Below, in pieces: positions 1-64,000 of a DNA stretch of 64,000 nucleotides. Below the pieces are notes generated by a model, which saw only the letters and a list, made by a program, of their open reading frames with translations, searched no databases and was not told the DNA's origin. Each line of letters begins with the position of its first letter. The first letter of the stretch is position 1. This DNA comes from an uncultured Spirochaetota bacterium. Its GTDB lineage: Bacteria > Spirochaetota > Spirochaetia > SZUA-6 > CAVTHK01. A program made the position numbers and the translations under genes. The stretch is taken from assembly GCA_963734495.1 (NCBI GenBank), contig CAVTHK010000007.1, positions 96,001 through 160,000 on the forward strand, in the 5' to 3' direction.

Positions 1-495
1 TCGGTGGCAGGCCGCCTGCTCGTGACGCGCAGCGGCTACGAAGCCAAGCAGAGGGCGCTCAGGCACCTGCTCGAGGTCGAAGTGCCCCTCAACTCGCGGG
101 AGATCGGCGCGGCCCTCGCCAAGGGCGACCTGCGTGAGAACGCCGAGTACAAGGCCGCCCTGGAAAAGCAGGACATGCTGAATGCGTCGGCGGCGAAGCT
201 CCAGACCGAGCTGCAGAGCGCGCAGATGTTCGACCACGCCCAGGTGGACGTGACCTCCGTGTCCTTCGGCACCCGGGTCCTCCTGCACGACCTGAGCACA
301 AACGCCGAGGAGGAATACACCATCCTCGGGCCCTGGGAGTCGGACCCCAACCGCAAGGTGATCTCGTACCTGTCGCCCCTGGGCAGCCGCCTCTACAGCC
401 ACAAGCCGGGCGACCAGCTGAGCTTTACCATCAACGAGAAGGAGTACCAGTACAAGATCGACCGCATCGAACCTGTACCCGCGGAGATGTTATGA
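1..495 (+). CDS. greA: Transcription elongation factor GreA, C-terminal part (gene starts before the window)
   Basis: GDLRENAEYKAA and ISYLSPLG motifs of GreA/GreB; frame open from the window edge. Confidence 0.9.
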   Translation, partial: SVAGRLLVTRSGYEAKQRALRHLLEVEVPLNSREIGAALAKGDLRENAEYKAALEKQDMLNASAAKLQTELQSAQMFDHAQVDVTSVSFGTRVLLHDLSTNAEEEYTILGPWESDPNRKVISYLSPLGSRLYSHKPGDQLSFTINEKEYQYKIDRIEPVPAEML

Positions 496-2344
496 GGTTT
501 GCAGCGCTGGCCCTCGTCCTGGTGGCGGTCGCCGTTTCGCCGGTGCCCGCCGGCCCCGTCGAGCTCGTCGTCATGATCGACGTGTCAGCGAGCATGGAGC
601 CGTATTTCAACGACGTCGTCGACTACTTCATCGGCGACCTGATGCGCAACATGCTCCAGACCGGCGACCGCTTCGACCTGATCAGCTTTGCGGGCCTGCC
701 GGAAGTCGAGATGAGCGGCGTCCGGATCGACGACCGCCAGAGGGCCGCGCTCGTCAACAAGATCCGCCTCCTCCAGCCGATCGGGCTCTATACCGACCTG
801 GTCCGCGCTGTGCTCTTTCTCCGCAGTTACGTCGACAAGCTCCCGCCGTCGGAGTCGCGCGAGCTTGTCATCATCACCGACGGGGTGCACGACCCGCCGC
901 CGGACAGCCCGTACGCCGGCGACCAGAGCGCGGCTCTCTGCCAGGCTCCTCGAAGGGGCGCGTTCGATCCGCAAGGGCAACTGGTACGTCCACATCCTCG
1001 GCCTTCCGCCGGGGGCAGACCGCTCGGGAGGCAAGCAGCCGCCCTCTTTCATGGAGCCGCTGTCGCGGGAGCTCGGCGCGAACGTCATCCCCTACTCCGG
1101 ACCGGGGAAGGCGGGAATCCAGCCCGAGAAAGCGGGGCTGCTCGAAGTCCACTGGCCCGGCCCGCTCGGCCCGGTCGGCCGGTCGTTCGCGCTGCCCCTT
1201 TCCATCGAGAACAACACGCTCGCGCGATCTCAGGCTGACGCTCTCGGGCGTGACGCTCGCGGGGACGAACGTCCTCACGGCGCCGCAGGACGTCAGCGTC
1301 GCCGCGGGCCGGACCGTGAACGTGAAGCCGGTCCTCAGGGTTCCCGACGACCTCGCCCCCGGCGAGCACGTGCTCGCCCTGCGGCTCGAGACCAGCGGGG
1401 ACGCACGGCTGTACCCGCTTGAAGGAACGGTTTCGGTGAGCCTCGCCGCGGGCGCCGGCGGCGTGCCGGCTGTGCCCGCGGCGCCCGGCGTGGGGACGAC
1501 GCCCGGTGCGCCTGCGGCACCCGGAACGCCTGGCGCCCCTGCCGTGCCCGGCGCGCCTGGAGCGCCCGGTGCCCCTGGCGTGCCCGGCGCGCCTGGCGCG
1601 CCCGGTGCCCCTGGCGTGCCCGGCGCCCCTGGCGCTCCCGGCACGCCTGGCGCCCCTGGCGTGCCCGGCGCACCCGGCCAGGGACCGGGCGGGCCCGCGA
1701 CCGGCGGACACTGGCTCGCGACAGGGGCCCGCGGAGTCGCGGACGCGCTGCGCGGGGCGGCGGCCGCCATCGGCGGAGCGTTTGCGCGGATGGAGCTGAC
1801 GGTGCTGATCCCCGCGCTCCTCGTTCTTCTCGCCCTCCTGATCATCCTGCTGCTCGGGCTCCGCATGAATCGCCACGGCGCGACGCCGCCGAGCCGGCCC
1901 GTCGCCCGGCGCGCCGAGAAAGGCCCGCTGATCGAGATGCTCGTGAGCCTGCAGAGCTCCCGGGTCGGTTTCCGCAACATACGCGGGATCGAAACCGGTC
2001 GGCGCCGCAGCGTCGGAGGCGGCTGGTCCGCCTTCCTCATCTTCCTGGTCCCGCTCCCCCCTCGGATCGCGGAGATCCGCTATGACGGGCGGCACTACAC
2101 GTTCCGCGTCTTGAGGCGCACGTTCTTCCCGAGCGCGCCCGAAGAGATCGCGGACTGCCTCGACGTCGACATCCCGCTCGTGTCCGAGAAAGGATTCCCG
2201 GTCGCCATCCGTTTTGTCCGTTACGTCTCGCCCCTCGAGCGCATCCACCGCCTGCTGCACGCGGTCTACGAGGAGGGCGTGAGCGAAGTGCCGCACCAGC
2301 CGGCGCAGGCCCCCGTCGTCGACACGTCTGGGAGGTTCCTGTAG
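492..2344 (+). CDS. Membrane-anchored VWA-domain protein with Gly-X-Pro collagen-like stalk (two apparent frameshifts, ~940 and ~1228)
   Basis: Signal peptide; MIDAS DVSAS...IITDG; continues through ORFs 865-1422 and 1250-2344; G-X-P repeats; TM segment LIPALLVLLALLIILLLGL; cytoplasmic tail. Confidence 0.7.
1503..1680 (+). repeat. 9-bp-period coding repeat encoding (GAP/GVP/GTP)n
   Basis: cctggcgcg/cccggtgcc/cctggcgtg/cccggcgcg units. Confidence 0.9.
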
Positions 2345-2410
2345 GCCGGCGGCCTGATAGGTGCGCGTCGGACTTTCGACGCGCCGGCGTTCCCGGCGCT
2401 CCCGCCGGTT

Positions 2411-2436
2411 CAGGGCACACGGAGGACTGTGCCCTG
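2411..2436. terminator. Hairpin between convergent genes (possible terminator or stabiliser)
   Basis: CAGGGCACA-CGGAGGAC-TGTGCCCTG, 9-bp stem, 1 nt from the lnt stop codon; no U-tract. Confidence 0.4.
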
Positions 2437-2437
2437 G

Positions 2438-4021
2438 CTATAGCGACCGCTCCTCGAGGAGCTTCGCAAAGAGAGCCGCGACCAGCGCGAGAGCAAGGAC
2501 GGCGGGAAACCAGTCGCCGAAGCGGGCATAGACGGTCTCGCCGGCCCTTGCGTACAGTGGGACCTCGACGCGGAGAACCCCGGGCTCGAACAGCGGAAGA
2601 GACGCTGTGATCTCGCCTCCCGGCGCGATAAACGCCGTCACCCCGCCGTTGGTGGCGCGGATCAGCGCGCAGCCGTCCTCGACCGCGCGGAAGCGCGCGG
2701 CTACGATCATCTGCAGCATTGCGGATTCGCGCCGCGACCAGGACACGTTGGTCAAGTTCACGAGGATCCTGGCGCCTGCTCGCACGAGGTTCCGGCACAG
2801 CCCCGGGAACGCGTCCTCGAAGCAGATCGGCGCGGCCATCGGGATCTCTCCCGCCGATGTCGGCAGCCTCAGGACGACGGGGCCCGCACCCGGCGTCCAG
2901 CCTTCAGTGAGTCCCAGGGCATCCTCAAAGAAACGGCGCACCGGCTCGAGGCCCCAGAGAGGCACGCGCTCGGCGAACGGGACCAGCTGCTGCTTGCCGT
3001 ACGCGCCGGCCAGGCGGCCGCCGGGGGTCAGCAGAAGAGCGGCGTTCTCGTAGCTCGCTGATCCCGCCCGCTGGAAAGGCGCCCCGAGGAGGATCGGCAC
3101 CCGTATCTCGCGGAGAAAGGCGGCGAGGCTCGTCGGCCTGGGGAAACGCTCGAGGAAGCTCGCGAGCTGCTGCTCCCGCACCAGATAGGGGATGATGGTC
3201 TCGCCCCACACCACCAGGTCGGCCGGCCCGGCGGCCAAAGCCCGGCGCGTGAGCTCCTCCGCCTGGCCGACGGCGGCCTCGTCCTCACCGGGCTGCCAGG
3301 GATCGGCGTCGTGCTGGACCAGCACGACCGAAATGTGTCCGGTTTGGGCGCGGGGCCGCGCGAGCCTCCAGGCGCCGTAGCCCGCCGCGAGCACGACGAG
3401 GGCGAGCCCGAAGGAGGCGAGCCGCGTCACCTGCGGCCGTGGCAGCGCGAGACGGGTCGCATCGAGGATCTGCTCTGCCGCCACCGCGTTGACCGAAGCC
3501 GCGAGAAAAGTGACTCCCCAGACGCCGAACGTGTCTGACACCTGGATCAGGGGAAGGACCATGTTGAAGGGGTGCGCGATCAGTCCCCAGGGGAACCCCA
3601 GGAACCCGGAGGACTTGACGTACTCGTAGACAGTCCACGCCGCGGCGAGGGCGAGCGGCCTCAGCCTCGTAAGGCGCAGCGCCACTCCCCGCAGGATCGG
3701 GCCGAGCAGAGCGTGATAGAGCGCGTAGCCGATGACGACCCCTGACACGGTCCACACGGAGAACTCGTGGAAGAAGAGCAGCCAGTAGTGGGCGAGGAAT
3801 GTCGAGACGGCCCCGAAGAGCGCGCCGGTGACTGAAGCCGCCCGGAACGACGGCGCCAGCGCGAGCCCCGCGAGCAGGGGCGCCAGCGCCACCGTTCCCA
3901 GGAACGGATTGCCGTATCGATAGACATCGTTCGGCAGGGCGAGCGGCAGCAGCAGCGCCGAAATGAGCGCCAGCAGCAGGGACAGCGTCGTGCGGGTGGC
4001 GGGGACAGCGGGACGCACCAT
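2438..4021 (-). CDS. lnt: Apolipoprotein N-acyltransferase
   Basis: Multi-TM N-terminus; VVWGET, YGKQQLVPFAE, ICFED (E-K-C triad), RATNGG. Confidence 0.93.
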   Translation of the reverse strand: MVRPAVPATRTTLSLLLALISALLLPLALPNDVYRYGNPFLGTVALAPLLAGLALAPSFRAASVTGALFGAVSTFLAHYWLLFFHEFSVWTVSGVVIGYALYHALLGPILRGVALRLTRLRPLALAAAWTVYEYVKSSGFLGFPWGLIAHPFNMVLPLIQVSDTFGVWGVTFLAASVNAVAAEQILDATRLALPRPQVTRLASFGLALVVLAAGYGAWRLARPRAQTGHISVVLVQHDADPWQPGEDEAAVGQAEELTRRALAAGPADLVVWGETIIPYLVREQQLASFLERFPRPTSLAAFLREIRVPILLGAPFQRAGSASYENAALLLTPGGRLAGAYGKQQLVPFAERVPLWGLEPVRRFFEDALGLTEGWTPGAGPVVLRLPTSAGEIPMAAPICFEDAFPGLCRNLVRAGARILVNLTNVSWSRRESAMLQMIVAARFRAVEDGCALIRATNGGVTAFIAPGGEITASLPLFEPGVLRVEVPLYARAGETVYARFGDWFPAVLALALVAALFAKLLEERSL

Positions 4022-4062
4022 GCGCCCGAGTCTAACGGAGCGATGCCGTTTCGAGAAGCGCG

Positions 4063-4137
4063 AGGCCCTCGCCTGTTGTACTCAACAGGCCCTCGCCTGT
4101 TGTACTCAACAGGCCCTCGCCTGTTGTACTCAACAGG
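4063..4137. repeat. 3 x 24-bp perfect tandem repeat forming palindromic hairpins
   Basis: AGGCCCTCGCCTGTTGTACTCAAC at 4063, 4087, 4111; reads GCCTGTTG-TACT-CAACAGG(C) across each unit junction. Confidence 0.97.
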
Positions 4138-4211
4138 TTGCATTCCGGCGGGACTTTCGCCTATGATCGCACCCGAATGGCGAGCCTTCCCGCCGGAGTC
4201 TGGACGAACCG

Positions 4212-4889
4212 ATGACCGCCCTCGAGCGCGGGATCCGCTTCTACAACTCGAAACGTTACGAGCAGGCCCTCAGGGAGTTCCAGGAAATCGAGGGCGAGAT
4301 GCCCGAGGATGTCACGCTCGCCTACTACAGCGGGCTCACTCTGGCAAAGCTGGAGCGATTCGAGGAGGCGCTCATCCCCCTCGAGCAGGTCGTAACCGCC
4401 AGCACCAGCCTCCTGCACGTGTACCAGAGCCGCATGATTCTCGCCTTCATCTATGCGGTCACCGGGCGGGCCGAGCTGGCCGTGTACGAGCTGAACCAGC
4501 TGCTCAAGGCGGGCCTGGAGTCGGTCCAGCTCTACGGGTCCCTCGGGCACGTCCTGTACGCGCTCAACCGCGTCGACGAGGCGATCACCGCCCTCGAAAA
4601 GGCGCTCGAGATCAACCCGGAGTACGCCAACGCGCTGAACTCGCTCGGGTTCATCTACGCGGAACGCGGCACCCGCCTGGAGCGGGCCGTCGAGCTGTGC
4701 CGCCGGGCGGCCCGGCAGCAGCCCCGGAATCCCGCCTACCTCGACTCGCTCGGCTGGGCGCAGTACCGGAAAGGGAACCTGAAGGAGGCCCGGGAGACGC
4801 TCCGGAAGGCGCTGGACCTCGCGCCCCGCAACGCCGAGATCGCAGCCCACATGCGCGAGGTGCTCACCCGGTCGCCCGAAGGCTCCTAA
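4212..4889 (+). CDS. TPR-repeat protein
   Basis: TPR pattern, e.g. ALNSLGFIYA, YLDSLGWAQY. Confidence 0.88.
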   Translation: MTALERGIRFYNSKRYEQALREFQEIEGEMPEDVTLAYYSGLTLAKLERFEEALIPLEQVVTASTSLLHVYQSRMILAFIYAVTGRAELAVYELNQLLKAGLESVQLYGSLGHVLYALNRVDEAITALEKALEINPEYANALNSLGFIYAERGTRLERAVELCRRAARQQPRNPAYLDSLGWAQYRKGNLKEARETLRKALDLAPRNAEIAAHMREVLTRSPEGS

Positions 4890-4933
4890 TTCTCCAGCGC
4901 CGCCGTTCCGATCATGTAGACAGGAGCAAGGAG

Positions 4934-5113
4934 ATGACTGTCACGAGCGTTTCCACGCCGCTCGCACAGGTCGCGCCTCCCCGGCCTGACACCCCCAGCC
5001 CAGAGGTGGTGATCAGCGCCAGCGAGATCAGGAGGATCCTGTATCTCGCCATTCCGGGAGGAGTTGACAACCTGCGCGCGACGGAGGATCATGCCGTAGA
5101 CACCTATGCCTGA
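4934..5113 (+). CDS. Small 59-aa hypothetical protein (MTVTSVS...HAVDTYA)
   Basis: AGGAGCAAGGAG directly before ATG 4934; fills the gap between two + genes; stop overlaps next ORF start. Confidence 0.55.
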   Translation: MTVTSVSTPLAQVAPPRPDTPSPEVVISASEIRRILYLAIPGGVDNLRATEDHAVDTYA

Positions 5114-7187
5114 GCATCGCGACCGGTCTGCGGGCAACCGCACCCCGGCCTGCCCTGGTACGGCGCGCGGCCGCGGCCAACCGATCCTCGCCTTTACCTG
5201 CCTGCTGCTGATCTCCTCCACAGCGGTATTCTCGCAACCCGACATCGCCACGTTGCGCTCGCGCGAAGAGATGCAGTGGGGAGTGCGGGCGTTTCACACG
5301 GGGGCATTCAACAACGCCATCCTCTCGCTGGAACGGGCCGTCGGTCTCGAGCCTGCCAACCTGCTCGCCAGGCAGTGGCTCGGAAGGGCGCTGTACCGCA
5401 GCGGACTCGATGAGGAGGCCCTCGCCGAGTGGCGGTTCGTGAGCGACAAGGGAGGAGGCGGCGCGCAGCTCGCGTCGATGATCGAGACCGTGGCCGCTCG
5501 CCGCTCCCTGCAGAGCGTCCTGCAGCCGGAGGACCGCTTCACCCTGGTGGCGTCCGTCGACGCCGTGGACAGGCGGTCGCCGCCGATCGGGAAACCGTCT
5601 TCCGTGCGGGCGAGGCCCGACGGCACGTTCTACGTCGTCCCCTACACCGGGACGCAGATCCTTCGCCTGGACTCCAACTTCCAGATCGTGCAGGTCGTCA
5701 GGGGCGGGCTCCAGGGATTCAACCGGCCCTTCGACATCGTCGAGAGCGACGAAGGTCAGCTCTTCGTCTCCGAGTACGGCTCGGACCAGATCGCCCGCTG
5801 CTCCGCCTCGGGCCAGAAGCTTGCCGCGATCGGGGGCTCGGGCACGGCTCCCGGGCGGCTCCTCGGGCCGCAGTACCTGGCGGACGACGGCAAAGGTTAC
5901 CTGTACGTGAGCGAATACGGCAACCGCCGCGTCAGCAAGTTCGACTACGAAGGCCGGTTCATCCTCACACTCGGCACGCGCGGGCCCGGCTTCGCGGGGC
6001 TCGAGGAGCCGGCCGGGATCGCCGTGCAGGACGACCGCCTCTACGTTGCCGACCACCGCGCTGGCGTGCTTCAGGTCTTCGATCTGAACGGCAACTACAT
6101 GGGCTCGATCGGGAGCTTCCGGGAGCCGGAGGGCGTCTACGCCGACGACGGCGGGAAGCTCCTCGTGGCCCAGAAGGGGTCGATCGTCGTCTTCGACGTG
6201 GCCAGGGAGACCGCGCAGCCGCTCGCGGACCCCTTCCCCAGAGTCAAACGGATTCTCGGCCTGTCGCGAGACGCCAACGGCGACGTGATGGCCGCCGACT
6301 TCGACGACTCCAAAGTCCTGCTGTTCTCGAAATCCGAGACCCTCTATTCAGGCTTCTTCGTCCAGGTCGAGCGGGTCACCGCAGACCGTTTCCCCGAGAT
6401 CGTGGTCGACGTATCGGTGACCGACCGGTCCGGCCGACCCGTCCTGGGCCTCAAGCGGGAAAACTTCACCGTGACCGAAGGCGTCCCGATCCCCGACGTC
6501 CAGCTGCCGCTCGCGGCCACCGCGGCGCGGCCGCTCTACGTCATGATGCTGACGGAGAAGTCCGATGCGATGCGCGTTCATGCCGCGGAGCTCGCAGACG
6601 CCGTCGCGGAACTCGACACCCGGCTCGAAGGTTCCGCGTCGCTCGGCCTGACCGCGGCATCCCGTGAGGCGGGAATCCTGGTGCCCGCCGACGGACGGCG
6701 CCTTGCGCTCAGGGAGGCCGCGGCGGCCGGCGATTACTCGGCGGATTGGCGATTCGACCAGGGGGTGCGCCTGGCGGCCTCTCAGCTCGCGAGCTCCCGC
6801 GCCCGCAGGACCCTCGTCTACCTGTCGACCGGCTCGCTCGGGCGCAACCCGTACGCCCAGTTCTCCCTCATGGAGCTCGCCCAGTACCTGCGGAACAACG
6901 GGGTCTCGTTCGACGTGCTCCATATCGGGTCCGATCCGATCGACCCCGACCTCGGCTACCTCGCACGGCGGACCGGAGGATCGATGGCCTCGTTCAACGG
7001 GCCGAGGCGCGCGGGTCCCCTCGCGGACGCGGTCAAGGCCTGGATCCCTCCCCTCTACACTCTCCGCTACCAGTCGAAAGCAAACGCCGACTTCGGGAGG
7101 GCCTACATCGAGCTCCACGTCGACGTCACGCAGCAGCGGCGCACGGGGCGCGACGAGTCGGGTTACTACGGCCCGCGCGAGTATTGA
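5106..7187 (+). CDS. TPR + NHL beta-propeller + VWA-like exported protein
   Basis: Hydrophobic leader; TPR; NHL repeats (FNRPFDI, LYVSEYGNRRVSKFD, LYVADH); C-terminal VWA-like region; start uncertain. Confidence 0.8.
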   Translation: MPEHRDRSAGNRTPACPGTARGRGQPILAFTCLLLISSTAVFSQPDIATLRSREEMQWGVRAFHTGAFNNAILSLERAVGLEPANLLARQWLGRALYRSGLDEEALAEWRFVSDKGGGGAQLASMIETVAARRSLQSVLQPEDRFTLVASVDAVDRRSPPIGKPSSVRARPDGTFYVVPYTGTQILRLDSNFQIVQVVRGGLQGFNRPFDIVESDEGQLFVSEYGSDQIARCSASGQKLAAIGGSGTAPGRLLGPQYLADDGKGYLYVSEYGNRRVSKFDYEGRFILTLGTRGPGFAGLEEPAGIAVQDDRLYVADHRAGVLQVFDLNGNYMGSIGSFREPEGVYADDGGKLLVAQKGSIVVFDVARETAQPLADPFPRVKRILGLSRDANGDVMAADFDDSKVLLFSKSETLYSGFFVQVERVTADRFPEIVVDVSVTDRSGRPVLGLKRENFTVTEGVPIPDVQLPLAATAARPLYVMMLTEKSDAMRVHAAELADAVAELDTRLEGSASLGLTAASREAGILVPADGRRLALREAAAAGDYSADWRFDQGVRLAASQLASSRARRTLVYLSTGSLGRNPYAQFSLMELAQYLRNNGVSFDVLHIGSDPIDPDLGYLARRTGGSMASFNGPRRAGPLADAVKAWIPPLYTLRYQSKANADFGRAYIELHVDVTQQRRTGRDESGYYGPREY

Positions 7188-7193
7188 GGCGTC

Positions 7194-7514
7194 TCAGGCG
7201 CGGCCCACGTCGGACAGGGCCTTCTCTTTTTCCTCGATCCGCTGCTGCAGGTCCTTGAGCTCGCCCAGCAGCTCCTTGACCTCGGGCGTGCCCTGGGAGA
7301 TCGTGCTCTGCCCCTTCTCCGACAGGATCCGATAGACGCTGCCGCCCAGCAGCGCGAACTTGCGCTCGACCTCTTTCTCGAGCCGCGTGATCTCGTACTT
7401 GAAGACACCCTTCTCGCCGAGCTCCTTCGCCTTCGTCGCGGCCTGCTCCATGCCTTTTCGAGTCGTCTCGAAACCCTTGCTCATCGCCTGCTTCATGCGC
7501 TCGTAGAAGTCCAT
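7194..7514 (-). CDS. Coiled-coil hypothetical protein (106 aa)
   Basis: AGGAGG RBS before ATG 7514 (MDFYERMKQ...). Confidence 0.75.
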   Translation of the reverse strand: MDFYERMKQAMSKGFETTRKGMEQAATKAKELGEKGVFKYEITRLEKEVERKFALLGGSVYRILSEKGQSTISQGTPEVKELLGELKDLQQRIEEKEKALSDVGRA

Positions 7515-7662
7515 GCAGCCTCCTGCTTTCAGGATACTGCCGCGGCCGGCAGTACTCAAGCGCGGGCCTTTCGAAGCGCCCGGCACGCGATCGCCTGCGC
7601 CTCAACATCCCGCGAGCACACGGGCCCTGGGGCGCGCTCCAACGGGAGCATCCTTGACACGG

Positions 7663-7782
7663 GAACATCCCTGTTCCAGCCCCGCACCAACGCCATCCAT
7701 GGCTGTGCGGGGCAAGAACATCCCTGTTCCAGCCCCGCACCAACGCCATCCATGGCTGTGCGGGGCAAGAACATCCCTGTTC
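7663..7782. repeat. 2.3 x 53-bp tandem repeat of nested hairpins (dispersed family member)
   Basis: GAACATCCCTGTTC at 7663, 7716, 7769; GCCCCGCAC..GCCATCCATGGC..GTGCGGGGC inside each unit. Confidence 0.97.
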
Positions 7783-7812
7783 TTGACACCAAAAAGAAGC
7801 GCATGGTACGTT
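7783..7812 (+). promoter_or_regulatory. Putative sigma70 promoter for yebC-ruvCAB-queA
   Basis: TTGACA-18 nt-TACGTT with TG extension. Confidence 0.6.
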
Positions 7813-7859
7813 TTTCGCCCTAAGCAGGCCGGTCGGATCGCCGGCCTCAAGGAGCCGAA

Positions 7860-8603
7860 ATGTCCGGCCATAGCAAGTGGGCCACAATCAAGCACAAGAA
7901 GGGCGCGCTCGACGCCAAGCGCGGTCAGGTCTTCACCAAGCTGATCAAGGAGATCAGCGTCGCCGCGAGGATAGGCGGCGGCGACGCGGACTCGAACCCG
8001 AGGCTGCGCAACGCACTGCTCAAGGCGCGCGCGGCCAACATGCCCAAGGACAACATCGACCGCGCCGTCAAGAAGGGCACCGGCGAGCTCGAGGGCGTCA
8101 CATACTCGGAGATCACCTACGAGGCCTACGGCCCCGGGGGCGTGGCCCTGCTGATCGAGGTCCTCACCGACAACAAGAACCGCACCGCCGCGGAGGTCCG
8201 CAACATGCTCTCCAAGGGGGGCGGCAACCTCGGCACGGCCGGGAGCGTCGCCCGCATGTTCAAGCGCAGAGGCATCATCGGCTTCGACTCCGGAAAGTAC
8301 AACGAAGATCAGGTGATGGCGGTCGTGCTCGACGCGGGCGCCGAGGACGTGACCACCGATGGCGAAACAATCGAAGTAACGACGGCCCCGGAGGCCTTCG
8401 AGTCCGTGCTCAAGGCGGTCGAAGCGGCCAAGCTCGAGCGCACCATGGCGGAAATCTCGATGCTGCCGGAAACCAGCCTCACCCTCACCCACGACGAGAC
8501 CCGCAAGGCCCTGCGCCTCATCGAGACCATCGAGGATCACGACGACGTGCAGGCCGTCGCTTCGAACCTCGACATCCCCAAGGGCTTTGCGCTGGATGAA
8601 TGA
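7860..8603 (+). CDS. yebC: YebC/PmpR family protein
   Basis: MSGHSKWATIKHKK, YEAYGPGG, LTDNKNRT. Confidence 0.97.
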   Translation: MSGHSKWATIKHKKGALDAKRGQVFTKLIKEISVAARIGGGDADSNPRLRNALLKARAANMPKDNIDRAVKKGTGELEGVTYSEITYEAYGPGGVALLIEVLTDNKNRTAAEVRNMLSKGGGNLGTAGSVARMFKRRGIIGFDSGKYNEDQVMAVVLDAGAEDVTTDGETIEVTTAPEAFESVLKAVEAAKLERTMAEISMLPETSLTLTHDETRKALRLIETIEDHDDVQAVASNLDIPKGFALDE

Positions 8604-9133
8604 TTAGGATCCTGGGCATCGATCCGGGACTCGCGTCGACGGGCTACGGCATCATCGATGCCGACGGAAACCGATTCGCGCACGTGGCCGACGGGGTGAT
8701 CGAGACCGAGGCGGGCTCGCCCGTGGGCGAGAGGCTGCTGCGCCTCGAGAACGCCCTCGCAGCCGTCCTGACCGAGTTCCGGCCGCGCGAGGCCGGGATC
8801 GAGCGACTCTACTTCGGGCGCAACGCGACCACCGCCATGCCGGTGGCCCAGGCGCGGGGCGTCGTGCTCTGCGCCCTCGCCCGCGCGCGCATCCCGTGCC
8901 ACGAGTACCCGCCGGCGACCGTCAAACAGGCGGTGGTCGGGAGGGGCCGGGCCGAAAAGGGGCAGGTCCAGGAAATGATCCGCCTCATCTTCCGGCTGCG
9001 CGAAGCGCCGGCGAGCACCCACGCCGCGGACGCGCTTGCGGTGGCTTTCTGCCACAGCACGCATTCGCGCCTCGGACGGCTGGTCGCGAAAGAGGACGGG
9101 CGAGCGGAGCATGTTCAACAGCCTGCGCGGTGA
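8600..9133 (+). CDS. ruvC: Holliday junction resolvase
   Basis: ILGIDPG...HAADALAVA. Confidence 0.95.
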   Translation: MIRILGIDPGLASTGYGIIDADGNRFAHVADGVIETEAGSPVGERLLRLENALAAVLTEFRPREAGIERLYFGRNATTAMPVAQARGVVLCALARARIPCHEYPPATVKQAVVGRGRAEKGQVQEMIRLIFRLREAPASTHAADALAVAFCHSTHSRLGRLVAKEDGRAEHVQQPAR

Positions 9134-9704
9134 GATCACGCAGAGGGACGGCGAGCGGGTGATGCTCGCTTCCGGCGACCTCGAGTGGGAGATCTGGACC
9201 ACGGCGCGCTCCCTCGCGGCGCTTCCGCCGCCCGGCAGCGAGGCCAGGCTCTACACCCATGTCTACCATCGCGAGGATGCGCTGCGCCTCTACGGCTTCG
9301 CGACTGCCGGTGAGCGGGACCTCTTTCTGGAGCTCATGCGCGTAGAAGGCGTCGGACCGCGGGTCGCGATCCGCATCCTCTCGGGCGTGGACGCGGCGCG
9401 CTTTGTCGAGGCGGTCGACCGGGGCGACCTGGCGACGCTGGTCGCGATCCCGGGCGTCGGCGAGAAGATGGCCCAGAAGATCCTCCTGCGGCTCAAGGGC
9501 AAGCTTGCCCCCCTGGATTCCGCGGGCCTGCACAACGACATCGTGGTAGCTCTCACCGGCATGGGCTTCGACCGCAGGGAAGCCCGCGAGGCCGTCGCCG
9601 AGGCGCTCCGCGAGTCGGGGGCCGCGGCCGGCGGAGGCGAAGACCTCGAGCGCAAGATCCTCACCCGCGCCATCAAGCTGCTCGGCAAGAAGAAGGAGCG
9701 ATGA
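9111..9704 (+). CDS. ruvA: Holliday junction branch-migration protein
   Basis: [29 protein letters not shown] at 9111. Confidence 0.95.
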
Positions 9705-10723
9705 AGGACAAGCGGCTCTCCGCGGGACAGTACCTCGATGCCCAGGACCAGGACGAGCACGCTCTGCGGCCGAAGCGGCTGCAGGATTTCGTCGGGCAGC
9801 GGCAGCTCAAGGACAATCTCGGGGTGTTCATCGAGGCCGCGCGCAGGCGCCGCGAGAGCCTGGACCACGTGTTCCTGTCCGGGCCGCCCGGGCTGGGCAA
9901 GACCACGCTCGCCGGAATCATCGCCAACGAGCTGGGCGCGGCGTTCCGCTCCACTGCGGCGCCCGCCCTCGAAAAGCCCGGCGACCTGAACGCTCTGCTC
10001 ACGTCGCTCGAGGAGCACGACGTCTTCTTCATAGACGAGATCCACCGGCTCAGGCCCCCGGTCGAGGAGATCCTGTACTCGGCGATGGAGGACTTCGAGA
10101 TCGACGTGATCATCGGCCAGGGTCCGGGCGCGCGGTCCATCAAGATCCCGCTTCCGCCGTTCACCCTGGTCGGCGCCACCACCAAGACGGGGCTGGTTTC
10201 CGGCCCGCTGCACTCGCGTTTCGGCATCACGTGGCGGCTGGACTTCTACGAGCCCGAGGACCTCGCCACCATAGTCCGACGCTCCGCCGGGATCCTCAAG
10301 GTGACCCTCGAAGACGAGGCGATCGACCTGATCGCCCGCTGCTCCCGCGGGACGCCTCGGATCGCGAACCGGCTGCTGCGGCGCATGAGGGACTTTTCGG
10401 AGGTCTGGGGCAAGGGGACGATCACCGGGGAGATCGTCGCCAAAGGGCTCAAGTCGCTGGAGATCGACGACGCCGGGCTCGACAAGCTCGACCGCACGAT
10501 CCTGCAGACCATTATTGAGCGCTACAAAGGCGGGCCGGTCGGGTCCGAGACGCTCGCGATCTCGATCGGCGAGTCGGCGGACACCCTCGAGGACGTGTAC
10601 GAGCCCTATCTCATCCAGGCGGGATTCCTCAAGCGCACGACGCGCGGACGGATGGTCACCGAAGGCGCGTTCCGCCACCTCAACCTCGCGGTTCCCCATG
10701 AGGACCAGCGATTTCTCTTTTGA
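9701..10723 (+). CDS. ruvB: Holliday junction helicase
   Basis: [27 protein letters not shown]. Confidence 0.98.
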
Positions 10724-11720
10724 CGTCCCCGAGGAGCTGATCGCTCAGAGGCCCCCGGAACGCCGCGGAAGCTCGCGCCTCATGGTCGTCCGCCGCGCCT
10801 CGGGGGTTTTCGAGGACGCCTCCGTGGGCGATCTGCCCGCGCTGCTGCCTCCGCGCTCCGTGGTCGTGCTCAATGACACGCGCGTCATCAAGGCGAGGCT
10901 CCTCGCGCGCTCCGAGGCAGGCGGCGCGCGGGTCGAGGTCCTGCTCCTGCGCCCCGCCGGGGAGCCGCGGGCCTGGGAGGCGCTCGTGTCGAACGCGCGA
11001 CGCCGGCGCATCGGACAGCGGCTCATCTTTCCAGAGGACCGGGTGGGCACGATCGTCGCCACCGGCGCCGAGACCCGCACCATCGCGTTCGACGCTCCCG
11101 TCGACCCGGACTACCTCGAGCGGAACGGGCACGTGCCCCTGCCGCCCTACATCCGCAGGGCCGACGACGCCTCCGACGGCGAGCGCTACCAGACCGTGTT
11201 CGCGCGCGCGCCCGGCTCGGTCGCCGCGCCGACCGCGGGACTCCACCTGACGGAGGAGATGCTCGCCGCCCTGCGCGCCCGCGGCCTGCGGATCGTCCCG
11301 CTCACGCTGCACGTCGGCCTCGGCACGTTCGCGCCCATCCGCACGGACAGCATCGAGGAGCACCGCATGCACGAGGAGAGCTTCGGCGTCTCGGAGGAGA
11401 GCGCGCGGGCGGTGAACGCGGCGCTGGACAGCGGCCGCACGGTGCTCGCGGTGGGCACGACGGTGGTGCGCGCGCTCGAGAGCGCGGCTGCCGAGGGGCG
11501 CGCGCGCGGCGGATGGGGCAGCACGGGGCTCTTTATCACTCCGGGCTACCGTTTCCGCGCCGTCGGCGCCCTGCTCACAAATTTCCACACGCCGCGCTCC
11601 AGCCTGTTCGTGCTCGTGAGCGCGTTCGCCGGCCTCGATCTGATGCGCGCCGCGTACGAGCGCGCGGTCAAGGAGCGCTACCGGTTCTTCTCGTACGGGG
11701 ACGCGATGCTGATTCTGTAG
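10698..11720 (+). CDS. queA: SAM:tRNA ribosyltransferase-isomerase
   Basis: [34 protein letters not shown]. Confidence 0.97.
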
Positions 11721-11741
11721 GGTCGGCGGCCGGGGAGCGAG

Positions 11742-12344
11742 TCAGTAAGTGCCGGGCCCCATCGCGCGGAACCCGGCCCGCACGCGGTCCACCCGCGCCA
11801 GCTGCTCCGCGATGATCCTCGTATAGTCGAGATCGCCCGTGCGGATGCGGGAAGCTTCATCTTCCCATTCCTGGATGTCTTCCAGGGCGATCCCGTAGGC
11901 CCGGACCTTGCGGGCCCACGACAGCGCCTCCTGCCAGTAGTAGAGCCCCTTGCGGTACAGCCCCTCGGCCGTGTCGAGGCTCGCGAGGTTCTGTTCCTTC
12001 CACGGGGCGTTGTAGAAGTAGGCTGCGCGCTTGTCGTAGAGGCTCGCGAGCTTCAAGTGCAGCTCGACGAGCTTGAGGTTGACGTGCATCTTGAACAGCG
12101 ACCGGTACTGCTCCCACTCGCGCTTGTTGTCGATGCGCGCGAGCGCGTACAGCGGGTTGGCGAAATCGGCGGCCAGCGCCTGCTCGAGCCACACGATGTT
12201 CTCCATGATGTCGTCGGTGCTCATCGTGAGCTGCTCGTGGAAGAGCTTGTAGAACTGCTCGGCGTACGTGATACGGTAGGCGTGCCCGGGCACCGCGAGC
12301 GCGACGGCTGAGAGCAGGGCGAGGAGGGCCCGCCGGGGCTTCAT
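11742..12344 (-). CDS. Exported helical hypothetical protein
   Basis: Signal peptide MKPRRALLALL...GHA; start overlaps tmk stop. Confidence 0.75.
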   Translation of the reverse strand: MKPRRALLALLSAVALAVPGHAYRITYAEQFYKLFHEQLTMSTDDIMENIVWLEQALAADFANPLYALARIDNKREWEQYRSLFKMHVNLKLVELHLKLASLYDKRAAYFYNAPWKEQNLASLDTAEGLYRKGLYYWQEALSWARKVRAYGIALEDIQEWEDEASRIRTGDLDYTRIIAEQLARVDRVRAGFRAMGPGTY

Positions 12345-12973
12345 GCCTTGATTATCGGCAGGCGCACGATTACGTCCCACACGAGCTCGGCGATCCGTTC
12401 GGGGGCGAGCGTGCCGTCGACCCGGTGCACGCGGACCCCCGCAGGCGCGCAGGTCCGCAGCGCCCGCTCGTAGCCCTCGGCAACCCGGCGCTGCAGGGGG
12501 AGCGCGTCGAAGAGGTCGCGGCGGCCCCTCCCCGCGAGCCTCTGCTGGCTCACCTCCACGGGAGTGTCCACGTAAATCACGTCGGCGGGAAGCGGGAACC
12601 CCCGGTGCAGGTCGAGAACACCTTCGAAGCTCCACTCCACGCCCTGGTAGGCGAGCGACGAAAAAAGGTAGCGGTCGCTCACGACGATCTCGCCGCGCGA
12701 GACGCGTTCGCGGATCCCCGTCCCCGCAGCGCGCACGTGCTCCCACCGATCCGCCGCGAACAGGAGCGCGAGCGTGCGCGGCTCGAGCCGCAGATCACCT
12801 CGCAGCGCCGCGCGGATCACCGTCCCGACGGGGCCGTCGGTGGGCTCCCAGGTGCAGTGCGCGGCGACGCCCGCGGCCGCGAAACGCTGCCGCAGCAGGC
12901 CGAGCTGAGTCGTGGTGCCCGCCCCGTCGAGGCCCTCGAGCACGACGAACTTTTCGAGAATCTCGTCTCCCAT
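12341..12973 (-). CDS. tmk: Thymidylate kinase
   Basis: EGLDGAGTTTQ P-loop, SDRYLFSSLAYQG. Confidence 0.93.
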   Translation of the reverse strand: MGDEILEKFVVLEGLDGAGTTTQLGLLRQRFAAAGVAAHCTWEPTDGPVGTVIRAALRGDLRLEPRTLALLFAADRWEHVRAAGTGIRERVSRGEIVVSDRYLFSSLAYQGVEWSFEGVLDLHRGFPLPADVIYVDTPVEVSQQRLAGRGRRDLFDALPLQRRVAEGYERALRTCAPAGVRVHRVDGTLAPERIAELVWDVIVRLPIIKA

Positions 12974-13159
12974 CGGCAGCTCCGGTATCCGCACGCGCGG
13001 TGGAGCGCTATCATACCAGAACGCCGCCATACGACAAGAGGCGGCGGCCTTTCGTGCGGCGGCCTGGCCTGGCAGCGACTGGCGGCGACGGATCGTTGAT
13101 AAAGGCGCGCGAAGCGGGTATACTCACCTGTACGCGAACGTGATCCGCGGAGCCGCTTC

Positions 13160-16100
13160 TTGGAGGGATTTTTCAGCCTCTTGCGTAAACATCGCGTCGA
13201 GCTGATCGCGCTCGGCGCATTGATTTTGTTCGCGGCCGTCGCGACCCCTGTCCTCCAGACCGTCCTCGAATCGACGACATCCGGGCTCAAGGTGGAAGCC
13301 GTCGCCGCGGTCGAAAAGGCCCTCGACAGCGACATACAGTACCGGAGCATCTCGCCGTCGGTGTTCCTCTATCTGGAGATCCGCGACCTCCGCGTCACGC
13401 CTCACGCGGGCGCGGCGTTCCCGGCGGCGAGCGTGAGCCGCGTGCGGGTCTACTACAGCCTCCTCCGGCTCCTGGCGGGAAGCGGCCCCGCGGCCGCGGT
13501 CACCCGCATCGATATCCGGGACACGTCGTTCGACCTGGGCAGCCTCGACCTTTCCGAAACGCCGGGCGGCACCGCGAGCGCGGGCTTCCGGCTCGCGGCG
13601 CTGCCGGCGGCCCTCGAGGTCACGGGAACGAATCTCTCCGTCAGCTTCGTCGTGGACGAGGCGCGGGTCAGCGTTCAGCGGCTCTTCTTCAGGGCCCGCC
13701 GCAGCGCGGACCAGGTCGGGCTCCAGGTGACCCGAGCATCGGTCGCCGTCGAGCGCCCCGGTCTCGCCGTGCGCGCGCAGGTCCGCCTGACGGGAAGGAC
13801 ACGCACGGATCTCGAGGACGTCGACGCCGTGCTTCGCGTCGACGGTTTCCGCTCGCAGGTCCTGGCGCTGAGCCGCCAGTCCTTCCAGATTCAGCGCGAA
13901 GGGGGGACGCTGCTGGTGCGCCGAATGGGCGACAAGGCGCCGCTCGATCTGCAGCTCTCGTCCGACGGCGCGCGCGCGAGCCTGGCGGTGCGGACGGACC
14001 GCTACAACCCGCGAAGCTTCGTCACATTCCTGGGTCCGCTCGCCTTTCTCAACGAGTACTCGCGCGCCTCCGTGACGACGACCGCGCGCGTCGACTACCT
14101 GATCGACCAGGGCGCCGTTCGGTACTCGGCAGATTTCGAGGCCAAGGTGGGCGGCCGGCTGCTTCCGCCCGGAACGGTGGTCCAGGCGAAGCTCCAGGGC
14201 GATCAGCGGCTCATGCGGCTGGACCCGTTCGCAATCACCTCTCCGCAAGGCGACCTGCATTTCGAGGGCGACCTTCAGCTCGCGGACCTCCTGCCCGAAG
14301 GGCTGCTGCGGCTCAGCGGCCTCACCCCCTTCGCGGACAAGCGGGTCGACGCGGACGTCGATCTCACGCGCGGCGACCGCAGCGTGGTCCTGACGGGCAG
14401 ACGCTTCGAGGTCGATGGGACTCCGTTCAACGGCCTGCGGCTCGACCTGACGCCGCGCCCGGGCTCGCTGCGGTTCGAGCTGCAGACCGCCGCGGCGCGG
14501 GGCGACCGCGGCGCGCCGGCCCTGAGCGCGTCCGGGATCCTGCGCATGCGGCCGGCGCCGTCGCTCGAGGCTTCAGCCCAGGTGCGCGCCGTGCCGCTGT
14601 CGGTCATCGCCGGCATCGCCCCCCTGCCTGCGGGGCGGTTCTCGCGCATGTACCCCGCCCTGGCTGAGCTGCTCGTGGACGCCGGGGTCTCCGTTCGCAC
14701 AGACTTCCGCTCGGCGCGCGTGGAGGCTACGCGGATCGCGCTCTCCGACTCCGTGGACCCGAGAAACACGGCGTCCCTGTCGCTCGTATACGACGGCGAC
14801 CGATTGACCGTGAGCGACGCGCGCGTCGCGTGGGGCGGGCACACGGCCTCCGGCTCCCTCGCGATGAAGTACGGACCTGCCTCCACGGCGTTCGACAGCT
14901 CCCTGGTGATCGATGGCCTTCCCTACGGGGTCGAGGGCACGTGGGATCCCTCCCTCGGCCTGATCGCAACGGGCTCCTACGGGCTGCGGATCGGCGTGCA
15001 CCCGCTCGACGGCACGTACCTCGTCAGTGTCGCTGCCAAGGGACTGCCGCTGCCGATGGTCTCCGGACCCGCGGCCCGCCTCGACGTCGACATGGAAGGT
15101 TCGTGGCAGGCCCCCGGCCACTGGGAAGCGCGCGTGCCCCGGCTTGTTCTCGACGGGCTGCCGTACGGGGCCGGCGGGGCGAGCCGTTTCGAGGCCAGCT
15201 TCACGGCGGGCCCCCGCCTCGTCACGATCAACCGCGTTGCCTTCCGCGACCGCCTCGGCGAGGTCACCAATTCCCGCCCCGCCGCATTCGCTCTTCAGGA
15301 CTCGCTGAAGGGGTCGGTGGAGCTCGCCTCCGCGACCAGCAGTGAGCGGTACACCCTCACTCTCTCCCTGGGGCAGAAGTCCTTCGCTGCCGACCTCCGC
15401 ATGCAGGACTTCCCTCTCGCGCGCGTCGCTGCGGGGGCCCTCGAAGGCGGCGCCAACGGCCGGATCACGGCCTCCGGTCCCTACGCCAACCCCACGGTCA
15501 ACGCGTCCCTGCGGCTCGCGGACGGCCGCCTGGGGGGCCATCCGCTGACCCTCTCTCTGGAGGCCGGCTACAGCGAAGGCCGCGTCGTGGTGACCAGCCT
15601 GGAGGCCGCGATCCCCTCCTGCCGGATCGGCGCGACATCCGCGTCCTACGAGACCGCTACCGGCCGCATCGTTGTGGAGACGAGCCTGTCCATCCAGACC
15701 ACGGAGCCGGCCGCCGCGACCGCTCCCGTGGCATCGCGCATCCGGGTTTCGGGGCGCATCCACTCCGGGCCGGGCCTGTCGCTGTGGCGCTCGCTGTTCC
15801 GCGGCGAGCTCGAGGGGCAGGTAGCGGTCACCCAGCCGAAGGCCGACATCGACGCGCCGCTTTCGTGGACCATGGCGTTCTCCATGGCCGGCGGAGCCCT
15901 CCGCTTCGACGGCGGCCCCGCGGATTCGGTGCACGGCAGCGTCACGGAGAACGGCGAGTACGACGTGAGTCTCGCTCAGCCGCTGCCGATCCGCGGGCAC
16001 GTGGTCGGCGTCTTCATGACCGACGAACCCGAGACCCGGATCCAGGGCCTCGAGATCGACATGACGTGGCTCTCTTCCCTCCTCAAGGACTTCACCTTTG

Positions 16101-17449
16101 CGCGGGGAACGGCGCGCGGCGTCGGGGACGTGCTGCTCCTCGGACCGCTGTCGGACCCCCGCTGGCAGGGCCGTCTGGACGTGCAGGGCGTGCAGATGGG
16201 CTTCTACATGAGTCCAGCGCTCACCTCCCCGTTCGCGGCGACCATCACGCTTCGCGACCGCGATCTGGTCCTCGAGCCCACGCACGCGACCGTCGGCCCC
16301 GGCGAGGTCGCGGCCAGCGGCGTGATCGGGTTCTCGCGCTGGAACCCGACGAACTACGACCTGCAGTTCCAGGGCAGCGGAGGCGGCCTGCACACCGTTC
16401 ATGACTTCGGAACGGTGGCCGTCGACGGGTACGCCTCGGGCGTCATCCGGGTCCAGGGCAACGACCTCGCGATCAGGGTCACGGGCGACCTGAACGTCGA
16501 CTACTGCAAGCTCACCGTGGTCGCGACCCCGCCCCCCCAGAAGAACGACGGGGCGGACCGTACCTCGCTGTCCGTCGACATTCAGCTCACCGCCGGCCGC
16601 CGCGTCGAGTTCCTCTGGCCCTCGGTCAGCTTTCCGGTCCTCCGCGCCTCCGCGCGCTCGGGCTCCCGTCTGCGGATCCAGCACGCGGGCGACGCGCAGC
16701 AGACCCGCGTCACAGGGCGGGTCGCGCTGCGCGGGGGCGACGTCTTTTACATAAACCGCAGTTTCTACATCAAGGAGGGCGAGCTCGTCTTCAACGAGAC
16801 GGAGCAGCGATTCGACCCGCGCCTCACGCTGCGGGGCGAGATACGCGAGCAGGACCGGACCGGGCAGGACGTCCGCGTCTATCTCGTGGTGGACGACCGG
16901 CGGCTTTCGGAGTTCGCCCCGCGGTTCGAGAGCGATCCACCCAAGAGCGAAGTGGAGATCATCGCGCTCCTCGGCGGCCCGATCGAGGACCAGCTCGTGC
17001 AGAGCGGCCTCGCGGGCTCCGCCGTGCTGGTCTCCAGCGACATCATCAGCCACTTCGGGCTGCTGCGGCCGTTCGAGCAGGGGGTGCGCGACCTCCTGGG
17101 CCTGGACATGTTCTCGATCCGCACACAGATGGTCCAGAACGTGGTCGTCGACAGGGTGCTGGGCATCCAGCCGGCGGTCTCGGAACCGACGGTCGACCCC
17201 CTGGGCCGCTATCTGGACAACACGACCGTCACGTTCGGCAAATACATCGGAAAGGACCTCTTCCTCGAGATGGACCTCCGCGTGACGGAGAAGCAGACGG
17301 CGGGCGTAGACACTGAGGTCCTCTTCAGCCTAGACTGGCCGACGCCGCTCTTCGACCTGCAGTGGGAAATCAGCCCGGGAGGCGGCGACGTCGAGAGCTT
17401 CGTCCGGGACAAGACTCGACTCAGCATCACCTGGCGATACTCCTATTGA
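13160..17449 (+). CDS. tamB: TamB/AsmA-like translocation and assembly module protein
   Basis: N-terminal TM anchor; 1429 aa beta-rich; C-terminal FGKYIGKDLF; directly upstream of bamA. Confidence 0.8.
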   Translation: MEGFFSLLRKHRVELIALGALILFAAVATPVLQTVLESTTSGLKVEAVAAVEKALDSDIQYRSISPSVFLYLEIRDLRVTPHAGAAFPAASVSRVRVYYSLLRLLAGSGPAAAVTRIDIRDTSFDLGSLDLSETPGGTASAGFRLAALPAALEVTGTNLSVSFVVDEARVSVQRLFFRARRSADQVGLQVTRASVAVERPGLAVRAQVRLTGRTRTDLEDVDAVLRVDGFRSQVLALSRQSFQIQREGGTLLVRRMGDKAPLDLQLSSDGARASLAVRTDRYNPRSFVTFLGPLAFLNEYSRASVTTTARVDYLIDQGAVRYSADFEAKVGGRLLPPGTVVQAKLQGDQRLMRLDPFAITSPQGDLHFEGDLQLADLLPEGLLRLSGLTPFADKRVDADVDLTRGDRSVVLTGRRFEVDGTPFNGLRLDLTPRPGSLRFELQTAAARGDRGAPALSASGILRMRPAPSLEASAQVRAVPLSVIAGIAPLPAGRFSRMYPALAELLVDAGVSVRTDFRSARVEATRIALSDSVDPRNTASLSLVYDGDRLTVSDARVAWGGHTASGSLAMKYGPASTAFDSSLVIDGLPYGVEGTWDPSLGLIATGSYGLRIGVHPLDGTYLVSVAAKGLPLPMVSGPAARLDVDMEGSWQAPGHWEARVPRLVLDGLPYGAGGASRFEASFTAGPRLVTINRVAFRDRLGEVTNSRPAAFALQDSLKGSVELASATSSERYTLTLSLGQKSFAADLRMQDFPLARVAAGALEGGANGRITASGPYANPTVNASLRLADGRLGGHPLTLSLEAGYSEGRVVVTSLEAAIPSCRIGATSASYETATGRIVVETSLSIQTTEPAAATAPVASRIRVSGRIHSGPGLSLWRSLFRGELEGQVAVTQPKADIDAPLSWTMAFSMAGGALRFDGGPADSVHGSVTENGEYDVSLAQPLPIRGHVVGVFMTDEPETRIQGLEIDMTWLSSLLKDFTFARGTARGVGDVLLLGPLSDPRWQGRLDVQGVQMGFYMSPALTSPFAATITLRDRDLVLEPTHATVGPGEVAASGVIGFSRWNPTNYDLQFQGSGGGLHTVHDFGTVAVDGYASGVIRVQGNDLAIRVTGDLNVDYCKLTVVATPPPQKNDGADRTSLSVDIQLTAGRRVEFLWPSVSFPVLRASARSGSRLRIQHAGDAQQTRVTGRVALRGGDVFYINRSFYIKEGELVFNETEQRFDPRLTLRGEIREQDRTGQDVRVYLVVDDRRLSEFAPRFESDPPKSEVEIIALLGGPIEDQLVQSGLAGSAVLVSSDIISHFGLLRPFEQGVRDLLGLDMFSIRTQMVQNVVVDRVLGIQPAVSEPTVDPLGRYLDNTTVTFGKYIGKDLFLEMDLRVTEKQTAGVDTEVLFSLDWPTPLFDLQWEISPGGGDVESFVRDKTRLSITWRYSY

Positions 17450-17465
17450 ACAGCAAGGAGATCCT

Positions 17466-19957
17466 ATGAAAAGAGCCGCCGCTCTTGCGCTCGCCGCCCT
17501 CGCTGCGCTCGCTTTGTCGCGGCCCCTGGGGGCGCAGGCCCAGGAGCGCGACTGGTACATCGGCAAGGAGATCAAGGACTTCACATTCGCCGGGCTCGAA
17601 TCAGTGAGCGTCAACGAGCTGCGCCCGATCGTCCGCCCTTACATCGGCAAGCCCTTCACCATGGATCTCTTCTGGGAGATCCAGGGCAAGCTGTACGAGC
17701 TCGACTACTTCGACCAGGTCGACGCCGAGGCCAAGCCCGCCGACGACGCGCGGACCTCCGTCATCGTGGAGTTCCGCGTCAAGGAGCGGTCCACGTCTCG
17801 CAGATCAGGATCGAAGGGAACCGCAGGGTCTCCCGCACGGCGATCCTCGACAAGGTCCTCGTCAAGAAGGGCAAGTTCGCGTCGCAGGCCGACATCAACC
17901 TCGACATCGAAAACATCCGCGCGCTCTATTTCGAAAAGGGCTTCCCCGAAGTCAAGGTCACGGGCGAGACGACAAAGGAGCAGGGCAAGAACTCGGTCGT
18001 GGTCACGTTCCGCATCGACGAGGGCCAGGAGACGAGAATCCGGGAGATCCGCTTCTCCGGAAACGCCTCGATTCCGGCCAGCGCGCTCAAGGGCGAGATG
18101 AAGACCAGGGAACAGGGGCTCTTCTCCTCGGGCGCCTTCCGGGAGAGTCAGTTGCAGGAGGATATCAAGTCCATCGAGGCCTACTACCAGAATCGCGGCT
18201 ACGTGGACGCCAAGGTGGTCAAGGTCGACCGTCAGACCGAAACCGATGAGCAGAACCAGCGGGTCCAGCTCGTCCTCACCCTCTACGTCGAAGAAGGCAG
18301 CCAGTGGCTCTACGGCGGCATGACCTATGAGGGGAACAAAGTCTTCACCAACGCGCAGATCGACGCGCTGCTGCGGCTGAAGCCGGGGACTGTGTTCAAC
18401 AAGCAGCGGGTCGAGACCCAGTACCAGGCTATCGTCAGCCTCTACACGGACAGCGGCTACATCTTCAACGCCATCAACCGGGCGGAGACCCGCGACCCCG
18501 ACGCCAAGACGATATCCTACAAGCTCACCATCCACGAGTCTGACAAGGCCCACATCGAGAGCATCATCCTGCAGGGCAACAAGAAGACCAAGGACTTCGT
18601 GATTCGCCGCGAGCTGCCCTTCGAGGAAGGCGACATCTTCAGCGTCCAGAAGATCCGGCAGGGATACCTGAACCTGTACAACCTGCAGTACTTCTCGTCG
18701 ATCGACATCAACCCGGTCGAAGGAAGCCAGCCCGGCCTCATGGATCTCGTGGTCAGCGTCGAGGAGCAGAGCTGGGCCCAGTTCAAGTTCGCGCTGGCCT
18801 TTTCCGGCGGCGACTTCCCCATCTCGGGGCAGCTCGGCTGGTCGGACTCCAATTTCCTCGGCACCGGCAAGACGGTCGGCGTCGACCTCGAAGGCTCCAT
18901 CTATCGGCAGGGGATCGCCGCGAATTACAAGGACGACCACTTCTTCGGTCCGAACACGGGCGGCGGCGTGAACCTGTCGTTCTATCACAACGTCAACCGG
19001 AACATTCTCCAGGACATCCTGGCTCCGCAGTTCACCGACCAGGACATCCCGGATCCGTTTACGAGCCTGAAAGAGTACGAGGACGCGCTGAACTCCGGCA
19101 ACCTCAAGACCCCGTTCTATTCGACGATGACCTACGACTCCATCGACATCTCGCTCGGCTTCACAGCCAGCCACTACATACGGACCGTTCTCGGGCGGCT
19201 CGGAGTGAGCAGCGGCCTGTCGTCGACGATGACCTACGTCTGGTACGACCCCGAGGTCTACCGCCCGTACAGCTCGCTGGTCCGCAACAACCTGGACAGG
19301 TGGGACTTCGTCGACACGTGGGGAACGACCTTGTACTGGGACGACCGCGACATCTACTACAACCCTACCAAGGGCTTCTACCTGTCGCAGTACCTGGGGC
19401 TGACCGGCGGTTTCCTGCTCGGCAGCCGTCAGTACATCAAGCTCGCCACACGCACGGACGGATACCAGCAGCTCTTCAGCCTTCCGATCGGCGAGAAGTT
19501 CAAGCTCGAGATGGTGCTGGCGGCGCACAGCGAGCTTTCGTTCATCCTCCCTCAGCTCAACGGCGACCTCGAGCTGACACCCAAGGACACGCTGATCATC
19601 GACGGCATGACGATCGGCCGCGGCTGGGACTACATGTACGACTTCCGCTCCATGTGGTCGAACACCGTCGAGCTGCGGATGCCCATCGCCAAGCAGTTCC
19701 TGTGGTGGACATGGTTCTTCGACGCCGTCGGCGCGTGGGCCCTGCCCCAGGACATCGCGGGGATGACGATCGAGGATTTCTACTTCAGCTACGGGGGCGG
19801 CCTGCGGTTCACGATACCGGGGCTGCCGATCCGCCTCTACCTCGCCCAGGCGTTCAAGGTGACCAATGGCAAGGTCGAGAATCAGCCCGGCGACATCCCC
19901 CTGGGACCGCTGGAGCTCAAGTTCGTCATCTCGATCACGGTGCCGGGCGCGTTCTAG
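17466..19957 (+). CDS. bamA: Outer-membrane assembly factor BamA (one apparent frameshift, ~17792)
   Basis: Signal peptide; POTRA repeats (GNKKTKDFVIRREL); NFLGTG; IGRGW; C-terminal F. Confidence 0.92.
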
Positions 19958-19980
19958 CCCGGGGTAAAGGAGAAAACGCC

Positions 19981-20526
19981 ATGAGACTGGCACCCGTTGC
20001 CGTCCTCCTGCTTCTTGGCGCCGCGGCGCTCCATGCCGAACAGGAGATCACCAAGATCGGCGTGGTCGACACGAGCCGGATCTACTCCGTCTATTTCCAG
20101 GATTCCAAGGCCGTCCGCGACCTCGCCGCGTTCAAGCAGTCCATCCTCGAAGAGTCCGGCCGGCTCAACGACGAGATCACCGGGCTGCAGGCCGCCAAGG
20201 TCAACGCGGAGCGCGACGGCCGCAAGGACGAATCGCTGCGCCTGGAGAGCCAGATCCTCGAGAAGGAGAACTTTCTCAGGGAGTATCAGCGGGTCAAGAA
20301 TCTGGAGTTCCGCTCGCGGCAGAGCAAGGTCGAGGTGGAGTCCTCGTTCCTGGGCGAGCTCGCGGACGCGATCGCCTACGTGGCGGTCAGCGAAGGCTTT
20401 TCCATGATCATGGAGAAGCAGAACCCCATCTTCCTGTACTTCACGCCCGAGAGCGACATCACCGAGAAAGTGCTCCAGCACCTGTTCGAAAAGGCGGGCA
20501 AGACCTACACGCCCGGCGGGAACTGA
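19981..20526 (+). CDS. skp: OmpH/Skp periplasmic chaperone
   Basis: Signal peptide; KIGVVD...DITEKVL; follows bamA; AAGGAG RBS. Confidence 0.88.
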   Translation: MRLAPVAVLLLLGAAALHAEQEITKIGVVDTSRIYSVYFQDSKAVRDLAAFKQSILEESGRLNDEITGLQAAKVNAERDGRKDESLRLESQILEKENFLREYQRVKNLEFRSRQSKVEVESSFLGELADAIAYVAVSEGFSMIMEKQNPIFLYFTPESDITEKVLQHLFEKAGKTYTPGGN

Positions 20527-20648
20527 GCACAGGGATGTGCTCGCCCGGCGCGACAGGCGCTCGTCCCGCGCGCTTTGGCCCAGCGTACTCGCTGGGTACT
20601 CGCGGGAGACGTCGAGAGCGCCGGGCTGAGCCCTCAAGCACTTGAGGG
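20522..20648. repeat. Dispersed hairpin-family element between skp and mutS
   Basis: 27-nt identity with reverse complement of 48178-48204; GAGCACA-GGGA-TGTGCTC and CCCAGCG-TACT-CGCTGGG hairpins. Confidence 0.9.
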
Positions 20649-20654
20649 AGAGGC

Positions 20655-23312
20655 ATGGCGGCGGAGAGCGCGCGCGACAGAAGGGCAACCCCGGCTGGCA
20701 GGGAGGGCGCCGACGCGTTGCCGATGATCCGTCAGTACCGCCTGATCAAGGAGCAGCACCGCGATTCGGTGCTGTTCTTCCGCCTGGGAGACTTTTACGA
20801 GATGTTCGAGCAGGACGCCCGCGAGGTGTCCGCCCTGCTCGACCTCACCCTCACGCAGCGCAGCGGCGTCCCGATGTGCGGCATCCCCTATCACGCCGCG
20901 CAGAACTACATCGCCCGCCTGCTCAAGGCCGGGCGCAAGATCGCCGTCTGCGAGCAGACCGAGATGCCGCGCGGAGGGCGCGGGCTCGCGCGGCGGGAGG
21001 TCGTCGAGGTCATCACCCCCGGGACTCTGGTAGATGAAGGGTTCCTCGACCAGGCGAGCAACAACTACCTGATCGCGCTGGGCGCAGGCCGGGCGCCGGC
21101 TGCGTCGCCGGCCGTCGGGCTCGCCTACGTCGACCTTTCCACCGGCGAGTTCCGATGCACCTCGTTCGCCTGGGAGGAGCGCGGCGAGAGGCTGCGCAAG
21201 GAGCTGGAGCGCCTCGCTCCCCGCGAGGCGCTCGTGCAGGAGTCTCTGTTCGAGGAGGAGACGGTCGGCGGAACCCTTGCGGCCCGCGACGGCCTCCTCG
21301 TGAACCGTCTGCCCGACTGGAGCTTCGACGCGGCCGCCTCGTACCAGGAGCTGACGCGGCAGCTCGGGGTCGCCAACCTCAAGGGCTTCGGCCTCGACGA
21401 CGGCTCGCCCGAGGTCGCGGCCGCGGGCGCCATCCTCGGGTACGTGGCCTCCGCTTCCCGTTCGCTCCTGCCCCACATCCGCGCCATCGACGTCTACCGC
21501 GACTCGAGCGCCGTCATGCTCGACGAGACGACGCAGCGCAACCTCGAGCTCCTGCGCAACCTCTCCGACGGCAGCCGCAGGTACACGCTGCTCGAGGTCC
21601 TCGACCACACGCGCACCTCCATGGGAGCGCGCATGCTCAAGCGGTGGCTCCTCGCGCCCCTGATGGATCGCGATCGCATCGAGCGCCGCCTCGACTCGGT
21701 GGAGCTCTTCTACCGCGCGCAGGTCCTCCTGTCCCGGGTGCGGGAGACTCTTGGCCGCTTCCACGACGTGGAGCGTCTCTCCGCCCGCGTAGCCATGGAC
21801 CGCGCCCACGCGCGTGACCTGCTGGCGATCCGCGCGTCGCTCGAGGCGGTAGGCGCCCTCGCAGCGCTGCTGCGCGAGTCTCCGCAGGCGCACGCCTTCT
21901 CCGAGCGGCTCGCGACGCGCCTCGACGAGCTGCAGGCCCTCGAGCAGCTTCTGTCGAGGGGGATCGCCGAGAATCCGCCCATGCTCCTCAGCGAAGGCGA
22001 CCTGATCCGCGAGGGCTACGATGCCGAGCTCGACCGACTGCGGGCGGTCCGGCGCGACGCCCGACGGCGCCTGCACGCCCTGCTCAAGGAGGAGCAGGAG
22101 GCGACGCGCATCGCCTCGCTCAAGCTCCGGCACAACCGGGTGCTGGGCTGGTTCTTCGAGGTCACGAAACCCAACCTGGCGCTGGTGCCGCCCCACTTCA
22201 ACCGCAGGCAGTCGATGGCGAGCGCCGAGCGCTTCACGACCGAACGGCTCGCCGACCTCGAAAACGAGATCAACGGCGCGGCCGAGACCGCCAACGATCT
22301 CGAACGTCGTCTCTTTCTGGAGATCCGCGAGCGGGTCAAGTCGGGGGTTCCGACCCTCCTCGCCTACGGCGAGCTCATCGCGGAGATCGACGTCCTGCAG
22401 GGCTTCGCGATGGGCGCGACCGTGCACGGCTTCGCGAGGCCGGCCCTCGACGCCGAGGGCGACCTGTCGATCACCGAAGGCCGGCATCCCGTCGTCGAGG
22501 CGCACCTGCCGCCGGGGGCGTTCGTTCCCAACAGCCTGAAGCTGGGCCGCGGGTCCGGCAGATTCGTGCTGCTGACAGGCCCGAACATGGCCGGGAAGAG
22601 CACGTTCCTGAGGCAGGTGGCCCTCATCGCGCTCATGGCGCAGGCGGGCTCATTCGTGCCGGCGCGCGAAGCCTCGCTGCCTCTCGTGGACCGGATTTTC
22701 TGCCGCGTGGGCGCGATGGACAACCTGGCCAGGGGGGAATCGACGTTCCTCGTGGAGATGAACGAGACGGCGAACATCATCCGCTCCGCGACGCGGCGAA
22801 GCCTCGTCATCATGGACGAGGTGGGCCGCGGGACGGGAACCACCGACGGCCTTGCCATCGCGTGGAGCGTCTCCTCGTACCTCATGGAGAAGATCGGCGC
22901 CTACACCCTCTTCGCCACCCACTACCACGAGCTCGCCGGCCTCGAGCATCCCGACCTGGTGAGGCTCTGCATGGACGTGGAGGAGAGAGACGGCGAGATC
23001 CTGTTCCTCAAGCGCGTGCGGCCGGGCTCGTCGGACAACTCCTACGGGCTGCACGTGGCCCGCCTTGCGGGGCTTCCCGCGGAGGTCATAGAGCGCGCGC
23101 ACAGGGTCCTCGAGGGAATCGTCGAGCGGCCCGAACGGCTCGCCATCGCTCCGCAGCCTGCCGCCGCGCCGCCTCCCGTCCAGGCCGAGCTCTTCGGGCC
23201 CGCGGAGATCGTGGTCCAAGGGCTCCGGAGCGTAGATCTGGAGCGGATGACACCGCTCGAGGCGCTGAATCTGCTGGCCCGCTGGAAGCGCGAGATAGAC
23301 CGCGGCTCGTGA
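20655..23312 (+). CDS. mutS: DNA mismatch repair protein MutS
   Basis: FFRLGDFYEMF, TGPNMAGKST, STFLVEM, FATHYHEL. Confidence 0.98.
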   Translation: MAAESARDRRATPAGREGADALPMIRQYRLIKEQHRDSVLFFRLGDFYEMFEQDAREVSALLDLTLTQRSGVPMCGIPYHAAQNYIARLLKAGRKIAVCEQTEMPRGGRGLARREVVEVITPGTLVDEGFLDQASNNYLIALGAGRAPAASPAVGLAYVDLSTGEFRCTSFAWEERGERLRKELERLAPREALVQESLFEEETVGGTLAARDGLLVNRLPDWSFDAAASYQELTRQLGVANLKGFGLDDGSPEVAAAGAILGYVASASRSLLPHIRAIDVYRDSSAVMLDETTQRNLELLRNLSDGSRRYTLLEVLDHTRTSMGARMLKRWLLAPLMDRDRIERRLDSVELFYRAQVLLSRVRETLGRFHDVERLSARVAMDRAHARDLLAIRASLEAVGALAALLRESPQAHAFSERLATRLDELQALEQLLSRGIAENPPMLLSEGDLIREGYDAELDRLRAVRRDARRRLHALLKEEQEATRIASLKLRHNRVLGWFFEVTKPNLALVPPHFNRRQSMASAERFTTERLADLENEINGAAETANDLERRLFLEIRERVKSGVPTLLAYGELIAEIDVLQGFAMGATVHGFARPALDAEGDLSITEGRHPVVEAHLPPGAFVPNSLKLGRGSGRFVLLTGPNMAGKSTFLRQVALIALMAQAGSFVPAREASLPLVDRIFCRVGAMDNLARGESTFLVEMNETANIIRSATRRSLVIMDEVGRGTGTTDGLAIAWSVSSYLMEKIGAYTLFATHYHELAGLEHPDLVRLCMDVEERDGEILFLKRVRPGSSDNSYGLHVARLAGLPAEVIERAHRVLEGIVERPERLAIAPQPAAAPPPVQAELFGPAEIVVQGLRSVDLERMTPLEALNLLARWKREIDRGS

Positions 23313-23332
23313 GCCCCCCGAGTACGGGGGGC
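23313..23332. repeat. Single AGTA-loop hairpin immediately after the mutS stop
   Basis: GCCCCCCG-AGTA-CGGGGGGC between convergent mutS and rpmE. Confidence 0.85.
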
Positions 23333-23364
23333 AGGTGGCCCTCCCGGCGGCGGACTTCTCTTTC

Positions 23365-23613
23365 CTAGTCCTTGATGTTGTACTTCTTCTTGAACCGCTC
23401 GATGCGTCCGGCCGTGTCGACCAGCTGCTGCTTGCCCGTGAAGAATGGGTGGGACGCGCTGGAGATCTCGACGTCGAACACCGGGTACTCGTTGCCGTCG
23501 GTGTACTTGACTTTCTGCTTCGTCGCCACCGTGGAGCGGGTCAGGAACAGCGTGCCGGAAGCCGTGTCCCGGAACACGACCGGCCGGTAGTTGGGGTGGA
23601 TATCCTTTTTCAT
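23365..23613 (-). CDS. rpmE: 50S ribosomal protein L31, type B (no Cys)
   Basis: [21 protein letters not shown]. Confidence 0.96.
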
Positions 23614-23661
23614 CGTCGCTTCAACTCCTCGCGGACCGCGCCGGGCCTTCGACCGAGGGCG

Positions 23662-25257
23662 TCACTCCGCCGCGGCGCCCGTGTTCATCGACTGCAGGAA
23701 GACCGCATTGTTCTTGGTCTTGTTCATTTTGTCAATCAGAAGCTCGATCACCTCGGAGTCGTCCATCGGGTTCATGACCTTGCGCAGGATCCAGACTTTC
23801 TGCAGCTCCTCGTCGCTGAGCAGGAGCTCCTCCTTGCGGGTGCTCGAGCGCTTGATGTTGATCGCGGGAAAGGTCCGCCGGTCAGCGATCTTGCGGTCGA
23901 GGAGCACTTCCATGTTGCCGGTGCCCTTGAACTCCTCGAAGATGACCTCGTCCATCCGGCTGCCCGTCTCGATGAGCGCGGTGGCCACGATCGTGAGGCT
24001 GCCGCCCTTCTCGATGTTCCGCGCGGCGCCGAAGAAACGCTTGGGCTTGTGCAGCGCGTTGGAGTCGACGCCGCCCGAGAGGATCTTCCCCGACGTGGGC
24101 ACGGTCTGGTTGTAGGCCCGCGCCAGGCGCGTGATCGAGTCGAGGAGAATCACGACGTCCCGGCCGTGCTCCACGAACCGCTTGGCCCGCTCGATGACCA
24201 TCTCGGCGACCTGGACGTGCCGCGTCGCCTGCTCGTCGAACGTCGAAGAGATCACCTCGCCCTTGACATTGCGCTGCATGTCGGTCACTTCCTCGGGCCG
24301 CTCGTCGATGAGCAGCACGAACAGCAGCACTTCGGGCTGGTTCTCCGTGATCGCGTTGGCGATCTTCTGCAGGAGGATCGTCTTTCCGGCCTTGGGAGGC
24401 GAAACGATCAGCCCCCGCTGCCCCCTGCCGATCGGGCAGAACAGGTTGATGAGGCGGGTCGAGATGTCGCCCGACCGGGTCTCGAGGTTCAGCCGCTGAT
24501 TCGGGTAGACCGGGAGCAGGTTGTCGAACGGGATGCGCGTCTGCGCGACCTGCGGCTCGTCCATGTTGACGCTCTCGACGCGCAACATCGCGAAGAAGCG
24601 CTCCCCCTCCTTGGGCGAGCGGATCTGGCCGGCGACCGTGTCGCCGGTCTTGAGGTTGAAGAGCCGGATCTGCGACGGCGATATGTAGATATCGTCCGGC
24701 CCGGGGAGGTAGCTGTAGTTCGGCGATCGGAGGAACCCGTACCCGTCGGGCAGGATCTCCAGCGCCCCGAACGCGTAGATGGTCCCGCCCCGCTCCGTGT
24801 GCGCCTTGAGGGCCGCGAAGATGAGCTCCTGCTTGCGCATGGCGACGACCCGGTCCTGCGGGATGTCCAGGGTGCGGGCCAGGTCGCGGAGCTCGGTCAT
24901 GCTCATGCTCGAGAGCTCGTTGATCTGCAGCCGCTGGTCTTTGCGGCTCGCGCCTTCGTGATCGGCGCGGGAGCGCTCCGCGGCGGCGACGTCGCCGCCC
25001 TCCGCCAGCGCCTCCTCACCCCCCTCGGCGACGGGCTCCTCGGGCTCGGCGGCGTCCTTGATGAGCTGGACGCGTATCCTCCGGCGTTTGCCCCGCCGGG
25101 GCCCGCCTTCCCGCAGGGGCTGCGGCATGACGTCCGGAGGCTCTTCCGGCCCGTGTCCCGCTTCCTGCTCGGCCGCACGGGCCTCCATAGGCTCCGACGA
25201 AAGGCCGAGGTCCTGAGTCTCACTGCCGCCGTTGCGCTGCTTTCGGATTAATGCCAT
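23662..25257 (-). CDS. rho: Transcription termination factor Rho with ~110-aa N-terminal extension
   Basis: [33 protein letters not shown]. Confidence 0.98.
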
Positions 25258-25343
25258 CAGGCCTGCTCCAAGTATGAAAAGGGTGACGGGGAAATCGGAC
25301 TGTCCTCGGAAATCGAGGGCGGTTGGGTAACTGCCTTGCTCAT

Positions 25344-25373
25344 AGTATATTGCTGACTCCTGTCTGGTGTCAA
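25344..25373 (-). promoter_or_regulatory. Putative sigma70 promoter of rho
   Basis: TTGACA-18 nt-TATACT on the minus strand. Confidence 0.7.
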
Positions 25374-25452
25374 TACAGCCGCGGGGGAATTCGCGCCCAT
25401 CGGCCGGCCCTTGGCGGCTCTGCCCCCGGGAGCGCGCCGCTCTGTGCTGTGC

Positions 25453-26127
25453 CTACAAGCCGTCGGAGCTTCCGGCAATCGCGCGCACGCGCGCTTGCAG
25501 CATGAGCAGAACGTTCCAGGCCGCGAGGTCGCGGATGCGCTCCCGGTCGCCGGCGAAGAAGAAGTGCCGCGCCTCCACGTCTTCGCCAGCGTCGCGGACC
25601 GCCACCCATACGGTGCCGACCGGCTTTTCCGCCGTCCCTCCGTCGGGACCCGCGATGCCTGAAACCGCGGCCGAGAAGCCTGCGCCGAAGGCCCGCGCCG
25701 CCCCCCTGGCCATCGCTTCGACTACGGGGCGCGACACCGCCCCATGACGCGCGATCTCGTCCGCCGGCACGCCGAGCAGGCGAACTTTCGCGTCGTTCGC
25801 GTACGCGACGATTCCGCCGAGCAGGAATACCGAGCTCCCCGCGACGTCGGTCAGGAGCTTGGCGACCAGCCCGCCCGTGCAGGATTCCGCGAGCGCGAGC
25901 GTGGCCCCGGCGCTCTTGAGCGACGCCGCTACGCGCTGCGCCAGGGTGCGGTCGCCCGCGGCGACGCGGGCGTCGCCGAACGCCCCCCGAAGCCGCTCGG
26001 CCGCCGCTGAGGCCGCCCCGTCGGGCGGGGTGACGACGATCCGGTCGGCCTCCGTGCGCAGCGCGCAGGCGCCCAGTCCGGCCGCAGCCAACCCGGCCTG
26101 GACCTCGGCCGCGGTTGCGAGATACAC
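25453..26127 (-). CDS. cinA: CinA C-terminal / PncC NMN deamidase family protein (start uncertain)
   Basis: AESCTGGL, HGAVS, SGIAGPDGGTAEKPVGTV. Confidence 0.88.
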   Translation of the reverse strand: MYLATAAEVQAGLAAAGLGACALRTEADRIVVTPPDGAASAAAERLRGAFGDARVAAGDRTLAQRVAASLKSAGATLALAESCTGGLVAKLLTDVAGSSVFLLGGIVAYANDAKVRLLGVPADEIARHGAVSRPVVEAMARGAARAFGAGFSAAVSGIAGPDGGTAEKPVGTVWVAVRDAGEDVEARHFFFAGDRERIRDLAAWNVLLMLQARVRAIAGSSDGL

Positions 26128-26189
26128 CGAGAGCGTGCTTCCCGGTCGTGAGCCCGTTCCAGTCGCCTCCGCGCCGGCCCCGGCGGACT

Positions 26190-26591
26190 TCAGGCGCCTT
26201 TGAGGGATTCCTTGAGCTCGGAAGATCGCGCCGAGAAGATGTCGATCGGGGCACCGTCTCTGATCATTTCGCACTTGCCTTCGAACACCACTCCGTCGGC
26301 GATCTTGAGCTTCGCTGTCCTCACGTCCCCGTAGAGGCGGGCGGTGGCAAGGAGCTCCACCTTGTCGCGCGCCAGCACGTTGCCGCGAAGGGTCCCCGCG
26401 ATTACGACCGCGCCGACCTCGATGTCGGCGTCGACCTCGGCGCCCTGCTCGACGTAGAGGGAGCCCGACGACAGGATCCGGCCCTGAAAACGGCCTTCGA
26501 TCTTGAGCGACTTCTCGAACCGCATGGTCCCGCTGAAGCTCGTCTCCTTGCCGAGGCTCGTGCTGATCCGGTCGTCAGTGATCTTCGACAC
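26190..26591 (-). CDS. Bactofilin (polymer-forming cytoskeletal protein)
   Basis: LKIEGRFQG...IADGVVFEGKCEM. Confidence 0.9.
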   Translation of the reverse strand: MSKITDDRISTSLGKETSFSGTMRFEKSLKIEGRFQGRILSSGSLYVEQGAEVDADIEVGAVVIAGTLRGNVLARDKVELLATARLYGDVRTAKLKIADGVVFEGKCEMIRDGAPIDIFSARSSELKESLKGA

Positions 26592-26604
26592 GTTCCGTTT
26601 CCGC

Positions 26605-26826
26605 TTACTTGGTTGTCATTACGAACACGCCGTCCCAGTCCTCGGGGGGCGGATTCTCGATGTAGTGCTTGCACCGGGCATAGTAGACCTTGGCCGGCCC
26701 GTCGTCAGGGTCGGCCTGGAGCGCCCGGGCAAAGAAGGCCCGCGCATCCTCGAACCGCATGAGCTTGTACGCCTTTCGGCCTTCGGCGAAGAGGTCGAGG
26801 ACCTGCTTCTTCTGCTCGGAGATCAC
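26605..26826 (-). CDS. Small TPR-like protein ending PPEDWDGVFVMTTK
   Basis: 73-aa ORF whose start overlaps the upstream stop; TPR pattern. Confidence 0.8.
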   Translation of the reverse strand: MISEQKKQVLDLFAEGRKAYKLMRFEDARAFFARALQADPDDGPAKVYYARCKHYIENPPPEDWDGVFVMTTK

Positions 26827-27572
26827 CGGGAGGCCCCCGCCCCGCTCTTCCCGCCGCGGCCCGCGCCCGCCAGAAGCGACTTGCGGTACTTCTCCTCGAG
26901 GTCCTTGAGCGCGAGGTCGCCTTCCCTCAGCTTGGTCTCCTGGCTCCTCAGCTCCTCGACCTCGCCCTCGAGCCCTCCGAGCGCCGCGAGGATTTCCTGC
27001 TGCTCCTTGCGCACGAATTCGAGCAGGGTCTTCATCTGCTTCTCGTTCGAGGGGTCGGCCGCCTTGATCTTTTCCAGGATCTCGGTGACGGGCTTGCGCA
27101 CGTGGCGGGTAAAGAAGAGCAGCGAATTGTTCAGCGACTCGATGACCGCGATGCGCTTTTCGCGGCGGCTCACCTGCTTGTGCAGCTCCCGGCCCCGCAG
27201 CACGGCCCTGATCCGGGCGAGTACTTCGGAAAAGTTGAAGGGCTTCGTGATGTAGTCGTCGACACCGAGCTCGAACCCCTCGATCTTGTCCTCCACGCTG
27301 TCCATCGCCGAGAACATGATCACGGGGATGTCCCTGCAGTCCGCGTACGCCGAGTCGTTCTTGAGCTTCTTCGTGACCTCCCAGCCCGTCAGGCCCGGCA
27401 TGATGTTGTCGAGGAGGATGAGGTCCGGCTGGAACGAGAGGGCCAGCTCGAGCGCTTCCTCGCCGTTTTCGGCCTTGGCCACCTCGAACCCGAGCTTGCT
27501 GAGCATCACGTCGAAGAACTCGAGGTTGATCGGCTCGTCGTCTACAATGAGCAGCTTGTCCCTGGGTTTCAT
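26823..27572 (-). CDS. Response regulator (receiver + coiled coil)
   Basis: LLIVDDE, LLDNIMP, YITKPF. Confidence 0.92.
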   Translation of the reverse strand: MKPRDKLLIVDDEPINLEFFDVMLSKLGFEVAKAENGEEALELALSFQPDLILLDNIMPGLTGWEVTKKLKNDSAYADCRDIPVIMFSAMDSVEDKIEGFELGVDDYITKPFNFSEVLARIRAVLRGRELHKQVSRREKRIAVIESLNNSLLFFTRHVRKPVTEILEKIKAADPSNEKQMKTLLEFVRKEQQEILAALGGLEGEVEELRSQETKLREGDLALKDLEEKYRKSLLAGAGRGGKSGAGASR

Positions 27573-27599
27573 GTCACGTCCCAACGGGCGGGATGGTTC

Positions 27600-27628
27600 A
27601 TTCTCCCAAACTGCACGGCCGTTGTCAA
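27600..27628 (-). promoter_or_regulatory. Putative sigma70 promoter of the response-regulator gene
   Basis: TTGACA-17 nt-GAGAAT on the minus strand. Confidence 0.55.
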
Positions 27629-27639
27629 CTGCCGGCGCC

Positions 27640-27695
27640 CGGGCCAGCCCGGGCCCAGACACGGATGTCGGGCCCCGCGGGCGACAGGGATGTCA
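27640..27695. repeat. Dispersed hairpin-family element beginning at the second lnt stop codon
   Basis: GACA-CGGA-TGTC (27658) and GACA-GGGA-TGTC (27683). Confidence 0.8.
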
Positions 27696-29329
27696 TAGCC
27701 CACGGGACCCGCCGCGCCCGGCCAGCTTCCGGGCCCCCGACAGCGCGAGGCAGCCCAGGACGATCGCCACGATGGCTGCGAGCGATACCTGAGCGAGCCA
27801 GTCGCCGTAGCGGGTGTAGGGCGTGACGACCCCGCGGACGATCGGCACCTCGCCAATGAGGTACCCTTCGACGAAGGGGGAAAGCATGTTGAGGATGCGT
27901 CCGTTGGGGTCGACGATCACCGTCATGCCGCCGTTGGTGCTGCGCACCAGCGAGCGCCGGTTCTCCACCGTCGCGGAAGACTCCCATGGCCATGTGCTGC
28001 ATCTCGGCTGCGACCGACCCCGCCCACGAGTCGTTGGTCATGTTGACCAGCACGTCGGCGCCGCGGCTGACGAACAGCCGGCCCAGGTAGCCGAAGGTGT
28101 CCTCGAAGCAGATGGGCGTCGAGAAGCGGACGCCTTTGTCCTCGTACACGACCGGGACGGTTCCCTTGCTCATAGAAGTGGATGTCGAACTTCTGCAGCA
28201 GGTCGTACATCCACTGGAGGACGCCGTGGAACGGGAAATGCTCGCTGAAAGGCACGAGGCGCAGCTTCCGATAGGTGTCGACGATCTCGCGGTCGCGGTA
28301 GAGGAGCGTCGCGTTGTAGTCGACGCGCACCTCCTCGCCGGTGGGCAGCACGCGTCTTCTGCCCGTCGTTGTTCCCGATGACGTAGCCGACCTTCTGCCC
28401 GTCGAGGAACTCCCGAAGGCGCCGCACGAGCTTGTACAGATCCTCATCCGTCCGGTACCGGGTGTGCCAGTCGATGCTCGGCACGAACGAGGTCTCCGAC
28501 CAGATGATGATCTCGGGATCGTGCTGCATCGCGGCCTCGCTCTGTCGAACGAGCGCCTCGAGCGAGGCCCTGTACGCCACGTAGCCTCCGCGCCACGGGT
28601 CGACGTTCTGCTGGACGAGCGCGACCTTCCATTCGCGCAGCCCGGCGGTCTCGACGGGGCTGCGGAATCCGTAGACCAGCGCGGCGGCGAAGGCCGCGGC
28701 GTAGACCGCGATTGCGGGCAGCCGCGCCCGCAGGAACGGCGCCGCCCCCGAGAGTCCGTCGCGGACGGCGTTCCCGAGCAGCGCCGACGGGAAGACGACG
28801 AGCAGCGAGACGGCCCAGACCCCGGCCAGGCTCGCGACCTGGATCAACGGGATGAAGAGGTACTGGGAGTAGCCGAGGATGCCGTAGGGGTAGCCGAGGT
28901 ACCCGAGCGTCTTGACGTACTCGTAGCCGATCCAGGCGACGATCTGCAGAAGCCAGCCCCAACGGGGGAACCGGCTGTCGACCAGCTTGAGGACCGGGAA
29001 CAGCACGAAGAAATGCGCCGCGTAGATGAGGGGCACGACCACAAGGCCGAGCGGGTGCCACGTGGCCAGCCAGAAATCGAACAGGGCGTAGCTCACGAAG
29101 CCATAGAGCGGCCCGTAGGCGAACACCCTCGCCCACGAAGCGCGGTGAACCACGACGAAGACCGGCGCCACGCTCACGAACGCCAGCGGGAACCAGCCCC
29201 ATTTGGACAGGAAGCTCGGGAAGGACAGCGCGAACAGGAGCGCCGACAGACCGAGGAGGCCGATCTCCGCGAGGGTGCGGCGCGGCCGGCCGGTCTCGAC
29301 CGCCCCGGAGGCAGGGCGGCCCGACCCAC
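27693..29329 (-). CDS. lnt: Second apolipoprotein N-acyltransferase (about 4 apparent frameshifts)
   Basis: IIWSET, YRKLRLVPFSE, ICFEDTF, RSTNGG spread over ORFs 28170-29177, 27923-28447, 27625-28173, 27693-27968. Confidence 0.85.
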
Positions 29330-29631
29330 TACGTCCTCATCGGCCAGGCGATCTGCTTGAGCTCCTGGCCGGGCCTGAAGACCGGCACTCCGTGGTTCTC
29401 CACCGGGAAGACCTCGCCGGTCTTGGGGTTGCGCGCGCGCTTGCGTCCCTTGCGGAGACGTACCTCGAAGGTCCCGAACCCGCGCAACTCGACGACCCGG
29501 TCGTCCTGCAGCCCCTTCTTGATCTCCTCGAAGACACGGTCGATCACGCGGTGAATGCCCTTACGGCTGAGGTCGGAGTTCGTGTAGATGCTCTCGATGA
29601 TATCGGCCTTGGTAAGCTTCTTCTTCGACAT
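29329..29631 (-). CDS. HU/IHF family DNA-binding protein
   Basis: VELRGFGTF, ARNPKTGE. Confidence 0.95.
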   Translation of the reverse strand: MSKKKLTKADIIESIYTNSDLSRKGIHRVIDRVFEEIKKGLQDDRVVELRGFGTFEVRLRKGRKRARNPKTGEVFPVENHGVPVFRPGQELKQIAWPMRT

Positions 29632-29656
29632 ACCACGCCCCCGACCACACGGGCCG

Positions 29657-29917
29657 TCAGGCTCGGCCCAGGACTTTGCTCATCCGGGATTTCTTTCTGG
29701 CGGCGGTATTCTTGTGAAGGATCCCCTTGCCCACGGCCTTGTCGAGCAGTCCGACGAGCACGCGGTACTCCTCCGCGGCCGAAGTCTTGTTTCCGGACCC
29801 GGCGGTGTCAAGGAACTCCTTGGTCTTCGTCTTGAGCATGCTCTTGTACGACTTGTTCCGCACTCGGCTGTTCTCGCTCTGGGCGTGCCTCTTTTCGACG
29901 GACGATCTCGCTGGCAA
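29657..29917 (-). CDS. rpsT: 30S ribosomal protein S20
   Basis: KGILHKNTAARKKSR; AAGGAG RBS and TTG start. Confidence 0.95.
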   Translation of the reverse strand: MPARSSVEKRHAQSENSRVRNKSYKSMLKTKTKEFLDTAGSGNKTSAAEEYRVLVGLLDKAVGKGILHKNTAARKKSRMSKVLGRA

Positions 29918-29954
29918 CTGGTATCTCCTTATCCGTACGGAAAAACTGGGGTCG

Positions 29955-29983
29955 AAGGTAACAAAACCCGTCCGGTCTGTCAA
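29955..29983 (-). promoter_or_regulatory. Putative sigma70 promoter of rpsT
   Basis: TTGACA-17 nt-TACCTT with TG extension. Confidence 0.65.
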
Positions 29984-30137
29984 GGCCGAATCGCGATAAC
30001 TGTCCGTTGCGCAGAGTGTTACGCCCTACGGGCCGGTCGGGCGTCCGCCCGGCCGCCATCCCCGCGCCTTAGCATCCCGCGGCACTCGCTTCACAGGGGA
30101 GCGCGCGGGGGCTAAACTCCGCGATCGGGACCCGCGC

Positions 30138-30872
30138 ATGAAGGCCTTCCTGTTCACCCTGGTGTTCTTCGCGTGCGTGATCCTCGGAGACCTGCAGGTG
30201 CGCTTCCTGCGGATCGCCCGAAGCGGCGCGGCGTTCCGGGCCGCCCTGCACCGCCACCACATCAGGCTCGCCAGGATCGCCTTGAAGCTGGCCAGGACCG
30301 TGGCAGGCCTCCGGATCGTCGTCGAATCCACGGTAGAAGGTCCCTTGCCGTGCCCAGTCCTCATCGTGAGCAATCACCAGAGCATGCTCGACATCGCGTT
30401 CCTCGTCTATGCCCTCCCCGGCCATGACGTCCGTTTTGTCGCCAAGGAGGAGCTCGGCCACGGCATCCCGCTGATCGCGCCGTCCCTGCGTTACGGGCGC
30501 CACGCGCTCATCAGCCGCCGGGGCCGCTTCGACCGGACTCGGCCGGCGCTGCTCCGGCTCGCCGGGATGCCCGGGATCAGCCCGGCCGTTTTTCCCGAAG
30601 GAACACGATCGCGGAACGGGACTCTGGGGCCCTTTCACTCCTCGGCCGTGCGGGTCCTCGTCGAGGCCAACCGCCTCCCCGTGCTGGGCGTCGCGGTGGA
30701 CGGCGGCCACCTCCTGCGCGGCGTCTTGCAGCTGCACCGGGTGAGCGAAGTGGTCTACCGGGTCTGCTTTCTCCGCGTGTACCCGCCCCCCGTGGGACGG
30801 CAGGAAACGGTGCGGCTCCTCGCGCGCATCCGCGCCGACATCGAAGCGCAGCACGCGCGCTGGCGCGCGTAG
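30138..30872 (+). CDS. PlsC-type lysophospholipid acyltransferase
   Basis: NHQSMLD and FPEGTRS. Confidence 0.9.
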   Translation: MKAFLFTLVFFACVILGDLQVRFLRIARSGAAFRAALHRHHIRLARIALKLARTVAGLRIVVESTVEGPLPCPVLIVSNHQSMLDIAFLVYALPGHDVRFVAKEELGHGIPLIAPSLRYGRHALISRRGRFDRTRPALLRLAGMPGISPAVFPEGTRSRNGTLGPFHSSAVRVLVEANRLPVLGVAVDGGHLLRGVLQLHRVSEVVYRVCFLRVYPPPVGRQETVRLLARIRADIEAQHARWRA

Positions 30873-30884
30873 AAGGCGGCTGCG

Positions 30885-31577
30885 TTGTCGGCTTCAGGCG
30901 GGTTCCGCGGCTTTCTGATCGATGCGGACAACACGCTGTTCGACTTCGACGCCGCCGAGCGGGACGCTCTTCTGGCCACGGTGCGGGCGCCGGCGCCTGC
31001 GCTGCTGCGCGAGTACAAGCGCATCAACGCGGCTCTCTGGGCCGACGCCGACGCGGGACGCATCAGCGTGGAAGAGCTTGCCGTCGAGCGGTTCCGGCGG
31101 CTCGCGGCGTCGCTCCGCCTGGACGCGGACCCGGCCGAGCTCGCGAGGCGGTACCTGGAGGACCTGGGCGGCCGCGCCTACCTGATCCCGGGCGCGCCGT
31201 CCGTGCTCGATCGGCTGTCGCGCAGGGCCGTGCTCGGCCTGCTTACGAACGGCATCCCGTCCGTGCAGCGCGGCAGGCTCGCCCGCTCGGGCATCGAGAT
31301 CTTCTTCCATGGGGTCTTCATTTCCGGGGAGCTCGGCATCAGCAAACCCGACCCCGCGATCTTCCACCACGCCGCCCGCGAGCTGCACCTCGCGCCGCAC
31401 GAGCTTCTGTGCGTCGGCGACAACCCCGCCGCGGACATCAGGGGCGGTCACGCGGCGGGCATGGCGACCTGCTGGGTGAACCTGCAGGCGGCCCCGTACC
31501 CTCCCGAGGAGCCGCCTCCCGATTACGTGGTCACGAGCCTGGAAGAGCTGCTTGACCTCGCGCCTCAGCCCTCCTGA
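30885..31577 (+). CDS. YjjG-like HAD nucleotidase
   Basis: DADNTLFDF, LTNG, KPDPAIF, VGDNPAADI. Confidence 0.88.
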   Translation: MSASGGFRGFLIDADNTLFDFDAAERDALLATVRAPAPALLREYKRINAALWADADAGRISVEELAVERFRRLAASLRLDADPAELARRYLEDLGGRAYLIPGAPSVLDRLSRRAVLGLLTNGIPSVQRGRLARSGIEIFFHGVFISGELGISKPDPAIFHHAARELHLAPHELLCVGDNPAADIRGGHAAGMATCWVNLQAAPYPPEEPPPDYVVTSLEELLDLAPQPS

Positions 31578-32443
31578 GCGGCCGGGACCCAGCGCTTCTC
31601 GGACGCGATGTAGCGAAGGGCATCGAGCGCGAGCACCAGCACGCGGCCCGACTCGGCCGTGAGCCGCACCTTGCGCGAGAGGATGTTCACCTCGGAAACC
31701 CTGCAGGGCTCTCCCTCCCATGTGATCCGCGCGCCTACCGACGGCGCGCGGTTCCTCTCGTCGCTGTAGTACGGGTACTCGTAGGACAGGCAGCAGAGCA
31801 GCCGGCCGCACGGGCCGGAAATCTTGGTCGAGTTCAGCGAGAGGTCCTGCTTCTTGGCCATCTTGATCGAGACCGGGTTCATCCGATCGGTGAGCTTGTG
31901 GCAGCAGAACGCCCGACCGCAGACACCGAGCCCCCCGAGCAGGCGCGACTCGTCGCGCACGCCGATCTGCCGGAGCTCGACGCGCAAGCGGAACACCTGC
32001 ACGAGGTCCTTGACCAGGTCGCGGAAGTCCACCCTCTCCTCCGCAGTGAAGAAGAACACCAGCTTCGGCTCCATGAGGAGCTGGTGGGCGCCCACGAGCT
32101 TCATCTGCAGGTTGCGCTCCGCGATCTTGTCCTGGCAGACGGCGAACGCGCTCTCGGCCTTCTTGCGGTTGCGCGATTCCTTTTCGAGGTCGTCGACGTC
32201 GGCCTTGCGATCGATCTTCAGGATCTCCTGCGTGGCCACCTCGGCGAGGCCATTGACCGTGCCCAGCACGACGCCGAGCGCCTTGCCGTAGCGGGTGGGC
32301 ACGATCACGTGGTCGCCCCTCGATATCGCCTCGTCGGACACCGTGTACTCGACGGCGCTCGAGTGCAGCACCTTGACCCTGTACACGGGCGACCCGGCGA
32401 GCGCCGCGCGGCCGGTCCGCGCGCCTGTTTCATGCTCTTTCAT
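31565..32443 (-). CDS. PSP1-domain (YaaT/RicT-like) protein
   Basis: RVDFRDLVK, ELRQIGVRDE, CGRAFCC, SGPCGRLLCCL. Confidence 0.92.
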   Translation of the reverse strand: MKEHETGARTGRAALAGSPVYRVKVLHSSAVEYTVSDEAISRGDHVIVPTRYGKALGVVLGTVNGLAEVATQEILKIDRKADVDDLEKESRNRKKAESAFAVCQDKIAERNLQMKLVGAHQLLMEPKLVFFFTAEERVDFRDLVKDLVQVFRLRVELRQIGVRDESRLLGGLGVCGRAFCCHKLTDRMNPVSIKMAKKQDLSLNSTKISGPCGRLLCCLSYEYPYYSDERNRAPSVGARITWEGEPCRVSEVNILSRKVRLTAESGRVLVLALDALRYIASEKRWVPAAQEG

Positions 32444-32447
32444 CGTC

Positions 32448-32926
32448 TTACGTCACGAGGTCCACGAGGAGGCCGCGGATCTCGTCGATCCGCCGGAGGA
32501 TCTCCATCTGATCAGCCTGGCCGGCCAGGACCGCCGACGCCAGGCTCTCGAGCTTCCGGTCGATCACCTCGACCACGGTGAACTTCTTGCGCTTGAGGAT
32601 GTTCCCGCCGGAAACATGCTCCTCCACTTCGAGGGCGTGCTTGACCACGTAGGCGAGGAATCGTTTGACGGATTCCCTGAACACCCTGATGTTTTCCAGA
32701 GACTGCGATTCGTGCAGCCGCTCTCCGCTCTCGTTGACCTCGTCGAGCAGCTCTTCGAGCGCCTCGCCGGCTTCGGGCGAGTCCAGAAGGCTCGAGAACT
32801 CCGCCTCGCGCCGCGCTCGGAGGCGCGCAGCAGAGAGCCGCCGACGCGGCGTCTCTTCTCGACCTTCTTTCGGCGCTCCGGCTCGCGGTGCGGGAAAGCG
32901 GAACCCAGCGAATCTACCCGATCCAT
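32448..32926 (-). CDS. YaaR/DUF327 family protein (apparent frameshift, ~32808)
   Basis: LLDEVNESGERL...IDEIRGLLVDL; N-terminus lies in another frame. Confidence 0.8.
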
Positions 32927-32957
32927 TGCTTCCCCACCCGAGAGGAGGGCCCCGGCC

Positions 32958-33398
32958 TCAGCGGCCGGCGACGCTCTCGATCTCGCGCCTGCCGGCGCCT
33001 GCGGCCCGCCTTGCGCCCGCGGGTTTCGCCTCCGGCATTTCGGGCTGCTCCGCGAGCCCCGTCACGAGGCAGGTGCCGTTGAGGATCACTCCCTCTTCCA
33101 CGACCAGGCGCGGCGCGTGGATGTTGCCCATGAGCATGCCGGTCGACAGGATGATGACCCGGTCGGTGCAGTAGATGTTGCCGAGCACCACGCCGCCGAC
33201 GACGACGGTCTCGGCGTAGATGTTGCACCGCGCGCGGCCGTTGAGGCCGACCAGGATCTTTCCGGGGGTGCGGATCGTCCCCATGAAATCGCCGTCGATC
33301 CGCAGCAGCCCGTTGACTTCGAGCTCGCCCTTGAACCGCGTGCCCTCGCCGATGATGGAGTTCAGCAGGGTGGAGTCTGCTACGTGGTTGTCGCTCAT
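32958..33398 (-). CDS. Bactofilin
   Basis: SIIGEGTRFKG, LRIDGDF, VEEGVILNG. Confidence 0.92.
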   Translation of the reverse strand: MSDNHVADSTLLNSIIGEGTRFKGELEVNGLLRIDGDFMGTIRTPGKILVGLNGRARCNIYAETVVVGGVVLGNIYCTDRVIILSTGMLMGNIHAPRLVVEEGVILNGTCLVTGLAEQPEMPEAKPAGARRAAGAGRREIESVAGR

Positions 33399-33401
33399 GA
33401 T

Positions 33402-34442
33402 CTACTTGCTGAAGGACTTTTCCACCAGAGGGCTCTTGATGTCAAGGAAGGCCATGGGGTCGACGATCTGCGTGCCGATGTGCACCTCGTAGTGCAGGTG
33501 CGGGCCGGTCGAGAGGCCGGTGTTGCCGATGTAGCCCAGGATCTGGCCCCGCGACACCGTCTGTCCCTGGCGCACGGCGAACCGACTGAGATGGCCGTAC
33601 ACCGTCGTAAAGCCGTAGCTGTGGCGCACGTCGACCCGGTTGCCCAGGCCGTTGGGCTCGAACGCGATGGCCTGCACCTTGCCGTTGGCGGTGGCCAGAA
33701 CGGGCGTTCCGGGGCTCCACGCGATGTCGACGCCGTTGTGCAGGCGGAATGCGTGGGTGAACGGCTGTTCTTCGGGCCCGAAGACCGCCGTGATGTTGCC
33801 CTTGCCTCCGCTCACAGGCCAGAGCGTCGGGATGTCGACGAGCAGATCCTTCTGCGCCTTGAGCAGACCCGACATCTGCTCCAGCGGCGCATCTATGCTC
33901 GCCAGGTAAGCCCGGAGGCGCCGGAGCTCGCTGATCTCGCGCGAAGTGCCCTCCTCGAAGGACTCCGCGCCTAGGAACGAGGAGAGGTCGCCGCCGCGGC
34001 CGCCCTTGGAGTATTGCTCCGCCTCGTCGGGGCCGAGGTACTGCAGCAGCCCTCCCATCTGGTAGCGGAACTGCTTCCAGACGCGCTCGAGATTGATGAT
34101 CTCCTCCCGGAGCGTGTCCAGGTTGGTCTCGGCTGTGTTGAGGCTGGCCGACACGCGCGTTATCTGCCGGCTCGCGCTGGTGAAATGCGTCGAGAGCAGG
34201 AAGAACGCGACGATGAGGACCACGAGCAGGGCGAACAGGAAGACAAGGGAAAAGACCGATATGTGGAAATTGAAGATCTTCTTCTCGGAATGCGGGATGA
34301 ACATGACCGTGAAGCGCTGCCGGCCCTTGCGGAAGATGAGGCGAAAGAACGCGAGGACCGATCCGAAAAACGCCCGCAGACGACCGGAGAGGTCGTTGAC
34401 GACATCCTTTTCGAATTTCTTATAGTCATGAGCAGGCGACAC
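33402..34442 (-). CDS. M23 family peptidoglycan endopeptidase with TM anchor and coiled coil
   Basis: HNGVD, YGHL, STGPHLHYE; GTG start with GGGAG. Confidence 0.93.
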   Translation of the reverse strand: MSPAHDYKKFEKDVVNDLSGRLRAFFGSVLAFFRLIFRKGRQRFTVMFIPHSEKKIFNFHISVFSLVFLFALLVVLIVAFFLLSTHFTSASRQITRVSASLNTAETNLDTLREEIINLERVWKQFRYQMGGLLQYLGPDEAEQYSKGGRGGDLSSFLGAESFEEGTSREISELRRLRAYLASIDAPLEQMSGLLKAQKDLLVDIPTLWPVSGGKGNITAVFGPEEQPFTHAFRLHNGVDIAWSPGTPVLATANGKVQAIAFEPNGLGNRVDVRHSYGFTTVYGHLSRFAVRQGQTVSRGQILGYIGNTGLSTGPHLHYEVHIGTQIVDPMAFLDIKSPLVEKSFSK

Positions 34443-34513
34443 GAGGTTCTCCCGTGGCAGTCTGGAGCCCGCAGGCGCCGTGCAGCCTGATACGAACCCC
34501 CAGTTTGAGCGAC

Positions 34514-34542
34514 ATACTAACAAACGCCCCCACGCTTGTCAA
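34514..34542 (-). promoter_or_regulatory. Putative sigma70 promoter of the M23 operon
   Basis: TTGACA-17 nt-TAGTAT. Confidence 0.7.
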
Positions 34543-34606
34543 ACCGAGCTCTCCCCGCCGCCACGGCGCGACCCCGTCCCCACCTCCGACGCGGTCAGGT
34601 CAAAGG

Positions 34607-34635
34607 TTGACTTCCAGCACGCCATGGGCTATCAT
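34607..34635 (+). promoter_or_regulatory. Putative sigma70 promoter of tatD
   Basis: TTGACT-17 nt-TATCAT. Confidence 0.7.
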
Positions 34636-34692
34636 CGTTCAAAACTACCGGACGACGCCGCTTCTTCTAATATCGTCAAGCACTGGAGTGAT

Positions 34693-35466
34693 ATGCAGCT
34701 CTTCGACACGCACGCTCACATAGGGCTGATTCATGAAGACCCGATCGAGCAACTCATAGTAGTTCAGGAAGCCAAGCAGGCCGGCGTCGCCAGGATCCTC
34801 AGCATCGCCAACAACCTGCGCGACTTCCAGCAGGTGTACGAGAATCTGCGAACGGCGGACCATGTCTACTACGCGGTAGGGGTGTCGCCGTCCGAGGTGG
34901 TGAACCCCGGCGATGACTGGGAAGCCCGTATTGAAGAAGGCGCCCGCCGCGACAGAGTGCTCGCCATCGGCGAGACGGGCCTGGACTACTATCGCAAGTT
35001 CGGGAGCCGGGACTCGCAGATCGAGCTCTTCATCCGGCAGCTCGACATCGCGCATCGTCTCGACAAGCCGGTGGTCATCCACAACCGCGAGGCCGGGTCC
35101 GACGTCCTCGAGATCCTCAAGGAGAGGCTGCCCCGAAGGGGCGGAGTGCTCCACTGCTACTCCGAGGGCTGGGACTACGCGCGAAAGGCTCTGGATCTGA
35201 ACCTCTACATCTCGTTCGCCGGGAACGTCACGTACCGCAACGCCCGCAACCTGCACGAGACGGCCAAGAACATGCCGATCGAGCGCATGCTGATGGAGAC
35301 GGAGGCGCCGTTCATGGTGCCCTCGGCTCAGCGGGGCAAGCGCAACCGCCCCTCGTTCCTGGTCGAGACGGCCGTCTTCCTCGCGGAGCTCCGCGGGATG
35401 ACGCCGGACGCGCTGGCGGAGACGGTGTTCGCGAACTCCAACCGCCTCTTCGGATTGCCGGCCTGA
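34693..35466 (+). CDS. tatD: TatD family nuclease
   Basis: FDTHAH, IGETGLDY, IHNREA, LHCYS; ETE in place of the usual ETD. Confidence 0.92.
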   Translation: MQLFDTHAHIGLIHEDPIEQLIVVQEAKQAGVARILSIANNLRDFQQVYENLRTADHVYYAVGVSPSEVVNPGDDWEARIEEGARRDRVLAIGETGLDYYRKFGSRDSQIELFIRQLDIAHRLDKPVVIHNREAGSDVLEILKERLPRRGGVLHCYSEGWDYARKALDLNLYISFAGNVTYRNARNLHETAKNMPIERMLMETEAPFMVPSAQRGKRNRPSFLVETAVFLAELRGMTPDALAETVFANSNRLFGLPA

Positions 35467-35477
35467 GCGCGGTCGAC

Positions 35478-35619
35478 GGCCTGGCGCTTGTACCTCCATG
35501 TGCGCGCCAGGCCCGGGACATCACCATGCCGCCTTGCCCGGGCGCTCTACGTCCCCGGTGAGTACACCGGGCCAAGGCGCCTGCAGCGCCCGGGCCCGCG
35601 ACCTCCCCGTCGCTTGACC
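35478..35619. repeat. Degenerate hairpin-family element between tatD and purF
   Basis: CCCGGTG-AGTA-CACCGGG then CCAAGGCGCCTGC (cf. CCAAAGCGCCTGC at 48051); ends GCGAC-CTCCCC-GTCGC-TTGACC. Confidence 0.75.
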
Positions 35620-35661
35620 ACCGTCGGCGTCGGGTGGTAGATACTAGGGCGGGGAGATTCT

Positions 35662-37056
35662 TTGGGTCAGATCAGGCACTTCTGCGGGATCGCGGGCCTG
35701 AGGTCCGATAGGCCGATCAACGTTCCGGAGAAGCTCTTCTACCTCCTGTTCTCGCTGCAGCACCGCGGGCAGGAAAGCTGCGGCATCTGCTACGAGCGCG
35801 ACGGCCGCCTCGTCACGTACAAGGACGTCGGGATGGTCTCGGACGTCCTGTCCAAGTACCTCGGCGGGCCGCACCTGTCCCGCGTCGGCATCGGGCACGT
35901 GCGCTACTCCACCCAGGGGACCAACAAGATCGAGAACGCCCAGCCGATCACGATCCAGAGCAACAAGGGCGCCTTCTCGCTCGCGCACAACGGCAACATC
36001 TCGAACTCCACGGCGCTGCGCCGCGAGCTGTTCGAGGCCGGCTCCATCTTCCAGGGCAGCTCCGACACCGAGCTCATCCTCCACATGATCGCCCGCTCGC
36101 GCGAGGCGACCTTTCACGAGGCTCTCATCGAGGTTCTGGGGCAGCTCGAGGGCGCCTTCAACCTCATCGTGATTCACGAAGGCAGTCTGTACGCGCTGCG
36201 CGATCCCGGCGGCTTCCGCCCGCTCGTGGTCGGGGAGAGAGAGGGGCAGTTCGTCGTCGCCTCGGAGACCTGCGCCCTCGACATCCTCGGCGTTCAGGAG
36301 CGGCGGGAGGTGGAGCCCGGCGAGCTGCTCGTCATCGACGACCGGGGCATCCACTCGGAGCGCTTCGCCGTGCCGCGGCCGCGGTCGGCCTGCATCTTCG
36401 AGCTCATCTATTTCGCGAGGCCCGATTCGATCGTCTTCAGCCAGTCGGTGCACCTGGCGCGCGAGCGCATGGGCGCCGCGCTCGCCAAGGACGACCCGTT
36501 CCGGACGGACATGGTGATCTCGGTGCCCGACTCGGGGACGAGCGCGGCGCTCGGCTACTCGAAGGCGGCCGGGATCCCGCTCGAGTTCGGCTTCATGCGC
36601 AATCACTACGCCGGCCGCACATTCATCCAGCCGACGACCCCGGCCAGGGAGCTCGGCGTCCGGATGAAGCTGCACCCGGTGCGCGAGGTCGTCCAGGGCA
36701 AACGGGTCACGATCGTGGACGACTCCCTCGTGCGGGGCACCACCGCCAGGATCATCGTCAAGCTCCTGCGCGAGGCCGGGGCGCGCGAAGTGCACTTGCG
36801 CCTCTCGGCCCCCGAGCTCGTCAACCCCTGCTACTTCGGCATCGACATCCCGACCCGCGAGGAGCTTATCTCGAACCGTTTGAGCCCGGAGGAGATCGCG
36901 CGTGAGATCGGGGCGGATTCCGTGCGCTTCCTCTCCCTGCGCGCCCTGCTCGCGTGCTTCGACGAGTCCGATGGCTTCTGCCACGCCTGTTTCAGCGGGC
37001 GTTACCCCATAGCCGTGGAGGGGAGCGATGCCAGACATGCCGCCGCGAAGCTATAG
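35662..37056 (+). CDS. purF: Amidophosphoribosyltransferase
   Basis: CGIAG, QHRGQE, GHVRYST, VDDSLVRGTT, C-terminal CHAC. Confidence 0.97.
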   Translation: MGQIRHFCGIAGLRSDRPINVPEKLFYLLFSLQHRGQESCGICYERDGRLVTYKDVGMVSDVLSKYLGGPHLSRVGIGHVRYSTQGTNKIENAQPITIQSNKGAFSLAHNGNISNSTALRRELFEAGSIFQGSSDTELILHMIARSREATFHEALIEVLGQLEGAFNLIVIHEGSLYALRDPGGFRPLVVGEREGQFVVASETCALDILGVQERREVEPGELLVIDDRGIHSERFAVPRPRSACIFELIYFARPDSIVFSQSVHLARERMGAALAKDDPFRTDMVISVPDSGTSAALGYSKAAGIPLEFGFMRNHYAGRTFIQPTTPARELGVRMKLHPVREVVQGKRVTIVDDSLVRGTTARIIVKLLREAGAREVHLRLSAPELVNPCYFGIDIPTREELISNRLSPEEIAREIGADSVRFLSLRALLACFDESDGFCHACFSGRYPIAVEGSDARHAAAKL

Positions 37057-37996
37057 GGAGGCCGGGGTCGACATCGATCGGGCCGACAGCCTGGTCGATT
37101 TCATCAAGGGCCTGAAGTCGCGCGCGATCTCGTCCCAGATCGGCGGCTTTTCGGGGGCCGTTCCCCTCAGCCTGAAAGGCATCAAGGACCCGCTCCTGCT
37201 CACCACCTGTGACGGCGTCGGGACGAAGCTGCTCGTGGCCAGGCATCTCGGCCGCTACGATACCGTCGGCATCGACCTCGTCGCCATGTCCGTCAACGAC
37301 CTGGCCGTCTGCGGCGCGGATCCCATTTCGTTCCAGGACTACATCGCGTGCGGCCGCCTCGACGAAACGATCCTGGAACCGGTCCTGCGAGGCATCGCGG
37401 CCGGGTGCGAGCTGGCCGATTGCCCTCTCACCGGCGGCGAGACCGCGGAGCTGCCCGGGATGTACGCGGACGGCGACATCGACCTCGCCGGGTTCTGCGC
37501 GGGCGTCGTCGACCGCTCGGCCCTCCTGCCCCGGCTTTCGGAGATCCGCGAAGGGGACGCGGTCCTTGCCATCCCGTCGACGGGCATCCACTCCAACGGG
37601 TTCTCGCTCGCGCGCAAGGTCCTGGACCCCGACACCGAGTGGGCCGAGCTGCTCACACCGACACGCATCTACGTGCGGGAGCTGCGCGCCCTGCGCGCGA
37701 CGGGCGCGCTTCTCGCCGCGGCCCACATCACCGGCAGCGGGTTGGAGGGCAACATTCCGCGCGTGCTTCCCCCGGGGCTCACCGCCGACCTCGACTACAG
37801 GTGGCCTGTCCCGGAGGTTTTCGGACGCATCCAGCGCAAGGGGCGCATCTCCGACGAGGAGATGCGGCGGGTGTTCAACCTCGGGCTGGGCATCGTGCTG
37901 GTCACACCGGCGGCGTCCGTCCCACGCATGCACCAGGCCGCGGAAAAGGCGGGCTTCTCTCTGCTGGAGGCCGGCCGCATCGCGGCAGTTCGATAG
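37028..37996 (+). CDS. purM: AIR synthetase
   Basis: YREAGVDI, DGVGTK, GGETAELP, HSNGFSL. Confidence 0.97.
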   Translation: MPDMPPRSYREAGVDIDRADSLVDFIKGLKSRAISSQIGGFSGAVPLSLKGIKDPLLLTTCDGVGTKLLVARHLGRYDTVGIDLVAMSVNDLAVCGADPISFQDYIACGRLDETILEPVLRGIAAGCELADCPLTGGETAELPGMYADGDIDLAGFCAGVVDRSALLPRLSEIREGDAVLAIPSTGIHSNGFSLARKVLDPDTEWAELLTPTRIYVRELRALRATGALLAAAHITGSGLEGNIPRVLPPGLTADLDYRWPVPEVFGRIQRKGRISDEEMRRVFNLGLGIVLVTPAASVPRMHQAAEKAGFSLLEAGRIAAVR

Positions 37997-38051
37997 GACC
38001 GGCGGGGTCCGGCTTCGCGCCGCCGTTCGGTCAATTCTGGAGGTACGCACA

Positions 38052-39305
38052 TTGAGGGCACTCATAGTCGGATCGGGCGCGCGCGAGCACGCCCTGGCCT
38101 GGGCCTTCTCGAAAAGCACGCGGCTCTCGGCCCTCTACATAGCTCCCGGCAACGCGGGCACCGCGGAGGTCGGCACGAACATCCCTGACCTCGACCCGCT
38201 CACCTTCAGGTCCGTGGTCGACGCGTGCAGGGAGCACCAGATCACCGCCGTGATCGTAGGTCCCGAGGACCCCCTGGCTGCCGGCCTGGTGGACGAGCTC
38301 ACGGCTTCGGGGATCCCCGTCCTCGGCCCCCCGCGCCGGGCGGCGCAGCTGGAGGCGAGCAAGGTCTTCTCCAAGCAGTTCATGCAGCGCCATCGGATCC
38401 CGACGGCCGCGGCGGCCACGGTGACGAAGCGCCAGGATCTGGAGGCGGCGCTCGAGCGGCTGCAGGGCACCGCCGTGCTCAAGCAGGACGGCCTGGCGGC
38501 GGGCAAGGGCGTGCTCGCCTCCGACGACAGGTCCATGCTCTATGAGTTCGGCAAGGAGGCGCTGGAGAAGGGTCCTGTGCTCGTCGAGGAGTTCCTCGAG
38601 GGATACGAGCTGTCGGTCTTCGTCCTGATGGACGGCGACAACTTCTCCCTGCTCCCGCCATGCGCCGACTTCAAAAAGGCGGGCGAGGGAGACACGGGTC
38701 CCAACACCGGCGGGATGGGCTCCATCTGTCCCGTGCCGTGGGTCGAGAACGCGGTGATCAACGAGATAGAGACCCGCGTCGTGATGCCCACGCTCGCTGG
38801 CATGAAGGAAGAGGGGCTCGCCTACAAGGGCATCCTCTACTGCGGGCTGATGGTCACGAAGAAGGGTCCGAGGGTCCTCGAGTACAACGTGCGCCTCGGC
38901 GACCCCGAGACGCAGGCCCTCCTCCCGCTGATCCAGTCGGATTTCGGGAACCTCGTCGACGCGCTCCTCGGCGGAACGCTCATCAAGTTCGGCATTTCGT
39001 TCAAGCCGCTCGCCGCCACGGCTGTCGTGGTCGCCAGCGCGGGCTACCCCGGACCCTATCGGAAAGGGGTGCCGGTGGAGGGCGTCCCGCAGCCCGGCGA
39101 GAACGAGGGGCTCCTCTTCCACGCCACGACGCTCGCGGATCGCCTGGGCCGGCTCCTGACCGGCGGGGGCCGTTGTTTCACGGTGGTAGGCCTGGGGAAC
39201 GACACCATGAGCGCCACGGAAAAAGCCTACGCCCTGGCACCGCAGGTCCGCTTCGAGGGCGCCTGGTTCAGGCCCGACATCGGCCGCAAGCTGTACGCGG
39301 AGTGA
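38052..39305 (+). CDS. purD: Phosphoribosylamine-glycine ligase
   Basis: GSGAREHA, GLAAGKGV, GPNTGGMG, EYNVRLGDPE; TTG start after GGAGG. Confidence 0.97.
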   Translation: MRALIVGSGAREHALAWAFSKSTRLSALYIAPGNAGTAEVGTNIPDLDPLTFRSVVDACREHQITAVIVGPEDPLAAGLVDELTASGIPVLGPPRRAAQLEASKVFSKQFMQRHRIPTAAAATVTKRQDLEAALERLQGTAVLKQDGLAAGKGVLASDDRSMLYEFGKEALEKGPVLVEEFLEGYELSVFVLMDGDNFSLLPPCADFKKAGEGDTGPNTGGMGSICPVPWVENAVINEIETRVVMPTLAGMKEEGLAYKGILYCGLMVTKKGPRVLEYNVRLGDPETQALLPLIQSDFGNLVDALLGGTLIKFGISFKPLAATAVVVASAGYPGPYRKGVPVEGVPQPGENEGLLFHATTLADRLGRLLTGGGRCFTVVGLGNDTMSATEKAYALAPQVRFEGAWFRPDIGRKLYAE

Positions 39306-39323
39306 TTCGCGCGCCGGGCGGCG

Positions 39324-40112
39324 CTACCGCGCGTCCGTCGGCGGCTGTTTGCCCGCGCCGGCGGCGCGCGGCTTCCGGCTCGCAGCGCCCGCGGCGTGCT
39401 TCTGCTGGCGACGCACCTCGTACATGAGGATGGCCGCGGCCACGGACACGTTGAAGGAATCGACGTGCCCGGAAGCCGGGATCCCCAGCAGCCGGTCGCA
39501 GGATTCTCTGACCAGCCTGTGGAGACCGCCGCCCTCCGCGCCCAGCGCCAACGCGACGCGGCCGCGAAGGTCGACGCCCGCGGGGTCTTCCCCCCCGGCC
39601 TCGGCCCCGTAGACCCAGAAGCCCGCCTCTTTCAGGGTGGCGACAGCCTGGGCGAGATTGGCGACCGAGACGATCGGCACCCACTCGACGGCGCCGGCGC
39701 TGGTCGTGCGGACGGCCTGCGTTTCGTGGGCGCTGCGACGGTGCGTCGTCACGATCGCGTCCACTCCGAAGAGGTCCGCCGAGCGCACGATGGCGCCGAG
39801 ATTTCTCGGATCGGTCACGGTGTCCATCAGCAGGACGAGCGACTGCTCGCCCGAGCGCGCGGCAACCTCCCGGAGCGAGGCACCGGGCCGGGCGCCCTCG
39901 GGGGCGAGGAGCACGATGCCCCTGTGCTCATCGCGCGGGGCGTGCCGGTCCAGCTCCCCGAGCGCAACCCGCTTGACGGCGATCCCCCGCCGCCCGGCCA
40001 GCTCCGCGAGCCGCTCGATCCTCGGCGAGGTGCGGCCGACGAGCAGGACCCCGCCTGCCCCGCCGCGGTCCAGTGCCGCCTCGATCGCATGGTAGCCGGT
40101 GATCGGCGTCAT
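39324..40112 (-). CDS. rlmB: RlmB/TrmH family rRNA methyltransferase
   Basis: DPRNLGAIVRSA, GAEGGGL, SFNVSVA. Confidence 0.88.
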   Translation of the reverse strand: MTPITGYHAIEAALDRGGAGGVLLVGRTSPRIERLAELAGRRGIAVKRVALGELDRHAPRDEHRGIVLLAPEGARPGASLREVAARSGEQSLVLLMDTVTDPRNLGAIVRSADLFGVDAIVTTHRRSAHETQAVRTTSAGAVEWVPIVSVANLAQAVATLKEAGFWVYGAEAGGEDPAGVDLRGRVALALGAEGGGLHRLVRESCDRLLGIPASGHVDSFNVSVAAAILMYEVRRQQKHAAGAASRKPRAAGAGKQPPTDAR

Positions 40113-40534
40113 TTTCTCTTCGTGTAGTCCTTGATCACGTCCATGATCCCGTCGAAGTCGCTGTCGCGCTCCATCTTCTCGATGTAAAGGCCGTCTTTGA
40201 GGTAGACCCGCAGGTCGATCTTCCCGTCGAAGTTGCTGTCGACTTCCCGGCGCTTGAGCTTCCCGCCTTCATAAAAATAGAAGTCATCCATCGCGCCGTC
40301 CAGGTTGTAGTCGTATTCCTCGGTTTCGAGGCGGTCGGCGCCGGCGTACTTGACCAGAGCGTCGACGCGGCCGTCGAAGTTGGTGTCGGCCCGGTACTCC
40401 ACCAGCTGTCCGTTGGCGATCACGAACCAGTGGTCGGGCTTGCCGTCGCCGTTTTCGTCGCTCGTGCGAAGCTCAGTGGCCAGAGCGGAGGCCGCGGCGA
40501 GGACGAGCCCGAGGCCGATGATGACCTTCCTCAA
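40109..40534 (-). CDS. Exported protein with five Dx(N/D)xDGxxD repeats
   Basis: Signal peptide; DENGDGKPD, DTNFDGRVD, DYNLDGAMD, DSNFDGKID, DSDFDGIMD. Confidence 0.85.
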   Translation of the reverse strand: MRKVIIGLGLVLAAASALATELRTSDENGDGKPDHWFVIANGQLVEYRADTNFDGRVDALVKYAGADRLETEEYDYNLDGAMDDFYFYEGGKLKRREVDSNFDGKIDLRVYLKDGLYIEKMERDSDFDGIMDVIKDYTKRK

Positions 40535-40661
40535 GATGGCTCCTTTCTGCGGGCGGTCTGCCCTGGATGTCCGGAGACGCCGGTCCCCGACGCACTCATA
40601 TGATCGACAGTCGTCCCCATTAGGAATAGCGCGCGAGAGGCGCGCGGAGCGAATCGCCTCC

Positions 40662-41030
40662 TCAGGGAAGAAGGTCGAGGAGCATCCGGTAGAGCTCCGG
40701 GCTCGCGTGGGCCCGCGCGCTCTCCATGAGCGGCGGGATCTGCTTTTCTATCTTGCGGTAAGCGATCACGCTGCGCGACGGGTCGTAGCGGCGCAGCTGT
40801 CCCTTGATCCGCGTGACCGATGGCCCGAATCGTTTCATGTAGCCCGCGACCGCTTCGGCCGCCCGCTCGCGGTCGCCGACGGGCGTCCGCTCGATCAGCC
40901 GCTCGACCGCGGCCACATGCCGCGCGAGCTGCCGCTCGGGGTCCCCGGGCGACAGCGGCTGCACGAGCAGCCCCAAGCCGATGCCCACCGCGAGATAGAT
41001 CCTGCCTGCCCCGTCCAGCACCTCAGCCAC
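40662..41030 (-). CDS. Hypothetical protein
   Basis: 122-aa ORF overlapping the upstream stop, same strand as operon. Confidence 0.55.
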   Translation of the reverse strand: MAEVLDGAGRIYLAVGIGLGLLVQPLSPGDPERQLARHVAAVERLIERTPVGDRERAAEAVAGYMKRFGPSVTRIKGQLRRYDPSRSVIAYRKIEKQIPPLMESARAHASPELYRMLLDLLP

Positions 41031-42135
41031 TTCGCCCTACCTTGCCGAGCAACCGTCGCCGCCGCCGCTCGGCGTCGTCGCGCCGCAGCTCGACGACCTC
41101 GTCCCACGCCGAGTCCAGCCAGGCGAGGGCGCGCTCGGGCGTGCGCAGCTTGTGCTCCGCGTACTTTGCCAGCTCCACCGCCGCATAGGCGCTGCGGCTC
41201 GCGACCATCCGTTCCCACACATCGACCGCGCTGTCCCAGTCGCGTCGCCGCTTGTAGTGCTGCCCGAGCAGGCGCCCCGCCTGCGCGTCGCCCGCCTCGA
41301 GGCCTCGGCGCAGCATCTCGACGCCGCGCTCCTCTCCCCGCTCGAGGAGCCACGCGCCGAGCGCGGTGACGTCCACGCCCTCGGGTTCGAGACGCCCCTC
41401 GGCCAGCGCCTCGATGTGGCCGACCAGACGCACCATGGCGAGAAGGTCCAGCCGGTTGTGCTCGAACACCAGGGGCATGCGCCCCGGCTCCGACCGTCGC
41501 AGGTACTCGAAGTAGGCGTCGGGCACCTCGGCGCCCGGGATGTCATCGACGCGCTCCAGGCCGAGCACGGCCTCCCCCACCGCCGCCAGGCTGCACTCCG
41601 GCAGCACCCTGCGCCATAGCCTGCGGGCGGGGTACAGCAGGTCGATCTGGTCCGAGAACGACACCTCCAGGCCGACCAGCGCGAAACGGGAGCGCAGCAG
41701 GTACGAGTCGAACCCCTTGCCGTTGTACGACACCAGCGTCCGGGCCTGCCCGCCGAGCCGGTCCGCGAGGGCCTCGAGAAACTCGGGCTCGCCCGGGAAA
41801 TCCGAGAGGAACAACTGTTCCATCTCGACCTCGTCCCCATCGGTCGTGGCCAGACCGATCAGGAACGCCAGGGTTCCCGCGCCTCCGGACAGGCCCGTCG
41901 TTTCCGTGTCGTAGAACAGGAGGTCGCCTGCGCTTCGCTCGCGGCGCAGAGCCCGCAGTCGAAGGTCGCCCGGCAGCCCTCCAGGGACCCGCTCGACGCG
42001 TCGCCAGGTCCACTGCCCGATCCGCTCCCACTCCTCCCCCGGCGGGCAGAGCGATGGGACGGCGGGTGCCCGCCGCGGAGCGGGCGCGGACCTGGCGACG
42101 AGGTACCCGAGCCTGCGGGCCAGGCTGTCGCTCAC
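41023..42135 (-). CDS. YprB/MrfB-like RNase H-fold exonuclease with TPR-like tail
   Basis: YDTETTGL, SYNGKGFD, HNRLDL. Confidence 0.88.
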   Translation of the reverse strand: MSDSLARRLGYLVARSAPAPRRAPAVPSLCPPGEEWERIGQWTWRRVERVPGGLPGDLRLRALRRERSAGDLLFYDTETTGLSGGAGTLAFLIGLATTDGDEVEMEQLFLSDFPGEPEFLEALADRLGGQARTLVSYNGKGFDSYLLRSRFALVGLEVSFSDQIDLLYPARRLWRRVLPECSLAAVGEAVLGLERVDDIPGAEVPDAYFEYLRRSEPGRMPLVFEHNRLDLLAMVRLVGHIEALAEGRLEPEGVDVTALGAWLLERGEERGVEMLRRGLEAGDAQAGRLLGQHYKRRRDWDSAVDVWERMVASRSAYAAVELAKYAEHKLRTPERALAWLDSAWDEVVELRRDDAERRRRRLLGKVGRSG

Positions 42136-44423
42136 CTTGCCGCTCCCAGCAGGGCGCCGAGGAATTCGCGCAGCCCCTGCTTCAGGCTCTCCCCCTCGTC
42201 AGCCTCGGGGGGGCCGATGCACGAAGGGCAGCCGTCGCGGCACGGGCAGCTCCCGACGACCTCGAGGCACGCCGCGAGGATCGCGTCGAAGCTCTTCTGG
42301 AAGCCCTCCGCGAGCCCCGTCCCGCCCGGGTAGACGTCGTACACAAAGAGGCAGGGCTCGGCGAGCTCGGGGTCGCGCAGCCTCTCCGCCATGCCGATGT
42401 CGCGCGGGTCGCAGAGGAGAAAGACCGGCGCCACGTTCTGCACGACGTACCCCAGCCTCCGCATGAGCGCACCCTGGCGCTCCTCGGGAAGCCCGGCGAA
42501 CAGCGCGCCCGACTTGAGGCGCGCCGGGAACACCAGCACGATGCTGCGCGTATGCATCTCGTCTTCGGGAAGGCTGATCTCGCCGTACCCGATGTTCTCG
42601 TGCGTCCTGAACTTCAGCTTCTTGAACTTGGTTACGACGCTGCGCACGAGGATGTCGCCGATGACGAGCTCCACCCCCAGCCGCTCCTCGGCCTGGTCGC
42701 GGTGCAGGAGCTTGATGTCGCTCTTCACGATGGAGTCGGTGTAGTAGTTGACGCGCGACTCCTCGACCGTGCACCGGCGGTTGGCGAGATCGAGCTGCTT
42801 GACCACGTACTGCTCGCCCATGTGGATGTAGATCGCGTTCTCGTACAGTTGCCGCTTGGCCCCCCACAGGTCCATCTCGCCGATCACCTGGTCGCGGCCT
42901 CCGGTGGAATCGATGATGATCACGTTCTCGGGCGTGCTCGTGCGCAGGCTGACTTTTTCCGCCGGGTAGGACCGGTCGGACCAGTACCACTTGTCCCGCG
43001 AGAGGCGCACGACCCCGGCCTCCTCGAGGTGCGCGAGCAGAGGCGCCATCTCCTGCTGGGAGCGCTCCCCGTCGCTCCACGGCAGCTCGAAGACCGCGCA
43101 CTTGAGCTGGTCGAGCACGATGTACACGTTGTCCGGGTCGATCCAGCCCGATTCCGGGGACTGCGCGAAGAAGTACTCGGGATGGCTGATGATGTACTGG
43201 TCGAGCGGCGACGCCGAGGCGATCAGCACCGAGAGGCTCACGGAGCTGCGCCGCCCCGCGCGGCCGGCCTGCTGCCAGGCCGAAGCGAACGATCCCGGGA
43301 ACCCGGCCAGGATCGACGCGTCGAGCCCGCCGATATCGATGCCGAGCTCGAGGGCGTTCGTCGATACCACGCCGTCGATCGTCCCCTCGCGCAGCCCGCG
43401 CTCGATGCTCCGCCTCTCGTTCGGCAGGTACCCGCCCCGGTAGGAGGCCACGTGCAGGCCGTAGTCGTCGGTGTAGAAGTTGCGCAGGCTCTCGCGGATG
43501 TAGGAGGCGATCAGCTCCGTGCGGATGCGGGAGCGGGCGAACACGATGGTCTTGACGCCGCTCCTGATCAGGCGGCTCGCGAGGGCCTGCGACTCGAGCA
43601 CCGTCCCGCGCCGGATGCCCTGCACGGGGTCGACGAGCGGCGGGTTGTAGAGCACGAAGTGGCGCGCGCCCGACGGGGCGCCGTTCTCGTCTACGAGCGC
43701 GGTCTCCCGCTCGATGATGCGCTCGGCGAGCTCGCGAGGGTTGCCGATCGTCGCCGAGCAGCAGATGAACACGGGATCCGAGCCGTAGAACGCCAGCACC
43801 CGCTTGAGCCGGCGGACGAGGTTGGCGAGGTGCGAGCCGAAGACTCCGCGATAGGTGTGCACCTCGTCGATGACGACGAAGCGCAGCGCCTTGAGGAACT
43901 TGATCCACTTGGGGTGATTGGGGAGGATCCCGGAGTGCAGCATGTCCGGGTTGGTGATCACGATCTGGCCCTGGTCGCGCGCGGACATCCGGATCGAGGC
44001 CGGCGTGTCGCCGTCGTAGGTAAAGACGCGCAGCCCGAGCTCGCCAAAGAGCACCATCTCGTTCAGCTCGGACTGCTGATCCTGGGAGAGCGCCTTGGTC
44101 GGGAAGAGGTACATCGCCCGCGCGTCGGGCCGCTCGAGAAGGGTCTGCAGCACAGGAAGGTTGTAGGAGAGCGTCTTGCCCGAAGCGGTCGGGGTGACGA
44201 CGACGATGCTGCGGCCGGCGCGGACATGGTCGTAACAGGAAGCCTGGTGGCTGTAGAGTCTCCTGATGCCGTGTCGCTCCAGCGATTCGCGGAGGCGGGG
44301 GTCGAGATCCCGCGGGAAGTCCGCGTAGCGCCCCGACCGCGCCGGAATGGTCTCCCAGTGGGAGACATTGGCCATGAATCGCGGATCCCTGCGCAGGGAT
44401 TCCACGACTTCTTCGAGCACCAA
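42132..44423 (-). CDS. YprA/MrfA (Hrq1-like) DEAH helicase with DUF1998
   Basis: TPTASGKT, DEVH, STNALELGIDIG, QQAGRAGR, CPCRDGCPSC. Confidence 0.93.
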   Translation of the reverse strand: MVLEEVVESLRRDPRFMANVSHWETIPARSGRYADFPRDLDPRLRESLERHGIRRLYSHQASCYDHVRAGRSIVVVTPTASGKTLSYNLPVLQTLLERPDARAMYLFPTKALSQDQQSELNEMVLFGELGLRVFTYDGDTPASIRMSARDQGQIVITNPDMLHSGILPNHPKWIKFLKALRFVVIDEVHTYRGVFGSHLANLVRRLKRVLAFYGSDPVFICCSATIGNPRELAERIIERETALVDENGAPSGARHFVLYNPPLVDPVQGIRRGTVLESQALASRLIRSGVKTIVFARSRIRTELIASYIRESLRNFYTDDYGLHVASYRGGYLPNERRSIERGLREGTIDGVVSTNALELGIDIGGLDASILAGFPGSFASAWQQAGRAGRRSSVSLSVLIASASPLDQYIISHPEYFFAQSPESGWIDPDNVYIVLDQLKCAVFELPWSDGERSQQEMAPLLAHLEEAGVVRLSRDKWYWSDRSYPAEKVSLRTSTPENVIIIDSTGGRDQVIGEMDLWGAKRQLYENAIYIHMGEQYVVKQLDLANRRCTVEESRVNYYTDSIVKSDIKLLHRDQAEERLGVELVIGDILVRSVVTKFKKLKFRTHENIGYGEISLPEDEMHTRSIVLVFPARLKSGALFAGLPEERQGALMRRLGYVVQNVAPVFLLCDPRDIGMAERLRDPELAEPCLFVYDVYPGGTGLAEGFQKSFDAILAACLEVVGSCPCRDGCPSCIGPPEADEGESLKQGLREFLGALLGAAR

Positions 44424-44450
44424 CAGCCCCCTCCCAGCCGCAGGTTGTTG

Positions 44451-44480
44451 TTGACCGGTTTTTGGATTATAGCATAGAAT
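44451..44480 (+). promoter_or_regulatory. Putative sigma70 promoter of glgC
   Basis: TTGACC-18 nt-TAGAAT. Confidence 0.6.
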
Positions 44481-44503
44481 CTTCCGACGGAGGCAAGCCC
44501 CGT

Positions 44504-45769
44504 TTGGAAGTCCTTTCGATCATCCTCGGCGGCGGCAAGGGCACGCGCCTGTACCCGCTGACCAAGGAGCGGGCCAAGCCGGCCGTGCCGTTCGCGGGCA
44601 AGTACCGCCTCGTCGACATTCCGATTTCCAACAGCATCAACTCGGGCCTGAGGCACATCTACGTGCTCACTCAGTACAACTCGGTGTCGCTGCACAGCCA
44701 CATCGCGCAGACCTTCGTCTTCGACTCCTTTAGCGGGGGGTTCGTCCAGATCCTGGCCGCCCAGCAGACTCTCGACCATTCCGACTGGTACGGCGGCAAC
44801 GCCGACGCCGTCCGGCACAACATGACGCACTTCCACGGTCACCGGCCTGACCACTTTCTCATCCTCTCCGGCGACCAGCTCTACCGCATGGACCTGGCCC
44901 GACTCCTCAAGGCGCACGTCGAAAGCGGCGCCGACGTCACGCTCGCGGCCAAGCCGGTCCCTCGCCAGAGGGCGGCAAACATGGGGATCCTCGCGTGCGA
45001 CGCCACCGGTCGCGTCGTGGATTTCCGCGAGAAGCCCGGCGAGGACGACGACATCGAACACCTGCGCGCGCCGGCCAAGCTGCTCGAGGGGCAGAAGCAG
45101 GCGCCTTTCCTGGCCTCGATGGGGATCTACGTCTTCCGCTACGGCCGGCTGAGGCAGGCCATCGACAACGCGATGGCGGACTTCGGGAGCCAGGTGATAC
45201 CCGCGTGCATCCGCAGCATGAACGTGCGGGCCTACGTGTTCAGCGGGTACTGGGAGGACATGGGGACCATCGCCAGCTTCTACGACGTCAACATGAGCCT
45301 CACTTCGCCCAACCCGCCGTTCGAGTTCTACGACAGCGATCGGCCGCTGTACACGGTGAGGCGCAACCTGCCGTCCACTCGCATCTACGGGAGCTCGATC
45401 GAGCGCTCGCTGGCGGCCGACGGATCGATCATCGACCACGCCCGGCTCGCCGACTCGCTGATCGGAATCCGCGGCGTCATCGGGCCCGACGTCGACCTCG
45501 AGGGCGTCTACTGCATGGGCGCGGATTACTACGAGCGGGCGGAGGACCGCGCCGAGAACCGCAAGGCCGGCGTTCCCGACATCGGGATCGGGCGAGGCGT
45601 CAGGATCCGCAAGGCGATCCTGGACAAGAACGTCCGCATCGGCGACGGAGTGCGCATCGGCGTCGACGAGCGCCCGCGGTCCGACGGCGACTACGAGGGG
45701 TACTCCGTGCGCGGCGGCATCATCATCGTGCCCAAGAACGCCGCGATCCCTCCCGGCACGGTGATATGA
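44504..45769 (+). CDS. glgC: Glucose-1-phosphate adenylyltransferase
   Basis: GGGKGTRLYPLT, AKPAVPFAGKYRL, LSGDQLYRMD, FREKP. Confidence 0.97.
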   Translation: MEVLSIILGGGKGTRLYPLTKERAKPAVPFAGKYRLVDIPISNSINSGLRHIYVLTQYNSVSLHSHIAQTFVFDSFSGGFVQILAAQQTLDHSDWYGGNADAVRHNMTHFHGHRPDHFLILSGDQLYRMDLARLLKAHVESGADVTLAAKPVPRQRAANMGILACDATGRVVDFREKPGEDDDIEHLRAPAKLLEGQKQAPFLASMGIYVFRYGRLRQAIDNAMADFGSQVIPACIRSMNVRAYVFSGYWEDMGTIASFYDVNMSLTSPNPPFEFYDSDRPLYTVRRNLPSTRIYGSSIERSLAADGSIIDHARLADSLIGIRGVIGPDVDLEGVYCMGADYYERAEDRAENRKAGVPDIGIGRGVRIRKAILDKNVRIGDGVRIGVDERPRSDGDYEGYSVRGGIIIVPKNAAIPPGTVI

Positions 45770-47109
45770 AGGACGCTCCCGTGAGCGAGCGGAACAGGAT
45801 CCTGCGGCACCTGGACGAGGACTACACGCGGCCGTACCGGGATCCGATCTGGCAGCACATCTACCTCTCCGAGCCGCTGCTGGCGGTCACGGCGACTCTC
45901 CCCTTCCAGAAGCTCACCCGGATCAAGCAGCTCGGGCCGACCTACCTTGTTTACCCGGGGGCGACTCATACGCGCTTCAGCCACAGCCTGGGCGTCTTCA
46001 ACCTGGCCAGGCGCATGATCACGCAGCTCGTCAAGAAGGACCAGTCCGGGACGCACACGCTCGACGGCGTCAAGGCCTTTCTCTGCGCGGCGCTGCTCCA
46101 CGACCTCGGCCACTACCCGTTCGCCCATTCGCTCAAGGACCTCGCGGTCAAGCCGCATGAGCAGCTCACGGGCGAAACCATCCTCACACGGCCGGAGATC
46201 GCCCGGACCATCGAGGAGGAGCTGCGCGTCCCCGCGTCCTGGGTCGCCGCGATCGTGGACCAGAGGCTGTCGTGCCGGGCGACGGTGCCCATCCCGCTCT
46301 ACCGCAACCTGCTTTCCGGCGTCCTCGACCCGGACAAGCTGGACTACCTGAACAGGGACGCCTATTTTTGCGGGGTGCCTTACGGCGTGCAGGATATCGA
46401 CTACATCTTCGACCAGATATGCCCCCACCCCGAAAAAGGGCTCGCCGTCTCGCGCCAGGGCCTGGGGTCCGTGGAGAGCGTCCTGTTCGCGAAGTACCTC
46501 ATGTATCGCAACGTGTACTGGCATCGCACGGTGAGGGTGATCACCGCCATGATCAAGAAGGCGATCCTGATGGGTCTGTCGACCCGCGTCATCGGCCCCG
46601 CCAGCCTCTATGGGATAGACGACAGCGAGTTTCTCGCCATGATGTCGTCGGCCTCGTACCCGCCGTTCGAGCTGGCCCGCATGGCGTTCAGCAGGCGCTT
46701 GTACCGCGTCGTGGCCCGCGCGCCCTTCGTGCCATCGAGCCCCTTCCATGCCGGCCTCGAAAAGCTCGAACTGAGGCTGGAGTACGAGGCCTCCCTCGCC
46801 GCGGCCGTGACGCGTGCGGTCGGCCGCGAGGTCATGCCCGAGGAAATCATCATCGACGTGCCGGAGAGGCAGTCCTTCGAGATCGATCTTCCCGTCAGGG
46901 ACGAGGGGGACTGGGTGCCCTACGAGCGGTCAGGCACCGTATTCAGCGAAGCGGTCGTGCAGGGCTTTTCCGGCTCGCTGCGCTACCTGGCCCTGCTCTG
47001 CTCCGACCGCGACGACGTCGCGTCCGCTCTCGCGGCGCTGCAGCCCCTTTCCCCGGATCGGCGCGACTTCGTCGCCGAGCCGGCCGGGCCGCAGGGGGAA
47101 CCGGCTTGA
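45766..47109 (+). CDS. HD-domain phosphohydrolase (SAMHD1/dNTPase-like)
   Basis: IKQLG, HTRFSHSLG, LHDLGH, DPDKLDYLNRD, VYWHR. Confidence 0.88.
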   Translation: MKDAPVSERNRILRHLDEDYTRPYRDPIWQHIYLSEPLLAVTATLPFQKLTRIKQLGPTYLVYPGATHTRFSHSLGVFNLARRMITQLVKKDQSGTHTLDGVKAFLCAALLHDLGHYPFAHSLKDLAVKPHEQLTGETILTRPEIARTIEEELRVPASWVAAIVDQRLSCRATVPIPLYRNLLSGVLDPDKLDYLNRDAYFCGVPYGVQDIDYIFDQICPHPEKGLAVSRQGLGSVESVLFAKYLMYRNVYWHRTVRVITAMIKKAILMGLSTRVIGPASLYGIDDSEFLAMMSSASYPPFELARMAFSRRLYRVVARAPFVPSSPFHAGLEKLELRLEYEASLAAAVTRAVGREVMPEEIIIDVPERQSFEIDLPVRDEGDWVPYERSGTVFSEAVVQGFSGSLRYLALLCSDRDDVASALAALQPLSPDRRDFVAEPAGPQGEPA

Positions 47110-47561
47110 CCCGCAGGCAGAAGGTGATGCAGGAGCGGATCCGCCGGGTCCGCTTGCTGTTCCGAGAAGCCGGCTACCGCACCAGCGGGGCGGAGCAGTC
47201 GGACGAATCCTACAGCGCGACGTTCACGGGGCCCAAGGGGGCCGAGGGCGGCCTGTTCATCGACAGGGACAGCCGGTTCCTGGAAATCGGCTACACGTTC
47301 TCGTTTTCACCGTCGCTCTCGGAGTTCGTCAAGGAGCGGCTGGAAGAGATCATGCGGGTGGCCTACGAATACGGCTGCTACCCGAATATCGTGGCCGGCA
47401 AAGGGGAGATCGTGCTCTCGGTCTTCAGCAAGATCTATTTCTCGGGCCTGAACTACTACTCGCTGCGCGACAGCCTGCTCGACTTCAATCAGTGCGTCGA
47501 AGCCATCACCGACATCGTGGACATCGAGCACCGCGACGCGGAGGCCGGACAGTCCGAGTGA
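47106..47561 (+). CDS. Hypothetical protein
   Basis: TTGA overlap with upstream stop; coding-like composition. Confidence 0.7.
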   Translation: MTRRQKVMQERIRRVRLLFREAGYRTSGAEQSDESYSATFTGPKGAEGGLFIDRDSRFLEIGYTFSFSPSLSEFVKERLEEIMRVAYEYGCYPNIVAGKGEIVLSVFSKIYFSGLNYYSLRDSLLDFNQCVEAITDIVDIEHRDAEAGQSE

Positions 47562-47571
47562 GGGGGGACGG

Positions 47572-47799
47572 CTACCTCGCGGCTTTCAGCAGCGTGCGGA
47601 GGCCGCGGGCGCTGACCCGGATCCTCCGCTTGATGCCGTCGATGTAGACGGTCTTCTTGTGAAGGTTGACCTTGAACTTGCGGTGCGTGGTCACGCCAAT
47701 GTGCTGGCCGGCGCCGCCCTTCTTCTTCAACATACCCTTGCGCGGGACGTTGTGTCCGAATCGGGTCTTCTTGCCCGTGATCTCGCAGGTTCTGCCCAT
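47572..47799 (-). CDS. rpmB: 50S ribosomal protein L28
   Basis: MGRTCEITGK, RKFKVNL, VSARGLRT. Confidence 0.95.
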   Translation of the reverse strand: MGRTCEITGKKTRFGHNVPRKGMLKKKGGAGQHIGVTTHRKFKVNLHKKTVYIDGIKRRIRVSARGLRTLLKAAR

Positions 47800-47833
47800 C
47801 AATGTGCTCCCGTGTAAAGTCAGACGGCGGCTG

Positions 47834-47862
47834 AACCTACCGTTTTGCCGCGAAAAAGTCAA
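47834..47862 (-). promoter_or_regulatory. Putative sigma70 promoter of rpmB
   Basis: TTGACT-17 nt-TAGGTT. Confidence 0.6.
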
Positions 47863-48204
47863 GGACAGGGACGTCCTTGCCCGGCACAGCCATGCGCCCT
47901 GGTCCGGCGTACTCGCCGGAGAGGGCGATAGTGCCGGGCTGGAACACGGATGTTCTTGCCCGGGCGCGCCAGGGATGGCGTGGCGCCCAGGCTGGGACAG
48001 GGATGTCCATGTCGGCCTCGGGCGAGCGGGTCCCCCGCGAGTACGCGGGGCCAAAGCGCCTGCGCTCAGCCCGGGGCTTCCGACATCCGTGTCGGCCTCG
48101 GGCGAGCGGGTCCCCCGCGAGTACGCGGGGCCAAAGCGCCTGCGCTCAGCCCGGGGCTTCCGACATCCGTGTCGGCCCCGGGCGAGCACATCCCTGTGCT
48201 CAGT
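47858..48204. repeat. Largest composite hairpin-family element, including a 2.2 x 80-bp tandem repeat
   Basis: Left arm homologous to reverse complement of 7663-7787; 80-bp units at 48010, 48090, partial 48170; right end matches 20522-20548. Confidence 0.97.
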
Positions 48205-48487
48205 AGTGCTCGGAGAGGATCTTCGCGTCGCTCACCCGGCCCGGGATGTTGTTCTCCACGAAATGAAGGATGCGGTTCATGACCTGCTCCCCCAGCTTGC
48301 GCGAGTTGGAGACGTACGCCGCTCCCAGCTCGGCGAACGACAGCGACTCCTGAAGGTCGACCTCGGCGATCGCCACGCGGAAGCGGTTGCGGATCTTTTC
48401 CTTGAGGCTCGACACCACCTGGCGCTTGTCCTTGAGCGAAGTGCTGCCGGGGATCTCGATGATGACGCGAATCAGGGAAACGACCAT
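48200..48487 (-). CDS. DUF503 (YlxP-like) protein
   Basis: SLKDKRQVVSSLKEKIRNRFRVAIAEVD. Confidence 0.9.
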   Translation of the reverse strand: MVVSLIRVIIEIPGSTSLKDKRQVVSSLKEKIRNRFRVAIAEVDLQESLSFAELGAAYVSNSRKLGEQVMNRILHFVENNIPGRVSDAKILSEHY

Positions 48488-48670
48488 GCAGCGACCTCAC
48501 CCGCAGGCGCGGCGGCCGAAGAGCCGCGCCCCTCGGCTCGAGTCTGCGCGGCCGCCGCACTGAGGCGCGGATCCGTGGCTCGAGCCGATTTCGTCTGGAT
48601 AGGGGGCCCCGCATGTGGCAATATACACCGTAGTTCGCCCGTTGATCACGCGAAACCGGCGAGAGGCTCG

Positions 48671-51600
48671 ATGTCGCGCTCGTGGCCCGTGCTCATTTTC
48701 CTGTGGTGCGTGGCGACGGCCCCGGCGCAGGAGGCTCCCCCGCCGCTGCCCGAAGAGGCCCCGGAAGCGCTGTTCCAGACCACGATCGGGTCGAGCGACG
48801 TCGAGATGTTCCTGGACGGGTCATGGAGCGCGGCGGCCAGCGGAGTCGTCGGTTTTCTCCTGCGCTCCGGCGAAGGGATCCAGCCGCTCGACGCCTTCCC
48901 CTCCCTGCCCCTCGGCTTCGACTTTACCCAGGTGCCCGAGCTCACCTTCTCAGTGTGGCTGCAGAAGCACTACTTTGTCGAGTTCACCGTCCTCGGCAGC
49001 TTCGAAGACAACGCCTTCCGGGCGGGCTACCAGAGCGACGACGGGCTCCTGCGCAGCCTGGTCGTGGGCAACCGGGACATCGCGATCGATCCCTACCCGT
49101 ACCTGACCGTGCCGGAAACCGGCGACTCCAGCCTCGGCGCCGAGGCCACGCTGGTCTCGGGCGCGAGCCGCCACGAGTTCCTCGTCCGCTTCGACAACAA
49201 CTCCAGCGGCAAGAAAGTGTTCGTGGGGAAGAATGAGGTTGAAGAAGTTCGCATCCCGCTGCCGGCGTACGAGCAGGGCCTTCGGCTGCGGCTGCCGGAT
49301 TCGGGAGTCGACGGCCTGCGGCTGTACCTCGAGGACCCCGACGGCAGCGTCCCCGGCGGCGACGGCAGGCGCTACCGGCTCGCGAGCACCGACGACGCCA
49401 TCGCCGACGCGGTGACGGGCATCATCACGCTGAAGCAGAAGCCCTTCGGCCGCGTGCTGGTCTACTACACCAAGGGCGGGCTCGCGGTGGGCGACCCCGG
49501 CCTCGGTCAGAACGCGATCGCGACCGTGAATGGCGGCTCGACGGGCGCGGTCGATCCCGATGTGCCCCGCCAGTTCTTCTTCGCCGATGCGGCGCCGCTG
49601 TGGCCGGGCGGGCCGCTCGCCTCGAGCCTGCAGGTCTCCATCGAAGGGCGCACGGCGCTGCTGCTGCGCGATCGCGGCGTCTTCTCGCTCTTCGACGTTC
49701 AGGGCTCCTACCTCGTGAGCCAGACGCTGCCGCAGGAGCTGTGGCGGGTGATCGCGAAGGTCGTCGAGCGCGACGGGTACGAGGCGCGGGGCACGCAGCC
49801 CGGCGCGACGCTGCGGGTCGACCCCGACCTCCAGAGGCTGGTACTCACGCTCGCTACGGACGCGAGGGATTTGCGCAATCTCTACCCTCTGCTCGGCGAG
49901 GATGCGACCGGGGCGCGTCTCTACGGCCCGTTCCGCGACGATTCCGCCGGGCTGTACAGCCGCGAGATCCTGCTCCAGATCCTCACGCCGATCACGACGT
50001 ACGTGCTGGAGTCCGACATCCTCGCCGGGTCGGTGTCAGTGACGCGCAACGGGAACCCGGAAACGCGGTTCACCGTCGAAGCCAAGACGGGCGTCATCAC
50101 CTTCGTGTCGCCGATCGGCCCCTCGGACAGGCTGGAGATCACGTACAAGAAGAAGGGCGCCCTGCTCGACAACGGCGACCTCGTCCTCGCCTGGGGCAAC
50201 CGCTTCCCGCTGAGCGACCCCTTCGAGGCCGAGCTGGCCGCCGGCTTCCGCTGGAACGCGCTCCCGGGCGCCTACTCCGAGAAGCCGTTCACCCGCACCG
50301 GCGCGGTCCTGCTCTCGGGCGGCATCCAGGGCAAGCTCGACAACTTCGATCTCGATGTCGAGGCGGCGGTCTCGTACGCGCACCCCGACACGACGGGCCG
50401 GCTGCGTCTGGCCGGCATGGAGGCGAGCGGGCTCGACCTGTCGCTCGACGAGAACCTGGCGCTGCCCGCCTCGCGCGCCCGGCGCGCGGCCGCGAACGAC
50501 GAGACTGGACAACCGCGGCAAGCTCCTCTACAAGGACTACCGCGACTACGGCCTGCTGGGGTCCTTCACCCTTCAGGGCCCGGATTGGAGCATCCCTTCG
50601 AAGCAGGTCTTTCCGTACGAGACCGGCTCGAAGCCAGGCCCGTACAACGTCGCGGGCGGCTCGACCGACGACATCGACAAGAGCCTGGTGCTCGACTTCG
50701 ATCTGCAGGCCGGGCAGTGGGCGGGCTTCGAAATCCCGGTCCTCCCGGGCCAGCCCCTTCCCGATCTGTCGAGCATCGACGCGCTCATCACCGAATACAA
50801 GATGCTCGAGCTCAGCCCAGGCGCCTCCGTCGACGTGGTGGTGCAGATCGGAGACGTCGCCGAAGACGTGGACGGCGACAAGATCCTGGACGAGGAGGCG
50901 TCGGCTTCGTCGACAGGATTCCTGTTCAACGACAGCGGCAACGGCGTGGTCCTTCTCGTCGGCGGCGGTCCCAAGGGCGAGGGCAACGAGCGCAAGGACA
51001 CGGAGGACCTGGACGGCGACCGGTTCCTGCAGACGCTGGACGGGTTGCTGGTTTCGGGTACTGCCGAGACCGCGCTGGGCACTGCGACCGGGTGGAGAAT
51101 CGCGCGCCGGCTCTTCAGCTCCGACGACCGAAAGAACCTGCGCCGGAGCCGGGCCATTCGCGTCTACGTGAGCGCCGGCGCAGCGGCGGCGAAAGGCCGC
51201 CTTCTCATCGACAAGCTCTTCCTCGCGGGCTCGACGTTCGCCGTCACGGCCAGCACGGACGGCACCACCGCCGTGCGCGAGGTGGCGGAAAGGCTCGCCG
51301 CGTTCCCGCCCGCCAAGTCACTCGAGGAAACGTTCAGGGCCGTCGTGAGGGACGTGTTCCACGCGGGCGGCGAGACGCAGGATGTGCTCGAGATCCAGAC
51401 CGGAACCTCGCAGGAGTGGACCGTGCGAGGATTCACCACCACGGGAACGGAAGGCGCGCGCTACGGCGAGGTGGTGCACTACCTGCGGGTTCGGCAGTGG
51501 AACCCGGGAGCGCCCCTCGCATTCGCGCTGCTCGACGACGAGGGCAAGGGGATCCGCTGGAGCTTCACGCCCACGGCGTCCGACGCATGGCACGAGGTGC

Positions 51601-53522
51601 GGGTAGACACGGAGAAGCGGCGCCTCACGATCGACGGCTCCGTTCCGACGGGAGCCAGCGTTACCGTGGATTCGCATCGCTCTCTGGTGCAGTTCCTCAT
51701 TCTGTCGCAGGGCGGAAACGGATCGAACGGCTGGGTCTACGTCGACGAGCTGCACATGGCGTCGCCGATCGGGAGCATCGGCGCGGCCGTCGGCGTCGAC
51801 ACGGAGCTGCGCGTCCCCGGGCCGCTCGTACGCGTCGGCGGAGTGCCGGTGGTCTCCGACCTGCGGGTGCGCGAGATCGCCAGCACCGTCACTCCCGGAT
51901 TCTCGCCGCTGTACGGCCGGCCGACGCCAGCCTGGGGCGGCTCCTCGCGGACGGAGCTGGGGATGGCGCTGCCGGCGAGCCAGCTCGACACGCATTTCGT
52001 GGTCGATTGGACCGACGCGGAGGCGACCATCGGCGGCGGACACACCCTGCAGACGATCGTGGGCCCCGTCTCGGTCCTGGACCGCTTCGACCTGAGGGCT
52101 CCCGGCCCTTCCGCGGCATTCGACCGGGAGAGCCGCGTCCGCGTGGCTCCCGTGCCCGGGACCGCGTTCGACGCGGGCGCGCTGGCCGCCACGAGCGAGG
52201 ACCGCCTGACGCAGACCTGGACCGGGACGATCACCTCGGCCGCCGGCCGTGCCCGCGGGAGCCTCGTGACCGATCTCGGGCTCTCGACCCTCGACTACGT
52301 GCACCGCGAGCGCGGCTACTTCGACTCCTGGGTCCTGGGCTACCGCCTGTATGCGCCCGTGACCGCGCCGCTGCTCGAGCGCACGTCGCGCGCCGCTTTG
52401 GAGCTGGCGCTCGAGCCCATGCCGGTCGGGCTCACGCTGCAGCTCACGCCCTCGACGCGGAGCGTCCCTTTGGGCGACGGGCGCGAGCAGCGCGACGGGC
52501 TCACGGCGCGCCTGGCGGCCCCGATGGCCCTCGACGACAGGGGCACCATCCTCACGGCGTCCTATCAGCGCGAGATGGAGATCACAGCCACTCAGACCCG
52601 AGTGGGCGGCTTCGACGCGGACTGGACCGAGTTCGCCGCGGACCTCGCGGCCCAGAGCTACTTGACCTCGGGCATTCCTCTCTGGGAGCTGTACGCGAGC
52701 GACGAGGACTTCCAGGAGGCATCAGCGGACGCGACGTCGGCGCTGTACAAGCCTCAGGTCCAGCTCGAGCTCGAGCGCAGGCCCGGCTCGCGCATCGCCC
52801 ATCTCTTCATCCCGACCAGGCTGGACGCCAGCGTGGCGAGGGACCTCGAGAAGGAAGGCGCGCTCTTCTCGTCGCTGTACGTCTACTCCATCGCGTACCA
52901 GACCAATGCGATCAACCTTTTCGGCCGCCTGGGAGCCTACCCGACCTTTTCCTTCTACGACCTGGACGAGATCTCCAACAGCATCAGCCTCGCCCTCAGC
53001 TACGACCGGAACGAGACCCTGCAGAGCGGCGACATCCGCCTCGACTCGCTCGTCGGGCTGGAAGGCGGCGCAGGCAACCAGTTCACGGTTTCGAACCGGC
53101 TCTCCATCACAGGCACCACCTTCGACAACGTCGAGAACACTACCTCCGCGAGCTACACGTGGTTCGTGCGGCCGGAGGGCGGCGTGCCGCTGCCGCTTCT
53201 CGGAAAGGACATCACGCGCGAGGCATTCTACGCCCACGACGAGTCCCTGGAGCTGACCACGACGTGGGGCTCCAGGCCCGCGACGGGACTCGTGCGCCAC
53301 CGTACCGAGATCCGGATCCCGGGACACGGCTACATCGCGGCCACGGCGGCCCTCGGCGTCGACTTCGAGAAGTTCCGCGCCGCGAGCGGATACGGCTACG
53401 ACCGGGTGACCCGCTTCGCCGCGCAGGGCGGCATCGAGGCTCTGATCCGCTTCGGCTCCGGGGAGCCGAGGCGCGAACGCGAGCCCGCGCCGCGACGCGC
53501 GCAGGAGGGTCGTCCCCCGTAG
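48671..53522 (+). CDS. Giant (~1600 aa) exported/outer-membrane protein, SprA/Sov-like motifs (apparent frameshift, ~50490)
   Basis: Signal peptide MSRSWPVLIFLW; joins ORFs 47666-53569 and 50355-53522; beta-strand-rich; GSVSVTRNG...TGVITF, AEDVDGD, DTEDLDGD. Confidence 0.65.
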
Positions 53523-53590
53523 CGCGCCCGCGCGGTCTGGAAGTGCGAGGCAATGGGTCTATATTCTGATTAGCTTCCCCGGAGGTGTTC

Positions 53591-54934
53591 ATGAGCAGGA
53601 TTTTCCTCGCGCTCGCCTTCGCGATTGTCGTGTGCCTGGCTCCGGCGGCGGCGCAGGAGCAGGGCGGAGGGCTCAACTTCGCGCTGGGCCTCGGCCTCGG
53701 CGTCGAGACGTTCGGAGACGAGACCTGGCAGAAGATCTCTCTGACACCCGACCTGGCTTTCGGCAAGTTCGGCATCGGCATCGACGTGACCGTCCACTAC
53801 CGCTTCCAGAACAGCGAGTTCACGGTCCTGGCCGATGACTGGGCCCCCGATCCGTTCACTTTCCAGGAGACGCTCAGCCTCTATCTCGCGAAGTTCCGCT
53901 ACGTGCGCTACGGCCTCAAAGGCGATCCCCTCTTCGTCAAGCTGGGCTCGATCGACGACGCGACCCTCGGCAACGGCTTCATCATGGGCAACTACGCGAA
54001 CACGCTGTTTCTCCCCGAGCGGCGCGTGTTCGGGCTGAGCCTCGACGTCGACGGGCGGCTGTTCAGCTTTCCCTACGTGGGCATGGAGACCTTCGTGGGC
54101 GATCTTTCGGCGTTCGACGTCATGGCGGCGCGCCTCTACGTGAGGCCGCTCGCCGGAACGCAGATCCCGGTGCTTCGCGACCTGCAGCTGGGGACCACGT
54201 TCGCCGCGGACTTCGATCCCTACCGCTACTCGAGCTCCGTCGAGGAGGCCGCGGCGCAGCTGGCCGGGATCGACACGAGCGACGCGAGGATCTACGTGGC
54301 CGGGGTCGACTTCCGCCAGCCGCTCCTCGACTCCGCCGCGTTCAGCCTCGCCGTTTTCGGCGACGCCGTCACGCAGCGGATGGACGCGTACGGCGGGATG
54401 CTCGGCGTGGGCGGGCGCGTCATCAAGATCTTCACGTACGGGGCGCAGATCCGCTTTATCGGCGACAACTTCGTTCCCGTCTACTTCGACTCCGTCTATG
54501 ACATCACGCGCGCCCAGCGCTATGCCCTCACCGAAGGCGCGATGAGCACCCCCGGCTTCGTCGGTTGGTTCGCATCGATCGGGACGAGCCTTCTCAACGA
54601 CAGCATCGTGTTCAATGTCAGCCTCGACGGCCCGTTCGGCGAGGTCGACCCGAACAACGACGCGAGCTACCTGAACTCCAAGCACCTGACGGGGATGTTC
54701 GCCGTGGCCGAGGGCCTCCTGCCGGGCTTTTTCTTCGACGCGTCGTACGACAAGCTGCTGATCGACACCTGGAGCGACGTCTTCGAGTCGAACGGCGCGA
54801 CCGCCAAAGCGCGGGTGAACTACCGCTCCGGCCCCGCCGTGATCTCCTTCTTCTACCTGCTCAAGTACAACTCCAACGACTGGAACGACCCGGAAGTGAG
54901 CTCGGGGCTCGAGACCCTCGTTCAGCTCAAGTAA
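53591..54934 (+). CDS. Putative outer-membrane beta-barrel protein
   Basis: GGAGG RBS; signal peptide; amphipathic strands; shares a block with the next gene. Confidence 0.75.
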   Translation: MSRIFLALAFAIVVCLAPAAAQEQGGGLNFALGLGLGVETFGDETWQKISLTPDLAFGKFGIGIDVTVHYRFQNSEFTVLADDWAPDPFTFQETLSLYLAKFRYVRYGLKGDPLFVKLGSIDDATLGNGFIMGNYANTLFLPERRVFGLSLDVDGRLFSFPYVGMETFVGDLSAFDVMAARLYVRPLAGTQIPVLRDLQLGTTFAADFDPYRYSSSVEEAAAQLAGIDTSDARIYVAGVDFRQPLLDSAAFSLAVFGDAVTQRMDAYGGMLGVGGRVIKIFTYGAQIRFIGDNFVPVYFDSVYDITRAQRYALTEGAMSTPGFVGWFASIGTSLLNDSIVFNVSLDGPFGEVDPNNDASYLNSKHLTGMFAVAEGLLPGFFFDASYDKLLIDTWSDVFESNGATAKARVNYRSGPAVISFFYLLKYNSNDWNDPEVSSGLETLVQLK

Positions 54935-54947
54935 GGGAGGCACGACC

Positions 54948-57116
54948 GTGAAGCTGTCGCGAATGTCGATCGTACTGGTCCTCGCCCTTGCCGCGTCTGC
55001 CGCCTTTGCACAGAACCGCGTGGTCCTCTCGTTCTTCGAGGACAAGAGCGGCGAGCTGCGCATCGTCGGCCCCAAAGGCGAGCAGGAAAAGAGCTCCGGG
55101 CAGCTGTCGTTCGGCGACGAGGTGCCCGTGGGATGGACCGTCGTCACCGGCAAGGACGACAGCGTCGAGCTCACCATGCCGGGCAACGGAACCATCGTCA
55201 AGCTCGCCGAGAACACCAACTTCAAGATCGAAGCCCTGCAGGGCAGCGGCGGCGCGACGAGCAACGACTTTGCCCTCGGCTTCGGCAAGCTCCGCGCCGT
55301 GGCCGCGCGCACGAAGAGCGACAGGTACAACGTGCGCGGGCAGACGACGGTCTGCGGCGTGCGCGGGACCGACTTCGGCATGAGCATCGAGGTGGGCATC
55401 GAGCAAGCCTTCGTCTTCAAGGGCGCCGTCGACTTCAAGAAGCTCGCCGGGGGCCCTTCGCTCGTGATCAACGCGGGCGAGTTCGCCAACGCCCTCGCCG
55501 CCTCGTTCGCGGCCGCCCGCATGAGCTCGGCGCAGGCCGCCGCGCTCGAGAGCCAGCTCAGGTTCACGAAGCTCGACCCGGCCTCGGTGCCCCAGGTCGC
55601 GGCTGCGGAGACTCCCGTCCAGCCGGCGCCCGAGATGCCGCCCAAGCCCGAAAGCAAGCCGGCCCAGGGCGGCTTTATCGACACGCTGCTCGGGGCGCTG
55701 GGAATCGAGATCGGGTCGCTGACCATCGGCGACCAGACCTACGCCAAGGCCGTCATCTCGCCCACGATCTCACTGAACAAGCTCAAGATGCAGCTCTACC
55801 TGCCCGTCATCTACCAGGACGACCTGTTCAACCCCAACAAGTGGTACAAACCCCGCGGGAACGACGAGTGGTCGTTCGGCATCGACCAGGGGAACGACTG
55901 GGCGGACATTGCGGGAGATTTCTTCGGCGACCTCGCGCTCAAGTTCAAGTACCTTCAGTATGGGGACCAGCGCGATCCCTTCTTCTTCAAGATCGGGAAC
56001 CTCAACACGTTCACGGTCGGCCACGGCCTGATCATGCGCAACTACGCCAACGACGCGGAGTTCCCGGCGGTCCGGCGCGTCGGTCTCAACGTCGGCGCGG
56101 ACTTCAGGACGGTCGGCTTCGAGGCCATCGTGAACGACCTGGCCGACATCCAGATCGCGGGAGCCCGCCTGTATCTCCGGCCGGCGCCCGGCACGTTCCC
56201 CCTGGCGTTCGGCGTGAGCGGCATCGTGGATCTCTACCCCGCGCGCGGCCTCGGGGAGTCGCCCGCCGTCCCCGGCAGCGACTGGAAGGACGTCATTGGC
56301 GACCCGATGCTGATCAACGCCGGCCTCGACCTCGAGTACGCGCTCATCGAGCGCGACATGCTCTCGGTCGTGCTGTTCGGCGACATCGCCGGCCTGATGC
56401 CCTACTACCGCAAGGACGGCGTGGGGCCCTACGCGGGGATCAGCGAGGGCCTGGCAACCGACACCCTGATCGTCGACGGAAAGCTCCGCAACTACGGCTG
56501 GATCGCGGGAGCTCTCGGCAACGTGGGGCCTCTCGACTGGCGCGGGGAATACCGCTACTACACCGGCGCTTTCGTGCCGGAGATCTTCAACAATATCTAT
56601 GACAAGGAGCGCGGCCGCTACGCCCAGAACATCGCGCTGTACTCGACCGACCCGGCCGCAGACCAGTTCGACGCGCTGACCATGGGCATCTACGGAGAGG
56701 CTGGCTGGACCTGGGAGAAAGTCTTCTCGTTCAGCGCGGGCTACTTCTGGCCCTTCACGGTCGACGGGGGGAGCTGGAAGCCCGCCGAGATGGACTACCT
56801 CCACATGCAGGCCAGGCTCGAGCGCGGCGTCATACCGTTCGTCAACGTCGCAGCCGCGATCGCGTACGACCGCTACTACTTCGTCCCGATGCTGCTGAGC
56901 GGCAGGGGAAGCGACGGGAACACCTACCGCCTGTTCGACGCCAACACGGTCGTCACGAGCACGCTGTGGTACGGCATCAGCAAGACGGTCGACCTGGTGT
57001 TCATCGCCACGACCTCCCTGGCGCGCGACGCGTACGGCAACATCCTCTACCAGGACGACGGCACGACGCCGGAACTGGCCACTACCATCAGCATCGAGAC
57101 CCAGATACATTACTAG
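54948..57116 (+). CDS. FecR-like domain fused to putative beta-barrel
   Basis: Signal peptide; VKLAENT...CGVRGTDF...VFKGAV; Pro linker; C-terminal ISIETQIHY. Confidence 0.78.
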   Translation: MKLSRMSIVLVLALAASAAFAQNRVVLSFFEDKSGELRIVGPKGEQEKSSGQLSFGDEVPVGWTVVTGKDDSVELTMPGNGTIVKLAENTNFKIEALQGSGGATSNDFALGFGKLRAVAARTKSDRYNVRGQTTVCGVRGTDFGMSIEVGIEQAFVFKGAVDFKKLAGGPSLVINAGEFANALAASFAAARMSSAQAAALESQLRFTKLDPASVPQVAAAETPVQPAPEMPPKPESKPAQGGFIDTLLGALGIEIGSLTIGDQTYAKAVISPTISLNKLKMQLYLPVIYQDDLFNPNKWYKPRGNDEWSFGIDQGNDWADIAGDFFGDLALKFKYLQYGDQRDPFFFKIGNLNTFTVGHGLIMRNYANDAEFPAVRRVGLNVGADFRTVGFEAIVNDLADIQIAGARLYLRPAPGTFPLAFGVSGIVDLYPARGLGESPAVPGSDWKDVIGDPMLINAGLDLEYALIERDMLSVVLFGDIAGLMPYYRKDGVGPYAGISEGLATDTLIVDGKLRNYGWIAGALGNVGPLDWRGEYRYYTGAFVPEIFNNIYDKERGRYAQNIALYSTDPAADQFDALTMGIYGEAGWTWEKVFSFSAGYFWPFTVDGGSWKPAEMDYLHMQARLERGVIPFVNVAAAIAYDRYYFVPMLLSGRGSDGNTYRLFDANTVVTSTLWYGISKTVDLVFIATTSLARDAYGNILYQDDGTTPELATTISIETQIHY

Positions 57117-57118
57117 GC

Positions 57119-58894
57119 ATGACTGACGGAGGAAAGGGAGCGCCCGAGGGGCGCTCCCCGGCTCCGCAGCGCCGCGTCCGTCCGCTCCGGGAGGAGGTGG
57201 CGCGCAAGATCGCAGCCGGCGAGGTGATCGACCGGCCGTATGCGGTCGTGCGGGAGCTGCTGGACAACTCGCTGGACGCGGGCGCGCGGGAGATCACGCT
57301 GCGCCTCGACGAAGGTGGTTTGTCGCGCATCGAGGTCGCGGACGACGGCGAGGGGATCGCTCCCGACGACCTCGAAGTGTGCGGCCTGCCCCACTCCACT
57401 TCCAAGATCTCCGAAGAAGAGGACCTCTATCACATCTCCTCCCTGGGGTTCCGGGGCGAGGCGCTCGCGAGCATCGCCGCCTGCGCGCGGCTGGAGCTCA
57501 CGAGCCGGACGGCGGGCGAGGCATCGGCGCGGAGGCTCCTCGTCGACGGCGGCCGCAGGAGGCCGCTGGAGCCCTGCCCCGGCCGGCAGGGCACCCACGT
57601 GGGCGTGTCCGACCTCTTCTTCAACATGCCCGCCCGCCGCAAGTTCCTCAAGGCCGCCTCGGCCGAAAGCGCGCTCTGCCGCACGGTGTTCGAGGAGCGC
57701 GCCCTCGCCTTTCCCGCGACAGCCTTCCGCCTGTTCCTCTCGGGAGAGCTCAAGGCGTTCTTTCCGGCCGCCACGGCGCTGGAGCGCGCGCGCGCGGTTC
57801 TCGGGCGCTCGATCGACGACGCGTCCCTGCTTGACGAGATCGAGGCGCGGGGCGACTCCTTCTCGCTGCGCATCGTCCTCGCGAGGCCCGAGGCGGCGAG
57901 GCGCGACCGAAGGCTCCTGCAGGTCTTTGTCAACCGCCGCCGCATCCAGGAGTTCGCGCTCGTCCAGGCGGTGGAGTACGGCTACGAGGGGTACGTGCCG
58001 GGCGGTCTTCACCCGGTGGCTCTCGTCTTTGCGCAGATCGCGCCCGAGCTCGTCGATTTCAACGTTCACCCGGCCAAGCGCGAGGCGCGCATCCGGATCC
58101 TGCCGGAGATCCACAAGGCGGTCGCCGCGGCGATCAAGGCACACCTGCCCCGCTACGCGCTGCGGGCGCCCGAGAGAGCGGCGCGGCCTTTCGAGCCCGA
58201 GGGCGAGCGCTGGCTGCCGCTGGCCCCCGGCGCGGCCGCGCCGCCGGCTGCCGCGCGCGCGCGTTTCGTCGAAGAGGTCCTGTCGCGCCAGGCCGGCGAG
58301 GCGGCCGCCGGCGCCCCCGCGGCCGCGCCGCCCGTGCCGGGCGAGGTCCCGCCGCCCCGGTATCTCGGGCAGGTCTTCGGGTTGTTCCTGATCGTCGAGT
58401 GGGGCCAGACGGTCTACCTCATCGATCAGCACGCGGCTCACGAGCGCATCCTCATGGACGAGATGCTCGCCCGCGAGAAGCGCAGGCAGGAGCTTCTGCT
58501 GCCGATCTCCTTTGAGGCTTCCGCCGACGAGGCCCGCAGCCTCGCCGAGCGCGCCCCGCTGCTCGAGCGGCTCGGGATCGCGGTCGAGCGCAGCGGCGCG
58601 GGCACCTGGGAGGTGACCGGGCTGCCGCCGGAGTTCGAGGCGGTCGAGGCGGGCGACCTCGTGCGGTTTCTCAAGAGCTTCGAGCGGTCCCCCGAAGTGC
58701 TCGAGCGCGAGATCCACAGCCTCGCGGCCTGCCGCATGGCGCTCAAGGACGGCGACGCGGTGGACGCGGTTACGGCGGCGGAGCTGGCGCGCGCGGCGCT
58801 GGCCCTGCCCGACGCCCGTTGCCCGCACGGCAGGCCCATCTGGTTCGCCCTGAAAAGGAGCGAGCTGTTCCGCCTCGTCGGGCGAGTGATCTGA
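57119..58894 (+). CDS. mutL: DNA mismatch repair protein MutL
   Basis: IAAGEVI, ELLDNSLDAG, GFRGEAL, DQHAAHER, CPHGRP. Confidence 0.97.
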   Translation: MTDGGKGAPEGRSPAPQRRVRPLREEVARKIAAGEVIDRPYAVVRELLDNSLDAGAREITLRLDEGGLSRIEVADDGEGIAPDDLEVCGLPHSTSKISEEEDLYHISSLGFRGEALASIAACARLELTSRTAGEASARRLLVDGGRRRPLEPCPGRQGTHVGVSDLFFNMPARRKFLKAASAESALCRTVFEERALAFPATAFRLFLSGELKAFFPAATALERARAVLGRSIDDASLLDEIEARGDSFSLRIVLARPEAARRDRRLLQVFVNRRRIQEFALVQAVEYGYEGYVPGGLHPVALVFAQIAPELVDFNVHPAKREARIRILPEIHKAVAAAIKAHLPRYALRAPERAARPFEPEGERWLPLAPGAAAPPAAARARFVEEVLSRQAGEAAAGAPAAAPPVPGEVPPPRYLGQVFGLFLIVEWGQTVYLIDQHAAHERILMDEMLAREKRRQELLLPISFEASADEARSLAERAPLLERLGIAVERSGAGTWEVTGLPPEFEAVEAGDLVRFLKSFERSPEVLEREIHSLAACRMALKDGDAVDAVTAAELARAALALPDARCPHGRPIWFALKRSELFRLVGRVI

Positions 58895-58927
58895 ATCGGG
58901 CCTGCCCGGTGAACGCGCGGGCTCGGG

Positions 58928-60898
58928 CTACAGCTTCGCCAGCAGCGCCTCGGCTTCGGCCCTCTGGCCGTAGTCCGGCTTCTTCCTGAGAAGCGTCTCG
59001 AGCAGGTTCTTCGCCGTGGCCTTGTCGCCCTGCTTGACCAGCAGCTTGGAAAGCTGGAAGTAGGCATCCCAGTACGTCGCGTCGATCTTGATCAGCTCGG
59101 AGAACGCGCGGCTCGCGTCCGCGTCGCGGCCGGTTTCCAGGTACGACAGGCCCAGGTTGTACCTGGGGTCCCTCGCGTCGCCCTTGAGCGAGATGGCCTT
59201 GAGGAAGTAGCTGATGCTCTGCTCGTGAAGGCCTTTGTGCATGTACACGTTCCCCAGGTTGTTGTTCACCAGGTAGTTGTTGGGCGCGAGCTGATACGCC
59301 CTCGTGAGCAGCTGCAGCGAGTTGTCGTAGAGCCCCTTGCCGTCGTACAGCCCCCCGAGGTTGATGAGCGGCTCGGGATAGGTGGGATCGAGCGTGACCG
59401 CCTGCGAGTAGAGCCTGATCGCCTCGTCGGTCCTGCCCCTCCGCTCCTGGACCACGCCGGCCTGGAAATTGTAGAGGGCGGAGCCGGGCTCGAGCTCCAC
59501 GGCGCGCGAGGCGTACGCGAGCGCGTCCTCGTACTTGCCCTGCGCAACGAGGGCCTGTGACATGTTGAACTGCGTGATGCTGCTCTGCGCATCCTGGGCC
59601 AGAGCCGTGCGCAGGCGGGATTCCGCTTCGGCGGCCCTGCCGAGCGTCAACAGGGTAGTCCCCGCCTTCCTGTAGTAGCCCGGCTCCTGAGGATTGATGC
59701 GGCTCGCCTGGTCGTACGCGGCGACCGCGCCCGCGAGGTCGCCCTGCTGGCGGAGCACCTCGCCGATGTAGTACTGCACCACGTCGTCGTTGCGCTCGAG
59801 CGCGGCGGCCCGGCGCAGCGAGGCGAGCGCGCGGGAGGGCTGGTTGAGCACCATGAGCGTGCGACCGAGCCGGAAGTGAGCCGGGTAGAAATCATCCTTG
59901 GCGTGGATCGAGGCCTCGAACGACTGCTGCGCGTCGCCGTACCTCGACGCGTTGTACTGGGCGACGCCCAGATTGTACAGAAGAAGGTAATCGTTCGGCT
60001 TGAGCCGCGCCGCCTCCTTGAGCTCGGTGATCGCGGCATCCCAGTTCCGCTGGTCCAGGTAGATCTGCCCGAGCGTCTTGTGCGGCACCCAGAGCGCCGG
60101 ATCCTTTTCGATCGCCTTGTTGGCGTTGTAGACCGCCTGCTCGACATCCTGCGGGTTCTTCGGGTCCTCCAGGTACCAGGCTTCGCCGGTGTACGCATAG
60201 GCCTGCGCGGAATCGGGGTCGAGCGCGAGCACGTCCTTGTAGGTCCTGCGCGCGCCCGGGTAGTCCTTGGCCGCCATCTGCCGGGCCGCGCGGTCGAGCA
60301 GCTCGTTGATCTTGCGCACCCGCTCCGCCTCGGCGGCGTTTCTCTCCTTGGCCGGGTCCGCCTTGACGACCTCGACGACGGGGGGCGGCGCGGCCGGCCC
60401 TTGCGCCTTGCCCTCGCGGGGCTCGGTGCGCTGGATGCGGTCGACGATGCGGGCGAGGTCCTGCTCGCCGCGCTTCGCCTGCGCCTCGCGCTCCTGCCGG
60501 GCCTGCTCCTCCGCCCGGGATTCGGCAGCGCGCTTCTGCTCGAGGATGCGCGCCTGGGCCGCGATCGCATCCTTGTTGCCCGCATCCTTGAGCAGGACCT
60601 GGTCGATGATGTCGAGCGCGCGGCCGTACTCGCCCTGCCCCGCGTAGCGCTCGGCGAGCGCCAGCGCGTTGCGCGGCGTCGGTGCCGCCGCCCGTGGCGC
60701 GCGCCGCCGCCAGGAGCCGCGGCCCGTAGAAGACGCCCCCGGCGCCGAGGCCGAGCAGCAGCAGGACGACGACGGCGAGGAGGGCCCACCGCGAGGCCGA
60801 CCGCCTTCTCGGGCTCGGGCGGCGTCGCGCCGCGGCGCGGCGGCGCCTCCGCGGCGGACGGCCGCAGGCTTGCGCGGGTTCGAAGGCTTTCTGTTCAT
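58928..60898 (-). CDS. Membrane-anchored multi-TPR protein (compensating frameshifts, ~60690-60800)
   Basis: More than 10 TPRs; TM segment LLAVVVLLLLGLGAGG lies in another frame. Confidence 0.85.
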   Translation of the reverse strand: MNRKPSNPRKPAAVRRGGAAAPRRDAARAREGGRPRGGPSSPSSSCCCSASAPGASSTGRGSWRRRAPRAAAPTPRNALALAERYAGQGEYGRALDIIDQVLLKDAGNKDAIAAQARILEQKRAAESRAEEQARQEREAQAKRGEQDLARIVDRIQRTEPREGKAQGPAAPPPVVEVVKADPAKERNAAEAERVRKINELLDRAARQMAAKDYPGARRTYKDVLALDPDSAQAYAYTGEAWYLEDPKNPQDVEQAVYNANKAIEKDPALWVPHKTLGQIYLDQRNWDAAITELKEAARLKPNDYLLLYNLGVAQYNASRYGDAQQSFEASIHAKDDFYPAHFRLGRTLMVLNQPSRALASLRRAAALERNDDVVQYYIGEVLRQQGDLAGAVAAYDQASRINPQEPGYYRKAGTTLLTLGRAAEAESRLRTALAQDAQSSITQFNMSQALVAQGKYEDALAYASRAVELEPGSALYNFQAGVVQERRGRTDEAIRLYSQAVTLDPTYPEPLINLGGLYDGKGLYDNSLQLLTRAYQLAPNNYLVNNNLGNVYMHKGLHEQSISYFLKAISLKGDARDPRYNLGLSYLETGRDADASRAFSELIKIDATYWDAYFQLSKLLVKQGDKATAKNLLETLLRKKPDYGQRAEAEALLAKL

Positions 60899-61581
60899 TG
60901 CTTGATGTCGAAGTCCTTTTCCTTTTCCTCGAGGATCCTGTCCGACTTGGTGGAAAGGTTCCGGGCGTCGTCGGAGGCGTTCTTCAGAGCGTTGAGCACC
61001 TGGTCCATCAGCGCCCTCTCGCGCTCCTTGCGGTCGCGCTCCTCCGCGTCCTTCTGCTGCAGGAACGCGGTAAGCCGCCGGATCATCTCCTCGACGTCCG
61101 GCCGGTGCCGCGACTGCGGGGCCACCTGCAGGTACATCGTGTAGTCGGCGAGGGCTCCCTGGTAGTTCTTGAGGTTGACGCGGGAGTTGGCGCGATTGAG
61201 CCACGGTTGCGGAAGCGTGTCCTTGAGGGCGATCGCTTGCCCGTACATCTTCTCCGCCTGCTGCGAGGTTCGCCCCGGCGGAAGTAGTTGTCGCCTATGT
61301 TGAGGTAGAAGACCGGCTTGAGGTCGCCCGGCGAGCGGCAGCCCTCGCTGGAGAATGCCGATCGCCTTGTCCGCGTCGCCGAGCTGCTCGTAGACGATGC
61401 CGAGGTAGACGTAGATCTTCGCGTTCGTCGGCTCGGCGGCAAGCGCCTCCTCGAGCAGGGCGCGCGCCTGCACCGGCTTGTTCGCCGCGTAGAGCTTTTC
61501 GCCTTCCTCGAACGAGGTACCGGCTCTCGCGAGCGCCGCCGCGACCGCTGCCAGCCACAGGACGGCGAGTCTCGTCTTCAT
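60895..61581 (-). CDS. Exported TPR protein (compensating frameshifts, ~61265-61335)
   Basis: Signal peptide MKTRLAVLW; YVYLGIVYEQLG; alternative frame supplies FYLNIGDNYF. Confidence 0.82.
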   Translation of the reverse strand: MKTRLAVLWLAAVAAALARAGTSFEEGEKLYAANKPVQARALLEEALAAEPTNAKIYVYLGIVYEQLGDADKAIGILQRGLPLAGRPQAGLLPQHRRQLLPPGRTSQQAEKMYGQAIALKDTLPQPWLNRANSRVNLKNYQGALADYTMYLQVAPQSRHRPDVEEMIRRLTAFLQQKDAEERDRKERERALMDQVLNALKNASDDARNLSTKSDRILEEKEKDFDIKQ

Positions 61582-61667
61582 CGCCCCTCCCCCACCCAAG
61601 TATAGCGCGCCCGGCCGCGGGCCGCAGTCGGGGCCGCGACCGGGGCCGCGACCGCACGGGTTTCGGT

Positions 61668-61696
61668 TTGACTAAACCGCTCGAACCGATTACTGT
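61668..61696 (+). promoter_or_regulatory. Putative promoter with an inverted repeat over the -35 box
   Basis: TTGACT-17 nt-TACTGT; CGGTTT-GACT-AAACCG at 61664-61679. Confidence 0.45.
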
Positions 61697-61809
61697 AGCC
61701 GACGCGCGCTGACCGTGGTCCTGGTCCCCATTCTAATGCTCGGTAGCGGGCCCTCTGTCTTGATCATAATGCCGGTCCAGGCGCTTGGGGCGGAGCGAGG
61801 CGGGGCTGC

Positions 61810-62490
61810 GTGAAGATCCTCGGCGTGGCCGACCACATCGACCCTATCGTCTACTCCAGCGCCATCCGCGAGCGCTTCGGCGACGTGGACCTGGTCATCG
61901 GCGCCGGCGACCTTCCCATGGACTATCTGGACTTCATCTGCACGACCCTGGGCAAGCCCCTGGTCTTCGTGTTCGGCAACCACAACCTCACCGGTTTCCA
62001 CGACTTCAACCCGTCGGCCGACTCCTACGAGAAGAGCAGCAGAGCTGGACGCTCGGGAAGCTGCACGGCCCCGGCGGTCTGTATATTGACCGCAAGGTGA
62101 TCCGGATCAAGGGGCTTCTGATCGCCGGGACTCGGCGGGAGCCCCTGGTACAACGGGGGCGACAACCAGTTCAGCGAGCGGAGCATGTTCTTGCGGGCGC
62201 TCGGCCTCGCTCCGCGGCTCGTCTGGAACAAGCTCAGGCACGGCCGGTACCTCGACGTGCTCGTCACTCACGCCGCGCCGTTCGGCGTGCAGGACGGCAC
62301 CGATCGCGCGCATCTCGGCTTCAGGACCTTTCTCTGGATCATGAAGAAGTTCAAGCCCCGCTACCTCATCCACGGTCACGTGCACCTCTGGGACCGAAAC
62401 CAGCCGCGCGTCTCGCGATTCCACGAAACCACGGTGGTCAACGCGTACGATCACGTTGTCGTGCCATCCCGGAGAGGAGCCCGATGTCCG
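61810..62490 (+). CDS. Calcineurin-like metallophosphoesterase (about 3 apparent frameshifts; end approximate)
   Basis: VADH, GAGDL, FGNHN, LVTHAAP, IHGHVH over three frames. Confidence 0.82.
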
Positions 62491-63402
62491 ATCTTGATTT
62501 CCGCCGCATGGCGGACGCCGACTTTCAGAAGGCACGATCCCGCCAGTTGTTCTCGAGGCTGCTATCGATCCTCCAGGGCCAGAGGGACGACATGCTGTCG
62601 TTCCACGACGTGCGCACGATCCTCAGGCCCCGGTCCGAGACCTACCTCGGGATGCGGACGGTGCCGGTGGCGAGGATCGTGGGCAGCGAGGGCCGCTACC
62701 GCGACTTCAACCGCTCGTTCCTGCCGCGGCGCCAGCACCTGAAGCCGCGATGGACGAACGTCGACCTCGCTCACTACCGCGAGGTCAACCTTCCGCCGAT
62801 CACGCTCTACGAGATCGGCGGCATCTACTTCGTGCGCGACGGCAATCACCGGGTGTCGGTGGCGCGCACCCGCGGCGTCGAGTTCATCGACGCCGAGGTC
62901 GTGTCGCTGAACGCGGAGATCAAGCTCGAGCCGGGGGTGACCGACGAGGACCTGCGGCGCAAGGTCCTCGAGTTCGAGCGCAAGCGCTTCTTCGAGAGCA
63001 CGCGGCTCGACGAGCTGCGGCCGGGATGCGACCTGGAGTTCACGGCCGACCGGCCGCTACGACGAGATCATCATGCACATCAACGGGCACAAGTACTTCA
63101 TCAACCAGGACAAGGAGTACGAGATCCCGTTCGAGCAGGGGATGCTCTCGTGGTACGACACGGTGTACCTGCCCATCGTGGCGATCATCAAGGAGCACAA
63201 CGTCCTCTCGAGGTTCCCCGGCCGCACCGCGGCTGACCTCTACGTCTGGACGGTGCGTCACTGGGACGAGCTCAAGCGCAGGTACGGACCGCGCTACCAG
63301 ATGAAGGACGCCATCCTCGATTTCTCGCAGCGCTACGGCCAGGGGTTCTGGGAGCGGATCCGCAAGACCGCGGCCGCGCTCTTCGGGCGGCGCCCGCGGT
63401 AG
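62484..63402 (+). CDS. ParB/Srx-like fold + DUF4032-like protein (apparent frameshift, ~63048)
   Basis: IVGSEGRYRDF, LPPITLY, YFVRDGNHRVSVA, RTAADLYVW; AGGAG RBS. Confidence 0.8.
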
Positions 63403-63403
63403 G

Positions 63404-64000
63404 CTACCGCGGCGGGTTCTCTCGGCGGTAGGGGCCCGAGAGCAGACCGACGCGGCGCGCGGGGTCCGCGACGTAGACGTAGTAGGTGCCCACCCTGTCC
63501 CAGACCACGCCCGCCGGCGGCGCGGCCGCCACCAGCTCTCCACCCGCGGAGAAGGCCCAGATCCAGGCGTTCGGCGGGTCGACAGCCACGCGTCCGCCCT
63601 GGTCCCGAGCGCGCGGAAAGCGCAGATCGCTGACGGACGCGGCGTCGAGACGCACCTGCCGCTCGACGGTCTGGCCCGAAGCATCCTGAAGGACGACCCG
63701 GTACGAACCGGTCGGCACCTGCCAGCCGACGGCAGCGCCAGCGAATAGGTCCCGATCCACCCGCCGCCCGCGTTCTGCCACGATCCGCTCGGGATCTCCC
63801 AGAAGAGGTCCTTCGCGTCGTTGATCAGGTAGACGTCTGACAGGTCATCGTTGCCGTCGGGATCCGACGCCTGCAGGTACAGCCGCAGCCGCGCCTCGAT
63901 CGAGCCGCTCGCGGGATCACGAACGTAGATGGGCTTGAGATCGACCTGACCGATTTCGGGTGGCTTGCCGGTGCATCCCGCGAGCCCGGCCGCCGCCAGC
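63404..64000 (-). CDS. Putative lipoprotein, 5' end outside the window (apparent frameshift, ~63730)
   Basis: Minus strand reads ..AAAGLAGCTGKPPEI.. (lipobox LAGC), then DPDGNDDL, continuing into ORF 63404-63781. Confidence 0.7.

Follow-up and report, generated by a model that had tools for sequence, protein, structure and literature searches.

The window, a stretch of 64,000 nucleotides from an uncultured spirochaete (G000:C7:96001-160000), carries the housekeeping genes yebC, bamA, mutS, rho, purF and purD. The focal genome (G000) comprises 5.38 Mb in 18 contigs with 68% G+C and 83% completeness, and is that of a spirochaete by gene content, featuring three FlaA matches, against none in 14 control genomes, and a flgL-fliW-csrA operon. 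A second genome of the same genus (G001, 99% complete) was used for comparison. Noncoding DNA was defined by our own gene caller, which covers 76% of the focal genome, misses some genes and leaves 1.25 Mb noncoding. A G+C-rich coding repeat of ~240 bp with a 9-bp period (1456-1698, within ORF 1250-2344) is unrelated to the hairpins described below.

A sequence-only reading of the window had described seven intergenic regions built from two hairpin types, type A with a GAGTAC loop (GTACTC on the other strand) and type B with the core CA-TCC(C/G/A)-TG, and all seven regions together with every hairpin listed were confirmed at their window positions. The focal locus consists of two arrays of B units placed face to face, filling the entire gap from a -35 box to a stop codon. 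R1 in the list refers to a search model of the unit.

47857..47862, minus strand: -35-like box TTGACT, with TAnnnT 17 nt further; the left array starts flush on the box
47863..47938, plus strand: B unit 1, with a short AGGGAC-loop hairpin (47863-47876) and a long bulged hairpin with a cassette-split loop; R1 match G000:C7:143855-143945
47895..47920, plus strand: 26-bp type-A cassette of an 8-nt tail and a 6-bp stem with a GTACTC loop, within the B loop between ATG and GAG
47942..47993, plus strand: B unit 2, intact, with loops ACGGAT and AGGGAT 25 nt apart
47995..48008, plus strand: first hairpin of a truncated third B unit, meeting point of the left and right arrays
48006..48165, minus strand: two 80-bp tandem copies, each a 54-bp B unit with a 26-bp type-A cassette in its first loop
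48033..48058, minus strand: 26-bp type-A cassette in a split B loop
48113..48138, minus strand: 26-bp type-A cassette in a split B loop
48148..48199, minus strand: outermost B unit of the right array, intact, with loops AGGGAT and ACGGAT
48200..48202, minus strand: TGA stop of gene 48200-48487, on which the right array lies flush; the same stop is found at the empty G001 site

The TTGACT box serves the short minus-strand gene 47572-47799, which we take to encode ribosomal protein L28, and the same five letters are present at the array-free orthologous site in G001. The 80-bp period corresponds to a 54-bp B unit plus a 26-bp cassette. The other six regions are occupied as follows.

4063..4137, minus strand: three tandem 24-bp type-A units, flush on a TTGCAT box at 4138; G001 has the box without units
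7663..7782, minus strand: tandem B units with a period of 53, flush on TTGACA (7783-7788) before yebC
20527..20632, plus strand: B unit flush on TGA (20524-20526), its second loop holding a type-A hairpin
20571-20596, plus strand: second cassette, in the loop of a type-A hairpin that itself sits in a B loop of the preceding unit
23313..23332, plus strand: single type-A hairpin directly after the mutS stop; G001 has 5 nt between the two stop codons
27653..27710, plus strand: B unit with an imperfect first hairpin
35547..35586, minus strand: split B loop holding a 26-bp type-A cassette (35554-35579)

Next to the first of these regions, comparison of 4140-4210 with G001:C8:13396-14192 revealed a gene (presumably SurE-like, judging from its first residues) that is present in G001 and absent from the focal genome, which keeps its promoter and a short remnant; the three type-A units are docked on the promoter left behind.

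Two sister families of twin-hairpin units

The window contains 9 type-A and 12 type-B hairpins, compared with means of 0.03 (maximum 1) and 1.69 (maximum 5) in 100 third-order Markov simulations. Across the genome, a scan of every loop of 3-6 nt puts GAGTAC at the top in enrichment, with 55 hairpins against 2.7 expected, followed by GCGGAC, GAGGAC, GAAGAC and AGGGAT. In total, 63 type-A, 37 type-A-sister and 79 type-B hairpins were counted in noncoding DNA, against 0.8, 1.4 and 8.0 in 12 fourth-order Markov simulations, and the intergenic location noted in the window holds on this scale as well: the word GTACTC is enclosed by a stem of at least 5 bp in 63 of 561 noncoding versus 7 of 1972 coding occurrences, and ATCCCT in 22 of 380 versus 0 of 744. 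The hairpins form ~130 clusters, 41 of them with more than one hairpin, and some of the single-hairpin clusters are chance occurrences. Two near-identical regions of the focal genome (G000:C18:52999-54560 and C1:858706-860267, 96% identity), like the near-identical flagellin leaders at C4:6518 and C15:6045, suggest strain mixing or assembly duplication, so that the counts may include a few doubles.

Read on the purine-rich strand, every loop follows R-N-R-K-A-Y and is closed by C-G. Type B, read on the strand opposite to that first described, is C-ANGGAY-G, in which the second letter is mostly G and can be any base, one letter more than the three first listed; type A is accompanied by sister loops. 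GGA is found in type B and in some of the A-type sister loops and is lacking from GAGTAC, GAAGAC and GGGTAC, and among 182 strong hairpins (stem of at least 5 bp) 101 have non-GGA loops versus 81 with GGA. The claim of fixed loops on free stems proved right for the loops and too strong for the stems, in which the closing C-G pair and some others are constant; across 22 copies of the cassette, variation is mainly confined to two of the six stem pairs. The linkers thought to be shuffled between hairpins turned out to be constant parts of the units, one being the tail of the 26-bp cassette and the other the end of the B unit.

Instead of loose modules, the hairpins make up twin-hairpin units of two sister families. 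A B unit is composed of a hairpin of 4-5 bp followed by a 3-bp hairpin on a bulge and an outer stem of 8-9 bp, with ANGGAY in both loops, 25-26 nt apart; tandem B units repeat with periods of 53-55. This spacing separates 25 of 39 neighbouring B-B pairs, and 14 of 29 A-A pairs (type A and sisters) lie 24-26 nt apart, so that a loop spacing of 24-26 nt and a unit size of ~50-55 bases are common to both families, while mixed A-B doublets are nearly absent (one pair). The ends of the unit itself carry CAAG or CTGA, having 3-4 letters in common with the host junction, and tandem copies join at such a word. No enclosing basal stem was seen around the outermost B units, as judged from their sequences.

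When noncoding ANGGAY pairs with a spacer of 19-21 nt were chosen by sequence alone, 27 of 44 formed 6 or 7 of the 7 stem pairs, compared with 0/19, 0/18, 2/32, 10/23, 1/26 and 0/15 at other spacers, of which 10/23 corresponds to the spacing of tandem units. In an alignment of 21 B units, 88.7% of the cells were paired, against 66.2% after shuffling and 30-43% in slid controls, and 63 changes affected both sides of a pair against one that affected a single side, with almost no G.U pairs; the first helix is understated in this alignment, as its 5-bp class is misaligned there.

When three stretches were folded as RNA, the z-scores were -3.0 to -6.9 and both strands folded well, hence the folding score cannot choose between them. 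A wobble test for strand bias of G.T in stems was flat within the focal genome. Among 84 type-B matches from outside, 45 have enclosing arms, and their lone mismatches are G.T on the ANGGAY strand in 26 cases versus 2, indicating that the ANGGAY strand is the one that folds, whether as RNA or as single-stranded DNA; this assignment comes from relatives outside the genome, which are themselves related to one another.

Junctions, nesting and turnover

On the purine-loop strand, TAG, TGA or CAA immediately precedes the first stem. One of these triplets stands at the foot of the outermost B units in 19 of 22 cases in the focal genome and 9 of 11 in G001, compared with a background of 5.4%, and the misses include chance hairpins left in the set. 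A same-strand stop ends exactly 4 nt before the loop in 10 of 80 noncoding B hairpins, and none ends 0-3 or 5-27 nt before it. The CAA junctions are -35 boxes in reverse, since TAnnnT follows 16-18 nt on in 13 of 18 external TTG junctions (three array-internal sites among 21 were excluded), against a background of 991/14438 (6.9%). The dinucleotide 3' of the first stem is, in one subclass of B units, complementary to the last two bases of the target triplet, and feet resembling GTAG were seen solely where they pair with a TAG junction. Stop-docked units carry ANGGAY on the mRNA strand, and in co-directional spacers ANGGAY agrees with the mRNA strand by 11:5. Units docked on promoters are placed upstream of the -35 box and carry ANGGAY on the other strand; they lie outside the adjoining transcript and antisense to it. 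Among A-type doublets, 5 of 19 are immediately followed by a ribosome-binding site. Units of other families in the order, inspected by eye, touch stops, ribosome-binding sites and tRNA ends, and B units of family f2 (L382, L383, L384 and L398) abut the 5' or 3' ends of tRNAs.

The type-A cassette is nested within loops. The 8-nt tail is present on 22 of the 81 noncoding A hairpins that form at least 5 of 6 pairs, and 14 of these 22 sit in a B loop at one position, splitting it as ANG|GAN, with the B stem still pairing over at least 3 bp in 10 of the 14. Four others split an A loop after its first letter, and the remaining four comprise two near-variants of the B case and two with unrelated flanks. 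This position specificity rests on the 81-hairpin set, as an unbiased split-loop scan at all positions was swamped by tandem copies. Cassettes with another tail were found by eye at the centre of A or A-sister loops in three cases, no target duplication was seen at the cassette insertions, and a split loop with a similar tail also exists in G001. Whole composites can be duplicated, and in some copies a different hairpin has taken the place behind the tail. For this reason only a minimum of three can be given for the independent nesting events, and the 14 B-loop cases may derive from one event.

The proposed character of a dispersed REP/BIME-like family is sustained by the intergenic location, the compensatory stems, the fixed loops and presence or absence at orthologous sites. 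G001 is collinear with the whole window, and its orthologous intergenic regions lack the hairpins at all seven loci and at one further locus immediately beyond the window; in five of the seven cases the array starts exactly at the end of the stop or TTG box that G001 shares. As G001 genes are only ~70-85% identical to those of the focal genome, the empty sites show the boundary and not the exact target. In the reverse direction, 18 unit sites of G001 were fetched, five of which had orthologous flanks on both sides: four are empty in the focal genome, with the break at a stop or CAAG, and the fifth has the same junction occupied by another unit. The focal genome likewise lacks one A-type array of G001 at the corresponding site. 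Among the sites compared, none holds the same unit in both species, and at a single site a two-genome comparison does not distinguish gain from loss. Reads from 4 of 13 small-share DNA runs contained neither an exact empty allele nor a contig joined across the focal array.

R1, a model biased to the focal genus, was searched in 92 genomes of the order with 57 candidates scored per genome, giving 42 copies in the focal genome and 21 in G001; 14 other genomes had 1-6 copies each, and the remaining 76 had none. The exact type-A word was absent from 300 genomes of the phylum outside the order; a looser word occurred 42 times in the focal genome, six times in G001 and no more than once per genome in the remaining 90 of the order, mostly by chance. 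Plasmids gave no match and viral contigs no match to the cassette pattern, and a loose loop pattern over 41 relatives gave no informative contrast. The twin-loop pattern of type B occurs in at least 121 stretches of a species collection, mostly from Gammaproteobacteria and also from Leptospirales and Clostridia, with a few chance hits. At 80 B-B loci fetched from outside, a recurrent neighbour gene was sought and only ordinary genes were found.

Probably mobile units, possibly CsrA targets

We put a probability of about one half on the reading that these elements are non-autonomous twin-hairpin repeats moved as folded single strands, which would be cut and rejoined by an enzyme acting in trans, most likely of the HUH type. 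The purine-loop strand would be the folded strand, and the break would fall at the 5' foot of the first hairpin, which would be joined to a pyrimidine-purine-purine triplet. In a genome of 68% G+C, the tolerated targets of this kind would mostly be stop codons, placing the unit in a 3' untranslated region, and reversed -35 boxes, placing it upstream of a promoter; opposite orientations would break the gene or the promoter and be lost. The loops would be kept as they are read by the mover or by a host protein on which it relies, and unpaired loops would also take insertions.

The HUH assignment is drawn by analogy from the excision, strand transfer and tandem growth of BIMEs and from the loop reading and tag-guided cut of TnpA-REP. 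HUH-driven excision, strand transfer and tandem growth are reported for BIME hairpin mosaics in the available part of PMC3333891. Group 3 TnpA-REP, as far as the consulted text describes it, reads single loop bases and has its cut chosen by pairing with a tag, comparable to the B subclass that pairs with its target triplet.

Type B is a relative of TwoAYGGAY (RF01731, clan CL00106), described by Weinberg et al. in 2010 (PMC2864571), and not a member by test. Both are composed of two sequential hairpins with AYGGAY-type loops, and the seed rows of TwoAYGGAY vary in the second loop letter as type B does. According to the available portions of the sources, TwoAYGGAY also resembles type B in its many copies, large copy-number differences and mobile-like behaviour with no known enzyme (PMC2864571, PMC4333381, bioRxiv 10.64898/2026.09.22.753630), Li et al. 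treating both its mode of spread and the role of its loops (CsrA or movement) as unresolved in the last of these. In contrast, a common basal stem encloses both hairpins of TwoAYGGAY, whereas the focal units have none and the outermost begin on a host stop or -35 box; the text available on TwoAYGGAY says nothing of docking on stops and -35 boxes, of nested cassettes or of a sister family without GGA. At the Rfam gathering score the window had no match, and RF01731 gave none at E up to 10 in 47500-48500, where the best clan match was RsmW (19.2 bits, E 1, the chance level). Genome-wide, no RF01731 match at E up to 1 was obtained in the focal genome (150 of 242 candidates scored) or in the control genomes. 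One of 20 outside twin-loop loci scanned scored 113.9 bits on RF01731, and with R1 the pattern site was weakly detected (E up to 1) at 25 of 40 outside loci, three of them reaching E below 0.01. The view that the hairpins are nameless is thus not upheld for type B, a relative of TwoAYGGAY that also matches the CsrA-hairpin consensus, and stands for type A: no account of the GAGTAC family or of hairpins nested in loops was found in the literature searched, subscription papers and the supplements of bioRxiv 10.64898/2026.09.22.753630 lying outside it. What is new is the sister family without GGA, the cassette nested in loops and the docking on -35 boxes, which was tested here; type B is close to described elements.

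That consensus underlies the strongest alternative, which is nevertheless unlikely: the units would be RNA elements kept by the host, in which twin GGA hairpins located in leaders and 3' untranslated regions titrate or recruit a CsrA dimer, and would spread by ordinary duplication under selection on the RNA. The type-B loop equals the consensus of CsrA-binding hairpins in the accessible text of PMC8668096, and a CsrA link was proposed for TwoAYGGAY by Gardner and Eldai (PMC4333381, seen in part). Like CsrA/RsmA hairpins and Csr/Rsm sponge RNAs, type B presents C-ANGGAY-G in short, paired hairpins, although a sponge is a single small-RNA gene and the present elements are a dispersed repeat with a type A devoid of GGA. 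The host has the csrA operon, GGA hexaloop hairpins occur in all four flagellin leaders examined (two of them, at C4:6518 and C15:6045, being near-identical copies), and the stop-docked units expose ANGGAY on the mRNA strand with the agreement in co-directional spacers given above. Of the 24 genomes of family f7 of the order, 23 are without csrA, several single-contig assemblies included, and none of the 24 has an R1 match; nearly all other genomes of the order have csrA, as do 13 of the 16 with R1 matches (the other three are 60-84% complete) and four of five distant type-B carriers. However, f7 is one lineage searched with a genus-biased model, and families f3, f4, f5 and f8 have csrA and no R1 match. 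A 12-letter pattern matched 13, 9 and 7 times in three csrA-less genomes versus 65 in the focal genome, a contrast blurred by coding bias.

Further observations fit this alternative poorly. GAGTAC, the commonest loop, and GAAGAC and GGGTAC lack GGA and yet share the geometry of the GGA units; the GGA itself is split by the cassette in 14 loops; promoter-docked units are antisense and upstream of the -35 box; the stems are almost free of G.U, and none of the sites compared holds the same unit in the two species. Type-B loops are still predicted to bind the host CsrA when transcribed, and such binding may help type B persist, which cannot explain type A.

It is possible, and put forward tentatively, that elements of the TwoAYGGAY type are one branch of a wider group of twin-hairpin mobile DNA whose mover would be neither a RAYT nor a classical transposase and would cut at hairpin feet and loops. 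If so, there would be a GGA branch and a GGA-free branch of identical geometry with a 26-bp cassette parasitising both, the CsrA-like loop would be one solution to a mobility signal or mimicry of the host regulator's site, and docking on stops and -35 boxes would provide a target rule for finding the enzyme. The GGA-free sister family with the same spacing and the GGA-destroying cassette offer a natural control for the role of the loop in CsrA binding versus movement, and the sharp junction rule together with the loop insertions gives direct clues to the chemistry. Units docked on stops or promoters may tune messenger stability or the availability of CsrA, which in this phylum is thought to be checked by FliW.

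Candidate movers and similar repeats

Less probable than host-kept RNA elements is an origin without any dedicated enzyme, in which slippage, template switching and gene conversion would multiply the units, one arm would be recopied from the other, keeping the stems perfect, and deletion at short shared words (TGAG, TAGG, CAAG) would bring a unit flush with a stop or -35 box. It would agree with the searches, in which no enzyme was found, with the near-absence of one-sided changes, which fits templated repair, with the 3-4 letters that the unit ends (CAAG, CTGA) have in common with the host junction, and with tandem periods equal to unit lengths. It leaves unexplained a 54-bp unit at dozens of unlinked sites, a different set in each species, as well as the fixed loops and a 26-bp cassette placed at one loop position without duplication.

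Mobilisation by a RAYT, as initially suggested, is not borne out. No Y1 gene (PF01797) was detected in the focal genome (83% complete) or in G001 (99% complete), although Y1 is present in 29 of the 92 genomes of the order; 30 Y1 loci, from 58 Y1 matches in the order, had no hairpin cluster and at most one chance hairpin each, and 24 Y1 loci from four Gammaproteobacteria carrying type B had none either. For each tag (GTAG or CGTC) and each strand, no more than three of the 133 B or of the 119 A-type hairpins had the tag at the stem foot. The statement that the window has no transposase holds for the two profiles used, PF01797 across the genome and PF04986 on the window's contig, and no mobile-looking gene lies between the five close cluster pairs (within 2.5 kb) of the focal genome. 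The preference of IS200/IS605 elements for the G-rich strand is not seen in the units (type B 20:25, type A 22:19), in a genome whose skew is weak. Lagging-strand targeting is mentioned for IS200/IS605 in the available text of PMC6006769.

Like the present elements, REPs and BIMEs are short intergenic palindromes forming mosaics and tandem arrays that vary between genomes, according to the parts consulted of PMC3733652, PMC3333891, PMC8266576 and PMC6006769. GTAG REPs are described there as often overlapping TAG stops, whereas here the stop belongs to the host and is the same at empty sites. The units differ from REP/RAYT systems in having no GTAG/CGTC tag rule and no RAYT gene, and in their conserved loops on variable stems and fixed twin spacing. 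Another comparison, by description only, is with MIRUs, which in the available text of PMC3184786 are 40-100 bp long, have 40-50 copies with G+C-rich inner inverted repeats and no cognate enzyme named, occupy filled and empty sites, and touch neighbouring genes with their ends, as do the A doublets before ribosome-binding sites; MIRUs feature 4-nt direct repeats and small reading frames instead of constant loops on stems that covary. TD-1/TD-2 of Treponema denticola (PMC1950547, seen in part) were considered as a likeness and set aside, also by description only.

The least probable source of the units is the ends of a resident IS91-family element (Y2 HUH), whose transposase would move them as non-autonomous derivatives: IS91-like genes, without Y1, do exist in both genomes, and A or B hairpins lie within ~450 bp upstream of three separate IS91-like 5' ends in the focal genome (C18 with its near-copy on C1, C5 and C8) and of one in G001, but the gene copies are broken, a hairpin stands within 400 bp upstream at only 5 of 66 loci from the order and metagenomes and is thus no regular part of the end, tblastn found no IS91-like or Y1 gene within 4 kb of any of the 80 outside B-B loci, and the hairpins there lie inside another repeat and may be passengers. 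Six hairpins were counted in 25 kb near IS91-like loci versus four in 112 kb further away, a difference confounded by intergenic content.

Several observations concern the IS91-like loci themselves. Many of the genes (L056-L085, L215-L297) begin at (A/T/G)TGTG right after an A+T-rich, -10-like stretch, upstream of which the DNA is unrelated, as if the 5' end of the element were the start codon. The idea that their shared leader is the Flavo-1 motif found no support, Rfam giving only rRNA at 10 IS91-like loci. A third repeat family of ~200-250 bp precedes several IS91-like genes, with ~10 copies in the focal genome and others in family f2 (G000:C5:71463, C3:56154, C11:497670, C12:13920 and C18:53765; L060, L063, L064 and L071). 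Its variable arms contain type-A hairpins, and Rfam gave nothing for it at E up to 0.05. In three f2 genomes (L060, L063 and L064), an IS91-like element with the third-repeat leader lies in or against the 23S rRNA, at nearly the same place in each.
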